Shown here: positions 1 to 64,000 of the stretch, in pieces
Numbering within the stretch: position 1 is the first letter of the stretch
How the letters are laid out: every line of letters begins with the position of its first letter
Origin: Acidimicrobiales bacterium
Lineage (GTDB): Bacteria; Actinomycetota; Acidimicrobiia; Acidimicrobiales; CAIXPF01
DNA length: 64,000 nucleotides
Assembly: GCA_038255145.1 (NCBI GenBank)
Contig: JBBSLP010000001.1
Location: 3,682 to 67,681 of the forward strand
Direction of reading: 5' to 3'
The notes under the pieces: model-generated
The model's database searches: none
Told to the model about the DNA's origin: nothing
What the model saw: only the letters and a program-made list of their open reading frames with translations
Position numbers and translations under genes: made by a program

Positions 1-720
1 GACCTCCGCAGCGGCGTCCCCGGCCGGCGAGGCGACGGTCGGCGTGGCCTGGGCGCCCAGTTCGGCGTTCTCGACGATCTGGCCCCCACCCGAAGCGATC
101 AGGGCGTTCACCCACACCATGAGGCCCTCGTAGCGGCGACCCTGCACGCCGATGCGCTTGCCCTGGTCCTCGGCGGCGTCGATCATCTGGTCCCAGGTGA
201 AGCCGTCGGCCGTGGGATCGACACCGGCGGCCTCGGCCACCGACCTTCGGTACCAGAGCAACTGGGTGTTGGCCCAGAAGGGGGCCGTCACCAGCTGGCC
301 CTCCCAGGACGCCGTCTCCAGGGGGCCGTCGAGCACACCCTCGGTGAAGGCGGCCACATCGCCGGGATCGGTGATGGGCTTGAGGTAGCCGGCGTTGGCG
401 AACTCGGCCACGAAGGGCGGGTCCAGGCTCATCAGGTCGATGGACGAGTCCTCGGCCGCCAGGCGGCGCACCAGCTGTTCACGCTGGGCGTCGGCCTCGT
501 TGGGCAGGATCTGGGTGGTGATGGTGAAGGCACCGCCCGACGCGGCCGAGCACTTCTGGGCCAGCGTCTTCTGGCCGCCGTTGTCGGGGTTGATGTACCA
601 GGTGAGCTGGGGCACGCCGCTGTCACCGCCGCCGCAGCCGGCCAGGGCCACCGGCGCGACGAGCGCCATGGCCACGAGCAGCCCCCGCACACGGCGGACG
701 CTTCGTCCTCTTGCCGACAT
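1..720 (-). CDS. ABC transporter extracellular solute-binding lipoprotein (family 1, sugar-type); C-terminal part cut off by the window edge
   Basis: Not in the ORF track because it runs off the window. The reverse complement from ATG at 720 reads MSARGRSVRRVRGLLVAMALVAPVALAGCGGGDSGVPQLTWYINPDNGGQKTLAQKC...LMSLDPPFVAEFANAGY...APFWANTQLLWYRR. It has a signal peptide with lipobox LAGC and a family-1 SBP-like sequence. Confidence 0.75.
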   Translation of the reverse strand, partial: MSARGRSVRRVRGLLVAMALVAPVALAGCGGGDSGVPQLTWYINPDNGGQKTLAQKCSAASGGAFTITTQILPNEADAQREQLVRRLAAEDSSIDLMSLDPPFVAEFANAGYLKPITDPGDVAAFTEGVLDGPLETASWEGQLVTAPFWANTQLLWYRRSVAEAAGVDPTADGFTWDQMIDAAEDQGKRIGVQGRRYEGLMVWVNALIASGGGQIVENAELGAQATPTVASPAGDAAAEV

Positions 721-892
721 CGGGCCCCCCCTCTTGCCGTCACCTGTACGTGTAGCACCATCCGCCCCTGGTAGGCGGCAGAAAACTCCACAACTGCATC
801 AGGGAACGGGGCCTACCTCCAGATGTGCCCGGGTGAACCGCGCTGACCGAAGACGGTGTGACCACGGCCGGGAACGCCGTACCCTGCCCCCC

Positions 893-1333
893 ATGCGCCG
901 CATGTCCCGCCTCGTGCCCGTCCTCGCCCTCGTCGCCCTCGGGCTGGTCGCATGCGGTGGTGGCGACGACGACGCATCGACGCCGACCACCGGGGCCGTG
1001 ACCACCACCACGGCCGAGGCCGCCACCACGACCAGCGGCAGTGGCAGTGGGTCGTCGACGACCGCAGCCGGTGGCGGTGGTTCCGGCAGCGGGGGCGACG
1101 CCGCCCTGGGCCAGACGGTGTGTGACCTGTTGACCAAGGTCAACGATGACCTCGGCGACGGCGCCGACCCCACCGAGTACATGTCCCAGTTCTTCTTCGC
1201 CGCCGCGTCCGAGCTCAGCGTCACCCAGTTGGGCCAGCTGGGCTCGGCCGAAGCGGGGGTGTCCTCCCGCTGCCCCGACGAGCTGAAGACGTTCCTCGAC
1301 CGGGCCGACCTGGACTCGCTCCGCGGCATCTGA
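893..1333 (+). CDS. Putative lipoprotein of unknown function
   Basis: Inner ATG of ORF 395..1333: MRRMSRLVPVLALVALGLVACGGGDDD (lipobox LVAC), then a Thr/Gly/Ser-rich linker and a small C-terminal domain. The upstream part of the ORF is Arg/Pro-rich shadow sequence. Confidence 0.6.
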   Translation: MRRMSRLVPVLALVALGLVACGGGDDDASTPTTGAVTTTTAEAATTTSGSGSGSSTTAAGGGGSGSGGDAALGQTVCDLLTKVNDDLGDGADPTEYMSQFFFAAASELSVTQLGQLGSAEAGVSSRCPDELKTFLDRADLDSLRGI

Positions 1334-1587
1334 GCGAGCCTCGGACCGAACGCCGAGCCTCGGACCGGGCGCTGAGCTGAGGCGGGCGGGCTGAGGCTCC
1401 TGGCCCCGGTGGGTCCCTGCCCGCCCCCACCTGCAAGGCGGCCGCCCCGTACGAGCCCGGCGGCCCCCCACCTGCCCGTGGCCCGGGTCCTGGCCGGCGG
1501 CGGGGATGGCTGGCCGGGTGACCTCAGGGCCTTCGCCGACGCCGTGGTCGGTGCCGACCTGATGCTGTTGCCGGCCTGCACCTGCCC

Positions 1588-2880
1588 TCAGACGGCGGGC
1601 ACGCCCTCGCTGAGCAGCTCGTCGACGACGGCGTCCTGGTGGGGGGCGACGACCTGCTCGGTGGCCGCCCGGTTGCGGTTGCGGCTCCAGCCCCAGCCCG
1701 CGGCGGCCATGGCGGCGACACCGCCGATGGCGACGCCGGTGCGGGCCCCGAACTGCTCGCACACCACCCCGAGGATGGGACCGCCGATGGGGGTGGACCC
1801 CAGGAACACCATGGATTGCAGGGCCAGCACCCGGCCCCGCATGGAGGGATCGGCCCGCATCTGCACGATGGAGGTGGAGGCGGTCATGAAGGTGATGCTG
1901 GCCAACCCGACCAGCAGGGCCACGGGGAAGGCGATGGCCTGGTTGGGGGAGATGGCCAGCAGCAGCATGGTGACCCCGAAGGCCGCCGCGGCCAGGGTGA
2001 CGTCGCGGACGTCGATCTGCTTGCGCCGGGCCACGGCCAGCGCCCCGATGAGGGAGCCGGCGCTCAGCACCGAGAACAGCAGGGTGAAGGTGGTGCTGCT
2101 GCCGTGCAGGCTGCGGGTGGCGAAGAGCGGGAACACGACCTGGAAGTTGAAGGTGAACGTGCCCACGATGGCCATCATCACCAGGGGCACCCACAGGTCC
2201 CGGACCCCGGCGACGTACGTCAGGCCCGCCCGGACCTGCTTCTTGGCCCGCCGGGCCACGGGGGCGGGGCGCAGCTCCTCGTTGCGCACCATGGCCAGGC
2301 CGGTGAGCACGGCGATGTAGGAGAAGGCATCGATGGTGAAGGCCCAGCCGTAGCCGAAGAAGTAGATGAGGGCGCCCGCCGCGGCCGGGCCCACCACCCG
2401 TGACCCCGTCATCAGGGCGCTGTTGAGGCTGACGGCGTTGTTGACGTCGTCCTCGGGCACCATCTCGACCACGAAGGATCGCCGGGTCGGGTTGTCGAAG
2501 GCCGTGGCCACACCGCCGGCCAGGGCCACCAGGAACAGGGTCCAGATGGGCGGGGTGCCGCTGAAGGCCAGGGCGGCCAGGGCGAAGGACTGCAGCATGG
2601 CGAAGCTCTGCACGACGATGAGCAGGCGGCGCTTGTCGGAGCGGTCCGCCACCAGGCCGGCCCACGCCCCCAGGAGCAGCACGGGCAGGAACTGGCAGGC
2701 GGTGAGCAGCCCGACGTAGATGCCGCTACCAGTGATCTTGAGGATGAAGAGCGTCTGGGCCACGAGCGTGAGCCAGTTGCCGACCTGGGAGACGAGCTGG
2801 CCGGCGAAGAACAGCCGGAAGTTGCGGACGTGGAGCGAGCGGAAGGTCTCCCCCGCCCCGTTGCGCAGGCGGCTCCTCAT
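1588..2880 (-). CDS. MFS transporter (EntS/MFS_3-like)
   Basis: 430 aa and multi-TM. N-terminus FRSLHVRNFRLFFAGQLVSQVGNWLTLVAQTLF is typical of this MFS subfamily. There is a 4-bp ATGA overlap with the upstream MarR gene. Confidence 0.85.
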   Translation of the reverse strand: MRSRLRNGAGETFRSLHVRNFRLFFAGQLVSQVGNWLTLVAQTLFILKITGSGIYVGLLTACQFLPVLLLGAWAGLVADRSDKRRLLIVVQSFAMLQSFALAALAFSGTPPIWTLFLVALAGGVATAFDNPTRRSFVVEMVPEDDVNNAVSLNSALMTGSRVVGPAAAGALIYFFGYGWAFTIDAFSYIAVLTGLAMVRNEELRPAPVARRAKKQVRAGLTYVAGVRDLWVPLVMMAIVGTFTFNFQVVFPLFATRSLHGSSTTFTLLFSVLSAGSLIGALAVARRKQIDVRDVTLAAAAFGVTMLLLAISPNQAIAFPVALLVGLASITFMTASTSIVQMRADPSMRGRVLALQSMVFLGSTPIGGPILGVVCEQFGARTGVAIGGVAAMAAAGWGWSRNRNRAATEQVVAPHQDAVVDELLSEGVPAV

Positions 2881-3401
2881 CGCTCCACCCTGGTGGGGTT
2901 GCTCAGCCGTTCGAGCACGGCGGCGGCGGCGTCCAGCTTGGCCAGGTCGTCGGGGTCGAGCTCACCGATCTGGCCGACCAGCCAGGCCGTGCGCCGGCTG
3001 CGGTTCTCCTCGATCTGGGCCCGACCGGCGTCGGTCAGCACCACCCGACTGACGCGGCGGTCGGCGGGGTCGCTCTCACGCACCACCAGGCCGCCGTCCT
3101 CGAGCTTGGCCACCACCTTGGTCATGGTCGGGGGGGCCACGTGCTCGAGGGCGGCCAGCTCGCCCAGGGTGGGGGAACCGGTGCGGCCGATGGAGGCCAG
3201 GGCGGCGCCGGCGGTGGCCCCCAGGGTGCCGCGGTCCTGGTGGCGCAGGAGCCGGGCCAGGCGGGCCACGGCGAAGCGCAGGCGGCTGGACAGGGCCACC
3301 AGATCGACGGTGTCGGCGGCGGCGTCCGTCGGGGCCGCGTCGTCCCCGGGAGGGGTGGCGTCGACACCCGGGGGGCCGAGAAGGGGGGGTTCGGTCATCA
3401 C
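2877..3401 (-). CDS. MarR family transcriptional regulator
   Basis: 174 aa. Winged-HTH core LGELAALEHVAPPTMTKVVAKLEDGGLVVRESDPADRRVSRVVLTDAGRA. Translationally coupled to the MFS gene. Confidence 0.85.
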   Translation of the reverse strand: MMTEPPLLGPPGVDATPPGDDAAPTDAAADTVDLVALSSRLRFAVARLARLLRHQDRGTLGATAGAALASIGRTGSPTLGELAALEHVAPPTMTKVVAKLEDGGLVVRESDPADRRVSRVVLTDAGRAQIEENRSRRTAWLVGQIGELDPDDLAKLDAAAAVLERLSNPTRVER

Positions 3402-3420
3402 GGACGTGACGCTACCGCAG

Positions 3421-3444
3421 GTACTTAGCTAGGGAAACTAACTG
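3421..3444. promoter_or_regulatory. Possible MarR operator (imperfect inverted repeat in a locally AT-richer stretch)
   Basis: GTACTTAGCTAGGGAAACTAACTG sits 20 bp upstream of the marR start in the divergent intergenic region. The half-sites ACTTAG and CTAACT are near reverse complements. Confidence 0.25.
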
Positions 3445-3548
3445 CTGGTCGACGTCGGAGGTCGTTCGTCACCGTCGTCCGTCGGACCTGGTCACCCACG
3501 GTGGCCGACGGAAAGAGACGGTCCGCTGGCGCTACTGTCCGTTCCCGG

Positions 3549-4034
3549 ATGGATGCCTTCATCGCGCTGCTCGTCGCCGTGGTCATGGCGGTGGGGCTCA
3601 TCGGCACCGTGCTCCCGTTCCTGCCCGGTCTGGGCCTCATCTGGCTGGCCGCGGTGGCCTACGGGATCACCACCGGCTTCGGTGCCGTGGGCTGGGTGTG
3701 CCTGGCCGTGGTCACCGTGGTCGGCGCCGCAGGCATCGCCGCCGGCTTCGTGCTCCCCCACCGGGCGGCCCGCCACGCCGGCGCCGCCCGCATCTCCATC
3801 GTGCTGGGCCTGCTCGGTGCCATCGTCGGCTTCTTCGTGGTCCCCGTGGTCGGGTTCCCCCTGGGCGGCGCCCTGGGCATCTACGTGGCCGAGCAGGTGC
3901 GCCTGCACGACCTGCGGGCTGCGGGCCGGGCCACGTGGGCCACCATCGTCGGCTTCGGCGTCGGCTCCCTGGCGCAGTTGGCCGCCGGCCTGGCCATGGT
4001 GGGTTGCTGGGCCGTCTGGGTCCTCGCCGGTTGA
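3549..4034 (+). CDS. DUF456-like small integral membrane protein
   Basis: MDAFIALLVAVVMAVGLIGTVLPFLPGLGLIWLAAVAYG..., four predicted TM helices. The start is ambiguous; the ORF track uses GTG at 3501. Confidence 0.6.
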   Translation: MDAFIALLVAVVMAVGLIGTVLPFLPGLGLIWLAAVAYGITTGFGAVGWVCLAVVTVVGAAGIAAGFVLPHRAARHAGAARISIVLGLLGAIVGFFVVPVVGFPLGGALGIYVAEQVRLHDLRAAGRATWATIVGFGVGSLAQLAAGLAMVGCWAVWVLAG

Positions 4035-4114
4035 GCCGGCGGTGCCCCTGACCGGGGGCGGAACCCCTCCCGGGGGGTAGTCCTGCCTACTCAAGGGGGT
4101 CCATCGGGGCGACG

Positions 4115-4333
4115 ATGACCTCTCCTGTGACCTCGTCTTCTCGCCTCCGTCGGCAGTCGGTGGCCATCGTGCTCGCCGCCGCCGGGATCGTGTCCTCCGT
4201 CGCCCTCCTCGACGCCGCCAGCGACGACACCCCGGCGCGCACCCCGGAGCGTGACGAGGTCGAGCTCATCCTCTCGGGCCTCGGTCTGCTGGGCGGGGGC
4301 ACGGCCGCCCTCCTCCTGCGCCGCCGCATGTAG
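4115..4333 (+). CDS. Small hypothetical membrane protein (72 aa)
   Basis: Two hydrophobic segments (VAIVLAAAGIVSSVALL and LILSGLGLLGGGTAALLL) ending in RRRM. No recognised family. Confidence 0.4.
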   Translation: MTSPVTSSSRLRRQSVAIVLAAAGIVSSVALLDAASDDTPARTPERDEVELILSGLGLLGGGTAALLLRRRM

Positions 4334-4417
4334 CCCCGCCGGCGGCGCCGTGCTGCTGACGACGCGCCTACGCTCCCGGAGCGGTGGCCCCGGCACCGGA
4401 GCCGGGATACCGGACCC

Positions 4418-4427
4418 GGGGGGGGGG
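4418..4427 (+). repeat. G10 homopolymer tract directly upstream of a start codon
   Basis: cccGGGGGGGGGGtgccgacATG; the tract ends 7 nt before ATG 4435. Confidence 0.9.
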
Positions 4428-4434
4428 TGCCGAC

Positions 4435-6405
4435 ATGGCGGTCGAGGGATTCGACATCACCGAACGGGTGCCCTACGACGAGCTGACCTCACGGGCGGAC
4501 CTGGCCGACATCGGCCCCTACGAACGCATCGAAGGCGTGGCCCGCTACGCCGTGGACCCCACGCTGGCGGCCAACGCCGCCATCGTCGACCTGGCCCTGG
4601 TCCCCTCGGACGACGACGGCCTGGTGCGCTTCTCCGGCGACGTCAGCCTGCTGGTGCCCCTCGACCCCCGACGGGCCAACCGGACCCTGCTGCTCGAGGT
4701 CCCCAACCGGGGCAACCGCAGCGCCACCCGCACCTTCGACCAGGCCCCACCCGAGCTCCGGCCCACCGCCCGCATCCACCCCGGCGACGGCTGGCTGTTC
4801 CGGGCCGGCTGGACCGTGGCCTCGTGCGGCTGGCAGTGGGACGTGCCCCGCAGCCCGGCCCGCCTCGGCCTCGACGCCCCCCTGGTCCCCGCCGCCGCCC
4901 TGGGCCCCGACCCCGGGCGCATGCAGCTGCGCTTCCAGCTCCACGCCCCCGTCGACCAGGTGGCCCTGACCGACCAGCACGTGGGCGCCCTCAGCCCCCA
5001 CGACACCATCGCCCCCGCCCGTCTCGACGATCCCGGGGCCGAGCTGCGGGTGGGCCAGCACCCCATGGGCCCGACGATGGTGCTCGACCGCGCCTCGTGG
5101 TCCTTCACCGGGGACGGCGCCCACGTGCGCCTGGACGGCGGCTTCCGGGCGGGCCTGGTCTACGACCTGCTCTACCGGCCCGCCCGCACCCCCGTGGCCG
5201 GGGCCGGCCTGCTGGCCTACCGCGACCTGGGGACCTGGCTGCGCCACTCCCCCGACGCCCCGACCGCCGGGCTCGTCGACCACGTCATCGGCCAGGGCCA
5301 GTCCCAGTGCGGCCGGTTCCTGCGCACCTTCCTGGCCCGGGGCCTCAACGTCGACGAGGCCGGTGACCAGGTGCTCGACGGCGTGCACATCCACATCGCC
5401 GGGGGCCGGGGCGGTGAGTTCGACCACCGCTGGGCCCAGCCCTCGGTGCAGCCCACACCGGGCTTCGGCTTCGTGCTGCCCTTCACCGACGACCCCGCCC
5501 CCGACGCCGGGCACCCCCGGGGCCTGCTCGACCGGCAACGGGCCCTCGGTGGCGTGCCCCGCATCGTGTGCACCGACACGTCAGCCGAGTACTGGCGGGG
5601 CGACGCCTCGCTGGCCCACGCCTCGACCACCGGGGACCGCGACCTGGCCCCCGCCCCCGAGGTGCGCCGCTACCTGCTGGCCTCCAGCCAGCACGGCTCG
5701 GGCTTCCCCGTGCTCGCCTCCACCAGCCTGTTCGGCAGCCGGGGCGTCAACCCCTTCAACATCATCGACCACCGCCCCCTGCTGCGGGCCGCCCTGCACA
5801 ACCTGCGCTCATGGGTAGCCGAAGCCATCGAGCCGCCGGCCAGCCGCATCCCCACCGTGGCCGACGGCACGGCGGTGACCCGCGACCAGGTTCTCGGCGA
5901 CCTGGCCCCCCTGGCCGCGGCCGGGGTGCTGGGCCTGCCCGACACCGAGGCCCTGCCCCGCCTGGCCCCCCTCGACCTCGGGCCCCGGGCCACCCAGGGC
6001 GTGGGCGACGGGCCGGCGCGGGTGGCGGGACCACCCCACACCTCGCTGGTCTCGGCCATCGACGCCGACGGCAACGAGGTGGCCGGCGTGGCCATGCCCG
6101 ACGTGACCGTGCCCGTGGCCACCCACACCGGCTTCGAGCCCCGCCACCCCGACACCGGTGCCGCCGGTCAGATCCTCGACTACCTGGGCTCGACCGTGCC
6201 CTTCGCCGCCACCGAGGCCGACCGCCGACGCACCGGGGACCCCCGGCCCTCCCTGGCCAGCCGCTACGCCGACCAGGCCAGCTACCTGGAGCAGGTGCGG
6301 GGCGCCGCCGATGCGCTCGTGGCCCAGCGCCTACTGCTGGCCGCCGACGTCGAGCTCTGCGTCGCCCTGGCCGCGGCCCGCTGGGACCTGGTCACCGCCG
6401 GTTGA
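4435..6405 (+). CDS. Large conserved hypothetical protein (possibly an alpha/beta-hydrolase-domain family)
   Basis: 656 aa from MAVEGFDITERVPYDEL. LLLEVPNRGNRSATRTF...GDGWLFRAGWTVASCGWQWD resembles uncharacterised hydrolase-fold proteins as I recall them. No catalytic motif was verified. Confidence 0.6.
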   Translation: MAVEGFDITERVPYDELTSRADLADIGPYERIEGVARYAVDPTLAANAAIVDLALVPSDDDGLVRFSGDVSLLVPLDPRRANRTLLLEVPNRGNRSATRTFDQAPPELRPTARIHPGDGWLFRAGWTVASCGWQWDVPRSPARLGLDAPLVPAAALGPDPGRMQLRFQLHAPVDQVALTDQHVGALSPHDTIAPARLDDPGAELRVGQHPMGPTMVLDRASWSFTGDGAHVRLDGGFRAGLVYDLLYRPARTPVAGAGLLAYRDLGTWLRHSPDAPTAGLVDHVIGQGQSQCGRFLRTFLARGLNVDEAGDQVLDGVHIHIAGGRGGEFDHRWAQPSVQPTPGFGFVLPFTDDPAPDAGHPRGLLDRQRALGGVPRIVCTDTSAEYWRGDASLAHASTTGDRDLAPAPEVRRYLLASSQHGSGFPVLASTSLFGSRGVNPFNIIDHRPLLRAALHNLRSWVAEAIEPPASRIPTVADGTAVTRDQVLGDLAPLAAAGVLGLPDTEALPRLAPLDLGPRATQGVGDGPARVAGPPHTSLVSAIDADGNEVAGVAMPDVTVPVATHTGFEPRHPDTGAAGQILDYLGSTVPFAATEADRRRTGDPRPSLASRYADQASYLEQVRGAADALVAQRLLLAADVELCVALAAARWDLVTAG

Positions 6406-6480
6406 TCGGCGCGCCCCGACCCACGCGCCCCGATCGTGGGGCTCGACGTGACCCCGGGGACGAGCTAGACACCGCTGCCC

Positions 6481-8886
6481 ATGGCAGGCATCGACCAGCT
6501 CGTCGTCGTCGAGATCGCGGGATCGGCGGCCGGGGCGTGGGCGGCCCGCCTCTTCGCCGGCGCCGGCGCCCGGGTCATCAAGGTCGTCCCCCCCGGCGAG
6601 GTGGGCGCGGCGACGGACGCCGCCGCCTACTTCGACACGGCCAAGACCGTCGTCGCCGCGACAGGAGCCGAGCTCGAGGCCCTGGTGGTCGGGGCCGACG
6701 TGCTCGTCGAATCGGCCGCCGACGGCCCCCTGGGACCCACCGTCGCCCCCGGGGACCACCCCCACCTGATCCGGGTGCGCATCTCCCCCTTCGGCACCGA
6801 GGGCCCCCACGCCGGCTGGCGCAGCAGTGACCTGGTCATCCAGGCCGCCGGCGGTTACGTGTACCTGTCGGGCCAGCCCGGGCGGGTGCCGCTGCAGGGC
6901 CCCCGCGGCCAGGCCGACCTGGCCGCGGGCGGCTTCGGGGCCATCGGCGCCCTGGCCGCCCTGTTCTCGCGCCGACGCACGGGGGCGGGCCAGACCGTGG
7001 AGGTCTCGGTCCAGGACACCCTGGCCGCGCTGCACCAGTTCACCGAGCTGCGCTACACCCACGCCGGCAACATCCTCATGCGCATGGGCAACCGCTATGC
7101 GGGTCCGGGCAGCCCCATCGGCATGTACCCCACGGCCGACGGCCAGATGGCCCTCACCGTGGCCACCGCGGCCCACATGGAGGTGCTGCTGGCCGTCACC
7201 GGCCTCGAGCACCTGCTGGAACGGCCCGACGTCGACTCCATCATCGACGTCATGGTCAACGACCACATCGTGGTGCCGCCCCTGCTGGAGTGGTTGAGCA
7301 CCCGGACCACGGCCGAGGTGGTGGAGCTGTTCCAGGCCGTGCGCCTGGCTGCGGGCCCGGTGCTCGACATGCACCAGTTGCTCGGGGACGAGCACCTGCG
7401 GGCCCGGGGCTTCTGGCAGCCCATGGAGGTCGACGGGCGTGCCGTGGAGATCCCCGGGGCCCCGTTCCACATCGAGGGCCGGCCGTGGATCAGCACCGCG
7501 CCGACGCCAGGCACGGCCGCCGACGTCGCCGCTGTAGCCGACGCCGCCCCGGCCGCCGGGGGCGAAGGGACGGCGGCGCCGATGGCCACCGAGCTCGCGT
7601 TCGCCGGCCATCCCGCCGCCGGGGGCGACGCCGACGCCCTGCCCCTGGACGGCCTGCGGGTGTTGGACCTGACCCGGGTGTGGGCCGGCCCCCTGGCCTG
7701 CCGCATCCTGTCCGACCTGGGGGCGGACGTGGTCATGGTCGAGGCGCCGTGGCAGCGCATGCCCAGGTTCGTGCCCGACTCGTACGCCCTGTCGACCCAC
7801 TTCATGCCCGACGACGTGGTCGGCGCGCACCCGTGGAACCGCAACGGGTTCATCAACAAGTACGCCCTGGGCAAGCGCTCCGTCGGCGTGGACATGGCCG
7901 TGGCCGAGGGGCGGGCCGTCTTCGAGGAGCTGGTGGCCGCGGTCGACGTGGTCGTGGAGAACTTCAGCCCCCGGGTCATGCCCAACTTCGGCCTGGGCGA
8001 GGACCGGTTGCGGGAGCTGAACCCGGCGCTGATCTACCTGACCATGCCCGGCTACGGGCGTGACGGACCCGCCGCGGACTACTCGGCCTACGGGCCCGTG
8101 CTCGACTCCCACGCCGGGCTGTCCACCCTCATGGGGTACGAGGGCATGACGGCGTGGAAGTGCGGCATCGCCTGGCCCGACCCCGTCGGCGGCATCCACG
8201 GGGCGGTGGCCGCCCTGCTCGCCCTGTGGGACCGCGACGCCGATCCCGACCACGGCGGGCGCACCATCGAGCTGGCCCAGTTCGAGACGGCCGTGGCCAT
8301 GATCGGTGACCGCCTGGTCGAGGCCCAGCTGACCGGCACCCTGCCGCCCCTGCCCGGCAACCGCCACCCCGACCATGCCCCCCAGGGCGTCTACCCCAGC
8401 GCCGGCGACGACCGCTGGCTGGCCCTGACCGTGCCCGACGACGACACCTGGGCCCGCCTCTGCGCCCTGGCCGGCCTGCCTGCCCACTGGGCCGGGCTGG
8501 GAGCGTCCGAGCGCCGGGCCCGCCACGACGAGCTCGACGCCGCCCTGTCGACGTGGACGGCGACCCGTGACCACCTCGAGCTGGCCGACGAGCTCCAGGC
8601 TGCCGGGGTGCCCGCGGCCGCCGTTCTCGACGGCGGCGAGCTGGTCGAGGACCGCCACCTCGGGGCCCGGGCCATGTTCGTCGAGCTCACCCACCCCGAG
8701 GCCGGCACCCACCGCTGGCCCCGGTCCCCCGCCCTGCTGTCGGCGGCCGACACCGCCCCCACCGGCCCCGCCCCCCTGCTGGGCCAGCACAACGCCGAGG
8801 TCCTCACGGCGTGGGCCGGCCTCGGCGCCGACGAGCTGGCCGCCCTCGAGGCCAGCGGCGTGGTGGCCACCGAACCCCCCGAGTAG
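6481..8886 (+). CDS. Tandem-fused family III (CaiB/BaiF) CoA-transferase, two domains in one chain
   Basis: 801 aa. N-half starts DQLVVVEIAGSAAGAWAARLFAGAGARVIKV. The second copy starts LDGLRVLDLTRVWAGPLACRILSDLGADVVMVEAP. An Ala/Gly/Asp-rich linker joins them. Confidence 0.8.
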   Translation: MAGIDQLVVVEIAGSAAGAWAARLFAGAGARVIKVVPPGEVGAATDAAAYFDTAKTVVAATGAELEALVVGADVLVESAADGPLGPTVAPGDHPHLIRVRISPFGTEGPHAGWRSSDLVIQAAGGYVYLSGQPGRVPLQGPRGQADLAAGGFGAIGALAALFSRRRTGAGQTVEVSVQDTLAALHQFTELRYTHAGNILMRMGNRYAGPGSPIGMYPTADGQMALTVATAAHMEVLLAVTGLEHLLERPDVDSIIDVMVNDHIVVPPLLEWLSTRTTAEVVELFQAVRLAAGPVLDMHQLLGDEHLRARGFWQPMEVDGRAVEIPGAPFHIEGRPWISTAPTPGTAADVAAVADAAPAAGGEGTAAPMATELAFAGHPAAGGDADALPLDGLRVLDLTRVWAGPLACRILSDLGADVVMVEAPWQRMPRFVPDSYALSTHFMPDDVVGAHPWNRNGFINKYALGKRSVGVDMAVAEGRAVFEELVAAVDVVVENFSPRVMPNFGLGEDRLRELNPALIYLTMPGYGRDGPAADYSAYGPVLDSHAGLSTLMGYEGMTAWKCGIAWPDPVGGIHGAVAALLALWDRDADPDHGGRTIELAQFETAVAMIGDRLVEAQLTGTLPPLPGNRHPDHAPQGVYPSAGDDRWLALTVPDDDTWARLCALAGLPAHWAGLGASERRARHDELDAALSTWTATRDHLELADELQAAGVPAAAVLDGGELVEDRHLGARAMFVELTHPEAGTHRWPRSPALLSAADTAPTGPAPLLGQHNAEVLTAWAGLGADELAALEASGVVATEPPE

Positions 8887-8973
8887 TCACGCCCCGGTTC
8901 GCCGCAGGCCGGCGTCAGCGGCGAACGCCGCGTAGGCCCTTACGATGGCGTTCACCACGCCGTCCTCGATCAT
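8887..8973 (-). CDS. Candidate 28-aa small ORF
   Basis: GGAGG (rc of 8981-8985), a 7-nt spacer, then ATG at 8973. Peptide is MIEDGVVNAIVRAYAAFAADAGLRRTGA. Too short for the ORF track. Lies downstream of the membrane protein gene on the same strand. Confidence 0.25.
   Translation of the reverse strand: MIEDGVVNAIVRAYAAFAADAGLRRTGA
8897..8926. terminator. Stem-loop between convergent genes
   Basis: GTTCGCCGC (8897-8905) pairs with GCGGCGAAC (8918-8926). 9-bp stem, 12-nt loop, no U tail. Confidence 0.35.
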
Positions 8974-8983
8974 GGTCCAACCT

Positions 8984-9005
8984 CCTGCAACCTCTGAGTT
9001 GCAGG
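8984..9005. terminator. Stem-loop downstream of the minus-strand membrane protein gene
   Basis: CCTGCAAC ctctga GTTGCAGG: perfect 8-bp stem with a 6-nt loop. It partly overlaps the SD of the candidate small ORF. Confidence 0.4.
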
Positions 9006-9021
9006 TGACCGTAGCCGACGC

Positions 9022-10005
9022 TCAGTGCACGGGGTGGGAGGTGTCGGCGCCGACGGGGAGGTCGCCTTCACCACCGCCCTCGACCTCGGGCTCTCCCGCC
9101 GGGGCCGCGGGCCGGGGCGGGGCACTCGAGGTGGTGGCCGGGACCGTGGCCTTGGTGGTGTCGGGCGTGCTCGTGCGGGCCGCGGCCGCTGGGGGGTGGG
9201 CCACGGGATGGTTGGAGGGGCTGCCGGCGATGGCGTCGCCGAGCCGGGTGAAGATGGGATCCCAGCGCCGGTCGAACCGGGCCGAGCGGTGCACGGCCCG
9301 CTGCATGCGCCGGGGGCGGCTGCGATAGACGTGGCGGGCCCAGGGCGAGGTGGGCCGAGCCAGGCGAATGGCGCCGATGATGGCCATCCAGGGCACGAAC
9401 ACCGACACCAGGGCCAGGCGGTACTTGCCCTTGGTGGCACAGACGATCACGGCCACGATGGTGATGGCGATGCCGAGGATGCCGTAGATGCGCAGGTTGA
9501 TCTCGGTGTCGGTGGTGTCGTCCACGCCGAAGGGGGTCAGGCCCACGAGCAGGCAGGCCAGGCTGGCCGAGGTCAGGGCCACGGCCTGGACCGAGAGCTG
9601 TCCCTGTTTGGCCCAGTAGACGTCGTCGAGGTGGAGGATGAGGGCGAACTCGTCGAGCACGAGCGACGCCCCCACGCCGACGGCCACGGCCGCCACCTCG
9701 TGCCACGGCGAGTCACCGTTGCCGCCCACGGCCATGGCCGCGCCGATGAGCAGCAGGATGAGCCCGGGCACGCTGTGGTGGATGTGCAGCCCACCGGGGG
9801 TGACGTCCTTGAACGGTCCCCGGCCGGCCCGGATGAGCCGGGTGATGGCCCTGGTCAGCAGGAACGTGACCACGAAGGACATGAAGCACAGCAACAGGGG
9901 CAGCTTGTGGGGCTCGATGATGTTGCGGGTCCACCAGTCCCCCATGACGGCGAGTGTGCCACCGCCGAGGGCGTTTCGGGCGTAGGGGCCCGCGATCTCC
10001 ACCAC
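9022..10005 (-). CDS. Integral membrane protein of unknown function with a Pro/Ala/Thr-rich C-terminal tail
   Basis: 327 aa with several TM helices (LPLLLCFMSFVVTFLLTRAI, GLILLLIGAAMAV...). Its GTG start directly abuts the amidase stop codon (TGA GTG). Confidence 0.7.
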   Translation of the reverse strand: MVEIAGPYARNALGGGTLAVMGDWWTRNIIEPHKLPLLLCFMSFVVTFLLTRAITRLIRAGRGPFKDVTPGGLHIHHSVPGLILLLIGAAMAVGGNGDSPWHEVAAVAVGVGASLVLDEFALILHLDDVYWAKQGQLSVQAVALTSASLACLLVGLTPFGVDDTTDTEINLRIYGILGIAITIVAVIVCATKGKYRLALVSVFVPWMAIIGAIRLARPTSPWARHVYRSRPRRMQRAVHRSARFDRRWDPIFTRLGDAIAGSPSNHPVAHPPAAAARTSTPDTTKATVPATTSSAPPRPAAPAGEPEVEGGGEGDLPVGADTSHPVH

Positions 10006-11241
10006 TCAGGGTGCCGAGGACCCGAGGGCGGCGGCGGCGAAGCGCCCCACGTCGAGCAGGGCATGGTCGGCCCACCGGGTGCCGACGAGCTGCACGCCCA
10101 CGGGCATGCGCGCCGGGCCTCGGGCCCCGGGCAGGGACAGCGCCGGCACCCGCAGCAGGGTCCAGACCTTGTTGAAGGCGGGATCCCCGGTGCTGTCCAG
10201 GCCCAGGGGGGCCTCGCCGGGGGCCGACGGTGTGAGCAGGGCATCGAGGTCGAGACGGGCCAGGGTGGCAGCGTAGGCGGCCCGCCCGGCCACCGCATCC
10301 CGTTGGGCGGCGCCGTAGGCCTCGGGACTGACCAGGGCGCGGGCCTCGATGATGGCGGCCAACCTGTCCGACAGCAGGTCGGGGTGGGCCGCGTGCTCCC
10401 AGGCCAGGCTGGCGCCGATCTCGGCCGCCATGATGGTGTCGTGGGCGGCGCCGAGGGGGCCGAGCGCACCGATCAGGTCGACGTCGACGACCTCGGCCCC
10501 GGCGGCGGCCAGGGATGATGCGGCCATCTCCAGTGCGGTGACGGTGGACATCTCGGCCGCCGGCCATTGATGGCTGCGGTACCGCCCGATGCGGGGAGCG
10601 GGCCGATCCGCCCCACCGCGGCTGGCGGGGGGCTCGGCCGGCGGGCCGGGCGGGGCCAGGGCGGCGAGCACGGCGGCCACGTCGTCCACCGTGGTGCCGT
10701 ACCAGCCCAGGGTGTCGAAGGAGGGGGCCAGGGGGTGCACCCCGGTCAGGGCGACCAGGTCGAAGGTGGGCTTGAAGGCCACCACCCCGCAGAACGAGCC
10801 CGGCCTGATGACCGAGCCCCCGGTCTGGGTGCCGAAGGCGACGCGCACCATGCCCGCGGCCACTGCGGCGGCCGAACCGCTCGACGAGCCGCCGGGGGTG
10901 CGGGTGGGGTCGTGGGGGTTGGTGGTGGGGCCGGGGCGGAAGAAGGCGAACTCGGTGGTCACCGTCTTGCCCACCACCACGGCGCCGGCGGCCCGGGCCA
11001 GGGCCACGGCCGCGGCATCGCTGCGGGGCCGGTGCCCGGCGTAGATGGCCGAACCCTTCTCGGTGGGCAGGTCGGCGGTGTCGATGATGTCCTTGACGCC
11101 CAGGGTGAAGCCGTTCAGCGACCCGGCCGGGGCCCCGGCCATGGCCGCCCGCACCTCGTCGTCGGCGCGCCGGCTGACCCAGGCGGCCACGGTCGGCTCC
11201 CGCTCGGCGGTGATGGCCAGCTCGGCCTCGAGGCGGTCCAT
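10006..11241 (-). CDS. Amidase (amidase-signature family)
   Basis: GVKDIIDTADLPTEKGS...GGSSSGSAAAVAAGMVRVAFGTQTGGSVIRPGSFCG is the AS signature with the Ser-cisSer-Lys context. The start is taken at the internal ATG (MDRLEAELA); the ORF track extends to 11379. Confidence 0.85.
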   Translation of the reverse strand: MDRLEAELAITAEREPTVAAWVSRRADDEVRAAMAGAPAGSLNGFTLGVKDIIDTADLPTEKGSAIYAGHRPRSDAAAVALARAAGAVVVGKTVTTEFAFFRPGPTTNPHDPTRTPGGSSSGSAAAVAAGMVRVAFGTQTGGSVIRPGSFCGVVAFKPTFDLVALTGVHPLAPSFDTLGWYGTTVDDVAAVLAALAPPGPPAEPPASRGGADRPAPRIGRYRSHQWPAAEMSTVTALEMAASSLAAAGAEVVDVDLIGALGPLGAAHDTIMAAEIGASLAWEHAAHPDLLSDRLAAIIEARALVSPEAYGAAQRDAVAGRAAYAATLARLDLDALLTPSAPGEAPLGLDSTGDPAFNKVWTLLRVPALSLPGARGPARMPVGVQLVGTRWADHALLDVGRFAAAALGSSAP

Positions 11242-11399
11242 GTCGACGGTGGTCACCCCCCCATCCCAGCGCGTCGCGGCCACCCGCGCCCGGGCTGGAG
11301 CGATGACGGCTCGATGAAGGGGTCCGTGAACCCGACGGCACCGGTGGGCCAGACTCCGCCCCCGGCCGCAGCGCGGCACGAGGACGCAGGGAGGCGACG

Positions 11400-12221
11400 A
11401 TGCAGCTCGAAGGAGCCCGGGTGCTGGTCACGGGGGCATCCCGGGGGCTGGGAGCGGCCGTGGCCCGCGACGTCGCCCGCCGGGGGGCGCTGGTCGTGCT
11501 CGTGGCCCGCTCACGGTCCGAGCTCGAGATCGTGGCCGCCGAGGTCGGGGGTACGGCCGTGGTGGCCGACCTGACCGACCCGGCCCAGCTGCACGGGTTG
11601 ATCGCCCGCTGTGAGGACGCGGCCGGCCCCATCGACGTGCTGGTCAACAACGCCGGCGTGCTCGAGGTGGGTCCGCTGGCCGCGGCGACGGCGGCCTCGG
11701 TCCACCGCCAGGTGGCCCTCGACCTCGAGGCCCCCATCGAGCTGACCCGTCAGGTGCTGCCGGGCATGCTGGCCCGGGGTCGGGGCCACGTGGTCATGGT
11801 GTCCTCGGTGCAGGGGGTGACGACCACGCCGGGGTGCGCGGTGTACGGGGCCACCAAGGCGGCAATGACCCACCTGACCGCCATCCTCCGCCTCGAGCTG
11901 CGCCACACCCCGGTGGGCACGACGGTGGTGGCGCCGGGCCCGGTCGACACCGACATGTGGTCCGAGCTCGGCGATGCCCCCTACCTGCGCAGCTACTTCC
12001 GCCGGCTGCGACGCCTGGGGATGATCGACCACACCGACGTCGACGAGCTGGCCCGGGCCGTGGGCGACGCCATCGAAGCCGGCCGCCGCCACGTGCGCCG
12101 CCCCCGACGCGCCGCCTTGCTCCACTGGCTGGAGGAGGCCCCCCGCCGGGCCGTCGAGCTGGCCCTGCTCGGCGTCCACCTCCCCCACCCCACCGCGTCG
12201 GGGACCGAGCCCGCGCCATGA
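11400..12221 (+). CDS. Short-chain dehydrogenase/reductase (SDR)
   Basis: VLVTGASRGLGAAVA (TGxxxGxG), NNAG, YGATKAA (YxxxK). RBS GGGAGG upstream. Confidence 0.9.
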   Translation: MQLEGARVLVTGASRGLGAAVARDVARRGALVVLVARSRSELEIVAAEVGGTAVVADLTDPAQLHGLIARCEDAAGPIDVLVNNAGVLEVGPLAAATAASVHRQVALDLEAPIELTRQVLPGMLARGRGHVVMVSSVQGVTTTPGCAVYGATKAAMTHLTAILRLELRHTPVGTTVVAPGPVDTDMWSELGDAPYLRSYFRRLRRLGMIDHTDVDELARAVGDAIEAGRRHVRRPRRAALLHWLEEAPRRAVELALLGVHLPHPTASGTEPAP

Positions 12222-12855
12222 CCCCGACGCGACCCCTCGATGGCCGGGTGGCCCTGGTGACCGGGGCCAACCACGGCATCGGCGCGGCGGTGGCCGCGGC
12301 CGTGGCCCGCCGCGGTGCCGCCGTGCTCATCAGCTACCTGCGGCTGGCTCCCCTGGCCGACCCCGGCCTGCCCGAGGCCTACGACCGCCAGCGGGCCGAC
12401 GACGCCCGGGCCGTGCTGGCCGGCATCGCCGCCGCTGGTGGTCGGCCGACACCTTCGCCGCCGCCGGAGCCGACCGGGTGGGGCGCCGGCTACCCCGGGT
12501 CGGTGCCGGCACGGTCGACCGCAACCTGGCCGTCGACGCCAGGGCCGCATCGTCGGGCTGACCTCGGGCGGGCGTAACGGCTTCCCCGAGGAGGTGTCCT
12601 ACGGGGCGGCCAAGGCGGCCATGGAGAGCTACACGCTGTCCGCGGCCACCGAGCTGGCCAACCTGGGCATCACCGCCAACGTCGTGCACCCTCCGATCAC
12701 CGACACCGGTTGGGTGACCGACGAGGTGCGGGCCGAGGTGGCCGCGCCCCGACCTCGGGCACGTGGCCGAACCCGCCGAGGTGGCCGACGTCGTCGCCTG
12801 GTTGTGCACCGACGCCGCCCGCCTCGTCACCGGCAACGTCATCCGCCTGCGCTGA
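12218..12855 (+). pseudogene. Frameshifted and shortened SDR paralogue
   Basis: Starts with an ATGA overlap at 12218 (MTPTRPLDGRVALVTGANHGIGAAVA). SDR-like sequence then continues in other frames: ADTFAA...TVDRNLAVDARA in frame 1, GRIVGLTSGG...SYGAAKAAMESYT...NVVHPPITDTGW in frame 0, and DLGHVAEPAEVADVVAWLCTDAARLVTGNVIRLR-stop in frame 1. Total length is only about 212 codons. Confidence 0.6.
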
Positions 12856-12941
12856 CGGCCACCTCGGACCTTCCGGGGGGGATCGTCAACCGCCACGGTC
12901 GAGGATCTTCCCCGGTCGCGACGACCGCCGCCGGATCTACG

Positions 12942-13361
12942 TCACGAGCCGCGAGGTGGCGGATCACCCAACGACCAGATGCGGACGTTGCCGTGTGCGG
13001 CGGCGAGGGCGCCGAGATCATCGGGGTCGGCGGTGGCGATGACCGCTCCGCCCAACCGGATGGCCGTCGCCACCACGATGGCGTCAACCGCCGAGCCCGT
13101 CCCGGCGCGGCTACGGAGGCGACCGGCCAGGCGGGCGACCGGGACACTGAGCGGCACGACCAGAGCGGCGAAACGGACGAGGCGATCGATGGTCGCGTCC
13201 GATCCATCACCCCGGTAGACCTCGGCAAGCACCACGATCGGAACCACCGGGCGTTGACCGGCTCGGGCCGCGATGCGGCTGATGGCCTGCGCCCGCAGGC
13301 TCGCCGATCCTCGTTCACGGGGATGAGCCAAGGCGTTCACCGCCTCGGCATCGAGGATCAG
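12942..13361 (-). CDS. PIN-domain (VapC-like) toxin
   Basis: LILDAEAV...VLAEVYRG...SAVDAIVVATAIRLGGAVIATADPDDL carries the four acidic PIN positions. The first Asp lies upstream of the track start (GTG 13340). The only in-frame start candidate upstream of it is CTG at 13361, which overlaps the antitoxin stop as CTGA. Confidence 0.6.
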   Translation of the reverse strand: MILDAEAVNALAHPRERGSASLRAQAISRIAARAGQRPVVPIVVLAEVYRGDGSDATIDRLVRFAALVVPLSVPVARLAGRLRSRAGTGSAVDAIVVATAIRLGGAVIATADPDDLGALAAAHGNVRIWSLGDPPPRGS

Positions 13362-13573
13362 CTGGCCTGCCAGAACGCCTCCGCCTCGGCCAACAGGGCC
13401 TCGGGGATGGGGCCGGTCTCCTCAGCCAACTCGTCGAGCAGGTTCGACATCTCGACGTTGCCCAGGCGAGCCTCGATGGCGCGGACGACGAAGTCCTCGA
13501 CACCAGCCTCGCCCGCGGCGACGACCACGGCGTCGGCCAATGCGACCGGGATGCGCACCACCCTGCTTGCCAT
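13358..13573 (-). CDS. Ribbon-helix-helix-type antitoxin
   Basis: 71 aa: MASRVVRIPVALADAVVVAAGEAGVEDFVVRAIEARL... (N-terminal beta-strand plus helices). Sits immediately upstream of and overlapping the PIN gene. Confidence 0.55.
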   Translation of the reverse strand: MASRVVRIPVALADAVVVAAGEAGVEDFVVRAIEARLGNVEMSNLLDELAEETGPIPEALLAEAEAFWQAS

Positions 13574-13642
13574 GAGCGAAGCCTACGAGCCGGGAGCCCG
13601 ACGACCCAGCACCTTGCTAGGGCCGTCGCTGTCCGGCTGCGG

Positions 13643-14515
13643 TCAGTTGACGAAGAGGCGTTCGAGGTCGTCGACGAGGGCCCGGGCCCACAGGTGGCCG
13701 AAGCCGGGCCACAGGTTGGCGTCCACCACGTGGACGCGGCCGGCCTTGACCGCAGGGATGGCCTGGTAGAGGGGGCTGGCCGCCACCTCCTCGTAGGCGG
13801 CCCGGGGCATGCCCTCGGATCCGGTCGCCTCCACCAGCCAGTCGGCGTCGATCTCGGGGAGGCGCTCCAGGCTCTCCTTGTTGACCGACGCGTCGGGGCC
13901 CACCACGGGCTGGGCCCGCCACGGCACCCCGGGCACCCGGGTGGCGGCCTCGAGCACGGCCACCATGGCCGGCGTCACCGGCACCACGGTCTGGTGGGCC
14001 AGGGCCATGCCCAACCTGTCGCCGACCTCGTTCCACAACCCGGCCCGACCGACGCGGGCCAGGCCGTGGCAGGCGGCCACCAGGGGCTCGGAGGCGGCGG
14101 CCAGGGCGGTGACCGTCCGTTCGAGGACGACGGCGGACGACGCCACCGCCTCGACCCCGGGCAGGCCGGCCCAGGGGTGGGTGGTGTCGACCACGACGAT
14201 CGGTCGGCCGAGGTCGATCATGGTGGGCCAGCCCTCGGGCGCCACCTGCCAACGGACCTGGCCGGGGTCCACGACGAACCCCGCCCCGGCCGCGGCCACG
14301 CCGAAGCCCACGGGCCCGGCGAGCATGCCCGCGAACCAGCCCGACAGGAAGACGGCCCCCGCTGGTGCCGGCCAGCCCTCGGCGACCTGGTCGGCATGCG
14401 TGGCCCGCAACCGGGGGGCGTCGCCGGCCGCCAGGTCGGCCAGGGTGAGCGTGACGTCACCATGGGCGGTGCCGCCGTCGTGGTCGAAGTAGGTGGCAGG
14501 TGGGCGCCCAGCCAC
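13643..14515 (-). pseudogene. Chimeric ORF: FhuF-like (ferric-siderophore reductase-like) N-terminal two thirds fused to the C-terminal about 83 aa of an iron-siderophore periplasmic binding protein
   Basis: C-terminal DASVNKESLERLPEIDADWLV...YQAIPAVKAGRVHVVDANLWPGFGHLWARALVDDLERLF looks like an SBP C-terminus. The upstream part (FLSGWFAGMLAGPVGFGVAAAG...LARVGRAGLWNEVGDRLG) looks FhuF-like but has no Cys-cluster C-terminus. A further coding-like N-terminal piece (STAPELVLALDAPDAAAWLGAHL, from ATG 14580) lies in another frame. Confidence 0.4.
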
Positions 14516-14642
14516 GCCGCCGCATCGGGGGCGTCGAGAGCAAGGACCAGCTCAGGTGCCGTCGAGCCTGCGGAACACATAGCGATAGGTTGGCCGAACA
14601 GCGACACGGGCAGAAGCGCCTTCGCTGCGCCTCGCCGGGCCC

Positions 14643-15149
14643 TCAGCTCGAGGTGCCGCCGGCCCGGCCCTGGCGCAGGACGGTACGGGCCAGGATGCCC
14701 AGGGTGGCCCGCAGGGCGGCTTCGGAGATGACGGGGAAGATGCCCCGGTCCTTCCACGTCTGATCGATGGTCGACCAGTCGTAGTACGAGGTCACCAGGG
14801 TCCCGCCCTCGACGGGTTCGAGGGTGTAGCCGTAGACGTGGCCGATGGGCGGGCGCACGGTGCCCTCGGTGGTCCAGGCGATCTCCCGGTCGGCGGCGAA
14901 CGTGGCGATGTGGACGGTCACGTCGTACTCGCCCATGGGGAAGTCGTTGAGGGCCTCGCGGTCCATGTGGACCACGAAGGTGTCTCCCACCGCGGTGACC
15001 GGATCACCGGTGGCGTCGATCAGCATGCCCGTGGCGTCGATGGACACGTGGCCCTGGGGATCGCTCAGCACGGCGAAGATGGCCGCAGGCGCGGCGGCGA
15101 TGGTCCGCTGGACCTCGATGCGCTCGATGGGGGTGTCGGCGTCGCTCAT
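14643..15149 (-). CDS. SRPBCC (polyketide cyclase/dehydrase-like) family protein
   Basis: MSDADTPIERIEVQRTIAAAPAAIFAVLSDPQGHVSIDATG... is a typical SRPBCC N-terminus. About 168 aa from the internal ATG. Confidence 0.75.
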   Translation of the reverse strand: MSDADTPIERIEVQRTIAAAPAAIFAVLSDPQGHVSIDATGMLIDATGDPVTAVGDTFVVHMDREALNDFPMGEYDVTVHIATFAADREIAWTTEGTVRPPIGHVYGYTLEPVEGGTLVTSYYDWSTIDQTWKDRGIFPVISEAALRATLGILARTVLRQGRAGGTSS

Positions 15150-15245
15150 GGTCCCATCCTCGCCGATGAGCGGCGGATGGGGAGGGGCCACGGCGGCCCC
15201 TCCCCATCGCTACCGGCTCCAGAGCTCAGGGCTGGAGAGCCGGGG

Positions 15246-16436
15246 CTAGAGAGCGGTCTTCTCGTACATGGTGACGACGCAGGCGCCGCCCAGGCCCAGG
15301 TTGTGCTGCAGGCCGATGCGGGCCCCGTCCACCTGGCGGGCGTCGGCGGTGCCCCGCAGCTGCCACGTGAGCTCGGCGCACTGGGCCAGGCCGGTGGCGC
15401 CCAGGGGGTGGCCCTTGGAGATGAGCCCGCCCGAGGGGTTGACCACCCAGTCGCCGCCGTAGGTCACGGCGCCGGCGTCGATGAGGTCGCCGGCCTTGCC
15501 CTCGGCGCACAGGCCCAGGCCCTCGTAGGTGATCATCTCGTTGGCCGAGAAGCAGTCGTGCAGCTCGATGACGTCGACGTCCTCGGGTCCGTGGCCGGAC
15601 TGCTCGTAGACCTGCTTGGCCGCGGCCGCGGTCATGTCGAAGCCCACCAGCTTCATGTCGCTGCCCTCGAAGGTGGAGCTGAAGTCGGTGGTCATGGCCT
15701 GGGCCACGATCTCCACAGCCTGGTCCTCGAGGCCGTGCTCACGCACGAAGCGCTCGCTGGCCAGGATGGCGGCCCCGCTGCCGTCCGACGTGGGGCAGCA
15801 CTGCAGCTTGGTCAGCGGGTCCCACACCATGGGGGCAGCCAGGATCTCGTCGAGGGTGTAGACGTCCTGGAACTGGGCGTAGGGGTTGTTGGCCGAGTGG
15901 CGGTGGTTCTTCTCGGCGATGCGGGCGAAGCTCTCGGGCTTGGTGCCGTAGCGCTCCATGTACTCCCGGCCGGCGTTGCCGAACATCTGGGGGGCACCGG
16001 GGGCCCGGGACAGGCCGCGGCGGGCCTTCATGTCCATGAAGTGGCGACGCATGGGGGCGACCCGGTCGGTGAACTTCACCCCCAGGGAACCCTTCTCCAT
16101 CTTCTCGAAGCCCAGGGCCAGAGCGCAGTCGGCCAGGCCACCCTCGATGGAGCGCTTGGCCATGTACAGAGCCGAGGAGCCGGTGGCGCAGTTGTTGTTG
16201 ACGTTGATGGCGGGGATGCCGGTGAGGCCCAGTTCGTAGAGAGCGGCCTGCCCGGCGGTGGAGTCGCCGTAGCAGTAGCCCAGGTAAGCCATCTCGATGG
16301 CGTCATAGGCGATGCCGGCGTCGGCCAGGGCGGCCTGGCCCGACTCGCGTGCCATGTCGGGGTAGTCCCAGTCGCGGGCGAAGGGCTTCTCGAACTTGGT
16401 CATGCCGACCCCGATGACGAACACGCGCTCAGCCAT
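15246..16436 (-). CDS. Thiolase-fold lipid-transfer protein (SCP-x-type thiolase)
   Basis: [18 protein letters not shown]...[16 protein letters not shown]...[17 protein letters not shown]; 396 aa. Confidence 0.85.
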
Positions 16437-16482
16437 GCCTGGCCTCTCTGTCTGGTTCGGCCACGGCGCAGAGGGCGCGGTG

Positions 16483-16492
16483 AACGATCGTT
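16483..16492. promoter_or_regulatory. Perfect 10-bp palindrome in a divergent promoter region
   Basis: AACGATCGTT lies between the thiolase gene (minus) and the hydrolase gene (plus). It only weakly resembles a GAAC-N4-GTTC box (8 of 12 to TCGAAC-N4-GTTCGA). Confidence 0.25.
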
Positions 16493-16615
16493 AGCAGCGG
16501 CGAGGTTACCGGGAGCGGCCGGACGGGTGCCAGCGCCGGTGCGCCCCCCGGGTCTCGGAGAGTCGGGCTGAACGGGGGTTCACGCTAGGGTCACGACGCC
16601 GACGACCCCCCAACG

Positions 16616-17521
16616 GTGGTGCCCATGACCAGCCAGCCCGACGACCACGTCACTCCCCGAGTGCTGCAGCTGACCGGCGCCGGCGGGCTGCGGTTGGAGG
16701 CCGACCAGCACGGGCCCCCCGACGGTCCTCCGGTGCTCCTGCTCCACGGCGGCGGCCAGAGCCGCCACGCCTGGAAGGGCACCGCCGCGCGGCTGGCCGC
16801 CCGGGGCTACCACGTGCTCGCCCTGGACGCCCGGGGCCACGGCGACAGCGAGTGGTCCGCCGACGCCGCCTACGCCATGACCGACTTCGCCGCCGACCTG
16901 CTGTTGGTGCTCGAGGGGATCGAGGGCCGCCCCGCCGTGGTCGGGGCGTCGATGGGGGGCATGACCGCGCTCCTGGCCCAGGGGGCAGCCGACCGTCAGC
17001 TGTACTCGGCCGTCGTGCTGGTGGACGTCACCCCCCGCATGGAGCTGGGTGGCGTGGCCCGCATCGTGGACTTCATGGCTGCCAACCCCGAGGGCTTCGC
17101 CACCCTGGACGACGCCGCCGCCGCCATCTCGGCCTACAACCCCCACCGGTCCAAGCCCCGGGGCAGTGCCGGGCTCGAGCGGGTGCTGCGCGAGGGGGCC
17201 GACGGCCGCTGGCACTGGCGCTGGGACCCCGCCTTCATCACCTGGCGGGCCGACGGGGCCGATCCCGACCTGCTGGCCGAGCGCATGGACGCCATGGCCA
17301 TCGAGCTCTACGCCGCCGCCAACCAGGTGGCCGCCCCGACCCTGCTCGTGCGCGGCGCCCAGTCCGACCTGGTCAGCGAGGCGTCGGTGGCCGAGTTCCG
17401 GGCCGCCGTCCCCCACGCCGACTTCGTCGACATCACCGGCGCCGGCCACATGGTCGCCGGTGACGACAACGACGCCTTCACCGCGGCCGTCGTCGACTTC
17501 CTCGAGCGCAGCCGGGCCTGA
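16616..17521 (+). CDS. Alpha/beta hydrolase
   Basis: PVLLLHGGGQSRHAW, nucleophile elbow GASMGG, C-terminal GAGHMV. Alternative ATG start at 16625. Confidence 0.85.
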   Translation: MVPMTSQPDDHVTPRVLQLTGAGGLRLEADQHGPPDGPPVLLLHGGGQSRHAWKGTAARLAARGYHVLALDARGHGDSEWSADAAYAMTDFAADLLLVLEGIEGRPAVVGASMGGMTALLAQGAADRQLYSAVVLVDVTPRMELGGVARIVDFMAANPEGFATLDDAAAAISAYNPHRSKPRGSAGLERVLREGADGRWHWRWDPAFITWRADGADPDLLAERMDAMAIELYAAANQVAAPTLLVRGAQSDLVSEASVAEFRAAVPHADFVDITGAGHMVAGDDNDAFTAAVVDFLERSRA

Positions 17522-17766
17522 TCCCGGTCCGGCGGTCGCCGCCGACGCAGCAGCCGGGGCGCGTCGAGGCGGTTCCTCGATCGGTTCCGCATCACGGTGG
17601 CTTCCGCCCTCGCACGCTGGTCGTGCCGCCGTAGCCACCCTGGGGCGCCTGATGGCTCTCCTGCTGCTCGGCCCCGGCCAGGCCGGAGTCCGGGCGCGCC
17701 CTCGCCCACCGGTGGGCGCCCCCGCGCCCGGAAGGTCGGCGCCGACTCGCTACCGGCTCGCCGCGT

Positions 17767-17784
17767 CGAATCGACGTCGAATCG
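17767..17784 (+). promoter_or_regulatory. Direct-repeat motif CGAATCG-ACGT-CGAATCG (copy 1 of 3 in the window)
   Basis: Two identical heptamers 11 bp apart, about 310 bp upstream of the 18092 operon start inside a 570-bp non-coding gap. Confidence 0.35.
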
Positions 17785-18091
17785 CCACCGAAGGGCTCGT
17801 CCCACCACTCCCAGGCCGCTGACCTGCGGCGTCCGCCCGCCAGGCAGGCGGCGCTCACAGCACGGGACGGGGGTGGTGATCGACGGTGGCCAAGCCCCAT
17901 CGCATCGCCGCCGCCCGCCTCGCCGGCCGAGCGCCACTGACGCACGGTGAACCCCGCACCACCCAGCCGGAACGGGGACCAGAACAGGCCTGGAGCATGG
18001 TAATGCTGCAGTAACACAACTGTTGTGGAGCGCCCCCGGTCGTGCGCCATGCTGTGGCCCCGACCGCGGCGGCGTGCTGAGGGGAGTGGCC

Positions 18092-18928
18092 ATGAACGTG
18101 ATCCGTGCCGCTTTGGTCCAGGCGAGCTGGACCGGCGACCAGGAGTCGATGATCAAGGTCCATGAGGAGCGAGCTCGGGAGGCGGCCGCGGCCGGCGCCC
18201 AGGTCATCTGCTTCCAGGAGCTGTTCTACGGCCCCTACTTCTGCCAGGTGCAGGACGCCGGGTTCTACAGCTACGCCGAGACCGTCCCCGGCCCCACCAC
18301 CGGGCGCTTCCAGGCCCTGGCCGCCGAGCTGGGCATGGTCATGGTCCTGCCCATGTACGAGCAGGAGCAGCCCGGGGTCCTCTACAACACGGCGGCCGTC
18401 ATCGACGCCGACGGCAGCTACCTGGGCAAGTACCGCAAGAGCCACATCCCCCAGACCCAGGGGTTCTGGGAGAAGTTCTACTTCCGCCCCGGCAACCTCG
18501 GGTACCCGGTCTTCGACACCGCGGTGGGCAAGGTCGGCGTCTACATCTGCTACGACCGCCACTTCCCCGAGGGCTGGCGGGCCCTGGGCCTGAACGGCGC
18601 CCAGATCGTCTTCAACCCCTCGGCCACCTCCCGGGGCCTGTCGGCCTACCTGTGGAAGCTCGAGCAGCCCGCCGCCGCGGTGGCCAACGAGTTCTTCGTC
18701 GGGGCCATCAACCGGGTGGGCATCGAGGACCTGGGCGACAACGACTTCTACGGCACCAGCTACTTCGTGGACGCCGAGGGCAAGTTCGTCGGCGAGCCCG
18801 CCGACGCCCAGGAACCCGAGCTCGTGGTGCGTGACCTGGACCTCGACCTGCTGACCGAGGTGCGCGACCGCTGGGCGTTCTACCGTGACCGCCGCCCCGA
18901 CAGCTACGAGGGACTGGTGCGACCGTGA
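18092..18928 (+). CDS. Beta-ureidopropionase / N-carbamoyl-amino-acid amidohydrolase (nitrilase superfamily)
   Basis: MNVIRAALVQASWTGD...ICFQELF...YRKSHIP...VYICYDRHFPE show the Glu-Lys-Cys carbon-nitrogen hydrolase motifs. Confidence 0.85.
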   Translation: MNVIRAALVQASWTGDQESMIKVHEERAREAAAAGAQVICFQELFYGPYFCQVQDAGFYSYAETVPGPTTGRFQALAAELGMVMVLPMYEQEQPGVLYNTAAVIDADGSYLGKYRKSHIPQTQGFWEKFYFRPGNLGYPVFDTAVGKVGVYICYDRHFPEGWRALGLNGAQIVFNPSATSRGLSAYLWKLEQPAAAVANEFFVGAINRVGIEDLGDNDFYGTSYFVDAEGKFVGEPADAQEPELVVRDLDLDLLTEVRDRWAFYRDRRPDSYEGLVRP

Positions 18929-20319
18929 CGACCACCGAACCGCAGCCCACGGCGACCGCGCCCACCGGCGCCGCCGATACCGCCGACACCGGCGCCCCCA
19001 CCACCGACGCCAACGATCCCATCGAGCTGGCCCGCCGCCACCGGGCCGTCACCCCCAAGTGGATGGCCCTCTACTACGACCAGCCCATCGAGCTGGTCCG
19101 AGGCGAGGGCCGCCACGTCTGGGACGGTGAGGGCACCCGCTACCTGGACTTCTTCGGCGGCATCCTCACCACCATGACGGGCCACGCCGTGCCCGAGGTC
19201 GTCGAGGCCCTCCAGGCCCAGGCGGCCAAGATGCTGCACAACTCGACCCTGTACCTGAGCCGGCCCATGGTCGAACTGGCCGAGCGGCTGTCCCAGCTGT
19301 CCGGCATCCCCGACGCCAAGGTCTTCGTCACCACCTCGGGCACCGAGGCCAACGAGACCGCCCTGCTCGCCGCCACCTCGTACCGGCGCAGCAACCAGAT
19401 CCTCGCCCTGCGAAACAGCTACCACGGCCGTTCCTTCGGCACCATCGCCATAACCGCCAACGGCAACTGGTCCCCCACCAGCCTGTCCGGCCTGCAGGTC
19501 AGCTTCGTGCACGGCGGCTACCGGCTGCGCAGCCCCTTCCGCCACCTCGACGACGCCGGCTACACGGCGGCCTGCGTGCAGGACCTGCGTGACGTGCTCG
19601 ACATGTGCACGGCCGGCGACGTGGCCGCCATGATCGCCGAGCCCATCCAGGGCGTGGGCGGCTTCGCCGTACCGCCGGACGGCTTCTTCGGGGCCATGGC
19701 CGAGGTCCTGCGCGAGCGGGGCATCCTCTTCATCTCCGACGAGGTCCAGACCGGCTTCGGCCGCACCGGGGACCACTTCTGGGGCTACCAGGCCCACGGT
19801 TTCGTCCCCGACCTGCTGACCGTGGCCAAGGGGGTGGGCAACGGCCTGTCCCTGGGCGCCGTCGTCGGCCGGGCCGACGTCATCGACAGCATCCCCGCCG
19901 CCGGGCTGTCCACCTTCGGTGGCAACCCCATGTCCTGCGCGGGGGCGGTGGCCAACCTCGACGTGCTCCTGTCCCAGGACCTCCAGGCCAACACCCGCCG
20001 CCAGGGCCCGGTGCTGGCCACCGCCCTCGACGCCATCGCCGCCCGCCACCCCTTCGTCGCCGAGGTGCGGGGCCGGGGCCTCATGCGGGCCATCGAGGTG
20101 TGCGTGCCCGGCACCACCGAACGCTCCGGGGGACCCGAGCCCTGGCCCGCCGGCGCCGCGGCCATGCTCGAGGCCACCAGGCGCCGGGGCCTGCTCGTGG
20201 GCAAGGGCGGCCTGTACGGCAACGTGCTGCGGATCGCCCCACCCCTGAGCGTCACCGACGCCGAGATGGCCGAAGCCATCGCCATCCTGGCCGACGCCGC
20301 CGACGAGGTCGGCCGGTGA
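18925..20319 (+). CDS. Class III (omega) aminotransferase
   Basis: 464 aa: GGILTTMTGHAVP...FISDEVQTGFGRTG...TVAKGVGNG (PLP lysine context). GTGA overlap with the upstream gene. Confidence 0.85.
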   Translation: MTTTEPQPTATAPTGAADTADTGAPTTDANDPIELARRHRAVTPKWMALYYDQPIELVRGEGRHVWDGEGTRYLDFFGGILTTMTGHAVPEVVEALQAQAAKMLHNSTLYLSRPMVELAERLSQLSGIPDAKVFVTTSGTEANETALLAATSYRRSNQILALRNSYHGRSFGTIAITANGNWSPTSLSGLQVSFVHGGYRLRSPFRHLDDAGYTAACVQDLRDVLDMCTAGDVAAMIAEPIQGVGGFAVPPDGFFGAMAEVLRERGILFISDEVQTGFGRTGDHFWGYQAHGFVPDLLTVAKGVGNGLSLGAVVGRADVIDSIPAAGLSTFGGNPMSCAGAVANLDVLLSQDLQANTRRQGPVLATALDAIAARHPFVAEVRGRGLMRAIEVCVPGTTERSGGPEPWPAGAAAMLEATRRRGLLVGKGGLYGNVLRIAPPLSVTDAEMAEAIAILADAADEVGR

Positions 20320-21734
20320 CGACCCTGATCACCAACGGCACCGTGATCAGCCCCACGGGCGCCACCCCGGCCGACGTGCTCATCGACGGCGAGCGCATCG
20401 TGGCCCTGGTCGAGCCGGGCTCCACCGCCTTGGGTAGCGACCTGGCCGCCACCGCCGGCCTGGTCATCGACGCCCGGGGGAAGTACGTCATCCCCGGCGG
20501 GGTCGACGTGCACACCCACATGGAGATGCCCTTCGGCGGCACCTTCTCGTCGGACACCTTCGAGACGGGCACCCGGGCCGCGGCCTGGGGCGGCACCACA
20601 ACCATCATCGACTTCGCCGTGCAGAACACCGGCGGTCGCGTGCAGGACGCCCTCGCCCTGTGGCACGAGAAGGCCGGCGGCAACTGCTGCATCGACTACG
20701 CCTTCCACCAGATCATCGGTGGCGTGGACGACGAGTCCATCAAGGCCATGGACGAGCTGGCCACCTCGGAAGGCATCACCAGCTTCAAGCTGTTCATGGC
20801 CTACCCGGGCGTCCTCTACTCCGACGATGCCCAGATCCTCCGGGCCATGCAGACGGCAGCGGACAACGGCTCGATGATCATGATGCACGCCGAGAACGGC
20901 ATCGCCATCGACCTGCTGGTGAAGCAGGCCCTGAGCCGGGGCCAGACCGACCCGAAGTACCACGTGCTCACCCGGCCGTGGGAGACCGAGGCCGAGGCCA
21001 CCAACCGGGCCATCATGCTGGCCCGCATCGCCGGCGCCCCCCTCTACATCGTGCACATGTCGGCCCACCAGGCCGTCGAGGTGCTGGCCCGGGCCCGCGA
21101 CGAGGGCCTGAACGTCTTCGGCGAGACCTGCCCCCAGTACCTGTACCTCTCCCTCGAGGAGCACCTGGCCGCTCCCGGCTTCGAGGGTGCCAAGTACGTG
21201 TGCTCGACGCCGGTGCGCTCCAAGGAGGGTGGCCAGCAGGACCTGCTGTGGCGCTACCTCCGTACCAACGACCTGTCCGTGGTCAGCACCGACCACTGCC
21301 CCTTCTGCTTCAAGGAGCAGAAGGAGATCGGCATCGGTGACTTCTCCAGGATCCCCAACGGCATCGGCACCGTCGAGCACCGCATGGACCTCATCTACCA
21401 GGGTGTGGTCGATGGCCAGCTGTCCTTGAACCGTTGGGTCGAGCTGTGCTCGACGACGCCGGCCCGCATGTTCGGCCTCTACCCCCGCAAGGGCATCCTC
21501 GCCCCCGGGGCCGACGCCGACGTGGTCATCTACGACCCCAACGCCACCACACGCATCAGCGTGGAGACGCACCACATGAACATGGACTACTCGGCCTTCG
21601 AGGGCACCGTCATCCAGGGCAAGGTGGACACGGTGCTGTCCCGGGGCCAGGTCGTGGTCCGCGACGACGCCTTCCACGGCAGCAAGGGCCACGGCCGCTA
21701 CCAGCGTCGCGGCCAGTCCCAGTACCTCCTGTGA
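20316..21734 (+). CDS. Dihydropyrimidinase / D-hydantoinase
   Basis: From GTG 20316: VTTLITNGTVISP...GGVDVHTHMEMPF...SFKLFMAY...IVHMS...STDHCPF are cyclic amidohydrolase metal-binding motifs. The track ORF 19605..21734 carries an upstream shadow extension. Confidence 0.9.
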   Translation: MTTLITNGTVISPTGATPADVLIDGERIVALVEPGSTALGSDLAATAGLVIDARGKYVIPGGVDVHTHMEMPFGGTFSSDTFETGTRAAAWGGTTTIIDFAVQNTGGRVQDALALWHEKAGGNCCIDYAFHQIIGGVDDESIKAMDELATSEGITSFKLFMAYPGVLYSDDAQILRAMQTAADNGSMIMMHAENGIAIDLLVKQALSRGQTDPKYHVLTRPWETEAEATNRAIMLARIAGAPLYIVHMSAHQAVEVLARARDEGLNVFGETCPQYLYLSLEEHLAAPGFEGAKYVCSTPVRSKEGGQQDLLWRYLRTNDLSVVSTDHCPFCFKEQKEIGIGDFSRIPNGIGTVEHRMDLIYQGVVDGQLSLNRWVELCSTTPARMFGLYPRKGILAPGADADVVIYDPNATTRISVETHHMNMDYSAFEGTVIQGKVDTVLSRGQVVVRDDAFHGSKGHGRYQRRGQSQYLL

Positions 21735-22816
21735 CCGCGGTCGACGAGGTGAGGACCACAGCCGTCCGCCGGCCGATGGAGTTCGGCGTCGTGCTGCAGA
21801 CCAACCCGCCGGCGTGGCGGGTGGTCGAGCTGACCCGACAGGCCGAGCTCCACGGCTTCACCCATGCGTGGACGTTCGACTCCCACCTGCTGTGGCAGGA
21901 GCCCTTCGTCATCTACAGCCAGATGCTGTCGGCCACCCACCGCATCATGGTCGGGCCCATGGTCACCAACCCGGCCACCCGGGACTGGACCGTCACCGCA
22001 TCGCTGTTCGCCACCCTCAACGACATGTTCGGCAACCGCACCATCTGTGGCATCGGCCGGGGCGACTCGGCCGTGCGGGTGACCAATGGGCGGCCCACCA
22101 CCCTGGCCACCCTGCGGGAAGCGATCGACGTCATCCGGGGTCTGGCCAACGGCGAAGAGGTCACCTACCGCGACCGCACCCTGCGCCTGCCCTGGGGTGG
22201 GGACAGCCGCCTCGACGTGTGGGTGGCGGCGTACGGGCCCAAGGCCCTGGCCCTGACGGGCGAGGTGGCCGACGGCTTCATCCTGCAGCTGGCCGACCCC
22301 GACATCGTGGCCTGGAGCATCGCCGCCGTGCGCCGGGCCGCCGAGGCTGCCGGGCGTGACCCCGCCGCGGTGAAGATCTGCGTGGCCGCCCCGGCCTACG
22401 TGGGCGGCGTGGACACCCTCGAGCACCAGCGCGACCAGTGCCGCTGGTTCGGGGGCATGGTCGGCAACCACGTGGCCGACATCGTGGCCCGCTACGGGGC
22501 CGACGGTGGCGCGGTGCCCGACGCCCTGACCAGCTACATCGACGGCCGCAAGGGCTACGACTACAACCAGCACGGCAAGGCCGGCAACACCCACGCCGAC
22601 TTCGTGCCCGACGAGATCGTCGACCGCTTCTGCCTGCTGGGGCCCGTCGAGCACCACGTCGAACGCCTGGCCGAGCTGCGGGCCCTGGGGGTGGACCAGT
22701 TCGCCCTCTACCTGCAGCACGACGACCAGGACGCCACCCTCGCCGCCTACGGCGAACGGGTCATCCCCGCCGTGGTACGGCTCCCGCCTGCGGTGTCCGA
22801 GCTCCCCGAGCCGTGA
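21731..22816 (+). CDS. Luciferase-like monooxygenase (LLM) class flavin/F420-dependent oxidoreductase
   Basis: MEFGVVLQTNPPAWRVVELTRQAELHGFTHAWTFDSHLLWQEP...ICGIGRGDSAVR...VDQFALYL. The start is either GTG 21731 (GTGA overlap) or ATG 21776. Confidence 0.8.
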   Translation: MTAVDEVRTTAVRRPMEFGVVLQTNPPAWRVVELTRQAELHGFTHAWTFDSHLLWQEPFVIYSQMLSATHRIMVGPMVTNPATRDWTVTASLFATLNDMFGNRTICGIGRGDSAVRVTNGRPTTLATLREAIDVIRGLANGEEVTYRDRTLRLPWGGDSRLDVWVAAYGPKALALTGEVADGFILQLADPDIVAWSIAAVRRAAEAAGRDPAAVKICVAAPAYVGGVDTLEHQRDQCRWFGGMVGNHVADIVARYGADGGAVPDALTSYIDGRKGYDYNQHGKAGNTHADFVPDEIVDRFCLLGPVEHHVERLAELRALGVDQFALYLQHDDQDATLAAYGERVIPAVVRLPPAVSELPEP

Positions 22817-23784
22817 CCGGCACCACCCTGGATCCGGCCCCGCCCACCGCGCCGAACGATGAGGTGCCCCAGCCCCCCAGGCGTGGAGGCGGGCCCGTGC
22901 TGGCGGCGTGGGCCGGGCGCACGGCTCGCAAGGCCCTGGTCCTGGTGGGGGTGGTGGTGGCCGTGGGGCTGGTGTGGACGGGCTACAAGGCCCTGGGCCA
23001 GGCCACCGACGGCCATTGGCCGGGCACGTCGATCGACCTGCCCGTGCCCACCGACGACCGCACCCTGCCCCCGTTCTGGGACATCCTGCGGCGCTTCTTC
23101 GAGCCCCAGCGCCGCGGTGACGACACCCAGCTGTGGCGCTTCATCCTCGATGCCGCCGCCTTCACCTTCCGCGAGGCCGCGGTGGGCTTCGTCATCGGCC
23201 TGGCCGTGGGGCTGGGCCTGGCCCTGGCCATGCTGCGATCGGGCTGGCTCGAGCGGGGCCTGCTCCCCTACGTGGTCGTGTCCCAGACCATCCCCCTCAT
23301 CGCCCTCGCCCCCCTGGTGGTGGCGTGGGGCAACCAGCTCGACGTGGGCTTCATCACCTGGCAGCCGTGGATGTCGGTGGCCATCATCGCCACCTACCTG
23401 ACCTTCTTCCCCGTCACCATCGGCGCTCTGCGGGGGTTGAAGTCGCCCGCCCCCGAGGCACTCGAGCTCATGCGCAGCTGCGCGGCGGGGTGGTGGGCCA
23501 CCGTGCGCAAGCTGCGGCTGCCGGCGTCGGTCCCCTACCTGATCCCGGCCATGAAGGTGGCGGCCACCGCCTCGGTGGTGGGCGCCATCGTGGGCGAGAT
23601 CTCCGCCGGGGTGCGGGGTGGCCTGGGTCGGCTCATCATCGACTACGCCCAGCAGTACCTGAGCGACCCCACCCGCCTGTACGCCGTGGTCATCGGGGCC
23701 GGCCTGTTGGGCATCGCCGCCGTGGCCCTGGTCGACCTGCTCGACCGCGCCCTGATGCGCAACCGCCCCCGGGAGGCCCGATGA
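22813..23784 (+). CDS. ABC transporter permease (NitT/TauT family)
   Basis: GTG 22813 (GTGA overlap). TM-rich; contains a conserved-looking stretch ALELMRSCAAGWWATVRKLRLPASVPYL that I take to be the EAA-loop region. Confidence 0.8.
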   Translation: MTGTTLDPAPPTAPNDEVPQPPRRGGGPVLAAWAGRTARKALVLVGVVVAVGLVWTGYKALGQATDGHWPGTSIDLPVPTDDRTLPPFWDILRRFFEPQRRGDDTQLWRFILDAAAFTFREAAVGFVIGLAVGLGLALAMLRSGWLERGLLPYVVVSQTIPLIALAPLVVAWGNQLDVGFITWQPWMSVAIIATYLTFFPVTIGALRGLKSPAPEALELMRSCAAGWWATVRKLRLPASVPYLIPAMKVAATASVVGAIVGEISAGVRGGLGRLIIDYAQQYLSDPTRLYAVVIGAGLLGIAAVALVDLLDRALMRNRPREAR

Positions 23785-24689
23785 CCGCCACGAGCCGACC
23801 GGCCCCGGCCGGGACCGACCCGGCCACCACCCAGGCCACCACTGCGGCCGCCATCACCGTGACCCGCGTCGACCAGGTGTTCAACGCCGGGCGATCCAAC
23901 CAGGTCGAGGCCCTGCGGGGCATCGACCTCGCCATCGCCCCCGGTGAGCTGGTGTCGCTCATCGGGCCGTCGGGCTGCGGCAAGTCGACCCTGCTGCGGG
24001 TCGTCGCCGACCTGGTCGAGCCCACCGGGGGCACGGTCACGGTGAACGGCAAGAGCGCCCGCCAGGCCCGCATCGACCAGGACTACGGCATGGCCTTCCA
24101 GCAGGCCGGCCTGTTCGACTGGCGCTCGGTGGCCCAGAACATCGAGCTGCCCCTCGAGCTCGCGGGTTGGGACAGGACCAGGCGCCGGGCCCGCTCCCGC
24201 CAGCTGCTCGAGCTCGTGCGGCTGGGTGAGTTCGCCGACCACCGCCCCTGGGAGCTGTCGGGCGGCATGCAGCAGCGGGTGGCCATCGCCCGGGCCCTGG
24301 CCGTGGAGCCCCCCATCCTGTTGATGGACGAGCCCTTCGGCGCCCTCGACGAGATGACCCGGGAGCACATGCAGGCCGAGCTGGTCCGCATCAGCGCCGA
24401 GACGGGCACCACCGTCGTCTTCGTCACCCACTCCATCCCCGAGGCCGTGTTCCTGTCCCGCCGGGTGGTGGTCATGTCGGCCCGGCCCGGGGCCATCACC
24501 CACATCGCCGCCATCGGCCTGGGCGCCCGCACCGAGGACACCCGCGAGGACCCCGCCTTCTTCGCCGCCGTCACCGAGGTGCGCGAGGCCCTGCGCGGCC
24601 GCATCGGTGCCAAGGCCACGGCCACGGCCACGGCAAAGGCCGCCGACGCCGACGCCGACGCCACAGCCATCGCCGGAGAGGAGCGATGA
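23781..24689 (+). CDS. ABC transporter ATP-binding protein
   Basis: Walker A GPSGCGKST, signature LSGGMQQRVAIARAL, Walker B ILLMDEPFGALD. ATGA overlap. Confidence 0.9.
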   Translation: MTATSRPAPAGTDPATTQATTAAAITVTRVDQVFNAGRSNQVEALRGIDLAIAPGELVSLIGPSGCGKSTLLRVVADLVEPTGGTVTVNGKSARQARIDQDYGMAFQQAGLFDWRSVAQNIELPLELAGWDRTRRRARSRQLLELVRLGEFADHRPWELSGGMQQRVAIARALAVEPPILLMDEPFGALDEMTREHMQAELVRISAETGTTVVFVTHSIPEAVFLSRRVVVMSARPGAITHIAAIGLGARTEDTREDPAFFAAVTEVREALRGRIGAKATATATAKAADADADATAIAGEER

Positions 24690-25522
24690 GCACGCCCACC
24701 CTGGGCGGCGGCAGCTCGACGCCCGTCGTCGCCACCCGGGGCCGCCCGGCGTGGGCCCGACCCGCCATCGTGCTGCCCCCGGTGATCGTGGGCGTGGTCG
24801 GCCTGGTGGGCTGGGAGCTGGTGGTGGACGTGTTCCACATCCAGAAGTTCCTGCTGCCCAAGCCCTCGGCCATCCTCGACGCCTTCGTGGAGAACCGCAC
24901 CGCCATCTGGACGGGGGCCAGGAAGACGGGCTGGGTGGCCATCAGCGGCCTGGTCGTCGGCGTGTTCGTGGCCGTGGTGGCCGCGCTGCTGTGCTCTCGC
25001 TCCAAGGTGCTGGCCGGGGTGCTCACCCCCCTGGCGTCGGCCCTGGCCGCCACACCGATCGTGGCCCTGGCCCCCGTGTACTTCAAGTGGTTCGGCCAGG
25101 TGGCACCCACGGCCAAACAGGCGGTGGTGGTGTCCGTCGTGGTGTTCCCCGTGCTCGTGGGCACGGCCCGGGGCCTGCTCGACTGCCAGGCGGTCCACCT
25201 CGAGCTCATGCGCACCTACGCGGCGGGCGAGTGGCGCACCATGCGCGAGGTGCGGGTGCCCAACGCCCTGCCCTTCTTCTTCACCTCCCTGAAGGTGGCG
25301 TCGTCCCTGGCCGTCATCGCCGCCATCGTCTCGGAGTACTTCGGCGGTGAGCAGGGCACCCTCGGCGGCGTCATCACCCAGTCCGCCGGACTCAGCCGCT
25401 ACGACCGGGCCTGGGCCGCGGTGCTGGCCGCCTCCATCCTGGGCATGGGCCTCTACGCCCTGGTCAGCATCATCGAGCGCCTGGCCCTGCCCCGCCATCG
25501 CCCCATCCTGGGCGTGGGGTGA
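24686..25522 (+). CDS. ABC transporter permease (NitT/TauT family)
   Basis: 278 aa, TM-rich, LELMRTYAAGEWRTMREVRVPNALPFFF. ATGA overlap. Confidence 0.85.
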   Translation: MSTPTLGGGSSTPVVATRGRPAWARPAIVLPPVIVGVVGLVGWELVVDVFHIQKFLLPKPSAILDAFVENRTAIWTGARKTGWVAISGLVVGVFVAVVAALLCSRSKVLAGVLTPLASALAATPIVALAPVYFKWFGQVAPTAKQAVVVSVVVFPVLVGTARGLLDCQAVHLELMRTYAAGEWRTMREVRVPNALPFFFTSLKVASSLAVIAAIVSEYFGGEQGTLGGVITQSAGLSRYDRAWAAVLAASILGMGLYALVSIIERLALPRHRPILGVG

Positions 25523-25610
25523 CCCGCCGACACCACCACGTTCCACCGGATCGACCGACCCCCCGACCCCGACACCCGACCTGACACCGATGAACCCTGT
25601 GGGAGGATCC

Positions 25611-26774
25611 ATGACCACCAAGCGGCGCACCAAGGTGTGCCTCGCCGTCCTCGCCCTCGCCCTGGTGGGCGCAGCGTGCGGGGGCAGCAACGACGACGAT
25701 GCCGCCACCACCACGGCTGCCGGCGGCAGCGGCACCACCGCCACCACCACGGCGGGCAAGCCGGTCGAGGTGAAGCTGCAGCTGCAGTGGGTGGCCCAGG
25801 CCCAGTTCGCCGGCTACTACGCCGCCGTGGACCAGGGCTTCTACGAGGACGAGGGTCTCGACGTGGAGATCATCGAGGGTGGTGTGGACATCGTGCCCCA
25901 GACCCAGCTGGCCACCGGCGCCGTCGACTTCGCCATCGCCTGGGTGCCCAAGGCCCTGGCCTCCCGTGACGAGGGCGCCGAGATCACCGACATCGGCCAG
26001 ATCTACCAGCGGTCGGGCACCCTGCAGGTGTCGTGGGCCGACTCCGGCATCACCGAGCCGGCCGACCTGGCCGGCAAGAAGGTGGGCAACTGGGGCTTCG
26101 GCAACGAGTTCGAGCTGTTCGCCGGGCTGAAGCAGGCCAAGATCGACCCCACCAGCGGGGTGACCCTGGTCCAGCAGCAGTTCGACATGGCCGCACTCCT
26201 GGCCAAGGAGATCGACGCCGCCCAGGCCATGACCTACAACGAGTACGCCCAGGTGCTCGAGCAGGTCAACCCGGCCACGGGCAAGCTGTACCAGCCCGAC
26301 GACCTCAACGTCATCAACTGGAACGACGTGGGCACGGCCATGCTCCAGGACGCCATCTGGGCCGACACCGAACGCCTCGACTCGGATCCCGAGTACAAGG
26401 CCACCGCGGTCAAGTTCCTCAAGGCGTCGATGGAAGGCTGGGCCTACTGCCGGGACAACTTCGACGCCTGCGTGCAGATCGTGCTCGACGCCGGACCCAC
26501 CCTGGGTGAGTCCCACCAGGCCTGGCAGCTGGCCGAGGTCAACAAGCTCATCTGGCCCTCGCCCGCCGGCATCGGGGTGATGGACAACGAGCTGTGGGAC
26601 CAGACCGTGGCCGTGGCCACCAGCGAGAAGATCGTCAAGGCCGAGCCCGACGAGAAGGCGTACACCAGCGACCTGGCCAAGCAGGCCGTGGACGAGCTCA
26701 AGGCCGACGGCGTCGACGTCTTCGGCAGCAGCTACAAGGCCCCCACCGTGGAGCTGAAGGAAGGCGGCGAGTAG
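25611..26774 (+). CDS. ABC transporter substrate-binding lipoprotein (NMT1/THI5-like)
   Basis: RBS GGGAGGA then ATG 25611. MTTKRRTKVCLAVLALALVGAACGG has a lipobox. LQLQWVAQAQFAGYYAAVDQGFYEDEGLDVE is typical of NMT1-like SBPs. Confidence 0.85.
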   Translation: MTTKRRTKVCLAVLALALVGAACGGSNDDDAATTTAAGGSGTTATTTAGKPVEVKLQLQWVAQAQFAGYYAAVDQGFYEDEGLDVEIIEGGVDIVPQTQLATGAVDFAIAWVPKALASRDEGAEITDIGQIYQRSGTLQVSWADSGITEPADLAGKKVGNWGFGNEFELFAGLKQAKIDPTSGVTLVQQQFDMAALLAKEIDAAQAMTYNEYAQVLEQVNPATGKLYQPDDLNVINWNDVGTAMLQDAIWADTERLDSDPEYKATAVKFLKASMEGWAYCRDNFDACVQIVLDAGPTLGESHQAWQLAEVNKLIWPSPAGIGVMDNELWDQTVAVATSEKIVKAEPDEKAYTSDLAKQAVDELKADGVDVFGSSYKAPTVELKEGGE

Positions 26775-26814
26775 CCGGCCCCGATCCCCGGCGGTAGCCC
26801 CCATGGGCTCCGGC

Positions 26815-26837
26815 GGATCGGGGGTTGTCCCCGATCC
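26815..26837 (+). terminator. Stem-loop after the operon; an upstream third copy of one arm allows an alternative pairing
   Basis: GGATCGGGG gttgt CCCCGATCC forms a perfect 9-bp stem. A second CCCCGATCC at 26779-26787 could pair with the same GGATCGGGG. No U tail. Confidence 0.4.
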
Positions 26838-26911
26838 GCCCGGGGCGGGCGAGGCGCACGATGGCTCCACAGACGGCGTTTCCGCCACGCCGCCGAACAC
26901 AGGAGCTGACC

Positions 26912-27730
26912 ATGGGATCCTTCCTCCGACGAGCCACCATCGCCGCCGCCGCCCTGGGCCTGGTCTCGGGTTCATTGCTGGCCGCCACCGCTCCGGGCGC
27001 CGGGGCCATCGTCGGCGGCTCGACCGCCCCCGTCGGGGACTCCGACTACGTCGTGCAGGTGAGCACCGGCTGCACCGGCAGCCTCATCCATCCCCGCTGG
27101 GTCCTCACCGCCGTGCACTGCGTCGAGACCATCACCCCCGCTCAGGTCGTGGTGAGGATCGGCAACCAGGACTACTGGTCCGGCGGCGAGTACCACGCCG
27201 TCGACGCCATCGTCCGCAACCCCGACTACCGGGGCGGGCCCAACGACGTGGCCCTGCTCTGGCTCGATGCCCCCTCGAAGAAGCCCACGGTCAAGCTGGG
27301 CAGCCCCGCCCGCAAGGGCTGGTGGGACGGGGTGGCCGCCGGTGGCATCGCCGGCAGCGACGTGGGCTGGGCCACCGGTTGGGGCTACATCGACACCAAC
27401 AGGACCCTGCCCTCGACCATCCAGCAGAAGATGGTCACCATCGTGCCCGACGACCCTGCCGACGAGCTCGCCGCCATGCGCATCTCGGTCAGCGGCGGGC
27501 CCTGCCAGGGCGACAGCGGCGGTCCCCTGCTGGTCTCCACCCCCGAGGGCATCGTCCAGGTGGGCGTGATGAAGGCGGCCAACTGCGTCGACGGCGCCTG
27601 GTACAGCGAGGTCGGCTCCGGACCCAACCGGGACTGGATCCGCTCCCAGATCACCGACCTCGACGACCCCGACCCCATCACCGACCCCAAGGGCATCGAG
27701 ATCGACCCCGGCGTCGGCTCCTGGTTCTGA
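26912..27730 (+). CDS. Secreted trypsin-like serine protease (S1 family)
   Basis: Signal peptide, IVGG, TAVHC (His), NDVALL (Asp), GDSGGPL (Ser). RBS AGGAG upstream of ATG 26912. Confidence 0.9.
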   Translation: MGSFLRRATIAAAALGLVSGSLLAATAPGAGAIVGGSTAPVGDSDYVVQVSTGCTGSLIHPRWVLTAVHCVETITPAQVVVRIGNQDYWSGGEYHAVDAIVRNPDYRGGPNDVALLWLDAPSKKPTVKLGSPARKGWWDGVAAGGIAGSDVGWATGWGYIDTNRTLPSTIQQKMVTIVPDDPADELAAMRISVSGGPCQGDSGGPLLVSTPEGIVQVGVMKAANCVDGAWYSEVGSGPNRDWIRSQITDLDDPDPITDPKGIEIDPGVGSWF

Positions 27731-27788
27731 ACCAGGCAGCTCTGAACCACGCGGCTCGGATCAGGCGGCTCGGATCAGGCAGGTCGGA

Positions 27789-29735
27789 TCAGGTGAGGCT
27801 GAGCACGCCGTCGACGACGCGGTAGAAGCGCTGCAGGTCGAGGGGCTTGGTCAGGTAGTCGAGCGCCCCCATCTGGGTCAGGCGGGCCACCTGGCGGGCG
27901 GTGGCATCGGCGCTGAGGATGACCACGGGGATGGCGGCGGTGGCGGGTTCGGCCCGCAGGCGGCGCAGCACCTCCTCGCCGCTCACGTCGGGCAGGCCCA
28001 GGTCGAGGAGCACCAGGTCGGGCTGGTGCTCCGCGGCCAGGTCCAGGGCCAGGCTGCCCTGCATGGTGGAGATCAGCACCACCCCGGGTCGGCGGTCGAG
28101 CAGGCGCTCGACGAGGTGCACGTTGGACACGTTGTCCTCGACGTAGAGCACGGTGTGGGTGGTCGGGGTGGCCGGGGGCCGGTCGGCGGCACCGGCCTCG
28201 GCCGGGGGCTGCGGGTCCCCCGGTGCGACCTCACCGGCGAGGTCGATCCAGAACTCGGAGCCCTCGCCCTCGTCGCTGCGCACGCCGATGGCGCCCCCCA
28301 TGGCTTCGAGCAGTCCCTTGGTCAGGGTCAGACCCAGACCGGTGCCCTCCTCGCCGGACTGGTCGGCCATGAGGCGGTCGAAGGGCAGGAAGATGCGCTC
28401 GAGGTCCACGGCGGGGATGCCGATGCCGGTGTCGGTCACCGATGCCCGCAGGCGCCCCGTGGCCGACGGCAGCACGTCGACGCGGACCGAGCCCCCGTCA
28501 CGGTTGTACTTCACCGCGTTGGAGAGCAGGTTGAGCAGCACCTGCTTGAGGCGCTGGTTGTCGGCCCGGACCCACCCCCAGCTGCCGGGCCGGGGTCGGC
28601 CGATGAGCTCGATGGACCGCCGCGCCGCCAGGGGGCGGACCATGTCGAGGGCCTCGCCCATCGACTCGGCCAGGTCCACGGGCTCGAGGGACAGCCGCAG
28701 CTGGCCGCTCTCGATCCGGGAGATCTCCAGGATCTCGTCGATCAGGCCCAGCAGGTGGCGCCCGGCCCGCAGGATGTGCTGCACGCTCTCCTCGTGGACA
28801 GGCTCGAGCTCGTCGAGCTCGAGGAGCTGGCCGAAGCCGAGGATGGCGTTGAGGGGGGTGCGCAGTTCGTGGCTGACCCGGGACAGGAACTCGCTCTTGG
28901 CCCCGCTGGCCCGTTCGGCCTCGGCCAGGGCCGATCGCAGGGCGAGCTCGGCGTGCTTCTGGTCGGTGACGTCCTTGACCGTGGCCACCCACCGCCTGGG
29001 GGCATCGACCCCGGTGCGGGCCGGGGTGAGCCGGCAGCGCATCCACCGCACCTCGCCGTCGGGCTGGAGCAGGCGCAGCTCGAGCATCTCGGGCTGGCCC
29101 CGGTCGAAGGCCCCCACCACCGAGCGCATGAAGGGGTAGCGGTCGTCGGGGTGCAGCCGGTCCACGAAGGATCGGGGGTCGGCGCGGAACTGGGCCCCGG
29201 CTGCCCCCAACAGGCGCTCGAGAGCGGGGTTGACGTAGAGCACCGTCAGGGGGTCGATGCCGATGAGGACGAAGACCTCGTCGATGGTCTCCGCAAGCTG
29301 GCGGAAGCGGTCCTCGCTGTCGGCCAGGGCCGCGGTCACCTGTCGGACCTCGGTGACGTCGGTGGAGATGGTGCCCACCGAGCGGATGACCCCGTCACGG
29401 TCACGCAGGGGGAACTTCAGCGACAGGAAGATGTGGTCCCCGCCATCGGCGGCGGGCAGGCGGTGCTCGAAGACGGTGTCGTCGCCGCTGGCCATGACCT
29501 GGCGCTCGGCCCGGAGCAGGCGGCTCACCGTGTCCAGGGGATAGACGGCGTCCATGGTCCGGCCCACGACCTGGTCGAACGGCAGGCCCATGGTCTCGCT
29601 GAAACCGCGGTTGACGTAGAGGTAGCGGCCTTCGGCGTCCTTGATGGACACCATGGCCGGGGTGGCGTCGAGCATGGCCCGCAGCTGCTCATCGCCGTCG
29701 TGCGCGCTGGGCAGGTCGGCCGGCTCAGCCGTCAC
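27789..29735 (-). CDS. PAS-domain hybrid sensor histidine kinase with C-terminal receiver
   Basis: At least two PAS-like regions, HisKA H-box SHELRTPLNAI, an HATPase domain (GLGLTL), and a REC domain (VLYVEDN...DLVLLDLGLPDVSG). Confidence 0.9.
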   Translation of the reverse strand: MTAEPADLPSAHDGDEQLRAMLDATPAMVSIKDAEGRYLYVNRGFSETMGLPFDQVVGRTMDAVYPLDTVSRLLRAERQVMASGDDTVFEHRLPAADGGDHIFLSLKFPLRDRDGVIRSVGTISTDVTEVRQVTAALADSEDRFRQLAETIDEVFVLIGIDPLTVLYVNPALERLLGAAGAQFRADPRSFVDRLHPDDRYPFMRSVVGAFDRGQPEMLELRLLQPDGEVRWMRCRLTPARTGVDAPRRWVATVKDVTDQKHAELALRSALAEAERASGAKSEFLSRVSHELRTPLNAILGFGQLLELDELEPVHEESVQHILRAGRHLLGLIDEILEISRIESGQLRLSLEPVDLAESMGEALDMVRPLAARRSIELIGRPRPGSWGWVRADNQRLKQVLLNLLSNAVKYNRDGGSVRVDVLPSATGRLRASVTDTGIGIPAVDLERIFLPFDRLMADQSGEEGTGLGLTLTKGLLEAMGGAIGVRSDEGEGSEFWIDLAGEVAPGDPQPPAEAGAADRPPATPTTHTVLYVEDNVSNVHLVERLLDRRPGVVLISTMQGSLALDLAAEHQPDLVLLDLGLPDVSGEEVLRRLRAEPATAAIPVVILSADATARQVARLTQMGALDYLTKPLDLQRFYRVVDGVLSLT

Positions 29736-30231
29736 CGGGCGCCCTACCGACCTCGTGGTCGAGGGCCACAGCCAGCTCGGAGAGGAACGCCTCCTCGGCC
29801 GCGCTCACCGCCTCGCCGCCTAAGCCCAGCACCCCGCCCTCGCGGGTCGAGCGGGCCACCCCACCGGCCAGGTCCAACAGCCACGCGCAGAAGACGTCGG
29901 CCTCGGCGGGCCGGCGGGCAGCGACGAGGGTGGCCACCTCGCGGCTGCGGGCCAGGGCTCTCGCCGGCAGGCCCCCGTCGGGATCGCCCAGTCCGCTGCT
30001 CTCCACGGCACCCTCGAGGGAATCCCCCACCAGGGCCCGGGCCACGTCGTGCACCAGGGCCGAGGTGGACCCGTGCTCGGCGGTGGACCGGACCTGGGCC
30101 AGGAGGGAGGCCAGCTCGTTGCGGCGGCCGAGGACCCCGCTGGGATCGGCCATCATCACGCCGACGGCCACCACCCACGGCGAAGCTCGGACCAGCTGCC
30201 ACTCGTCGACATCGAGTTGAGCGGGGACCAT
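29725..30231 (-). CDS. Hypothetical protein (168 aa)
   Basis: Non-repetitive, coding-like sequence (DEWQLVRASPWVVAVGVMMADPSG...). It overlaps the kinase start by 11 nt. No family recognised. Confidence 0.55.
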   Translation of the reverse strand: MVPAQLDVDEWQLVRASPWVVAVGVMMADPSGVLGRRNELASLLAQVRSTAEHGSTSALVHDVARALVGDSLEGAVESSGLGDPDGGLPARALARSREVATLVAARRPAEADVFCAWLLDLAGGVARSTREGGVLGLGGEAVSAAEEAFLSELAVALDHEVGRAPGDG

Positions 30232-30379
30232 GGTCGCCTCCGGGGCTGGGTTGGTTCGACGACGGTCTTCGGTCGGCGGTCTCGAGCAGCGCTGGTGACG
30301 CGCGGCGCGTGGCGCAGGAGTCTACGTCGCACCGCGGATCGCGGTCCCTGACCTCGGCAGGGCGGCCCAGGCCCACCCG

Positions 30380-30784
30380 TCACTGCCGGGCGGACTCGTT
30401 CACCATGCCCAGGACCCCGCCCAGCACCATGACCACGCCGGGGACGATGATCCACACCCCCAATGGCAGGCCGGCGGCGATCACCACCATGCCCGCGGCG
30501 GTGAGGAACGTGGGCAGGCTCGAGGTGGGGGGCTCGTGCTCGGACCCGGCCGCGGCCACCGTGCCCTCGAGGTCGGTGTGATCACCGGCCTCGATGTCAT
30601 CGGGGTCCCGGGCCAGCTCCACGGCCACGAAGCCGCACAGGCCGGCCGAGAGCACGAGCATGACCGAACCCGACCACTCGCCGTAGGCGAACACGGTGTA
30701 GATCACGGCCAGGATCACGAACCACGCCCCCAGCACGGCGAACACCCGGGCCCCGACCGACATGCGGCCCAACAGGGCGCTCAT
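30380..30784 (-). CDS. ctaF: Cytochrome c oxidase subunit 4 (actinobacterial CtaF-like)
   Basis: 134 aa, four hydrophobic helices. ATGA overlap with the ctaD stop. Size and position match CtaF. Confidence 0.65.
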
Positions 30785-32487
30785 GTCGCGCTCCGCTCGC
30801 CCGGCGCAGCGTCGGCCACGTCGGGAGCGTCACCCGTGGTCTTCTGGGCGTGCTTGGCGTCCCACACCGGCCGCTCCGAGCGGATGGGGGGCAAGGGGTG
30901 GTCGAAGTTGTGGGCCGACGGCGGCGAGGCCGTCACCCACTCCAGGGTGTGGCCGTCCCACGGGTCGGCCGCCGCCGGGTCGAGGGGACCCCGCCAGCTG
31001 CGCCACACGTTCCACAGGAAGGGCAGCGTGGAGATGCCCAACAGGAACGCGCCGGCGGTGGAGATCCGGTTCAGCGTCTCCCACCCGTCGCTGGCCTGGT
31101 AGTCGGCCACCCGGCGGGGCATGCCCTCGAGGCCGAGGATGTGCTGCACGAAGAAGGTCAGGTTGAAGCCCACGAACGTGAGCGCCAGGTGGATGTAGCC
31201 CAGGCGCCGGTTCAGCATCCGGCCGGTGAACTTGGGGAACCAGTAGTAGATGCCCGAGAAGAGGGCGAACACCGAACCGCCGAAGAGCACGTAGTGGAAG
31301 TGGGCCACCACGAAGTACGAGTCGGTGACGTGGAAGTCGATGCCCGGTGAGGCCAGCATCACCCCGGTGACCCCGCCCACGACGAACACGATGAGGAAGG
31401 CCATGGCGAACAGCATGGCCGGCTCGTAGTTGAGCTTCCCGCCCCACATGGTGCCGATCCAGTTGAAGAACTTCACCCCCGTGGGCACGGCGATGAGCAT
31501 GGTCGTGGCCCCGAAGAAGGGCAGCAGGACGGCACCGGTGGCGAACATGTGGTGGGCCCACACCCCGACGGACAGGGCGCAGATCGACAACGTGGCCAGC
31601 ACCAGACCCAGGTAGCCGTAGACGGGACGTCGCGAGAAGACGGCGAACACCTCGGTCACCACCCCGAAGTAGGGCAGGACCAGGACGTACACCTCCGGGT
31701 GGCCGAAGAACCAGAACAGGTGCTGCCACAGGATGGCCGAGCCCCCGTTGGCGACGTCGAAGATGTGGCCGTCGAGGTGGCGGTCGGCCAGCAGCATCAC
31801 GCCGGCCGCGGCCACCACGGGGAAGACCAGCAGCACCAGCACACTGGTGGCCACCATGTTCCAGGTGAAGATGGGCAGGCGGAACATGGTCATGCCCGGG
31901 GCCCGCATGGTGAGCACGCTGGCCAGCAGGTTGACGGCGGTGAGGATGCCCGAGGTGCCGGTCAGCAGCAGGCCGCACAGCCACAGGTCCCCGCCCAGGC
32001 CGGGGCTGCGCACGGCCCCGGCCAGGGGCACGTAGGCGAACCAGCCGAAGTCGGCGGCACCGTCGGCGGTGAGGAAGCCCGAGGACATCACCAGCCCGCC
32101 GCCGAGGTACACCCAGTACGAGATGAGGTTGAGCCGGGGGAAGGCCAGGTCCTTGGCCCCGATCTGCAGCGGCACCAGGAAGTTGGCCAGCCCGAAGGCG
32201 AAGGGCCCGGCGAACAGCAGCAACATGATGCTGCCGTGCATGGTGAACAGCTCGTTGTAGACGCCGTTGCTGACGAGCTGCTGGCCCGTCTCGGCCAACT
32301 CGGTCCGCATGCCCATGGCCAGCAGGCCACCGAACATGTAGAAGCCGAAGGCGGTGATCATGTAGGCGAGGCCGATGACCTTGTGGTCCGTGCCCACCAA
32401 CAGGTTCAGCACCCCTCGGGGCCGGCGGGGCTCGAGGTGGGGCAGGGGTTCGGACGCGGCCCCCGGCCTGGCGTCGAGCACCGTCAT
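30781..32487 (-). CDS. ctaD: Cytochrome c oxidase subunit I
   Basis: 568 aa: [27 protein letters not shown]. Confidence 0.95.
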
Positions 32488-32514
32488 CTTCTGACCACGC
32501 TCATCGTCGGGCCC

Positions 32515-33354
32515 TCATCCTCGGGCCGCCTCTCGTTCAGCCCGCGTCGTCGCCGGCACCGTGCTCAGGGTCACGTCGTCCACCCGCCCCGCCGCGGCGT
32601 CGTCCAACCAGGCCTCGAAGGCGTCGGGCTCCATCACCTCGACGGTGAAGATCATGTCGGTGTGGTTGAGCCCGCAGTACTCGGCGCAGCGGCTGGTCCA
32701 GCGGCCGACGCGGGTGGGGGTGATGTCGATGGCGTTGTCGATGCCGGGCACCAGATCCCGCTTGGTCAGGAACTCGGGCACCCAGAACGAGTGGATGACG
32801 TCCACGGTCACCAGGTCGAACTGCACGGTCTGGCCCAGGGGCAGGCGCAGCACGGGTACGGAACCGGGCACCCCGGTGACGGCCACGCCCCGGTCGAGGT
32901 AGATGAAGCTCCAGCTCCACTGGAAACCCTGGACCTCGACCTCGAGCTGAGGGTTGGGGTCGAGGCGGGTGATGTCGGCGGTCCTGGCCGTGCTCAGGCC
33001 GAAGAGGATGGCCACGACGATCAGGGGTGACACCAGGTACGCCACCTCGAGCTTGCCGTCGTACTGGTGCTGGGAGGGTTCCCCCTCCGCCCGACGCCAG
33101 CGACGACCGCGGATGACGACGAGGAGGACGAGGACCCAGATGAGCAGCACCACGACGATGGCGATGGGCACGAAGATGCGCCACAGGAAAAGGAAGTCGT
33201 CGCCCTGCGTGGCCGCAGATTCGGGCACCCCGTAGCGGGCCGTGCAGCCACCGAGCCCGGTCGCGGCCAGGGCGGCTGCGGCGAGCACCAGCCCCCGGGG
33301 GGCCCGGCCGCGGCGTCGTGCCCTGCCCCTCCCTGACGCCGTCGGCCCGGTCAC
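32515..33354 (-). CDS. ctaC: Cytochrome c oxidase subunit II
   Basis: CuA site CAEYCGLNHTDM and HSFWVPEF. Lipobox-like LGGC. The start is reassigned to GTG 33354 (GTGA overlap with the upstream gene); the 606-aa track ORF has an Arg/Pro-rich shadow N-terminus. Confidence 0.85.
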   Translation of the reverse strand: MTGPTASGRGRARRRGRAPRGLVLAAAALAATGLGGCTARYGVPESAATQGDDFLFLWRIFVPIAIVVVLLIWVLVLLVVIRGRRWRRAEGEPSQHQYDGKLEVAYLVSPLIVVAILFGLSTARTADITRLDPNPQLEVEVQGFQWSWSFIYLDRGVAVTGVPGSVPVLRLPLGQTVQFDLVTVDVIHSFWVPEFLTKRDLVPGIDNAIDITPTRVGRWTSRCAEYCGLNHTDMIFTVEVMEPDAFEAWLDDAAAGRVDDVTLSTVPATTRAEREAARG

Positions 33355-34232
33355 GGGGGTGACCCTACGGTGGCGGCGGCCTGCCGGGCCGCGGCGGCTT
33401 CGTCGAGGCGGCGGTCGTTGCGCTCGCCGGCCCGCTGCTCGGCCCGGGCCCAGGCCACGGCGGCCCCCAACGTCACCACCAGGCCGATGAGGTCGCCACC
33501 GATCCACAGGAACGACGCCCCCAGGCTCTGGTCCTGTGCGGCGCGGTCGGCGCCGAGCGCGGCGGGATCGGACAGGCCGACACCAGCGGCCAGCACGGCC
33601 ATGGCCACCAGGGCGTGGGCGGGGATGGTCACGAACGACACCCCCACCCGCACCGTCGGCGGCACCCGCCACGCTTCGGGGTCGGCCCCGGTGACGAGCA
33701 TGGCGAAGGCCAACCCCACCACCAGGGCGTGCACGTGCAGCAGGTCGTGGAGCCAGCCGTGGGCCCGGGCCGCCTCGACCACGGCGGGCATGTTCATGGC
33801 CGCCAGGGTCACGGTGAACAGCACGAGGACCGGCAACGGTCGGCGTGCCCCGCGGAGCACGGGCAGGCGCTGCAACTCGAGCACGCTCAGTTGGGTGCGG
33901 CGGCCGCCCGCCTGGACGATCAGGGTGACGGGGGCGCCCAGGGCCAGCAGCAGGGGCCCGACCATGCCGATGAGCAGGTGCTCGACGACGTGGGCGCTGT
34001 ACCAGGTGTCGCTGGCCGCGGCGATGCCCGACTGGCTGGCCACGGCGAGGGACAGCAGGCCCAACCCGAAGGCCACCGCCCGCGACGCCGGCCAGGGACG
34101 GCCGCGGTGGGCCAGTCGGCGGATCCCGATGGCGTAGCCGACGGCCAGGGCCACGAGTACGAGGGCCACGCCGGGCGCCAGGCTGGCATCCCTCAACGGG
34201 CCCCAGGGCCAGAACGGTGCGAGCGCGCCCAT
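33351..34232 (-). CDS. Cytochrome c oxidase assembly protein (Caa3 CtaG-like membrane protein)
   Basis: MGALAPFWPWGPL...YSAHVVEHLLIGMVGPLLLALGAP...; multi-TM. Alternative start at 34265. Confidence 0.7.
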   Translation of the reverse strand: MGALAPFWPWGPLRDASLAPGVALVLVALAVGYAIGIRRLAHRGRPWPASRAVAFGLGLLSLAVASQSGIAAASDTWYSAHVVEHLLIGMVGPLLLALGAPVTLIVQAGGRRTQLSVLELQRLPVLRGARRPLPVLVLFTVTLAAMNMPAVVEAARAHGWLHDLLHVHALVVGLAFAMLVTGADPEAWRVPPTVRVGVSFVTIPAHALVAMAVLAAGVGLSDPAALGADRAAQDQSLGASFLWIGGDLIGLVVTLGAAVAWARAEQRAGERNDRRLDEAAAARQAAATVGSPP

Positions 34233-34386
34233 CGCCGCGGACCGTAGCCGCCTCACTGGCCGCATGCGTGAACGGGCCACTACGGAGCGGGTCCGGTGCT
34301 CGGCCGGCGTGGACAGGGGTGCGGGAACGGCGCAAAGCGGGCCCTCGCTCGGACGGAAGCGCTCCCGTACTGCTACAACGTCGGAG

Positions 34387-34968
34387 GTGACCTCACCGTC
34401 CGTGGCCTCGCCAGCCGACGCTGTCGCCGCCGCCGACCGCAACCCCCTCGGCATCGGCCTGGCCATCTGGCTGGCGTCGGAGCTGATGTTCTTCGCCGGT
34501 CTCTTCGCCGCCTTCGCCTCGCTGGCCGCAGGTTCGGACCAGTGGCCACCCCCCGACGTGCACCTCGACGTGCTGCGATCCGGGCTGTTCACCGTGCTGC
34601 TGGTGGCGTCGAGCTTCACCATCCACCTGGGCGCCCGCGCCGCGGCCAAGGGCCAGCGGGACACGGCGTTGAGCTGGCTGGCGGCCACGGTGGCCCTGGG
34701 GGCGGCCTTCCTCACCAACCAGGTGCAGGAGTACGGCGACCTCGACTTCGGCATCAGCAGCCACGCCTACGGCACCATCTTCCTCGTGCTCACCGGGTTC
34801 CACGGCCTCCACGTGGCCGCCGGGCTGCTGCTCATCGTGCTCATGACCCGCCAGTTCGCCCGCCGGGCGCCCCGGGCGGCCGAGCACGTCCACCTGGCCT
34901 CGTGGTATTGGCACTTCGTCGACGTCGTCTGGATCGGCGTGTTCGTCGCCGTGTACGTGCTCTCGTGA
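34387..34968 (+). CDS. ctaE: Cytochrome c oxidase subunit III
   Basis: IWLASELMFFAGLFAAF...LTGFHGLHVAAGLLL...WYWHFVDVVWI. The start is ambiguous (GTG 34387 or GTG 34402). Confidence 0.85.
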   Translation: MTSPSVASPADAVAAADRNPLGIGLAIWLASELMFFAGLFAAFASLAAGSDQWPPPDVHLDVLRSGLFTVLLVASSFTIHLGARAAAKGQRDTALSWLAATVALGAAFLTNQVQEYGDLDFGISSHAYGTIFLVLTGFHGLHVAAGLLLIVLMTRQFARRAPRAAEHVHLASWYWHFVDVVWIGVFVAVYVLS

Positions 34969-34975
34969 GGCGCTC

Positions 34976-35857
34976 GTGACCACCCGTCGGGGCCGGTGGC
35001 GAGGGGTGGCGCTGGCCGTCGTGGCCAGCGTGGGCCTGGCCGGTGCCCTGCTGGCCCTGGGCACCGGGGTGGCCAAGGCCCAGACGTCCCGACCCGCCCC
35101 GGACGGGGCCCGGCTGTTCCTGACCGGCTGCGCGACGTGCCACGGCGCTGAGGGCCTGGGCACGGAGGACGGCCCCTCCCTCGTGGGGGTGGGGGCCGCG
35201 GCGGCCGACTTCATGCTGCGCACCGGGCGCATGCCCCTGGCCGCCCCGACCCCCCAGGCCCCGAGCAAACCGGTGGCCTACGACGACGCCGACATCGTGG
35301 CCCTGGTGGCCCACGTGGCCGCCTTCGGGGACGGCCCCGCCATCCCCGAGGTGGACCTGGACACGGCCGACATGGTCCTCGGCGGTGAGCTCTACCGGGC
35401 CAACTGCGCGGCGTGCCACAACGCTGCGGGCATCGGCGGCGCCCTCAGCTACGGCCGCGAGGCCCCGTCCCTGCACCACGTGGGTCCGGTGCAGATCGCC
35501 GAGGCCATGCGCATCGGCCCCGGCCAGATGCCGGTGTTCGACAACGCCACCTTCGACGACCACCAGGCCGACTCCATCGTCAAGTACGTCCGCTACCTGG
35601 CCGAGCCCGAGAGCCCCGGCGGCTCGGCCCTCGGTGGGGCCGGTCCCATCCCCGAGGGCTTCGTGGCCGTGCTCGGGGGCCTGGGCGTGCTCATCCTGCT
35701 GGCCCGCTGGATCACCCGGGAACGCGAGGAGGACCCCGTGCGCCCCTACGCCGGCGGCCCGGTCGGCCCCCCCGATCCGGACGCCACCGCACCTGCGGCG
35801 CCCGCCGGCCCACCGGCGGCACCGCCCCACGCCGAGGAGCCCATCGCCCATGGCTGA
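34976..35857 (+). CDS. qcrC: Dihaem cytochrome c subunit of the bc1 complex
   Basis: Two CxxCH motifs (CATCH, CAACH), N-terminal signal/anchor, C-terminal TM and a Pro-rich tail. Confidence 0.9.
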   Translation: MTTRRGRWRGVALAVVASVGLAGALLALGTGVAKAQTSRPAPDGARLFLTGCATCHGAEGLGTEDGPSLVGVGAAAADFMLRTGRMPLAAPTPQAPSKPVAYDDADIVALVAHVAAFGDGPAIPEVDLDTADMVLGGELYRANCAACHNAAGIGGALSYGREAPSLHHVGPVQIAEAMRIGPGQMPVFDNATFDDHQADSIVKYVRYLAEPESPGGSALGGAGPIPEGFVAVLGGLGVLILLARWITREREEDPVRPYAGGPVGPPDPDATAPAAPAGPPAAPPHAEEPIAHG

Positions 35858-36749
35858 CCGCTCGGGGGCGGCCCGTTCCGCCACCCCCTCCCCCACCAGG
35901 ACCGCCTCCCCATCGGGCCCGTCCATCGGCATGCCCCTGCTGTGCTTCGCCGTGTCGGTGGCCGCGGCCTTCGCCCTGACCGCGGTGTACGCCACGGGGG
36001 GCAACGCCCAGGCGGAAGGTGCCCTGCTGGCCGTGTCCCTGGGGGGCATCGGCATCGGGTTGGTGTCGTGGTGCAAGCGGCTCATGCCCAACGAGATCGT
36101 CACCGAAGACCGTCCCAGCCCCGCCTCCGCCGCCGGAGAGGCCGACGAGGTCGTCGACGAGCTGTCCGGGGCCGAGCAGGGCATGGACCGTCGCCACGTG
36201 CTCGAGATCGGGCTGGTCACCGCAGTGGCCGGTCTGGGTGTGGCCGCCCTGCTGCCCATCCGCTCCCTGGGTCCCCGACCGGGCAAGGGCCTCAAGTCCA
36301 CCCCGTGGGCGGCGGGCAACCTGAGGGTGGTGGACGAGGCCGGGGGCATCGTCACCCTCGACCGCCTCGCCCCCAACGGGGTGCTCACCGTCTTCCCCGA
36401 GGGCTTCGTAGGTCGCGAGGACGCCCAGACCCTGCTCATGAACCTGCGGCGGGACGACTTCGTGCCCGTCAAGGGTCGCGAGGACTGGGTGGCCGACGGC
36501 TACGTGGGCTACTCCAAGGTCTGCACCCACGCCGGCTGCCCCGTGGGCCTGTTCGAGGAGCGCCTGGGCACGCTCTTGTGCCCGTGCCACCAGTCGACCT
36601 TCGACGTGCTGCACGGGGCCAGGCCCGTGTTCGGCCCCGCCACCCGGCCCCTGCCCCAGCTCCCCCTGGCTCTCGACGGCCAGACCCTGATCGCCACCGG
36701 CGACTTCTCCGCCCCCGTCGGCCCCGGGTTCTGGGACATGGACCGATGA
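35850..36749 (+). CDS. qcrA: Rieske iron-sulfur subunit of the bc1 complex
   Basis: ATG 35850 overlaps the qcrC end by 8 nt. Rieske boxes CTHAGC and CPCHQS. Confidence 0.9.
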   Translation: MADRSGAARSATPSPTRTASPSGPSIGMPLLCFAVSVAAAFALTAVYATGGNAQAEGALLAVSLGGIGIGLVSWCKRLMPNEIVTEDRPSPASAAGEADEVVDELSGAEQGMDRRHVLEIGLVTAVAGLGVAALLPIRSLGPRPGKGLKSTPWAAGNLRVVDEAGGIVTLDRLAPNGVLTVFPEGFVGREDAQTLLMNLRRDDFVPVKGREDWVADGYVGYSKVCTHAGCPVGLFEERLGTLLCPCHQSTFDVLHGARPVFGPATRPLPQLPLALDGQTLIATGDFSAPVGPGFWDMDR

Positions 36750-36765
36750 CGGGAACGGACGAGAC

Positions 36766-38184
36766 GTGATCACCCGCAAGCTCATCCGTTGGTTGGACCA
36801 ACGCACGGGCGCGGCCGGGGTGACGGCCAAGACGCTCGAGAAGGTGTTCCCCAACCACTGGTCGTTCCTGCTGGGCGAGGTGGCCCTCTACTCGTTCGTC
36901 ATGCTGGTGCTGACCGGCACCTACCTGGGGTTCTTCTACGTGCCCTCGGTGGCCACCACCACCTACACCGGCAGCTACGCCCCCCTGCAGGGCGTCGAGG
37001 TGTCCCAGGCCTACCGCTCTGCCCTCGACCTGTCCTTCGACGTGCGGGCCGGCCTGGTCATGCGCCAGATGCACCACTGGGCCGCGCTGATCTTCGTGGC
37101 CGCCATCACCGCCCACCTGGCCCGCATCTTCTTCACCGGGGCCTTCCGCCGGCCCCGGGAGCTCAACTGGATGATCGGCGTCACCCTGATGCTGCTGGCC
37201 ATCGGGAACGGGTTCGCCGGCTACTCGTTGCTCGACGACCAGCTGTCGGGCACGGGCCTGCGCATCATGTACTCCGTCATCATCTCCATCCCGTTGGCGG
37301 GGACGTGGATCGCCTCACTGGTCTTCGGTGGTGACTTCCCCGGCGAGGACATCCTCAGTCGGCTCTTCCTGCTCCACGTCTTCGTCATACCCATAACCAT
37401 CACCGGGCTGTTGGTGCTCCACCTGGGCATGTTGGTGAAGCACAAGCACACCCACTTCCCCGGTCGGGGGGCCACGGACCACAACGTTGTCGGTGAGCGC
37501 CTGTGGCCCACCTATGCGGCCAAGGCCGGGGGCCTGTTCTTCATCACCGCCGCGGTGATCGCCGCCCTCGGTGGCCTGGCCCAGATCAACGCCATCTGGA
37601 TCTACGGGCCGTTCCGCACGTCCAACGTGAGCGCCCTGTCCCAGCCCGATTGGTACATGGGCTGGCTGGAGGGGGCCATGCGGTTGATGCCGGCGTGGGA
37701 GATCTCGCTCGGCGGCTACACCGTGCCCAACCCCTTCTTCCCCGGGGTGCTCATCCCCGGCATCACCTTCACCCTGCTCTACGCCTGGCCCTTCCTCGAG
37801 GCCTGGCGCACCCGGGACCGGGCCGAGCACCACGTGCTCGACCGGCCCCGGGACCGGCCCGGACGCACCGCCGCGGGTGCAGCCACCCTGGCCTTCTACA
37901 GCGTGTTGGGCCTGGGCGGGGCCAACGACCTGCTGACCACGTTCTTCGGCCTGTCGCTCAACCAGGTGGTGTGGGTGCTGCGGGCCATGCTCGTGGTCGT
38001 GCCCATCGCCGCCGCCCTGGTCACCTACCGGTTGTGCCTGGAACTGCAGCAGCGCGACCGGGGTGATGCCGACGACATCGCCACCGGGAACGCCCACCGT
38101 GAGCTGGGCGGCGGCGCAGCTGGGGACGGGGGCTCGGCCAGCGGTGCAGCGGTGGCGCCGGTGGTGGTCGCCCGCACCGACTAG
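36766..38184 (+). CDS. qcrB: Cytochrome b subunit of the bc1 complex
   Basis: 472 aa: FPNHWSFLLGEVALYSF...RQMHHWAA...LFLLHVFVIP. Confidence 0.9.
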   Translation: MITRKLIRWLDQRTGAAGVTAKTLEKVFPNHWSFLLGEVALYSFVMLVLTGTYLGFFYVPSVATTTYTGSYAPLQGVEVSQAYRSALDLSFDVRAGLVMRQMHHWAALIFVAAITAHLARIFFTGAFRRPRELNWMIGVTLMLLAIGNGFAGYSLLDDQLSGTGLRIMYSVIISIPLAGTWIASLVFGGDFPGEDILSRLFLLHVFVIPITITGLLVLHLGMLVKHKHTHFPGRGATDHNVVGERLWPTYAAKAGGLFFITAAVIAALGGLAQINAIWIYGPFRTSNVSALSQPDWYMGWLEGAMRLMPAWEISLGGYTVPNPFFPGVLIPGITFTLLYAWPFLEAWRTRDRAEHHVLDRPRDRPGRTAAGAATLAFYSVLGLGGANDLLTTFFGLSLNQVVWVLRAMLVVVPIAAALVTYRLCLELQQRDRGDADDIATGNAHRELGGGAAGDGGSASGAAVAPVVVARTD

Positions 38185-38202
38185 GTCGAGGTCGACGGCG
38201 TC

Positions 38203-39150
38203 GTGGTGGACACCCCCGGGCGCCTGTTGCGCCTGCTCTCCCTGCTGCAGACCCGGCCCCGGTGGTCGGGCCCCGAACTGGCCGAACGGCTGGCGGTGAC
38301 CACCCGCACGGTGCGCCGCGACGTCGACCGGTTGCGCAACCTCGGGTATCCCGTGGCCGCGGCCCCCGGCACCGAGGGTGGTTACCAACTGGGGGCCGGT
38401 GGTCGTCTGCCTCCCCTGCTGTTGGACGACGACGAGGCCGTGGCCGTGGCCATCGGGCTGCGCCTGGCTGCGGATGGGAGCGTGTCGGGGCTCGACGACG
38501 CCACCCTGTCGGCCCTGGCCAAGCTGGACCAGGTGCTGCCCGCCCACCTGGGGGCCCGGGTCCGGGCCGTGCACGGGGTGACCCGGGAGTTGGGCCGGCG
38601 CCCGGCCGACCAGGTCGAGGCGTCGACGCTCGTGGCCCTGGCCCAGGCGTGCCGGGGAGGCGAGCGGGTGCGCTTCGCCTACACCGACCGCGCCGGGGCG
38701 GTCAGCGACCGCCTGGCCGACGCCCACCGCCTGGTGCGGGCGGGACCCCGGTGGTACTTCGTGGCCCACGACTGCCTGCGGGCCGACTGGCGCACGTTCC
38801 GGGTGGACCGCATCAGCGAGGCGGTGGCCATCGGGGTGCGGGCCGAGCTCGTCGATCCCCCCGACGCCGTGGAGCTGGTGGCCCGGGGGCTGGCCGTCGG
38901 CGGCTACGAGGTGGTGGCCCGCATCCGCCTGCCGTTGGGGCTCGAAGCCGCTCGCGACCTGCTGCCCCCGAGCGTGGCCACCCTGGTGGCCGACGAGGGG
39001 GAGTCCACGGTGTTCGAGCTCGGCGGTCCGGAGGCGGGCATGGCCGGCTGGCTAGCCGGGCTGCCGTGCCCGGTGGAGGTCCTTGCCCCCGCTGAGCTGC
39101 GGGAACGACTCCGGGCTCACGTTCTGGCCGTGGCCGAAGCCAACCGCTGA
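38203..39150 (+). CDS. YafY-like HTH plus WYL-domain transcriptional regulator
   Basis: RLLRLLSLLQTRPRWSGPELAERLAVTTRTVRRDVDRLRNLGYPV, and a WYL core RWYFVAHDCLRADWRTFRVDRI. Starts 18 nt after the qcrB stop. Confidence 0.85.
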   Translation: MVDTPGRLLRLLSLLQTRPRWSGPELAERLAVTTRTVRRDVDRLRNLGYPVAAAPGTEGGYQLGAGGRLPPLLLDDDEAVAVAIGLRLAADGSVSGLDDATLSALAKLDQVLPAHLGARVRAVHGVTRELGRRPADQVEASTLVALAQACRGGERVRFAYTDRAGAVSDRLADAHRLVRAGPRWYFVAHDCLRADWRTFRVDRISEAVAIGVRAELVDPPDAVELVARGLAVGGYEVVARIRLPLGLEAARDLLPPSVATLVADEGESTVFELGGPEAGMAGWLAGLPCPVEVLAPAELRERLRAHVLAVAEANR

Positions 39151-39220
39151 GCGTGGGGGCTGGGGCCCGGCCCGGGGGTGGACGTGGTTCGCGCCACCCG
39201 GGCACGGGGTACTGCCAGAG

Positions 39221-39811
39221 GTGCCCGCAGCCCAGGCTCCCTACCTGCTCGAGTCGCTCAAGCGCGTCGCCGCCGTCCTGCGCGAAGCCGACGTGCCCTT
39301 CGCCCTGGGCGGGGGGTTGGCTGCGTGGGCCCGGGGTGGTCCACCGACGGAGAAGGACATCGACCTGCTCATCCGGGAGGTGGATGCCGAGCGTTCGCTG
39401 ACCGTGCTGGCCGCGGCGGGGCTCACCGTCGACCGACCGCCCGAGGGCTGGTTGGTCAAGGCCTACGACGGCGATGTGCTCGTCGACCTCATCTATTCGC
39501 CGTCGGGGCTCGAGGTGGACGACGAGCTGCTGGAGCGGTGCGAGGAGATGGGGGTGCACGCCGTGCACATGCGGGTGATGCCCATCGACGACCTGCTGGT
39601 GACCAAGCTGCTGTCGCTGACCGAGCACCACCTCGACTACGGCCCGGTGCTGGAGATCGCCCGGGCCCTACGTGAGCAGATCGGCTGGGAGGACGTGTGG
39701 CGACGCACGTGCCACTCCCCCTTCGCCCGCACCTTTTTCGCCCTGGCCGACGAGCTCGGCATCGAACGACGGACCGTGGAGACCACGACCGTGCCCCAAG
39801 GAGCGTCATGA
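39221..39811 (+). CDS. Pol-beta-fold nucleotidyltransferase family protein
   Basis: PFALGGGLAAWARGGPPTEKDIDLLI (G[GS]...DxD) followed by VLVDLIY (third acidic residue). The start is uncertain (GTG 39221 chosen; the track ORF from 39083 overlaps the WYL gene). Confidence 0.65.
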   Translation: MPAAQAPYLLESLKRVAAVLREADVPFALGGGLAAWARGGPPTEKDIDLLIREVDAERSLTVLAAAGLTVDRPPEGWLVKAYDGDVLVDLIYSPSGLEVDDELLERCEEMGVHAVHMRVMPIDDLLVTKLLSLTEHHLDYGPVLEIARALREQIGWEDVWRRTCHSPFARTFFALADELGIERRTVETTTVPQGAS

Positions 39812-40119
39812 CACGAGGACAGGACGGCACCGTGCCGGGCGCAGCGCCCGCGGCGACCCCGGTGCCCGACGAATACGTGATCGGCCACATCGAGGAGGCC
39901 CTGGGCCAGGACGGCCGGGTCGGGGAACGGGGCCTGCACGTCGAGGTGCGGGGCACGACCCTGCTGGTGGACGGGACCGTGGCCAACGCCGCCCGCAAGG
40001 CGGCCGTGGTTCCCGTGGTCGAGGCCGCCCTGGGCGAGCTCGACCGCCAGCTGGTGGTGCGGGACGAGACCGTGGTGGCCAACGCGGCCCCACCCGTGGG
40101 CATGGAGGAGGTCAGGTGA
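39808..40119 (+). CDS. Small BON-domain-like protein
   Basis: ATGA overlap with the NTase stop. HIEEALGQDGRVGERGLHVEVRGTTLLVDGTVANAARKAAVVPVVEAALG fits the BON pattern. Confidence 0.55.
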   Translation: MTRGQDGTVPGAAPAATPVPDEYVIGHIEEALGQDGRVGERGLHVEVRGTTLLVDGTVANAARKAAVVPVVEAALGELDRQLVVRDETVVANAAPPVGMEEVR

Positions 40120-40880
40120 TCCGCATCGCCGCCGTAGGAGACGTCCACGCCGGGCTGGACTCGCAGCGCCAGATCGCCCCCGGCTTCGAGGGCATCGGAG
40201 AGCGGGCCGACGTGCTGTTGCTGGCCGGGGACCTGACCCGGTGCGGGACCCCGGAGGAGGCCAAGGTCTTCGCTGACGAGCTGGCCGAGGTCGCCATCCC
40301 CAAGCTGGCCATCCTCGGCAACCACGACCACCACGACGAGCGGGTGGACGAGGTCATCGCCGCCCTGACCGAGGGGGGGATCGAGGTCATCGACGGGACC
40401 AACAAGGTGCTCGAGGTGGCTGGGGCCCGTCTGGGCGTGGCCGGGGCCAAGGGCTTCGGTGGTGGGTTCGCCGGGGCCTGTGGCTCGGCCTTCGGCGAGC
40501 CCGAGATGAAGGCCTTCGCCCGCCACACCATGGAGCTGTCGGACCGGCTCGAGGACTCACTGCGCGACCTCGATGACGTCGACGTGCGGGTGGCGCTGTT
40601 GCACTACTCCCCCATCCCCGAGACCCTGGTGGGCGAGCGACTGGAGATCTACCCCTTCCTGGGCAGCTACCTGCTGGCCGAGGCCGTCGATGCCGCCGGC
40701 GCCCACCTCGTGTTGCACGGCCACGCCCACGCCGGCACCGAGCACGGCGTCACCCCCGGTGGGGTGCCGGTGCGCAACGTGGCCCAGCCCGTGATCGGCG
40801 CCGCCTACCGGGTGTACACGGTGGCCACCGACGGCTCCCTGCCCATGCACAGCGCCACCGTGCCGCCCCACCCCCACTGA
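40116..40880 (+). CDS. Calcineurin-like metallophosphoesterase
   Basis: GTGA overlap with the previous gene. Motifs GDVH, LLAGDLT, LGNHD, LLHYSP and LHGHAH are all present. Confidence 0.85.
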   Translation: MIRIAAVGDVHAGLDSQRQIAPGFEGIGERADVLLLAGDLTRCGTPEEAKVFADELAEVAIPKLAILGNHDHHDERVDEVIAALTEGGIEVIDGTNKVLEVAGARLGVAGAKGFGGGFAGACGSAFGEPEMKAFARHTMELSDRLEDSLRDLDDVDVRVALLHYSPIPETLVGERLEIYPFLGSYLLAEAVDAAGAHLVLHGHAHAGTEHGVTPGGVPVRNVAQPVIGAAYRVYTVATDGSLPMHSATVPPHPH

Positions 40881-40955
40881 GCGGTCGGCGGCGGGTGGCC
40901 GCTGCGGCCGGGCCACCTGGCGGCGGGCGCTCGGCCGGCGAACCGAACGCGTGCA

Positions 40956-40974
40956 CCCGTCCTCTCGGGACGGG
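40956..40974. terminator. Stem-loop downstream of the phosphoesterase gene
   Basis: CCCGTCC tctcg GGACGGG: 7-bp stem, 5-nt loop. Confidence 0.35.
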
Positions 40975-41130
40975 CTCATGCGTTCAGTCGCGGACAGCAA
41001 CTCCATCGCCTGGCGCGTGTCGTGATGTGGTTCCACCAGGCGGGCGCGTCGGTCTCCGGGCGGACGCGGGCGAGGTACGCCGCCCGGTAGTCCTCGTCCG
41101 CGGTGCCGTAGAACACGCTGGCGAGCGCCA

Positions 41131-41167
41131 CGGGCCACCGGGCCACCGGGCCACCGGGCCACCGGGC
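41131..41167. repeat. 8-bp microsatellite (CGGGCCAC) x4 plus a partial fifth unit
   Basis: cgggccac cgggccac cgggccac cgggccac cgggca. Four perfect units; the unit length is not a multiple of 3. Confidence 0.95.
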
Positions 41168-41190
41168 ATATGGCGGCCGGCCCGTTCGGC

Positions 41191-41208
41191 CGAATCGATA
41201 TCGAATCG
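41191..41208 (+). promoter_or_regulatory. Direct-repeat motif CGAATCG-ATAT-CGAATCG (copy 2 of 3)
   Basis: Same heptamer pair with the same 11-bp register as at 17767, about 110 bp upstream of the DUF222-HNH gene. Confidence 0.35.
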
Positions 41209-41280
41209 GAGCAACGGACGGCGGGGTGATCTCACTCTGAGGAGTGCTACTGACCGTGGTCGACAGGTCATGGAGAAATG

Positions 41281-41296
41281 TCGAACATCTGTTCGT
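41281..41296 (+). promoter_or_regulatory. LexA (SOS) box, actinobacterial type
   Basis: TCGAACATCTGTTCGT matches TCGAAC-N4-GTTCGA at 11 of 12 specified positions. It lies 24 nt upstream of ATG 41320 in a locally AT-richer stretch. Confidence 0.65.
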
Positions 41297-41319
41297 AATT
41301 GCCTCATAACCCTGCTAAC

Positions 41320-42525
41320 ATGGCCCACATGGCGGCCGGCGAAGACCTCGACATCGAGGCGTGGATCATGACGTTGGCCGCCGTCGACGAAGACGAGATC
41401 CGCCGCCTCGGCGTACGGCAACTGGCGTTGGACGCCGCCCGCCTGGTCAACGCTGCGTCCGCGTTCGCCGCGCTCACCAGCGACGCGCTCGACCGCAGCG
41501 ACGAATGGGCCGCGGGCGGGGCGACATCGGCGGCCCAGTGGCTGGCCGCCCGCACCGGGAGCGCCCCACGCGTCCACCGGGGTCGGATCCGAGACGGGAA
41601 GGCCCTGCGCCTGCTGCCCTCGCTGGCCCCACCGGCCCGGGCGGGGACCCTGTCTGCCGAGCACGTGCGCTCAGTGTCAGCGTGCGTGGCCAAACACCCG
41701 ACCCTGGCTGTCGAGGACGCGGCGGCCCTGGTCGGCCAGGCGCTCGAGCTCGACGCGCCGGCCTACGCCATCGCCACCCGCCGGTGGACTGAACAAGCTG
41801 ACAACGCCGCTGAACTGCCTGGATCTACTCCTGATCCCCACTCCGAGCTCTTCCACGCCACCACGGCCGACGACTGCGGTGAACTGCAGGGGACCTTCGC
41901 CCCCGATGACAACGCCATCCTCGCCGCCGGCATCCAGGCCGGGTTCGACCGCCTCCTCCGCGCCGCCCATGATGGCGACCCCGCCCTCGCCGGCAAGTCC
42001 GCCTCCGCTCTGCGAGCCATGGCGCTCGTCGACCTCGTGGCCCAGTCCATGCGACGCGAACCGTCCGAACGCTCAGTGCCGGACAGGTACCGGGTTGCGG
42101 TGACCGTGCCCTACGACGTGGCCAGTGAGCCGCCCATGGCGACGTGTGACGCCACCATGTTCCGGGTCGTGCTCAACGCTGACGGTGAGGTTCTCGACGT
42201 CGGGCGGGACACCCCGCGATGGCCCCGTGGTGTTCGTCGGGCTGTCACCATCCGTGACCAGGGGTGCATCTTCCCCGGCTGCGATCGCCCACCAGGGCAT
42301 TGCGACATCCACCACTGTCGACCCTGGGAACACGGCGGCGAGACCAAGGTCGACAACGGCGCTCTGCTGTGTCGAAGACATCACACCTTCCTCCACAAAG
42401 AGAGATGGTCCATCGAGTTCCATGGTCGACGGCCACAGGTCCACCGGCCGGACGGCAGCGTGTTCACCATCGTGCCCTGGCGTGCCGACGCGCCCGGTGA
42501 CGGCCCGAACGAGGAGGCCGCATGA
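41320..42525 (+). CDS. DUF222-domain HNH endonuclease (13E12-repeat-like family)
   Basis: N-terminal DUF222-like region. C-terminal HNH: IRDQGCIFPGCDRPPGHCDIHHCRPWEHGGETKVDNGALLCRRHHTFLH. Possible alternative leaderless start at ATG 41329. Confidence 0.85.
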   Translation: MAHMAAGEDLDIEAWIMTLAAVDEDEIRRLGVRQLALDAARLVNAASAFAALTSDALDRSDEWAAGGATSAAQWLAARTGSAPRVHRGRIRDGKALRLLPSLAPPARAGTLSAEHVRSVSACVAKHPTLAVEDAAALVGQALELDAPAYAIATRRWTEQADNAAELPGSTPDPHSELFHATTADDCGELQGTFAPDDNAILAAGIQAGFDRLLRAAHDGDPALAGKSASALRAMALVDLVAQSMRREPSERSVPDRYRVAVTVPYDVASEPPMATCDATMFRVVLNADGEVLDVGRDTPRWPRGVRRAVTIRDQGCIFPGCDRPPGHCDIHHCRPWEHGGETKVDNGALLCRRHHTFLHKERWSIEFHGRRPQVHRPDGSVFTIVPWRADAPGDGPNEEAA

Positions 42526-42599
42526 TCCGGACAGCGGACGAGCCACCGGCCCGGCAGCAGCGGGGCGGCGGCGAGAACCCGGCACCCGGACGCCACCGG

Positions 42600-42642
42600 G
42601 GCCGGGAGCAGTGGGGTCTCCACACCCACACCGCTCCCGGCC
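42600..42642. terminator. Long-loop stem-loop between convergent genes
   Basis: GGCCGGGAGC ... GCTCCCGGCC: 10-bp perfect stem, 23-nt loop. Confidence 0.3.
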
Positions 42643-42681
42643 TCGGCGATCGTGAGGCACCACACCCAGGGGGCGCCAGGC

Positions 42682-43368
42682 TCAGGCGCCGATGGCCTGC
42701 AACAGGTGCTCGGAGGGAGCGATGGCGCCGAAGACGCCGCCCTGCATGGTGACCATCTTGAGGGCGGCTTCGTAGTTGCCCTTGTCGGTGGCTCCGGTGC
42801 AGTCGGTCAGCAGCAGGCACTCGTAGCCCCGGTCGTTGGCGTCACGCATGGTCGTGTGCACGCACACGTCGGTGGTGATGCCGGTGAAGACCAGGTGGGT
42901 GATGCCCGCCGTGCGCAACAACAGGTCGAGGTCGGTGGCGTAGAAGGACCCCTTGCCGGGCTTGTCGATGATGAGCTCGCCGTCGATGGGGGCGACCTCG
43001 GGCACGATCTCCCAGCCCGGCTCCCCCCGTACGAGGATGCGCCCACAGGCACTGACGTCACCGATGCCGGCGTTGATGCGCTTGGAGCGCCACAGCTTGT
43101 TGGGCGGGCAGTCCGACAGGTCGGGCCGGTGCCCTTCACGGGTGTGGATGATGGTCCACCCCTCGTTGCGGGCCGCGTCCAGCACCCGGGCGGTGGGCTC
43201 GAGCCCGGCCCGGGTCAGGGACAGGTCGTAACCCATCGAATCCACGTAGCCACCAGGCCCGCAGAAGTCGACCTGCCAGTCGATGAGCACCAGGGCTGTC
43301 CGGGCGGGATCGATGGGACCGTCGTAGGGCCAGGGGTAGGGGTTGGCGTCGACGACGCGCTCGGTCAT
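42682..43368 (-). CDS. Isochorismatase-family cysteine hydrolase (BiuH/RutB-like amidohydrolase)
   Basis: Catalytic Asp (LVLIDWQVDF), Lys (IIDKPGKGSFY) and Cys (FTGITTDVCVHTT) contexts are all present. Confidence 0.8.
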   Translation of the reverse strand: MTERVVDANPYPWPYDGPIDPARTALVLIDWQVDFCGPGGYVDSMGYDLSLTRAGLEPTARVLDAARNEGWTIIHTREGHRPDLSDCPPNKLWRSKRINAGIGDVSACGRILVRGEPGWEIVPEVAPIDGELIIDKPGKGSFYATDLDLLLRTAGITHLVFTGITTDVCVHTTMRDANDRGYECLLLTDCTGATDKGNYEAALKMVTMQGGVFGAIAPSEHLLQAIGA

Positions 43369-44012
43369 GGCTGCTCCCGGGTCTGCAGGGCGTTGGGCAG
43401 GTCAGCGTGAGGTTGGAGGAGGGCAAGGGCGGCCAGCAGCTCGGTACTGGTGCCGATGGCGCCGAAGATGCCGCCCGACATGGTGATGCTGGACAGCGCC
43501 CCGGCTGCGGTGTCGTCACCGAAGGGGGCGACGGCGTCGACCAGGGTCAGGCACTCGTAGCCCCGGTCGTTGGCCCCCCGCAGGGTGCACTCGACGGTGG
43601 CCTCGTAGCCGTAGCCGACCAGGACCAGCCGGTCGAGGCCCCGACGGCGCAGCTCGTGGTCGAGCGTGCTGCCGAAGAAGCCGTCCATGCCCACGGCTGC
43701 GACCACGACGTCGGCCACGCCAGCGATGTCGAGCGGGTCGGCCTCCGGGGTACCGGGCAGCGGGGGCAGGGCGGGGCGGGGGCCCCGGTCCAGCACCACT
43801 GTGGGGGCCAGATGGGTCACGACGACGATCTGGCCACCGGTGGCCCGCACCGCGGCCGCCACCCGGTCGATGACCGCAGCCACGGCGTCGACGTGGAGCG
43901 AGCGGCCCCGCCAGGCCGGCTGGGCCCCGGCCACCACCAGAGCGGTGCGTCGGGGGTCCAGCCGGCCGTCATAGGGCCACGGATAAGGATCGGTGCGATC
44001 GACCGTGTTCAT
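43365..44012 (-). CDS. Isochorismatase-like paralogue lacking the catalytic triad
   Basis: Shares DPYPWPYDG...RTALV and RGANDRGYEC...MSGGIFGAI with its neighbour. The triad positions read VVAGAQ (Asp lost), VAAVGMDGFF (Lys lost) and GYGYEATVECT (Cys replaced by Thr). ATGA overlap with the downstream active copy. Confidence 0.75.
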   Translation of the reverse strand: MNTVDRTDPYPWPYDGRLDPRRTALVVAGAQPAWRGRSLHVDAVAAVIDRVAAAVRATGGQIVVVTHLAPTVVLDRGPRPALPPLPGTPEADPLDIAGVADVVVAAVGMDGFFGSTLDHELRRRGLDRLVLVGYGYEATVECTLRGANDRGYECLTLVDAVAPFGDDTAAGALSSITMSGGIFGAIGTSTELLAALALLQPHADLPNALQTREQP

Positions 44013-44036
44013 CGCGGTGATGTCCGGGAGCCCAGA

Positions 44037-45206
44037 TCAGGACTTGGGGATGTTGCCGACGACGCCCTTGATGAAGTAGCCCATCGAGTCGACGGCGGCG
44101 GCGTCCAACGTGGTCCCGGCAGGCACGACGGGCTTGCCGTCCTGGCCGTCGATGGGCCCGGTGAACACCGACTGGGTCTTGGAGAAGCCGGCCTTGGCCG
44201 TGTCCACGGCCTTCTTCACGTCGGCGGGCACCTTGGAGCCGAACTCGGACTCGACGAAGGGGTTCTCGCCCGAGGCGAAGCCGGCCCGGTAGTTGGCGTT
44301 GTACTTCGAACCGGTGAAGTCCCCGTCGATGGCCGTCTTCACGATGTCGTTGTAGAGGGCGTCCCACGACCACTCCGAACCGGCGATCCAGCCGTTGGGG
44401 GCCAGGCTGGAGGCGTCGGCGTGGTAGCCGACGATCATGGCCCCGGCGGCCTCGGCCGCCTTGACCACGGTGGCCTGGCAGTCCTGGTGCTGGGTCAGTA
44501 CGTCGACCCCCTGGCCCAACAGGCTGGCGGCGGCATCGGCCTGCTTGGCCGGGTCACACCAGTTGCTGGTGTTGACGGTGATGGTCTCAGCCGCAGGGTT
44601 GACCGACCTGGCGCCCAACTCGAAGGCGTTGATGTTGGCCAGGGTCTGGGGGATGGGGAAGGCGTACACGTAGCCCAGCTTGTTGGACTTCGTCATCTTC
44701 CCGGCCACGATCCCCGCCAGGTACACCGGCTCGTACACGGTGCCGAAGAAGGTGCCCTCGTTGGGGGTGATGGTCCCGCTGATGGTGTTGCCCTGCTGCA
44801 CCACGACCACGTCGGGGTGGGCGGCAGCGACCTGCACGGCGGCGTCGAGGTGGCCGTAGCTGGTGGCGAAGAGGACCTTGGCCCCCTTGGCGATCATGCC
44901 CTCCATGACCCGGGCGGCCTCGTCGGTCTCGGGCACGTTCTCGGCGGTGATGACCTCGATGTCGGGGAAGGCCTTCTTCACGGCCTGCGAACCGGCGTAG
45001 GCGGCCTGGTTGTAGCCATAGTCGTCCTTGGGGCCGACGAAGATGAAGCCGACGGCCTCGGACCCCTCGCCGGGGGCGGCGGTCGCGCCGTCCGCACCGG
45101 TGGTGGCCGAGGCGGCCCCGCCGTCGTTGCTGCTGCAGGCGCCGGCCACCAGGGCCAGTCCCGCGATCATCGCCACGGCGGCGCGTCTGCGAAGGGTGTT
45201 GCTCAC
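44037..45206 (-). CDS. BMP-family (PnrA-like) ABC transporter substrate-binding lipoprotein
   Basis: MSNTLRRRAAVAMIAGLALVAGACSSN has a lipobox. GFIFVGPKDDYGYNQAAYAGS is typical of BMP/Med family proteins. Confidence 0.85.
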   Translation of the reverse strand: MSNTLRRRAAVAMIAGLALVAGACSSNDGGAASATTGADGATAAPGEGSEAVGFIFVGPKDDYGYNQAAYAGSQAVKKAFPDIEVITAENVPETDEAARVMEGMIAKGAKVLFATSYGHLDAAVQVAAAHPDVVVVQQGNTISGTITPNEGTFFGTVYEPVYLAGIVAGKMTKSNKLGYVYAFPIPQTLANINAFELGARSVNPAAETITVNTSNWCDPAKQADAAASLLGQGVDVLTQHQDCQATVVKAAEAAGAMIVGYHADASSLAPNGWIAGSEWSWDALYNDIVKTAIDGDFTGSKYNANYRAGFASGENPFVESEFGSKVPADVKKAVDTAKAGFSKTQSVFTGPIDGQDGKPVVPAGTTLDAAAVDSMGYFIKGVVGNIPKS

Positions 45207-45320
45207 GGTGATGTGCCTTCTTTCATGACCTGGTCTATGAGGGAGGAGACGCGGCAGGGGAAGCCCCCCGCCGCTGGTACCGCAGCCGCAGCTACGGCCG
45301 CAGCTGGTGCGCGGGAGCTG

Positions 45321-46238
45321 CTAGCCGAAGACGGCTTTGAGGCCTTCGGGGACCTGGGCGGCCCGCTTGCGGCCCAGGGCCACGAGCACGACGATGATGG
45401 CCAGGTAGGGGATCGACGCCAGGGCGAACTGGTTGTTCAGCACGGGGATGTCGACGTTGCGGGCCTGCAGGGCCGGGGACAGGGCCAGAGCGGCTCCGAA
45501 CAGGTAGGCCCCGGCCGCCACCTTGAGGGGCTGGCGGGCGGCGAAGATGACCACGGCGCAGGCGATGAAACCCCGGCCCTGGGTCATGTTCTCGAACCAC
45601 GAGTTGGCGTAGGCCGTGGACAGCTGGGCACCGCCGATGCCGGCGAGCATGCCGCCGAGGATGACAGCGATGAACTGCACCCGCAGGGCGGGGTGGCCGT
45701 AGGTCTCCAACACCTCGCTGCGCTCCCCCGCCCCCCGGATCAACATGCCCCAGCGGCTGCGGTACAGCACCCACCAGGCCGCCGGTACCAACAGGTACGA
45801 CAGGTACGTCAGCGGGTCGTGCTGGAAGAACACCTCGCCGATGAAGGGGATCTTGGACAGGCCGGGGATGTTCCAGACCGTGAACGAGTTCACCGTCCTG
45901 GACACGTAGGCCGCCCCGTAGAGCGAGGTCAGGCCCAGACCGAGGAACACCACCACCAGGCCCGTGGCCAGCTGGTTCGACTTGCGGGTGAGCACGAACC
46001 AGGCGTGGATGGCGGCCATCATGCCGCCGCCCACGGCGGCGCCGATGAGGCCCACCCAGGGGTTGCCGGCCTCGGCCGTCACCGCGTAGCCGGCCAGGGC
46101 GCCCACGAGCATGGAGCCCTCGGTGCCCAGGTTGACCACTCCGGCCGATTCGGAGAAGGACTCCCCGATGGCCGCGTACATGATGCAGGTTCCGCCGGAG
46201 ATGGCCCCGGCCATCACCTCGGTGACCAGGCTGCTCAT
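45321..46238 (-). CDS. ABC transporter permease (BMP-type system)
   Basis: Real start at ATG 46238 ([16 protein letters not shown]...), with an ATGA overlap to the upstream permease. The 902-aa track ORF is a read-through of shadow frames. Confidence 0.85.
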   Translation of the reverse strand: MSSLVTEVMAGAISGGTCIMYAAIGESFSESAGVVNLGTEGSMLVGALAGYAVTAEAGNPWVGLIGAAVGGGMMAAIHAWFVLTRKSNQLATGLVVVFLGLGLTSLYGAAYVSRTVNSFTVWNIPGLSKIPFIGEVFFQHDPLTYLSYLLVPAAWWVLYRSRWGMLIRGAGERSEVLETYGHPALRVQFIAVILGGMLAGIGGAQLSTAYANSWFENMTQGRGFIACAVVIFAARQPLKVAAGAYLFGAALALSPALQARNVDIPVLNNQFALASIPYLAIIVVLVALGRKRAAQVPEGLKAVFG

Positions 46239-47293
46239 CGAACCCCCTCCTTCTTCGCCGTCCAACCGAACACGGCCAGCAGCACCAGGGCCATCAGCAC
46301 GTTCACCGTGGCCGCCGGCAGCTGGGAATCGAGCTGCAGGCTGTCGCCCGAGATGGAGATCGCCGCCAGCACCAGGGCGGCCACCGCCACCTGGATGGGC
46401 TTGTGACGGGCCAGCCAGCTGGCCAGGAAGGCGATGTAGCCGTAGCTGGCCAGGAAGCCCGGGCGCAGCTTGAACTCGGCCCCGGCCAGCTGGGTGAAGC
46501 CACCGAGACCGGCCAGGGCGCCACCCACGGCCATGGCGCTGGCCAGCAGCACGGCCACCTTGAAGCCCGAGCGGCGGGCGGCCTCGGCGTTGCCCCCCAC
46601 GACCTGGAGCTTGAAGCCCCACCGGGTCGAGCGCAGCACCCACCAGATGACGCCCGTGGCCACGACGGCCAGCAGGATGCCGGCGTGCACGGTGGCCTTG
46701 CCCAGGCTGAGCAGGGGCAGCCGCTCGGCCACGGGCAGGGCGGCCGACGTGGGCTGACCTCCGCCCTTGACGTCCTTCCACGGGTCGTAGATGAGGAAGA
46801 ACATGACGTTGAGGGCCACGTAGTTGAGCAGCAGGGTGGTGACGGCCTCGTTGATGCCCACCTTGACCCGCAGCAGGCCGGCGATCCCCGCCCAGATGGC
46901 GCCGCCACAAGCGGCGGCGACGGCCATGAGCACCAGGGTCATGGTCCCGGGCCAGGCCCCGTCCGACAGCCGGGCCACCCAGGCCGCGGCCACCCCGCCG
47001 ATGATGAGCTGGCCCTCGCCCCCCACGTTGACCAGGCCGGCCCGGGCGGGCACGGCCACGGCCAGGGCGGCGAGGATGAGGGGGGTGGCCTTGACGACGA
47101 TGCCCGACAGGGCGGTGTCCCTGGTCAGGCTCTCGAACATGGAGCTGTAGGCGTCGATGGGGTTGGCGCCCTTGGTCCACATGAGGACACCGAAGATGAC
47201 GAGGGCGCCGAAGATGGCCGCCACCCAGCGGCCGATGGCGATGATGGCGGGGTGGACCTCGGTCTTGGCCGGGGCGAAGGTGGCCGTGGTCAT
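46235..47293 (-). CDS. ABC transporter permease (BMP-type system)
   Basis: 352 aa, multi-TM. ATGA overlap with the ATPase gene. Confidence 0.85.
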
Positions 47294-48918
47294 GACGCCA
47301 CCGCGGCGCTGGTGGCGTCGGCCATGACGGCCGGGTCCATGGTCGCGGCCGCAGCCCGGCCTTCGAGCATGAGGCGTCCGATCTGGTAGCGGTCGGCATC
47401 GGCCGGGGTGACGATGCCGGCGATCTCCCCCTCGTGGAGCACGACGATGCGGTCCGACAGGGACAGCAGCTCGTCGATGTCCTCGGAGATGACCATGACC
47501 CCCGCCCCGTTGGCCCGCTGCTCGAGCAGCAGCTCCTGGGTGCGGCGGGTGGTGGCGATGTCGAGGCCCCGGCTGGGATAGGCCGCCACGACCAGGGCGG
47601 TCTGGCTGCCCAGGGCCCGCACGAGCATGACCCGCTGGATGTTGCCGCCCGACAGGGTGGCCACGACGCGGTCCGGCGCGGCCACGCCGAGCTGGGTGGC
47701 GGCATCGAGCTCGGCCAGGTGCTGGCGGGCCTTGCGCCAGTCGATGCCCAGGCCCTTCTTGTAGGCGGGCAGGTCACCGAGGGCGATGTGGGCCACCACG
47801 CTGAGCCCGGGGACGACGGCTTCGGTGATGGGGTCCTGGGGCACGCCGACGCCACCGAGGTCGATGGCTTCCTGCACGGCGCCGTGGCCCAGCTCCTTGC
47901 CGCCGATGCGCACCTGGCCGGCCGATGGCTGGGCCAGGCCCAACGCCACCTCGTACAGCTCGCGCTGGCCGTTGCCCGACACCCCGGCCACCCCCACCAG
48001 CTCACCGGGGCGGATCTCGAGGTCGACACCCTTGAGGCAGCTCTGGGGCCGCCCCGTGGTGGCCACCCCGCACAGCACGAGGGCCGGGGCCTCGTCGCTC
48101 TCCGGCGGCGCCACCCGGTCGGCGGGGATGGGCTTGACCGAACGGCCGACCATGGCCTCGATCAGCTCCTCGTCCGTCAGGTCCCGGGGGTCGACCCCAC
48201 CGAGGATGACCTTGCCCCCCCGCAGGATGGTGCAGCGGTCGGCGATGGCCCGGGCCTCGTTGAGCTTGTGGGTGATGATGACCACCGACAGGCCCTGGCG
48301 ACGCAGCTCGTCCACCGCTTCGAGCAGGGAGTCGACCTCCTGGGGGGCGAGCACGCTGGTGGGCTCGTCGAGGATGACCAGGCGGGCGCCGGCCATGAGC
48401 ACCTTGAGGATCTCGACCCGCTGGCGCTCGCCGATGGCCAGGTCACGCACGTAGGCGTTGGGGTCCACCTGCATGCCGTAGCGGGTGGCGGCCTCGGAGA
48501 TGGAGGCGGCCAGGCCCTTGCGGTCGAGGCGGGGGCCGTGCAGCTCGAGGGCCAGGGCGATGTTCTCGGTCACCGTGAAGGCGTTGATCAACCGCATGTC
48601 CTGGAAGACCATGCCGATGCCGTTGGCCCGGGCCACGGCCGGCGAGGTGATCTCCACCTGCTGCAGGTGGATGAGGAAGGTGCCGTCGTCGGCCACGTAG
48701 GTGCCGTACATCATCTTCATGAGGGTGCTCTTGCCGGCGCCGTTCTCGCCGAGCACGGCGTGCACCTCCCCCGCGGCCACCGCGATGTCGACGGCGTCGT
48801 TGGCCACCAGGTCGCCGAAGCGCTTGGTGATGCCCTTGCCCTCGAGGCGGTTCCCCGACGGCCTGTCCTCGTCCGTTGCGGTGGCGGCCGGTGGACCGGT
48901 CGCCGAGGTGAACGTCAT
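47290..48918 (-). CDS. ABC transporter ATP-binding protein, duplicated ATPase domains
   Basis: First-domain Walker [10 protein letters not shown], a second-domain P-loop-like segment GVSGNGQRE, and an LSGGNIQRV signature. 542 aa. Confidence 0.9.
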
Positions 48919-48940
48919 GGGTGCCTTCCTTCCTGTGCGC

Positions 48941-48983
48941 GGTTCACGGTTTGCGGTTCACGGTTTGCGGGGTCACGGTTTGC
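48941..48983. repeat. 14/15-bp tandem repeat x3 (GGTTCACGGTTTGC)
   Basis: Units at 48941-48954, 48955-48968 and 48969-48983 (the third reads GGGGTCACGGTTTGC). The third unit contains the gntR stop codon. The other two fill the 54-bp spacer before the ATPase start. Confidence 0.9.
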
Positions 48984-49686
48984 GGGGGTCGGCGGCCATG
49001 CGGGCCAGGGCCAGCAGCACCCGCTGCTCGACCACGGCCAGGGATTGCGCCACGTGGGCGTCGAAGCGCTGCTCGGCCATGACGAGGTCACCGTCGAGGA
49101 CGGCGTCGAGGATGCCGAGGTGCTCGACGATGGTCTGCTCGATGCGCTCGACGGTGAGGAAGTCCTGCATGCGCACGACGCGGATGCGCTCGTTGAGCTG
49201 GCGCAGCAGGTCGACGAGCACGGGGTTGCCGGCCGACTCGGCCAGGGAGAGGTGGAAGGACTCGTCGACGAGCACGAAGCCGGGGTTGGGCTCCTGCTCC
49301 TCGTCGGCCAGGGCCCGCCACTCGTCGCGCAGGGCGGCCAGCAGCACGGCGTCGTGCACCGAACGGGTACGGCCGGGGCGGTGCAGGGCCTGCAGCTCGA
49401 GGGCGATGCGCACCTCGTACAGGTGGCGCATGCTGTCGACGTCGGGGGCCAGGGCCAGGTAGCCCCCGTCCTGGGCCCGCCGCACCAGGCCCTCGGCGTG
49501 GAGGCGCAACAGGGCCTCGCGCACCGGGGTGCGGGACACCCCGAGCTCGGCGGCCAGCCGCTCCTCACCGAGGCGGACGTTGAGGCCGAAGTCGCCGACG
49601 AGCAGCCGGCGCTTCAGATCCGCGTACGCCCGATCGCTGCGCAGCACCCCATCCGTTGTGTGCGACCCCGTATACACGCAGCTCAC
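48973..49686 (-). CDS. GntR family transcriptional regulator (FadR/FCD type)
   Basis: RLGEERLAAELGVSRTPVREALLRLHAEGLV is the wHTH; the C-terminal part is helical and FCD-like. Confidence 0.85.
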   Translation of the reverse strand: MSCVYTGSHTTDGVLRSDRAYADLKRRLLVGDFGLNVRLGEERLAAELGVSRTPVREALLRLHAEGLVRRAQDGGYLALAPDVDSMRHLYEVRIALELQALHRPGRTRSVHDAVLLAALRDEWRALADEEQEPNPGFVLVDESFHLSLAESAGNPVLVDLLRQLNERIRVVRMQDFLTVERIEQTIVEHLGILDAVLDGDLVMAEQRFDAHVAQSLAVVEQRVLLALARMAADPRKP

Positions 49687-49811
49687 GGTTCCACTGGCGT
49701 GTTTCCGGCCCGTGAGTGGGCCGTTACGGCCTCGGATCCGCTTGATGCACCGAAGCTGTCACCACGGTCACAACGACGGCGGCACGTGGGCCGATCGCCG
49801 CCGCGCCGGGG

Positions 49812-50210
49812 TCAGACGGGAGGACGGCCGTCGAGCCAGGAGACGTGGGCGTCGACCACCTGCCAGCCCCGCTCCGTCCGCCCCCAGGTCTGCGTCTGGC
49901 GACCCACCACCCCGGGGTGGCCATCGGGCAGGAACTCCACGGTGACCACGGCGACATCACATCCGAAGGTGGTCACCACCCGGTGGCGCAGCCGGCGGGG
50001 CAGGGTCTGGAAGGCCAGGGCGGCGCGGTGGGCCCGGATGGCCTCGATCCCCTGTTGGCGACCCTCGGGTCCGAAGCGCACCACCAGGGGGCTGTCCCAG
50101 AACAGGGCATCCAGGGTCTCGAGGTCGTTGGCCACCAGTGCGGCCTCGTAGCGGTCGAAGACCTCGACCACCTCGGCCACCACGTCGGGCAGGTCCACCT
50201 CACCGAGCAT
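49812..50210 (-). CDS. AtzH-like / HpxZ-like NTF2-fold protein (DUF3225)
   Basis: From the internal ATG: MLGEVDLPDVVAEVVEVFDRYEAALVANDLETLDALFWDSPLVVRFGPEG...GRQTQTWGRTERGWQVVDAHVS matches the family pattern as I remember it. Confidence 0.65.
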   Translation of the reverse strand: MLGEVDLPDVVAEVVEVFDRYEAALVANDLETLDALFWDSPLVVRFGPEGRQQGIEAIRAHRAALAFQTLPRRLRHRVVTTFGCDVAVVTVEFLPDGHPGVVGRQTQTWGRTERGWQVVDAHVSWLDGRPPV

Positions 50211-50354
50211 GGCGGCAGCGTAGTTAGGCGCTCCCACCCCGCCCCGATAGCGCGGTGTCCGTATCATTGAGTGGTCGTTGACACACTTAGAGAGAGATTC
50301 GGTAGTCTTTTGACCAGCACGTCGACAGGACGTGTCCGCATCTCCGGAGGCTCC

Positions 50355-53300
50355 ATGCTCAGGCGGCAACTCATCGGAGCGGCGTTCACCGTTGCGCTCG
50401 TCGTGTCCGGCCTCGTGTCGACGGCCACACCCGGCGGGGCCACGGACCTGACGCCCGTGGTACCGGCCCGCCTGTTCGACTCCCGCCCCGGCGCCGGCAC
50501 CGTGGACGGCCAGGGCCTGCCCGCCAGTCCCGTCGGCCCCGGCCAGGCCGTCACCATCGCGGCCCGGGGACGGGCCGACATCCCCGCCGACGCCGGTGCC
50601 GTCATCCTGACCTTGACCACCACCAACGTCAGCACCTGGACCTACCTCACCGTGTGGGACGGCGCCACGGCCAGGCCCTACGCCTCCCAGGCCGTGCCCA
50701 CCGCCGGCACCACCCAGGCCACCACCGCCATCACCCAGCTGGCCAGCGACGGCACCTTCGCCGTCTACAACGCCGCGGGCACCACCGACCTCGTCATCGA
50801 CGTCGTCTCCTGGCTCCCCACCACCAGCCCCGACATCGTCTCCATCGCTCCCGCCCGCCTCCTCGACACCCGCCCCGGCGCCATCACCGTCGACGGCCAG
50901 GGATCACCCGCCACCCCGGTGGCCGAGGCCCAGACCATGACCATCCCCGCGGCGGGCCGGGGTGGGGTCCCGGCGGGGGCCACGGCCATGTTGGCCACGG
51001 TGACCGTGCTCGACGCCTCGGCCAGCGGCTTCGTCACCCTGTGGGACGGCATCCTGCCCCGGCCCGGCGCCTCGACCGCCAACCCCACCCCGGGCACCGT
51101 GGCCACGACCATGGCCGTCATCGGCCTGAACCCCAGTGGCAACTTCGCCGTGTACAACGGGCTGGGCACGGTCGACGTCATCGTCGACGTCTTCGGCTAC
51201 CTCCCCCTCACCCCCGGCCTCGTCCCCGTGGCCCCGGCCCGCCTCCTCGACACGAGGCCCGGCGCCTGGACCATCGACGGCCAGGGCCTGCCCGGTGCCC
51301 CGGTCGGACCCACCGGCGCCGTGGCCGTGCAGGCCACCGGCCGCGGCGGCGTGCCCCCCGTCGCCGGCACGGTCATGGTCACCCTCACCTCGACCGCAGC
51401 CACCGAACCCACCTACCTGACGGCGTGGAACGGCGTCGGCGCCCACCCCTACGCCTCGGTCGCCAACCCCACCCCGGGCCAGACCTCGGCCACCACCATC
51501 GTCGTCGAGCTCGACGAGCAGGGGGCGTTCAGCGTCTTCAACCAGGCGGGCAGCACCGATGTCATCGTGGACGTCGTCGCCTGGTCCATGCCCCCCGGCC
51601 CCCAGTACGACGACCTCGACAGCAGCGGTCTACCCGTCGTCGGTCCGGCCAGTGCAGGCGACGGTCCCTTCACCGTGGTGCTGGGCCTCACCTCGGACCA
51701 GGCCGGCCTCACCGCCTTCGCCCAGGCCGTCAGCGATCCGACCTCCCCCATCTACGGCCAGTACCTCACCCTCGACCAGGCCATCGCCACCTACGGTGCG
51801 TCGGGCTCCACCGGCGCGGCCGTGGCCAGCTACTTCGGCGGCCTCAGCGTCACCCCCACCTTCGACCCCACCGGCACCACGGCCACGGTCGAGCTCACCC
51901 TGGCCCAGCTGAGCACCGTGTTCGGCACCACGTTCAGCAACTACCAGGTCAGCCAGGTCGGCTGTCAGTTCGCCCAGATGTTCCCCGACCAGGCTCCGAC
52001 GCTGCCCGCGGGGTTGAGCGGCGCCGTCGACCGGGTCCACGGCCTGGCTCCCCTCACCGACAACATCGGCCCGTGCGCGGCGCTGGACATCACCTCGGCC
52101 GGCCTCGCCACCAGCACCGCGGCCGCCGTGAACGGTGACCCGACGCTGTCGGCCCAGACCATCGCCACCCAGACCGCCTTCGGTGGCACCACCACCCGGA
52201 CCGGCGACGTCGAAGCCGGCCCGGCGACGGGGTTGTCCAGCCCGACGGCGCCGTGCCCCGATGCTGTGGCCGTCGAGGCCGACGGCACCCCCATGGGTCT
52301 GATGCCCAACCAGATGCTCGACGCCTACGGCCTCGACACCCTGCACAAGGGGGGCATCACCGGTGCCGGCATCCGCCTGGCCGTGGTCAACACCGCTCCG
52401 GCCATCGACTCGGACCTGGCCACCTTCCGCGCCTGCTTCGGGCTCCAGGGCTCCACCGAGCCCAACGTCATCCCGGTCCCGACGGGCGGTCCCCTGCCCG
52501 CCCCCGACGACGAGCCCACCCTCGACCTCAGCATCCTGGCCTTCGCCGCTCCCGACCTCGCGCACCTCGACCAGTACGTGGTGACACCGGATCCCGACGA
52601 CAACGGCGTGACCATGCTGCGCCTGGTCCAGGCGCCACTGGACACGTCCCAGACCGCCCACGTGGGGCAGGCCCCCCACGTGGTGTCCATCAGCTACGGG
52701 GCCTGTGAGTCACTGACGCTGGGCGGCCTGGGCGGGGCCTGGCCGCTGGTCGACATGATCGACCAGACGTTGGCCATCGGTGCCGCCGCCGGCATCACCT
52801 ACGTCGCCTCGGCCGGCGACAGCGGCTCGTTGGCCTGCTCCCGCCTGGTGGATGCCTTCCCCTACCCCGCCGACGTGCTGACCCCGACGCCGGCCATGCC
52901 GTCGACCCAGACGTGGATCACCTCGGTGGGCGGTACCAACATCACCCTCGATGCCGACAACGAGATCGCCTCGTCCGGTGTGTGGAACGACATGGCCTGG
53001 CCCACGCCCATGAACACCGCGGCCGGCGGCGGCGGGCAGAGCGCCATGGTCCCCCGGCCCTGGTACCAGCAGGGTGGTGCCTTCCCCGTGGGCGGAGGAC
53101 GTCTCACCCCCGACATCAGCGCCTTCTCCGACCCCCTCCCCGGTTACGTCATCTACTGCACGGTGCCGGGGACCAGGGCATGCAACGGCGCCGGCTGGCA
53201 GAACGTCGCCGGCACCAGTGCCGCCGCCTCCCTGGTGGCCAGTGGGCTGGCCCTCGTCGACCAGTCGCGCCTGAACGAGTCCCTGCCCGCCCTGGGCTTC

Positions 53301-53531
53301 GCGAACCCGCTGCTCTACTCAGTGGCCCAGGGCCCGTCGGGTCCCATCGTGGACGTGACCCTGGGGACCAACGACCTCGAGGTCAACCGGGGCCTTTACA
53401 CGGCGGGAGCAGGCTACGACCTGGCCAGCGGGTGGGGCTGGCCCAGCTTCGAGATCCTGACCAGCACCGTGGCCGACCCGTGCGCCCGCTACTACGCCAC
53501 CGTGGCCGAACCCGTCACCGCCGCCTGCTAG
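50355..53531 (+). CDS. Secreted S53 (sedolisin/kumamolisin-type) peptidase with three N-terminal copies of an uncharacterised repeat module
   Basis: RBS GGAGG, ATG 50355 and a signal peptide. Then three modules of about 129 aa, a pro-kumamolisin-like activation region (FAQAVSDPTSPIYGQYLT), and the catalytic domain (DEPTLDLSI, SAGDSGS, VAGTSAAASLV). Confidence 0.85.
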   Translation: MLRRQLIGAAFTVALVVSGLVSTATPGGATDLTPVVPARLFDSRPGAGTVDGQGLPASPVGPGQAVTIAARGRADIPADAGAVILTLTTTNVSTWTYLTVWDGATARPYASQAVPTAGTTQATTAITQLASDGTFAVYNAAGTTDLVIDVVSWLPTTSPDIVSIAPARLLDTRPGAITVDGQGSPATPVAEAQTMTIPAAGRGGVPAGATAMLATVTVLDASASGFVTLWDGILPRPGASTANPTPGTVATTMAVIGLNPSGNFAVYNGLGTVDVIVDVFGYLPLTPGLVPVAPARLLDTRPGAWTIDGQGLPGAPVGPTGAVAVQATGRGGVPPVAGTVMVTLTSTAATEPTYLTAWNGVGAHPYASVANPTPGQTSATTIVVELDEQGAFSVFNQAGSTDVIVDVVAWSMPPGPQYDDLDSSGLPVVGPASAGDGPFTVVLGLTSDQAGLTAFAQAVSDPTSPIYGQYLTLDQAIATYGASGSTGAAVASYFGGLSVTPTFDPTGTTATVELTLAQLSTVFGTTFSNYQVSQVGCQFAQMFPDQAPTLPAGLSGAVDRVHGLAPLTDNIGPCAALDITSAGLATSTAAAVNGDPTLSAQTIATQTAFGGTTTRTGDVEAGPATGLSSPTAPCPDAVAVEADGTPMGLMPNQMLDAYGLDTLHKGGITGAGIRLAVVNTAPAIDSDLATFRACFGLQGSTEPNVIPVPTGGPLPAPDDEPTLDLSILAFAAPDLAHLDQYVVTPDPDDNGVTMLRLVQAPLDTSQTAHVGQAPHVVSISYGACESLTLGGLGGAWPLVDMIDQTLAIGAAAGITYVASAGDSGSLACSRLVDAFPYPADVLTPTPAMPSTQTWITSVGGTNITLDADNEIASSGVWNDMAWPTPMNTAAGGGGQSAMVPRPWYQQGGAFPVGGGRLTPDISAFSDPLPGYVIYCTVPGTRACNGAGWQNVAGTSAAASLVASGLALVDQSRLNESLPALGFANPLLYSVAQGPSGPIVDVTLGTNDLEVNRGLYTAGAGYDLASGWGWPSFEILTSTVADPCARYYATVAEPVTAAC
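50445..51602 (+). repeat. Three tandem protein-level repeat modules (50445-50831, 50832-51218, 51219-51602)
   Basis: Each module begins xPARL[LF]D[TS]RPG and ends [TV]D[LV][IV][IV]DV[VF][SGA][WY]. Internal conserved pieces include TVDGQG and a hydrophobic [FY]xV[YF]N segment (FAVYN, FAVYN, FSVFN). Confidence 0.85.
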
Positions 53532-53843
53532 TGGTGCCGCCGAGGGATGTCCCGGTGGGCAGGAAGGAGTCTTGGCGGTCGTCGTGGCTTGATCGCGGAT
53601 CCGTCGGGGTCGCGGCCGTCGATGGAGACGAAGTCGGCTCGGAACCGCAGGTCGAGTCCGGCGAGTTGGGCCAGCCCTCGACCTCGGCCTGGTGCGCGAC
53701 AGCACCCTCAACGCCACCAACGACGTCGAGATGTTCATGGAGTCCTTCGAGGCGGTCGCCCTGGTCGGTTCCGAAGCCCTGGCCCTCACCGTCGGACTCG
53801 ACCCCTCAGGCGCCACGTCGGGCACCATCGACATCTCCACCCT

Positions 53844-53885
53844 CACCCCATCTCCACCGTCACCCCATCTCCACCGTCACCCCGT
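53844..53885. repeat. 17-bp tandem repeat x2.5 (CACCCCATCTCCACCGT)
   Basis: Units at 53844-53860 and 53861-53877, a partial unit at 53878-53885, and a related CATCTCCACCCT just upstream. Confidence 0.9.
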
Positions 53886-54044
53886 AGCCCGCGCCGGCGC
53901 TGTGAGCCCAGCGCGGGTCTGTGCCGTTGGTGTCGCCCTGGCGTTCATGCATCACGAAGTGGCCCGTCAAGCCGGCGGGTCCGGTGACCGATAGAGGGGG
54001 CGGGTTGATCGTTCTGGCCCCACCACCGCTTGGACGGAGTGAAG

Positions 54045-55430
54045 ATGATGAAGTCGATCGACACCGCACAGCCGAGTGAGCTGCACGTGGCGCGTGGGTC
54101 GTTCCGGCGTACGTTGCAGGCTCTAGCGCTTGTGGTGTTCATGGTCGCCCCGGTCGCCGCCTTCGCATCTTTCTGGCTGGCCGATCACCTTGTGACGTCG
54201 GTGTCCGCCCAGTGGGCCGTCGGCACAGGCCTGGTCGCGGTGCTGAACCTACCGATCATCGTGGTCGTCCTCGGCGTCATCGCCAAACGGGTCGCGACGG
54301 CCGACGCCTGGGCCGACGCCCAGCAGACGCGGCTCGACGAGGAGCGGAGCCATCGCGACCTGGAGTCGCAGGTCACGGATGCGTTGGAGATGGCTGAGAC
54401 CGAAACGGAGGCGCTGCGGGTGATCGAGCGCGGCTTCTCGGTGGTCCTGCCCGACTCCATGACCGAGTTGTTGTTGGCGGACAACAGCCATGCGCGCCTG
54501 TCTCGCAAGGCGGTGTCGGCCCCCGCCGGCAGCGTCGCCGGATGTGGGGTGGGTTCGCCCCAGGAGTGCCCGGCAGCGCGACGGGCACGGGTGCACCGCT
54601 TCGCGGACAGCGACGCGGTCAATGCATGCCCGAAGCTGGCTGGTCGGGTCACTGGCCGCTGCGCCGCCATCTGCATCCCTGTCTCGGTGATGGGCCGCAC
54701 GGTCGGAGTCATCCACACGGTGCACGAGGTCGACACCCAGGTCGACGGCGGCGTCGTGCAGGACCTGGAAGCGATCGCGCAGCAGGCGGGGGCTCGCCTG
54801 GGGATGTTGCGCATCGTCGCGGAGACCCAGCTTCAGGCGGCCACGGATGCCTTGACGGGGTTGATGAACCGGCGCTCCTTCGAGAACGCCTTCCTCCAGA
54901 TGCGCGAGCGCTCGCCCGGTGGGAGCGGGGTGGTCGTCATGGCCGACCTCGACCACTTCAAGGCCATCAACGACACCTTCGGACACGAGACAGGGGACCG
55001 AGCACTACGCCTTTTCGCCGAGACGTTGCGCAAGACGGTGGGCCCCAACGATCTGGTCTCTCGGCGTGGCGGCGAGGAGTTCGCCGTCTTCTTCCCGAGC
55101 TGCGACCAAGATCGGGCGACGGAGACGCTCGGTCGGGTGCGAGAGAACCTGCAACGGGCGATCAAGGAGGCAGGCCTGCCCGCCTTCACGTCGAGCTTCG
55201 GCTCCACGCCGGCGCTCCTCGTCGAAGACCTCGACCTGCTCCTGGCTCGGGCCGACTCGGCGTTGTTCGAGGCCAAGCGCAGCGGCCGAGATCGCCTCGT
55301 CGTCGTTGTCGCCGAAGCGGCTACCGACGATTCCGCAGCACCCGCCAACCGTGTGCTCGACGGCCCGAATGGCGCGGCCGACGGCGTGGTGGTCGTCCTG
55401 CGCCAGGCCGTCGAAACAGCCACTCGTTGA
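54045..55430 (+). CDS. Membrane-anchored GAF-like/GGDEF diguanylate cyclase
   Basis: RBS GGAG, ATG 54045, two TM helices, a Cys-rich GAF-like region, and a GGDEF domain with an intact RGGEEF motif and DHFKAINDTFGH. No RxxD I-site seen upstream of GGEEF. Confidence 0.85.
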   Translation: MMKSIDTAQPSELHVARGSFRRTLQALALVVFMVAPVAAFASFWLADHLVTSVSAQWAVGTGLVAVLNLPIIVVVLGVIAKRVATADAWADAQQTRLDEERSHRDLESQVTDALEMAETETEALRVIERGFSVVLPDSMTELLLADNSHARLSRKAVSAPAGSVAGCGVGSPQECPAARRARVHRFADSDAVNACPKLAGRVTGRCAAICIPVSVMGRTVGVIHTVHEVDTQVDGGVVQDLEAIAQQAGARLGMLRIVAETQLQAATDALTGLMNRRSFENAFLQMRERSPGGSGVVVMADLDHFKAINDTFGHETGDRALRLFAETLRKTVGPNDLVSRRGGEEFAVFFPSCDQDRATETLGRVRENLQRAIKEAGLPAFTSSFGSTPALLVEDLDLLLARADSALFEAKRSGRDRLVVVVAEAATDDSAAPANRVLDGPNGAADGVVVVLRQAVETATR

Positions 55431-55893
55431 CAGCCGCAACCCCGAGACGGGGCCTACGGAGACCTACAACCAGACGGCCGCTCCCTTCGATCGGCTTTCA
55501 CGAGCAGCGATCTCGCCGCCATGGTTGAACGCGTCGACGCCCACCGACCCCGAGACGCTGTCCCTCTCGCCGCCTGACGGACCACGGGCACGCCAAACTG
55601 GGACCGTGAAGGCGCCTGCCGCATCGGCCAAGACCAGCCTCAAGCTGAGCCGCCAGCGCTACGGCGGATCCGCCCACACCTGAGGCTTCGCCCTCTACCG
55701 GGCCAACCACGACGACTACCAGGACAACTTCCTCCCCAACGGCATGGACCGCCGGCGCCCCCGAAGAAGCCTCGACTGCGCCTTCGGCTTCTACCTCAAC
55801 GACCCCACCGCCTGGCTCCCCGATGCACCGACGAACCAACGCGCGGCACCACGAGCAGCCGGCTGGTGACGGGAGGCGGGTACGGTCCTGTCG

Positions 55894-57117
55894 ATGACTC
55901 CGTCGGGGAGGACCAGCACGGCGCCGGCCATCGACCTGCTGGCGCCGGCGTCCTTCGCCGCCGGCCAACCGCACGACCAGTACGCCTGGCTGCGGGCCAA
56001 CGACCCCGTGCACCGCCACGGCGAGCCCACCGGCCCCGGCTTCTGGGCGGTGACCCGCTTCGACGACGTCAAGGCCGTGGGGCGGGACGCAACGACCTTC
56101 TCGTCCGAGCCCACCATCATGATCCCCGACGGCACCTCCCTCGAGGTCGGGGACCACAAGATGATGCTGATGATGGACCCGCCCGGGCACACGGCCTACC
56201 GCCGGGCCCTGGTGGCCGACTTCCTGCCCCGGGCGGCACGGGCCATGCGCCCCCGCATCGAGGCCATCGCCGGTGACATCGTGGACCGCGTCGTGGACCG
56301 CGACCACTTCGACCTGGTCGAGGACGTGGCCGGGCTCATGCCGTCGTGGGTCATCGCCGACATGTTGGGCATTGCCCGCGCCGACGGGGTCGACCTCTAC
56401 CGGCTGACCGAGACCGTGCACGCGGCGCCGTCGACCCTGGCACCCGGAGCCGCAGCCCAGGCTGTGCGGGACATGTTCGCCTACGCCTCGGGGGTGTGGC
56501 GGGACAAGGCCGCCCACCCCGGTGACGACCTGGCCACCGTGCTCGTGCAGGCCGAGGTGGACGGCCGCCGCCTCGACGAGATCGACTTCGACCTGTTCTT
56601 CATGCTCCTGGTCGACGCGGGCGGGGACACCACCCGCAACCTGGTGGCCGGGGGCATGGACGCCCTGTTCGAGCACCCCGACCAGCTGGCCCACCTGCAG
56701 GGCGCCGCGGCCGCCGGTGCGACCGACGTCGTGGCCACCGCGGTGGAGGAGCTGCTGCGCTGGGTCAGCCCCGTCGTCTACATGCGCCGCCGGGCCACCC
56801 GGGACACCGAGCTCGCCGGTCGGGCCATCGCCGCGGGCGACAAGGTGGTCATGTACTACGCCTCGGCCAACCGCGACGGGGACCACTTCCCCGACGCCGA
56901 CCGACTCGACCTGGCCCGGACGTCCAACGACCACGTGGCCTTCGGCGGTGGCGGCCCCCACTTCTGCCTGGGGGCCCACATCGCCCGCGTCGAGATCGGC
57001 GCCCTGCTGGGCGAGCTGCTGGTGCGGCTACCCGACCTGCGACGGGCCGGGGACACCGAGTGGATGGCGTCGACGTTCATCTCCGGCCCCCAGCACCTGC
57101 CCGTCACCGCCCACTGA
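55894..57117 (+). CDS. Cytochrome P450
   Basis: Haem-binding loop FGGGGPHFCLGAHIAR, EELLR (ExxR), and I-helix-like LVDAGGDTT. Confidence 0.9.
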   Translation: MTPSGRTSTAPAIDLLAPASFAAGQPHDQYAWLRANDPVHRHGEPTGPGFWAVTRFDDVKAVGRDATTFSSEPTIMIPDGTSLEVGDHKMMLMMDPPGHTAYRRALVADFLPRAARAMRPRIEAIAGDIVDRVVDRDHFDLVEDVAGLMPSWVIADMLGIARADGVDLYRLTETVHAAPSTLAPGAAAQAVRDMFAYASGVWRDKAAHPGDDLATVLVQAEVDGRRLDEIDFDLFFMLLVDAGGDTTRNLVAGGMDALFEHPDQLAHLQGAAAAGATDVVATAVEELLRWVSPVVYMRRRATRDTELAGRAIAAGDKVVMYYASANRDGDHFPDADRLDLARTSNDHVAFGGGGPHFCLGAHIARVEIGALLGELLVRLPDLRRAGDTEWMASTFISGPQHLPVTAH

Positions 57118-57159
57118 GCGGGGCGCCCCCCGGGGCCGGGGCCGCAGCGTCAGGCCCGG

Positions 57160-58039
57160 GTATCGGCCGTGGTATCGGCCGCGCTCTCCTCCGTGGTCTC
57201 CTCGGGGCCCTGGCGCAGGTCGACGACGCGGTCGTCGACGGTGATGCGGTCACCGGGACCCCGCGTGGCCGTGCCCAGCAGCAGGAAGCCGTTGACGAAG
57301 GCCAGGGGGGGTGCGCTCGATGGCCCGGTCGATGCGGTAGCCGGTGCGGCTCATCCAGCCCATGAAGGCGTCACCCCGGCGGCGGCCCGCCACCTTGCCC
57401 ACGGCCACCGACAGGCTGCGGGCGGGGATGCTGCGGGTGGCGGCCAGGTCCACGTCGTCGAACACCGTGGTCAGTTCGGCCCGGAACTCACGGGGGGTCT
57501 GGCGCACGTAGTGGTAGTCGCTGCCGTACATGTGCTCCCCGCCCCGGGCACCTTCGTTGCCCTGCAGCTTCCACAGCCGGAACGTCAGGCTGTAGTTGAG
57601 GGTGGACACGACCAGGCGGGCGCCGGGAGCCAGCACCCGGGCGGCTTCACCGAGCATGCGGTGGCGGTCACCGGGGCGCAGGTGCTCGTAGCACTGGGCC
57701 GACGTGGCCCCGGCCATGGCCCCGTCCCGGATGGGCAGGCCCGGCCGTCGGCGTGCACGTCCAGCACGGGCAGTCCCGCACAGCGCTTCACCAGCAGGCG
57801 GAGGGACTCCAGGCTGTAGTCGAGCCCGATGGTGGCTCGGCCCAGGTCCCGGGCCCGGTGCTCGGTGACCCGCCCCGGACCCGAACCGAGGTCGAGGAAC
57901 GAGAGCACGCCGTCGATGACCGGGTAGCGGTGACCGGGTAGCGGTGACCGCAGGTCACGCACACCGCTGCGGTCTGATCGTCTCGGAGGTCACCGTGGTC
58001 GAGCGGGCACCACAGGGCGCTCAAGAGGTCCTCACGCAT
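57160..58039 (-). pseudogene. Class I SAM-dependent methyltransferase with an N-terminal Trm112-like zinc ribbon, broken by at least three frameshifts
   Basis: Segments in three frames: MREDLLSALWCPLDHGDL...CVTCGHRYPV; IDGVLSFLDLGSGPGRVT...VLDVHADGRA; LPIRDGAMAGATSAQCYEHL...RVLAPGARLVVST...AIERTP; then LAFVNGFLLLGTATRGPGDRITVDD...stop at 57160. Breaks are at a 14-bp duplication (57921-57948), near 57735-57745, and at a G7 run (57305-57311). Confidence 0.65.
57921..57948. repeat. Perfect 14-bp tandem duplication (CGGGTAGCGGTGAC x2) inside the methyltransferase pseudogene
   Basis: Removing one copy joins ...CGHRYPV to IDGVLSFLDLGSGPG in a single frame. Confidence 0.9.
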
Positions 58040-58572
58040 CCCCGAACCGAGCCAGAGCTGTCGATGGGATGCGGGATGACCGGCAGTTGCCTGTCAGCGC
58101 ACGGGGGCGGCGGCGAACGATGCGCAGCGGGGACGGGTACCTTCGCCCACCAGTGGGGTGAGGCGCGGGCGACGGCTGTGCCCGCAGCTTCCGCACGTCC
58201 TGACGGAACACGGCTACGCCGCCCCAAGCCTGGTCTGGCTATGCCATCGAGCGGCGCGCCATGACGTGGCGTGAGGGTTGAACGGGCAGGTGGGAGGGGG
58301 TGAGGCCGCCGCTAGCATCACGGCGTCCGCAGGGGGCGACGTGACGATGGCGGTCCGGTCCAACTCCGGGCGCGGCGCGTGGCCCCGCGGATGGCACGGC
58401 GGACGACGGCGACGGGCGAACGGCCCCCACCCCGGGACGAGTGGCTGACCGCTACGCGTGGTTGACCAGCCGCCCTCGGGCGGGACCATCAATCCCTATC
58501 GGCGGCGTCCCATCGGGCCTTCCCTGAGGTTCTACTGAGATCTGCCTGCGAGATGTCGAGGACGGGGTGTCC

Positions 58573-60939
58573 ATGAAGCCTGCTGGTCGGAAGAGGATCG
58601 TCGCCGCCGCGCTGGCCGCGTTGGCGGGCGCCGCCGCGCTGGGCCTGCCCGCGTTGAGCGCCAAGGCCGCAGCCGGTGACCCGTGGTGGGCCGGCGGGGG
58701 TGCCTTCCGCGCCCCAATCACCGTGACCTTCCCGGGCACGTCGGGCCAGGCCGTCCCCGTGGAGACCACGGTGGACTTCAACAGCCTGCTCACCGCGGCC
58801 GGCGGGACGGGCACCGTCGACACCGCCACCGTGCGGGTCGTCGAGGTCAGCGGGAACAACCCCACCGGGCCTTCACTGCCCGTCCAGGTCGACGACGACA
58901 ACGGGACCAAGAAGCTCGTCTTCCTGGCCCCGGCCACCTCGGCTGGCGCCCATCGCTACGACGTGTACTTCGACAAGGCCGGCGCCTCGGTGCCAACCCA
59001 GAGCGCGGCCACCCCCATCACCCTGTCCAGCGCGGACGACGCCGGCCAGGACTCCTACAAGATCGCCACCACGGCCGGCACCTGGTACTTCCAGAAGCAG
59101 GGCGGCGCCTTCTCCAGCTTCGACGACGCCTCGGGCGCCGACTGGATCGGCTACGAGAACAACGCCAGCTCCAACCGCCGCTTCCGGGGCACCCCCAACC
59201 TGAACGACGACTGGTACCACCCCGGTGGCACCCAGGCCACCACCACCCTGCTGAGCTCGGGTCCGGTCAAGGTCGTGATCAAGGCCGATGGTGGTGGCAA
59301 CAGCACCATCCACGAGATCTACCCCGGCTTCGTGCGCTCGACCCTCACCGCGGCCCCCGTCCCCTACTGGTGGCTCTATGAGGGCACCCCGGGTGGTGGC
59401 ATCGTCGGTGGCGAGTCCGTGCTCAAGCCCTCGGGCGGCACCGTGGCCACCTTGCCCCTGTCGGCCAACGTCGAGGGCGACATCTCGTCCCTGGGCGACG
59501 CCGGCGCCGCCGAGTGGATCGCCTTCACCAACGGCACCGGTGCCACTGTCGGACGGTCGATCTTCTTCGCCCACCAGGACGAAGACAACCCGACGGACGG
59601 CTCCCTGGCCGCCGGCGCCGGCGCCGACTCGATGGCCGTGTTCGGCTTCGGCCGCTCCCCGGCGGCGGACTACCCCCAGCTGAGCGGCAACAACACGTTC
59701 ACCATGGGCCTGGTCGACACCAAGGACGGCGGCGTCGTGCGCAACGCGGTCATCGGGGCCACGGCTGCTCCCGCGGTCTTCGTGGGTGCCGCTGAGGCCG
59801 GTACCGCCGGTGGTGGTGGCTCGACGACGACCACCGCTCCTCCCGTGAGCACGGGCACCGGGGCCAAGTACACGGCGGTGACGCCGTCCCGGGTGCTCGA
59901 CACCCGCAGCGGCAACAAGCTCGGGCCGCTGGAGCCGGTGCGGGTCGTCGTGCGGGGTGTGGCCGACGTGCCTGCCTCGGCCACCTCCATCGTGCTCAAC
60001 GCCACCGTCGTCGAGCCCACCCAGCCCACGTTCGTGGCCGTGTACCCGTCCGACATCGGCTTCCCCGGCATCTCCAACCTCAACTCCGAGGTCAACGACA
60101 CGGTGCCCAACCTGGTCACCTCCCCCATCGGCATCGACGGTGGCGTGTTCGTGCTCAACGGTGCCGGCACCGCCCACGTGCTCCTCGACGTGGTCGGCTA
60201 CTACGCCCCCACCGCCGCGGTGCCCACGGGCGGCGGCTTGCACGCCATGAGCCCGGTCCGCTGGGCGGACACCCGGGCCGGCGCCCCCCTGGGCGCAGGT
60301 GAGGCCCGCACGTTCAGCTTCGCCGGCGTGCCCGGCGTCGTGGCCGGCAAGCTGAAGGCGGTGGCCCTCAACGTCACCTCGACGGGCTCGACCACCGGCG
60401 GCTACCTCACCGTCTACCCCGCGGGTGCGGCCCGGCCGTTGGCCTCCAACCTGAACTTCACCGCCCAGCAGACGGTGCCCAACGCCGTGATCACCGGGGT
60501 CGACGGTGCCGGCAACGCCGTCGTCTACAACCCCCAGGGCAGCACCGACGTCATCCTCGACGTGGTCGGCTGGTACGACGACGGCACCGTGGACACGGGC
60601 CTCGGCTACCACGAGGTCGCCCCCACCCGGGTGCTCGACACCCGAAGCGGGGCCCCCATCGGGGAGGGCGCCGAGCGGGTGTGGGCCCGCACGGCTCCCA
60701 TCCCGGCGTCGGCCAAGGCCGTGGCCGTCAACGCCACCGTCACCCAGGCCACCGGCCTCGGCTACTTCAGCGTGTTCCCCGGCGCCCCCCGACCCGGGGT
60801 GTCGACCCAGAACACGTCGCCGGGCCTGACCCGGGCCAACCACGTGCTCACCGCCCTGGGCGGATGGGGCCAGCTCACGGCGTACAACAGCACCGGCACC
60901 GCCCACCTGGTCTACGACGTCTTCGGCTACTTCGACTGA
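58573..60939 (+). CDS. Secreted protein: unknown beta-rich N-terminal region plus three C-terminal copies of the same repeat module as the S53 peptidase
   Basis: Signal peptide MKPAGRKRIVAAALAALAGAAALGLPALSAKA. N-terminal DPWWAGGGAFRAPITVTF... Gly/Thr linker. Then modules starting TPSRVLDTRSG, SPVRWADTRAG and APTRVLDTRSG. The track start is GTG 58567. Confidence 0.8.
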   Translation: MKPAGRKRIVAAALAALAGAAALGLPALSAKAAAGDPWWAGGGAFRAPITVTFPGTSGQAVPVETTVDFNSLLTAAGGTGTVDTATVRVVEVSGNNPTGPSLPVQVDDDNGTKKLVFLAPATSAGAHRYDVYFDKAGASVPTQSAATPITLSSADDAGQDSYKIATTAGTWYFQKQGGAFSSFDDASGADWIGYENNASSNRRFRGTPNLNDDWYHPGGTQATTTLLSSGPVKVVIKADGGGNSTIHEIYPGFVRSTLTAAPVPYWWLYEGTPGGGIVGGESVLKPSGGTVATLPLSANVEGDISSLGDAGAAEWIAFTNGTGATVGRSIFFAHQDEDNPTDGSLAAGAGADSMAVFGFGRSPAADYPQLSGNNTFTMGLVDTKDGGVVRNAVIGATAAPAVFVGAAEAGTAGGGGSTTTTAPPVSTGTGAKYTAVTPSRVLDTRSGNKLGPLEPVRVVVRGVADVPASATSIVLNATVVEPTQPTFVAVYPSDIGFPGISNLNSEVNDTVPNLVTSPIGIDGGVFVLNGAGTAHVLLDVVGYYAPTAAVPTGGGLHAMSPVRWADTRAGAPLGAGEARTFSFAGVPGVVAGKLKAVALNVTSTGSTTGGYLTVYPAGAARPLASNLNFTAQQTVPNAVITGVDGAGNAVVYNPQGSTDVILDVVGWYDDGTVDTGLGYHEVAPTRVLDTRSGAPIGEGAERVWARTAPIPASAKAVAVNATVTQATGLGYFSVFPGAPRPGVSTQNTSPGLTRANHVLTALGGWGQLTAYNSTGTAHLVYDVFGYFD
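59869..60936 (+). repeat. Three tandem protein-level repeat modules (about 59869-60237, 60238-60603, 60604-60936)
   Basis: Modules end LLDVVGYYA, ILDVVGWYD and VYDVFGYFD. Internal [IV]xLN[AV]T and NL[ND] pieces appear in two of the three modules (IVLNAT/ALNVT and ISNLNSE/SNLNFT); the third reads VAVNAT and has no NL[ND] piece. Confidence 0.8.
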
Positions 60940-61078
60940 GAGCCTGTTCGACTGACCGGCTACCTCGACTGACCGGCCACGGTCCACCGAGCGGCCACGT
61001 CGACCGACCCGCAGCCAGATGACCGCACCGCCCGCCGGCCACACCGGCGGGCGGTGTCGCGTCCGCCCGCCAGCAGCG

Positions 61079-61930
61079 TCAGCTGTGCAGCTTGCGCCAC
61101 AGGCGCACGGGCAGGGCAGCCTCGTCCTCGGGGGCCTCTTCCGCCCACACCACCATGGAGTTGAGGTCGGCCAGGCCGAAGGAGGTCACCATGGCCACGT
61201 CGAGGGCGTCGCGACCCCGTCCGATGAGCACCCGCCCGGCCCGGGGCCGGTTGTTGCGGGGGTCGAACGTGAACCACCGCCCCCCCAGGTAGACCTCCAT
61301 CCACGCGCAGAAGTCCATGGGGTCCCCGGGAGGGGGCACGCCGATGTCGGGCAGGTAGCCGAAGGCGTAGCGGGTGGGCACGTTGAGGGCCCGGCAGAAG
61401 GTGATGGCCAGGTGGGCGAAGTCGCGGCACACGCCCCGGCGGGCGTCATAGACGTTGGCCGCCGTGGTGGTGGGACCGCTCGAGCCGTAGCCGAACGTCA
61501 GGTTGTCGTGCACCCAGTCGCACACCGCCTGCACCTGGCCGTAGCCCGGGCTGTAGGAGGAGAACAGGTTCCGGGCCACGGAGCCCATCTCGTCGGACGG
61601 GCAGAACCGACTGGGCAGGGTGAAGGCGAGCACGTCGTCGGGCAGCTCGGACGAGGGCACCACCCCGGCGGTGGGGTCGAACTCGTCGACGTCGGGAGAC
61701 ACCTCGACGAAGGCGTCGAAGCGGATGGTCGACTCCCCCGCCGGCAGCGTCAGCCGTCGGCACAGGTTGCCGTAGACGTCGTGGTACGTGTGCGACGTCG
61801 CCGCCGTCTCGTCGTCCCACTCCGCTTCGGTGACGCGGAAGTCACCGTCTGGCCGCGGCTCGACCTGCATCACCGCGTGCGTTGGGATGGGCACCCACTG
61901 CACGAACTCGCACCCGACGTGAACCCTCAT
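61079..61930 (-). CDS. Transglutaminase-like cysteine protease family protein
   Basis: MRVHVGCEF... N-terminal domain and a core GVCRDFAHL...DFCAWMEVYLGGRWFTFDP. The start is taken at the internal ATG 61930. Confidence 0.8.
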   Translation of the reverse strand: MRVHVGCEFVQWVPIPTHAVMQVEPRPDGDFRVTEAEWDDETAATSHTYHDVYGNLCRRLTLPAGESTIRFDAFVEVSPDVDEFDPTAGVVPSSELPDDVLAFTLPSRFCPSDEMGSVARNLFSSYSPGYGQVQAVCDWVHDNLTFGYGSSGPTTTAANVYDARRGVCRDFAHLAITFCRALNVPTRYAFGYLPDIGVPPPGDPMDFCAWMEVYLGGRWFTFDPRNNRPRAGRVLIGRGRDALDVAMVTSFGLADLNSMVVWAEEAPEDEAALPVRLWRKLHS

Positions 61931-62005
61931 CTGCAAACCCACTCCTGTGTCGCCCCTAACCATCCCCCAGTGGGCGTCTTTCCTCACCCTCGGAGCAGAT
62001 AAACG

Positions 62006-62224
62006 TCAGAGCACGGCGTGTGACCGGAGGCGGGGCGCCGGCCGCGGGGTGTCGACGACCGCGCCGGCCGCGGCCACCCGGCGCCCGGTCCTCGACGTGC
62101 CCTCGTGACCACACCAACAACGCCAGTGCAGGTAGATGGCATCGGGGGCGTTGACCATGCCCACCACGTCGCTGGCGTCCAACAACACGCGCCCGCCGTG
62201 ACCTTCGCAGTGCACGTCGAACAT
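62006..62224 (-). CDS. Small Cys/His-rich hypothetical protein (72 aa)
   Basis: MFDVHCEGHGGRVLLDASDVVGMVNAPDAIYLHWRCWCGHEG... Divergent from the MocR gene. Confidence 0.45.
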   Translation of the reverse strand: MFDVHCEGHGGRVLLDASDVVGMVNAPDAIYLHWRCWCGHEGTSRTGRRVAAAGAVVDTPRPAPRLRSHAVL

Positions 62225-62288
62225 GGTGGCCTCCTCGACACTTCCGGCCGACCAGTCCACTTGTCGGCAACAGCGCCTACCATCTGAC

Positions 62289-62331
62289 GAAGTGGCCCTA
62301 GAGACCAGGGCCACTTCGCAGGAAAGTGGCC
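62289..62331. promoter_or_regulatory. Putative MocR/PdxR-type operator: 11-bp perfect inverted repeat plus a third direct copy
   Basis: GAAGTGGCCCT agagacc AGGGCCACTTC (62289-62317), followed by GAAAGTGGCC (62322-62331). Lies in the divergent intergenic region. Confidence 0.5.
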
Positions 62332-62352
62332 TGTGTCGAAGGGACTCCCCGG

Positions 62353-63822
62353 ATGGACGAGGGCAGGAACGACGTCGTCGAGGCGCTCGGGCTGTGGTCG
62401 AGCGGCACCGGATCCCTGCACGTCAAGTTGGGTGACGCCCTGCGACGGGCCATCGACAGCCGCCAGCTGATCCCGGGCACCCGCCTGCCGTCCGAGCGCG
62501 AGCTGGCCCGGCGCCTGCTCGTCAGCCGCAGCACCGTGGTCGCCGCCTACGACGCCCTACGGGGCCAGGGCGTCCTCGCCAGCCGGCAGGGCAGCGGCAC
62601 CCGGGTGGCGCTGCGGGGCACGGTCAGCCCGGTGCTGCCCGTGGCCGGCTCCCCCCTCAACCCCCTGTACCGCAGCCTGCTGGCCGGGGAGACCGACGAC
62701 ATCATCTCGTTGGCCTGTGCCGTCCAGACGGCCCACCCCGCCCTGGCCGGGGCCATGGCCGCCGTGGCCGCCGAGGCCCCCACCACCCTGTTGCGCTTCA
62801 ACGGCTACCTGCCCCTGGGCCTGCCCGAGCTGCGGGCCGGCCTGGCCGACCTGCACACCGCCGAGGGGCTGCCCACCTCGCCCGACCAGATCATGGTGAC
62901 CACGGGGGCCCAGCAGGCGGTGCAGCTGGCGGCGTCGCTGTACCTGCAGCCCGGGGATCGGGTGGTCGTCGAGTCGCCCACGTTCTCGGGCACCCTCGAC
63001 GCCCTGCGCTCCACGGCCACGGGCTTCATCCCCGCCGGCGTCGACGAGGACGGCGTCGACGTGGACCAGGTGCGCCGGGCCCTGCACGACTCCCGGCCGT
63101 CGCTCGTCTACCTGATCCCCTCGTTCCACAACCCGACGGGGGCATCGCTGGCCCGTCACCGCCGCCAGGCCCTGGCCGAGCTGGCCGAGGCCACCGGGGT
63201 GCCCCTCATCGAGGACAACGCCCTCGAGCACAACCGGCTCGACGTCGAGCCGGGGCTGCCCATCGCCGCCTACGCCTCACCCGGCACCCCCATCATCACC
63301 GTGGGGTCCTTCTCCAAGCTGGTGTGGGGGGGGCTGCGGGTGGGTTGGTTGCGGGGACCCGTCGACGTGGTGGGTCGCCTGGGGGAGCTGAAGGCGTGCC
63401 GGGACCTGGGCACCCCGCTGTTCGACCAGGCCGTGTGCGCCCGCATGCTCCATGACGTGCACGCCCTGCGGGCCGATCGTCGCGCCGAGCTCAAGACGTC
63501 GTTGGCCGTGGTCGGCGACCTGCTGCGTGACCGCCTGCCCGACTGGTCGTGGTCCCCGCCCGCCGGGGGGCCCTCGCTGTGGATCCGCCTGCCCCACGGC
63601 ACGGCGGCGGCCTTCGCCCAGGTCGCCCTGCGCCACGGCGTCGAGGTCATCCCCGGTGGGGCCATGTCCCCCGCCGGCGGCCACCACGACCACCTGCGCC
63701 TGCCCTTCACCGCCCCCCACGACATGCTGCGCGCCGTGGTCGACCGCCTGGCCGACGCCTGGGGGGTCTACTCGGACAGCGCCCTGGGGGCCCCCGCCGC
63801 CCGCCGCTCCGTCGTCGTCTGA
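62353..63822 (+). CDS. MocR-type regulator (GntR wHTH fused to a fold-type I aminotransferase-like domain)
   Basis: LPSERELARRLLVSRSTVVAAYDALRGQGVLASRQGSGTRV is the wHTH. The C-terminal domain has SFSKLVWGGLRVGW (PLP-lysine context). The track start is GTG 62326. Confidence 0.85.
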   Translation: MDEGRNDVVEALGLWSSGTGSLHVKLGDALRRAIDSRQLIPGTRLPSERELARRLLVSRSTVVAAYDALRGQGVLASRQGSGTRVALRGTVSPVLPVAGSPLNPLYRSLLAGETDDIISLACAVQTAHPALAGAMAAVAAEAPTTLLRFNGYLPLGLPELRAGLADLHTAEGLPTSPDQIMVTTGAQQAVQLAASLYLQPGDRVVVESPTFSGTLDALRSTATGFIPAGVDEDGVDVDQVRRALHDSRPSLVYLIPSFHNPTGASLARHRRQALAELAEATGVPLIEDNALEHNRLDVEPGLPIAAYASPGTPIITVGSFSKLVWGGLRVGWLRGPVDVVGRLGELKACRDLGTPLFDQAVCARMLHDVHALRADRRAELKTSLAVVGDLLRDRLPDWSWSPPAGGPSLWIRLPHGTAAAFAQVALRHGVEVIPGGAMSPAGGHHDHLRLPFTAPHDMLRAVVDRLADAWGVYSDSALGAPAARRSVVV

Positions 63823-63830
63823 CTGCCCGC

Positions 63831-63851
63831 TGATTCGCCGTCGATTCGACG
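63831..63851 (-). promoter_or_regulatory. Direct-repeat motif, degenerate copy 3 (CGAATCG-ACGG-CGAATCA on the minus strand)
   Basis: The reverse complement of tgattcgccgtcgattcgacg. Lies 9 nt after the MocR stop codon. Confidence 0.3.
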
Positions 63852-64000
63852 GGTGGAGCCAGCTTCGACGGGGTCGGGTAGGGCCCGGGCGTGGAGCCAC
63901 AGGAACATGGGCACCCGGGTCCATGGCGCCAGGCGGGGGAAGGCGACGCGGGCGCCGGCGAAGGCGCCCCGGTCCCGGAACGGGTGGACCAGGGACAGCA

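Follow-up and report, generated by a model that had tools for sequence, protein, structure and literature searches.

The locus described here raises the question of what a biuret hydrolase (BiuH) paralogue stripped of its catalytic residues is doing directly upstream of an intact biuH gene. Biuret and triuret contaminate fertilisers and occur as intermediates of s-triazine and purine oxidation, and BiuH and TrtA are the textbook enzymes of their degradation. The window, i.e. the whole stretch of 64,000 nucleotides of Acidimicrobiales DNA that was analysed, had been given a sequence-only reading which noticed two overlapping genes for isochorismatase-like proteins, the downstream one with its Asp-Lys-Cys triad in place and the upstream one with all three residues replaced.

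The gene pair and the downstream biuret hydrolase

The dead gene is the upstream and biuH the downstream member of the pair, both on the minus strand, and the ATGA overlap that had been noticed between them is present (Table 1), and a GGGAG Shine-Dalgarno-like motif precedes the BiuH ATG by 6 nt, still inside the dead gene's 3' end. Most of the 44 homologous pairs that are unfused show a 4-nt overlap (ATGA, GTGA or TTGA) as well. Because ATGA recurs at the ATPase/permease 1 and permease 1/permease 2 junctions of this operon, the overlap is not special to the dead/BiuH pair; we rejected it as particular evidence for a heteromer, ATGA being the operon-wide style of junction.

Table 1. Coordinates of the features of the biuret hydrolase locus in the window.
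Feature	Coordinates	Strand	Product	Evidence	Remarks
Intact biuret hydrolase BiuH	42682..43368	(-)	228 aa, ATG start	NF050097, PDB 6xjm match, site table	
ATGA start/stop overlap of the two genes	43365..43368	(-)		Sequence	BiuH ATG overlaps dead-gene TGA
Dead BiuH paralogue	43365..44012	(-)	215 aa, ATG start	ORF and sequence, PF00857, alignment to 6xjm/6azo	
Bmp/PnrA-type ABC-transporter substrate-binding protein	44037..45206	(-)		PF02608, 130 bits	Directly upstream of dead gene
ABC permease 2	45321..46238	(-)		Homologous position PF02653 in locus L001	Start overlaps permease 1 stop by ATGA
ABC permease 1	46235..47293	(-)		ORF; homologous position PF02653 in locus L001	
ABC transporter ATPase	47290..48918	(-)	Two ABC domains	ORF; PF00005 in locus L001	Homologues in 42/47 loci
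GntR/FCD-family transcriptional regulator	48973..49686	(-)		PF00392 and PF07729	In 40/47 loci
AtzH-like (SnoaL-fold) protein	49812..50369	(-)	True start probably downstream of listed TTG	PF11533, 147 bits, residues 57-180	In 16/47 loci

As had been claimed, the two proteins are similar from end to end: BLASTP gave 32% identity over almost the full length (E = 2e-30), the PYPWPYDG, ANDRGYEC and M-x-GG-[VI]-FGA motifs were found, and both match PF00857, with 66.1 bits for the dead protein (cutoff 27), which places it among the isochorismatase-like hydrolases, and 144 bits for BiuH.

The product of the downstream gene scored 411.2 bits on NF050097 (equivalog cutoff 370) over the full length of the model (1-221/221), and 411 bits with ~80% identity against PDB 6xjm, the BiuH of Rhodococcus sp. 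Mel (RhdBiuH). Alignment to 6xjm and 6azo showed that it keeps the triad, D30, K136 and C169 corresponding to D36, K142 and C175 of Rhizobium BiuH. It also carries K139, F35, Q209 and V212, the first three of which correspond to the Rhizobium substrate-binding residues Lys145, Phe41 and Gln215. On these matches, the downstream gene is a bona fide biuH. RhdBiuH, its closest assayed relative, hydrolyses biuret, and triuret weakly, and crystallises as an active homo-oligomer (PMC7948467); published BiuHs are homotetramers, for which a partner subunit has not been described (PMC5806882, PMC7948467). The neighbouring subunit contributes a glutamine that completes the active site of both BiuH (Gln215) and TrtA (Q202), and where this Gln sits, as set by V218/I205 and D173/E160, decides between biuret and triuret specificity (PMC5806882, PMC7948467).

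The operon and its conservation

The genes of the operon follow the order AtzH-like/TrtB, GntR regulator, ABC ATPase, two permeases, Bmp-type binding protein, dead paralogue and BiuH, often followed by an allophanate hydrolase. The sequence-only reading had suggested looking for the pair in other genomes, and we found 47 dead-bearing loci, in all of which BiuH lies directly downstream of the dead gene or domain, contig ends excepted. A Bmp homologue is likewise present in 47/47, the dead gene being situated between it and biuH. In these loci the dead paralogue is an obligate genomic partner of BiuH, and the operon probably serves actinobacterial uptake and breakdown of biuret or triuret.

Near biuH, TrtA and the dead paralogue are mutually exclusive: within ±10 kb, trtA was found in 0/47 dead-bearing loci vs 20/36 BiuH loci without the dead gene (Fisher p = 9e-10), a comparison confounded by phylogeny and by the selection of loci. 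The carboxybiuret decarboxylase TrtB has been assigned to the AtzH-like family (PMC7948467, PMC12625717); a TrtB-like gene accompanies the dead paralogue in the window and in 15 other loci, and none was found within 10 kb at 31/47. A TrtB-like step needs a source of carboxybiuret, and trtA is absent from those dead-bearing loci.

The BiuHs of Nocardia are solo, without a dead paralogue; in Nocardia puris, whose BiuH shares ~85% identity with RhdBiuH, an NCS1 permease gene precedes it instead. The exact RhdBiuH protein (P0241) is recorded on a 1277-nt contig for which no DNA is given, and there the gene upstream of it, at least 156 aa long, shares 4 nt with its start.

The upstream copy has lost the catalytic residues

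The replacement of the triad in the upstream copy held up both in alignments to the solved BiuH structures 6xjm and 6azo and in family alignments. At the columns of the catalytic residues the dead protein has Asp replaced by Gly (G29), Lys by Ala (A106) and Cys by Thr (T139), while the cross-subunit Gln is replaced by Ser (S179). The mobile lid loop (BiuH 44-53) is shorter by about 10 residues, and ~23 residues including BiuH helix alpha2 are missing as well. On NF050097 the protein reaches 100.5 bits vs the cutoff of 370, and only its C-terminal half aligns well.

Of the 100 dead-family sequences in which these losses were followed, 44 are unfused, 4 are fused domains found in genome loci and 52 belong to fused proteins. 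Lys occurs at neither Lys column in any of them, Cys in 2/100 at the Cys column, and Asp solely in 4 N-terminal fusion domains, where the alignment is uncertain. Alignment to the solved structures (6xjm, 6azo) revealed no triad at shifted positions either, and the shifted-triad reading was rejected, none of the 100 homologues having a relocated triad. Having lost Asp, both Lys and Cys together with the lid, the dead protein cannot, as judged from these alignments, perform Cys-hydrolase chemistry. Database entries label such proteins "cysteine hydrolase" or even "biuret amidohydrolase", names which are wrong for them because the nucleophile is absent.

Gln215 is replaced by Ser and Val218 by Ile in 100/100 sequences, both being residues that BiuH and TrtA contribute to the active site of the adjoining subunit, and Asp173 by Glu in 99/100; the window protein carries this signature as E137, S179 and I182, and the loop of the family reads S-G-G-I where BiuH has Q-G-G-V. 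The best-conserved stretches are the interface helix alpha4 (ANDRGYECL) and the cross-subunit loop. Within the subfamily of the window protein, conservation reaches at least 90% for Gln31, Trp34, Ser38 and His67; except for Glu137, however, the pocket residues vary between dead subfamilies, and His67 is restricted to one of them. The AF2 model of the dead protein is confident (pLDDT 92.9, pTM 0.89), it has the Rossmann-like fold of the isochorismatase-like hydrolases, and its best Foldseek matches are BiuH (TM 0.76-0.77) and TrtA (0.75-0.79), the range with RutB included being 0.72-0.79. Compared with the sequences of the solved structures, it scores 96 bits against 6xjm (BiuH) and 58 bits against 6xj4 (TrtA).

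Distribution, selection and natural fusions

The dead family comprises ~184 clusters at 50% identity (E<=1e-30) spread across the phylum Actinomycetota, and intact frames of ~200 aa are retained in four actinobacterial classes. Among cultured bacteria, the pair is carried by Cellulomonas fimi, Cellulomonas alba, Nocardioides fonticola JCM 16703, Microbispora oryzae and Microbispora amethystogenes. Whether the copy is maintained by selection was a further check proposed beforehand: in five independent genome pairs its pN/pS was 0.23-0.55 (p from 8e-13 to 8e-4 vs neutrality), so the dead gene is under purifying selection and, in keeping with the conservation which had been supposed, is neither lineage-specific nor neutral. 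Its BiuH partner shows a pN/pS of 0.08-0.19, the dead gene being 2-4 times more relaxed, and at 90% identity the cluster of the dead protein has 1 member vs 252 for that of BiuH. A midpoint-rooted Neighbor-Joining tree, which cannot place the origin of the family, recovered it as monophyletic on a long branch, nearer to BiuH than to TrtA (Kimura distances of 1.4 and 1.7, respectively). A tblastn search of the PLSDB plasmids with the dead protein gave no match.

In 4 genomic loci and at least 52 (metagenomic) database proteins, the dead paralogue is fused to BiuH, with the dead domain at the N-terminus, a linker of 32-83 aa and BiuH at the C-terminus; the BiuH domain is fully intact in 52/52 fusion proteins. 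The dead paralogue and BiuH are always produced jointly, and many lineages make them as a single polypeptide; such fusion provides independent support for co-assembly at fixed stoichiometry. Fusion indicates co-assembly and does not indicate which interface is used. The AF2 model of the natural fusion P0128, built on a 52-sequence alignment, has both domains well folded (pLDDT 89) and not confidently docked (pTM 0.61).

Possible roles of the dead paralogue

With moderate confidence, we read the dead protein as a partner subunit of BiuH that is non-catalytic and maintained by selection, and we find it reasonably likely that the two form a complex of some kind. The unbroken adjacency of the two genes and their natural fusions, of which there are over 50, speak indirectly for such a complex. 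As in prozyme-like pseudoenzyme partners, a paralogue of the active enzyme has shed its catalytic residues and purifying selection nevertheless maintains it. We take it to be, in all probability, a helper subunit that has not been described before; our literature searches returned no description of a dead paralogue/BiuH arrangement, in agreement with the sequence-only reading, which knew of none. Of the two roles put forward there, either may apply: the protein may regulate or scaffold a heteromeric enzyme as one of its subunits, or be a pseudoenzyme that binds substrate.

We propose that the dead protein would assemble with BiuH as a hetero-oligomer and act through its best-kept parts, helix alpha4 and the loop entering the active site of its neighbour. 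Two arrangements can be envisaged. In the first (a), the two proteins would form a canonical dead:BiuH dimer, with Ser and Ile in the place of Gln215 and Val218 at the BiuH pocket's distal end; this might lengthen the pocket for triuret or another of the larger ureides and so make up for the missing TrtA. In the second (b), a dead2:BiuH2 assembly would leave BiuH dimers intact, and the dead dimer would offer a conserved, TrtA-like, non-catalytic pocket (Glu137 with Ser179' and Ile182') that could bind substrate or product and so serve in regulation, hand-over or stabilisation. No residue distinguished paired from solo actinobacterial BiuHs at the thresholds used, and Gln215 and Val218 are invariant in the paired BiuHs themselves; this unadapted state suggests that BiuH:BiuH dimers still matter, which weakens arrangement (a), and we place (b) slightly ahead. 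The full version of (a), in which Ser179 and Ile182, inserted via the canonical interface, would turn part of the BiuH into a hydrolase of triuret or larger ureides, one catalytic gene and a dead copy thus replacing the BiuH and TrtA pair, seems rather unlikely and is put forward only tentatively.

Further observations speak against a complex. RhdBiuH, the ~80% identical relative of the window BiuH, is active as a homo-oligomer, the BiuHs of Nocardia are solo, and helix alpha2, lost from the dead copy, is one of the three helices of the BiuH dimer interface.

The same pocket could instead belong to a free-standing non-catalytic ligand binder making no stable complex with BiuH, either a cytoplasmic holder of biuret, triuret or allophanate between importer and hydrolases or a co-sensor with GntR. 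The position of the dead gene directly after the Bmp binding-protein gene in 47/47 loci fits such a role, and so do the lack of adaptation in the paired BiuH and the non-random former active site, where Glu137 is nearly invariant, the four residues named above are conserved in the window's subfamily, and Glu137, Ser179' and Ile182' would line one pocket of a dead:dead dimer. However, recurrent fusion to BiuH is unexpected for a protein working alone, the lid loop that shuts over the pocket of BiuH and TrtA is missing, and pocket residues other than Glu137 differ among subfamilies; we regard a free binder as unlikely.

Obligate adjacency and fusion would also be explained by a pure stabiliser or chaperone of BiuH, that is, a folding or solubility accessory with no role for a ligand pocket and no effect on specificity. 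AtzG is a non-catalytic accessory subunit of AtzE. The related cyanuric-acid pathway, where AtzE works as AtzEG (PMC7948467), thus supplies a precedent. Nevertheless, close relatives of this BiuH are stable and active alone (PMC7948467, PMC5806882), and a scaffold role leaves unexplained the invariant Ser179 and Ile182 and the near-invariant Glu137, which occupy the specificity-determining positions of BiuH and TrtA, making this alternative quite improbable.

The persistence of Glu137 despite the loss of the neighbouring nucleophile, together with the step possibly left vacant in the 31/47 loci lacking a TrtB-like gene within 10 kb, could point to a cryptic enzyme with a new chemistry that dispenses with the triad, e.g. 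decarboxylation of carboxybiuret or allophanate via the conserved Glu. Yet Glu137 is the single candidate catalytic residue common to both subfamilies (His67 occurs in one), the window itself holds a TrtB-like gene, and a deleted lid with a 2-4 times relaxed substitution rate is typical of catalysis lost rather than changed, so that we find this alternative very doubtful. Finally, a decaying, functionless biuH copy, which the loss of all catalytic residues, an evolution faster than that of BiuH and the single-member 90% cluster could suggest, was rejected as practically incompatible with ~200-aa frames intact in four classes, a pN/pS significantly below 1, invariant motifs, fusions and a confident AF2 fold.

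Comparison with known systems

The BiuHs of Rhizobium leguminosarum 3841 (PDB 6azo) and Rhodococcus sp. Mel (6xjm) resemble the dead copy in fold, in the N-terminus (PYPWPYDG-x8-AL), in helix alpha4 and in the GG-x-FGA loop. They differ from it in having D36, K142, K145 and C175, the lid loop and helix alpha2, and in Gln215, Val218 and Asp173, for which the dead copy has Ser, Ile and Glu.

TrtA of Herbaspirillum sp. BH-1 (6xix/6xje) is also a BiuH paralogue encoded beside biuH, in a similar cluster (trtA, biuH, trtB, atzF, bmpA-nupABC, gntR). Its E160 and I205 are two positions distinguishing TrtA from BiuH, and the dead family shares both (E137 and I182 in the window). However, TrtA is active, with a full triad and the cross-subunit Gln, whereas the dead family has neither; moreover, the N-terminus of the dead protein is of the BiuH type and its sequence is closer to BiuH. 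By these features the dead protein is not a TrtA, the Glu and Ile being present and the triad and Gln absent.

How a single cross-dimer Gln position sets biuret vs triuret specificity is a question that the TrtA paper raises. The phylum-wide dead paralogue constitutes a natural experiment on it, the Gln and its two positioning residues being changed in a protein genetically tied to BiuH, with no TrtA alongside in the loci examined. If the dead protein is a subunit, actinobacterial "BiuH" annotations account for just one half of the enzyme, activities and substrate ranges measured in vitro on single subunits may be misleading, and this would be the first pseudoenzyme partner reported in the isochorismatase-like hydrolase superfamily.

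Prozymes are dead paralogues that heterodimerise with and control an active paralogue, as known for trypanosomatid AdoMetDC and deoxyhypusine synthase. Like them, the dead copy is a selected paralogue with its catalytic residues lost, and its parent builds the active site across the dimer interface, so that in principle a dead partner could fill in or modify the live site. In contrast to prozymes, the present case is bacterial, operon-encoded and often fused, and has related BiuHs which are active without a partner.

BiuH-TrtA fusions of green algae, dinoflagellates, haptophytes and some bacteria (e.g. Chlamydomonas CHLRE_10g448500v5, P0181; Paenibacillus P0149) also join BiuH to a second isochorismatase-like domain, in proteins of similar size. 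There, the order is N-terminal BiuH, then a C-terminal TrtA-like domain, and both domains keep Asp, Lys, Cys and the Gln, whereas the actinobacterial order is dead domain first and BiuH second. In the algal and Paenibacillus BiuH-TrtA fusions, each domain presumably pairs with its own kind.

Catalytic residues of the gene pair

Both products of the overlapping gene pair match Pfam PF00857 and align end to end at 32% identity (BLASTP E = 2e-30), as the sequence-only reading had proposed. Catalytic columns were placed by HMMER alignments to the solved biuret hydrolases (BiuH) of Rhodococcus sp. Mel (6xjm) and Rhizobium (6azo) and by MAFFT family alignments; all agreed. The downstream protein has D30/K136/C169 at the columns of the Rhizobium catalytic triad D36/K142/C175 (PMC5806882), and the upstream protein has G29/A106/T139, so that an intact triad downstream and replacement of all three residues upstream, both claimed earlier, were borne out against solved structures. 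The upstream protein (the dead paralogue) also lacks an equivalent of the substrate-binding Lys145; compared with BiuH, its mobile lid loop is shorter by ~10 residues, and a deletion of ~23 residues takes in the interface helix alpha2.

By membership tests the downstream protein is an ordinary BiuH, with 411 bits on the NCBIfam BiuH equivalog NF050097 (cutoff 370) and ~80% identity to 6xjm. The dead protein, with only 100 bits on the same model, falls outside both BiuH and triuret hydrolase (TrtA) by score, triad and Gln, and belongs solely to the isochorismatase-like superfamily, by fold. Its AF2 model (120-sequence alignment; pLDDT 92.9, pTM 0.89) had TrtA (TM 0.79), BiuH (0.77) and RhdBiuH (0.76) as best Foldseek PDB matches.

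Genes of the transporter-hydrolase operon in the window
Feature	Position	Strand	Source
AtzH-like protein	49812..50369	minus	
GntR/FCD regulator	48973..49686	minus	
ABC ATPase	47290..48918	minus	
Permease 1	46235..47293	minus	
Permease 2	45321..46238	minus	
Bmp-type binding protein	44037..45206	minus	
Dead BiuH paralogue, 215 aa	43365..44012	minus	ORF listing and raw sequence
ATGA overlap (biuH ATG / dead-gene TGA)	43365-43368	minus	sequence
BiuH, 228 aa	42682..43368	minus	ORF listing and raw sequence

The ATGA overlap was found as described, with a GGGAG motif inside the dead gene 6 nt ahead of the biuH ATG, although the same start/stop overlap occurs at 46235-46238 (permease 1/permease 2) and 47290-47293 (ATPase/permease 1). 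Since 4-nt overlaps chain most genes of this operon, the overlap is a local style and no special mark of the pair.

Spread and selection of the dead family

A search of 5.8 billion proteins gave 790 matches to the dead protein at E<=1e-5, the best 120, which come from MAGs of Acidimicrobiales and Actinomycetes, being ~200 aa long and 50-64% identical; among 1.84 billion representatives clustered at 50% identity, a profile search found 184 clusters at E<=1e-30. When one genome per GTDB species was scanned, the paralogue was unfused in 43 species and fused in 4, from Acidimicrobiia, Egibacteraceae, Gaiellaceae, Solirubrobacterales and Actinomycetes (Cellulomonas, Nocardioides, Microbacteriaceae, Demequinaceae, Microbispora, Streptomyces, Motilibacteraceae), in keeping with the conservation suggested earlier. 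Selection analysis of five independent genome pairs gave a pN/pS of 0.23-0.55 for the dead gene (binomial p 8e-13 to 8e-4 against neutrality) and 0.08-0.19 for the adjoining biuH. The dead family evolves at ~3x the rate of BiuH (mean within-family Kimura distance 0.99 vs 0.31; 90% cluster size 1 vs 252 members), yet is clearly constrained.

Public records name these proteins and their fusions “biuret amidohydrolase”, “nicotinamidase-related amidase” or “cysteine hydrolase”; with the nucleophile absent, such names amount to a systematic mis-annotation.

BiuH and TrtA form tight dimers in which each active site is completed by a Gln of the partner subunit (Q215/Q202). V218/I205 and D173/E160 fix how deep this Gln sits in the pocket, and with it the specificity for biuret or triuret; BiuH Q215A raises Km >25-fold (PMC5806882, PMC7948467). 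The best-conserved stretches of the dead family are helix alpha4 (ANDRGYECL, almost the same as in BiuH) and this cross-subunit loop, which reads S-G-G-I-F-G-A in 100/100 sequences, Gln to Ser and Val to Ile being universal; Glu replaces BiuH Asp173 in 99/100. Because TrtA-like proteins have Glu and Ile at the Asp173/Val218 columns of our alignment, the dead family resembles TrtA at two of the specificity positions and BiuH at the N-terminus, and has a residue of its own in place of the Gln. The loop (L-S-G-G-I-F-G-A) also occurs in a 616-aa protein (P0484) whose N-terminal region is carbamate-kinase-like and whose isochorismatase-like domain bears a complete triad, thus in an apparently active enzyme.

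Operon context

Relatives keep the gene order of the window and usually have allophanate hydrolase (AtzF) as the next gene. The neighbours counted in 47 dead-bearing loci were Bmp (47), ATPase (42), GntR (40), AtzF (24) and TrtB-like (16). With the dead gene set aside, the arrangement is that of the published triuret/biuret cluster of trtA, biuH, trtB, atzF, bmpA-nupABC and gntR (PMC7948467, PMC12625717). TrtA-like genes were present in 0/47 dead-bearing loci vs 20/36 BiuH loci without the dead gene (Fisher p = 9e-10, with phylogeny and pattern-based locus choice as confounders); one of the 20, when checked, gave 317 bits to TrtA (PDB 6xix). Acidimicrobiia include both states.

In the window no atzF follows biuH, unlike in 24/47 related loci, and an HNH/DUF222-type gene (41299..42525, plus strand) abuts the operon end; in a related locus (L001) a DUF222 gene (12893..14047, minus strand) lies immediately past atzF, which hints that the cluster end is a recurrent insertion or deletion point. 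In Candidatus Manganitrophus (L041, 10778..11374) a TrtA/BiuH-like gene is followed by two partial isochorismatase-like frames that overlap each other (112 and 198 bits) and resemble a second hydrolase gene that has been split or has suffered a frameshift.

Pairing and fusion with BiuH

A BiuH-type gene (367-472 bits to that of the window) lies directly downstream in every dead-gene locus, contig ends excepted, so the pair does co-occur in other genomes; the junctions are mostly 4-nt overlaps, a few TGATG, and otherwise gaps of 1-90 nt. A single stop-free frame spans the dead domain and BiuH in four genomes (L030, L037, L038 and L044), and a search with one of these fusions recovered >50 distinct proteins that have this architecture and a length of 400-480 aa. 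In 52 fusion proteins, with linkers of 32-83 aa, no N domain carries Lys or Cys at its catalytic columns, and every C domain is intact. A further protein (P0359, 454 aa) joins an N-terminal region resembling an alpha/beta-hydrolase, from the look of its sequence, to a C-terminal dead-family domain, and represents either a further partner in fusion or two genes merged in gene calling.

Proposed co-assembly

The dead paralogue is folded, selected, non-catalytic, always co-encoded with BiuH and often co-translated with it as one chain, and we infer that it co-assembles with BiuH. Two arrangements may be considered, which an AF2 model of one fusion (pTM 0.61) did not tell apart. BiuH dimers could stay intact with a dead dimer docked onto them, in which Glu137 and Ser179'/Ile182' would line one conserved non-catalytic ligand-binding pocket. 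Gln215 and Val218 are invariant in paired BiuHs, and no residues specific to paired BiuHs were found, both of which count for docking, as does the near-invariant Glu137. Alternatively, a canonical dead:BiuH dimer would place Ser/Ile in the BiuH pocket. This is favoured by the BiuH-identical alpha4 and the exclusivity with TrtA, and leaves Glu137 unexplained; by analogy with Q215A it should cripple biuret hydrolysis, and would therefore be sensible only if the pocket were opened for a larger substrate, e.g. triuret, which would account for the missing trtA and the trtB-like gene present. The nearest BiuH to have been characterised is active on its own, so a partner is not required for basic catalysis in that clade.

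The nearest functional concept is the prozyme-type pseudoenzyme partner, both the complex and its effects on activity being putative here. Full-text literature searches found no description of a dead isochorismatase-like paralogue, a BiuH partner subunit or dead-BiuH fusions, in line with the earlier claim that the arrangement is undescribed; the TrtA paper, which surveyed several hundred BiuH contexts, reported TrtA alone (PMC7948467).

A second two-domain class, BiuH(N)-TrtA-like(C) (P0181, P0171, P0231, P0212, P0164, P0149, P0144), has Asp/Lys/Cys and Gln intact in both domains. It occurs in green algae (Chlamydomonas CHLRE_10g448500v5, Scenedesmus, Micractinium), dinoflagellates (Symbiodinium, annotated “rutB”), Aureococcus, Diacronema and Paenibacillus, and P0199 and P0230 additionally bear an allophanate-hydrolase C-terminal domain (PF21986); these sequences suggest that eukaryotic algae possess a fused triuret/biuret pathway. 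Finally, an exact match to the crystallised “slow generalist”, the BiuH of Rhodococcus sp. Mel, was found (P0241) on a 1277-nt contig of JGI sample 3300056388, its start overlapped by 4 nt by the stop of a gene upstream that is at least 156 aa long; if that gene were a dead paralogue, the published RhdBiuH kinetics would describe an orphaned subunit.
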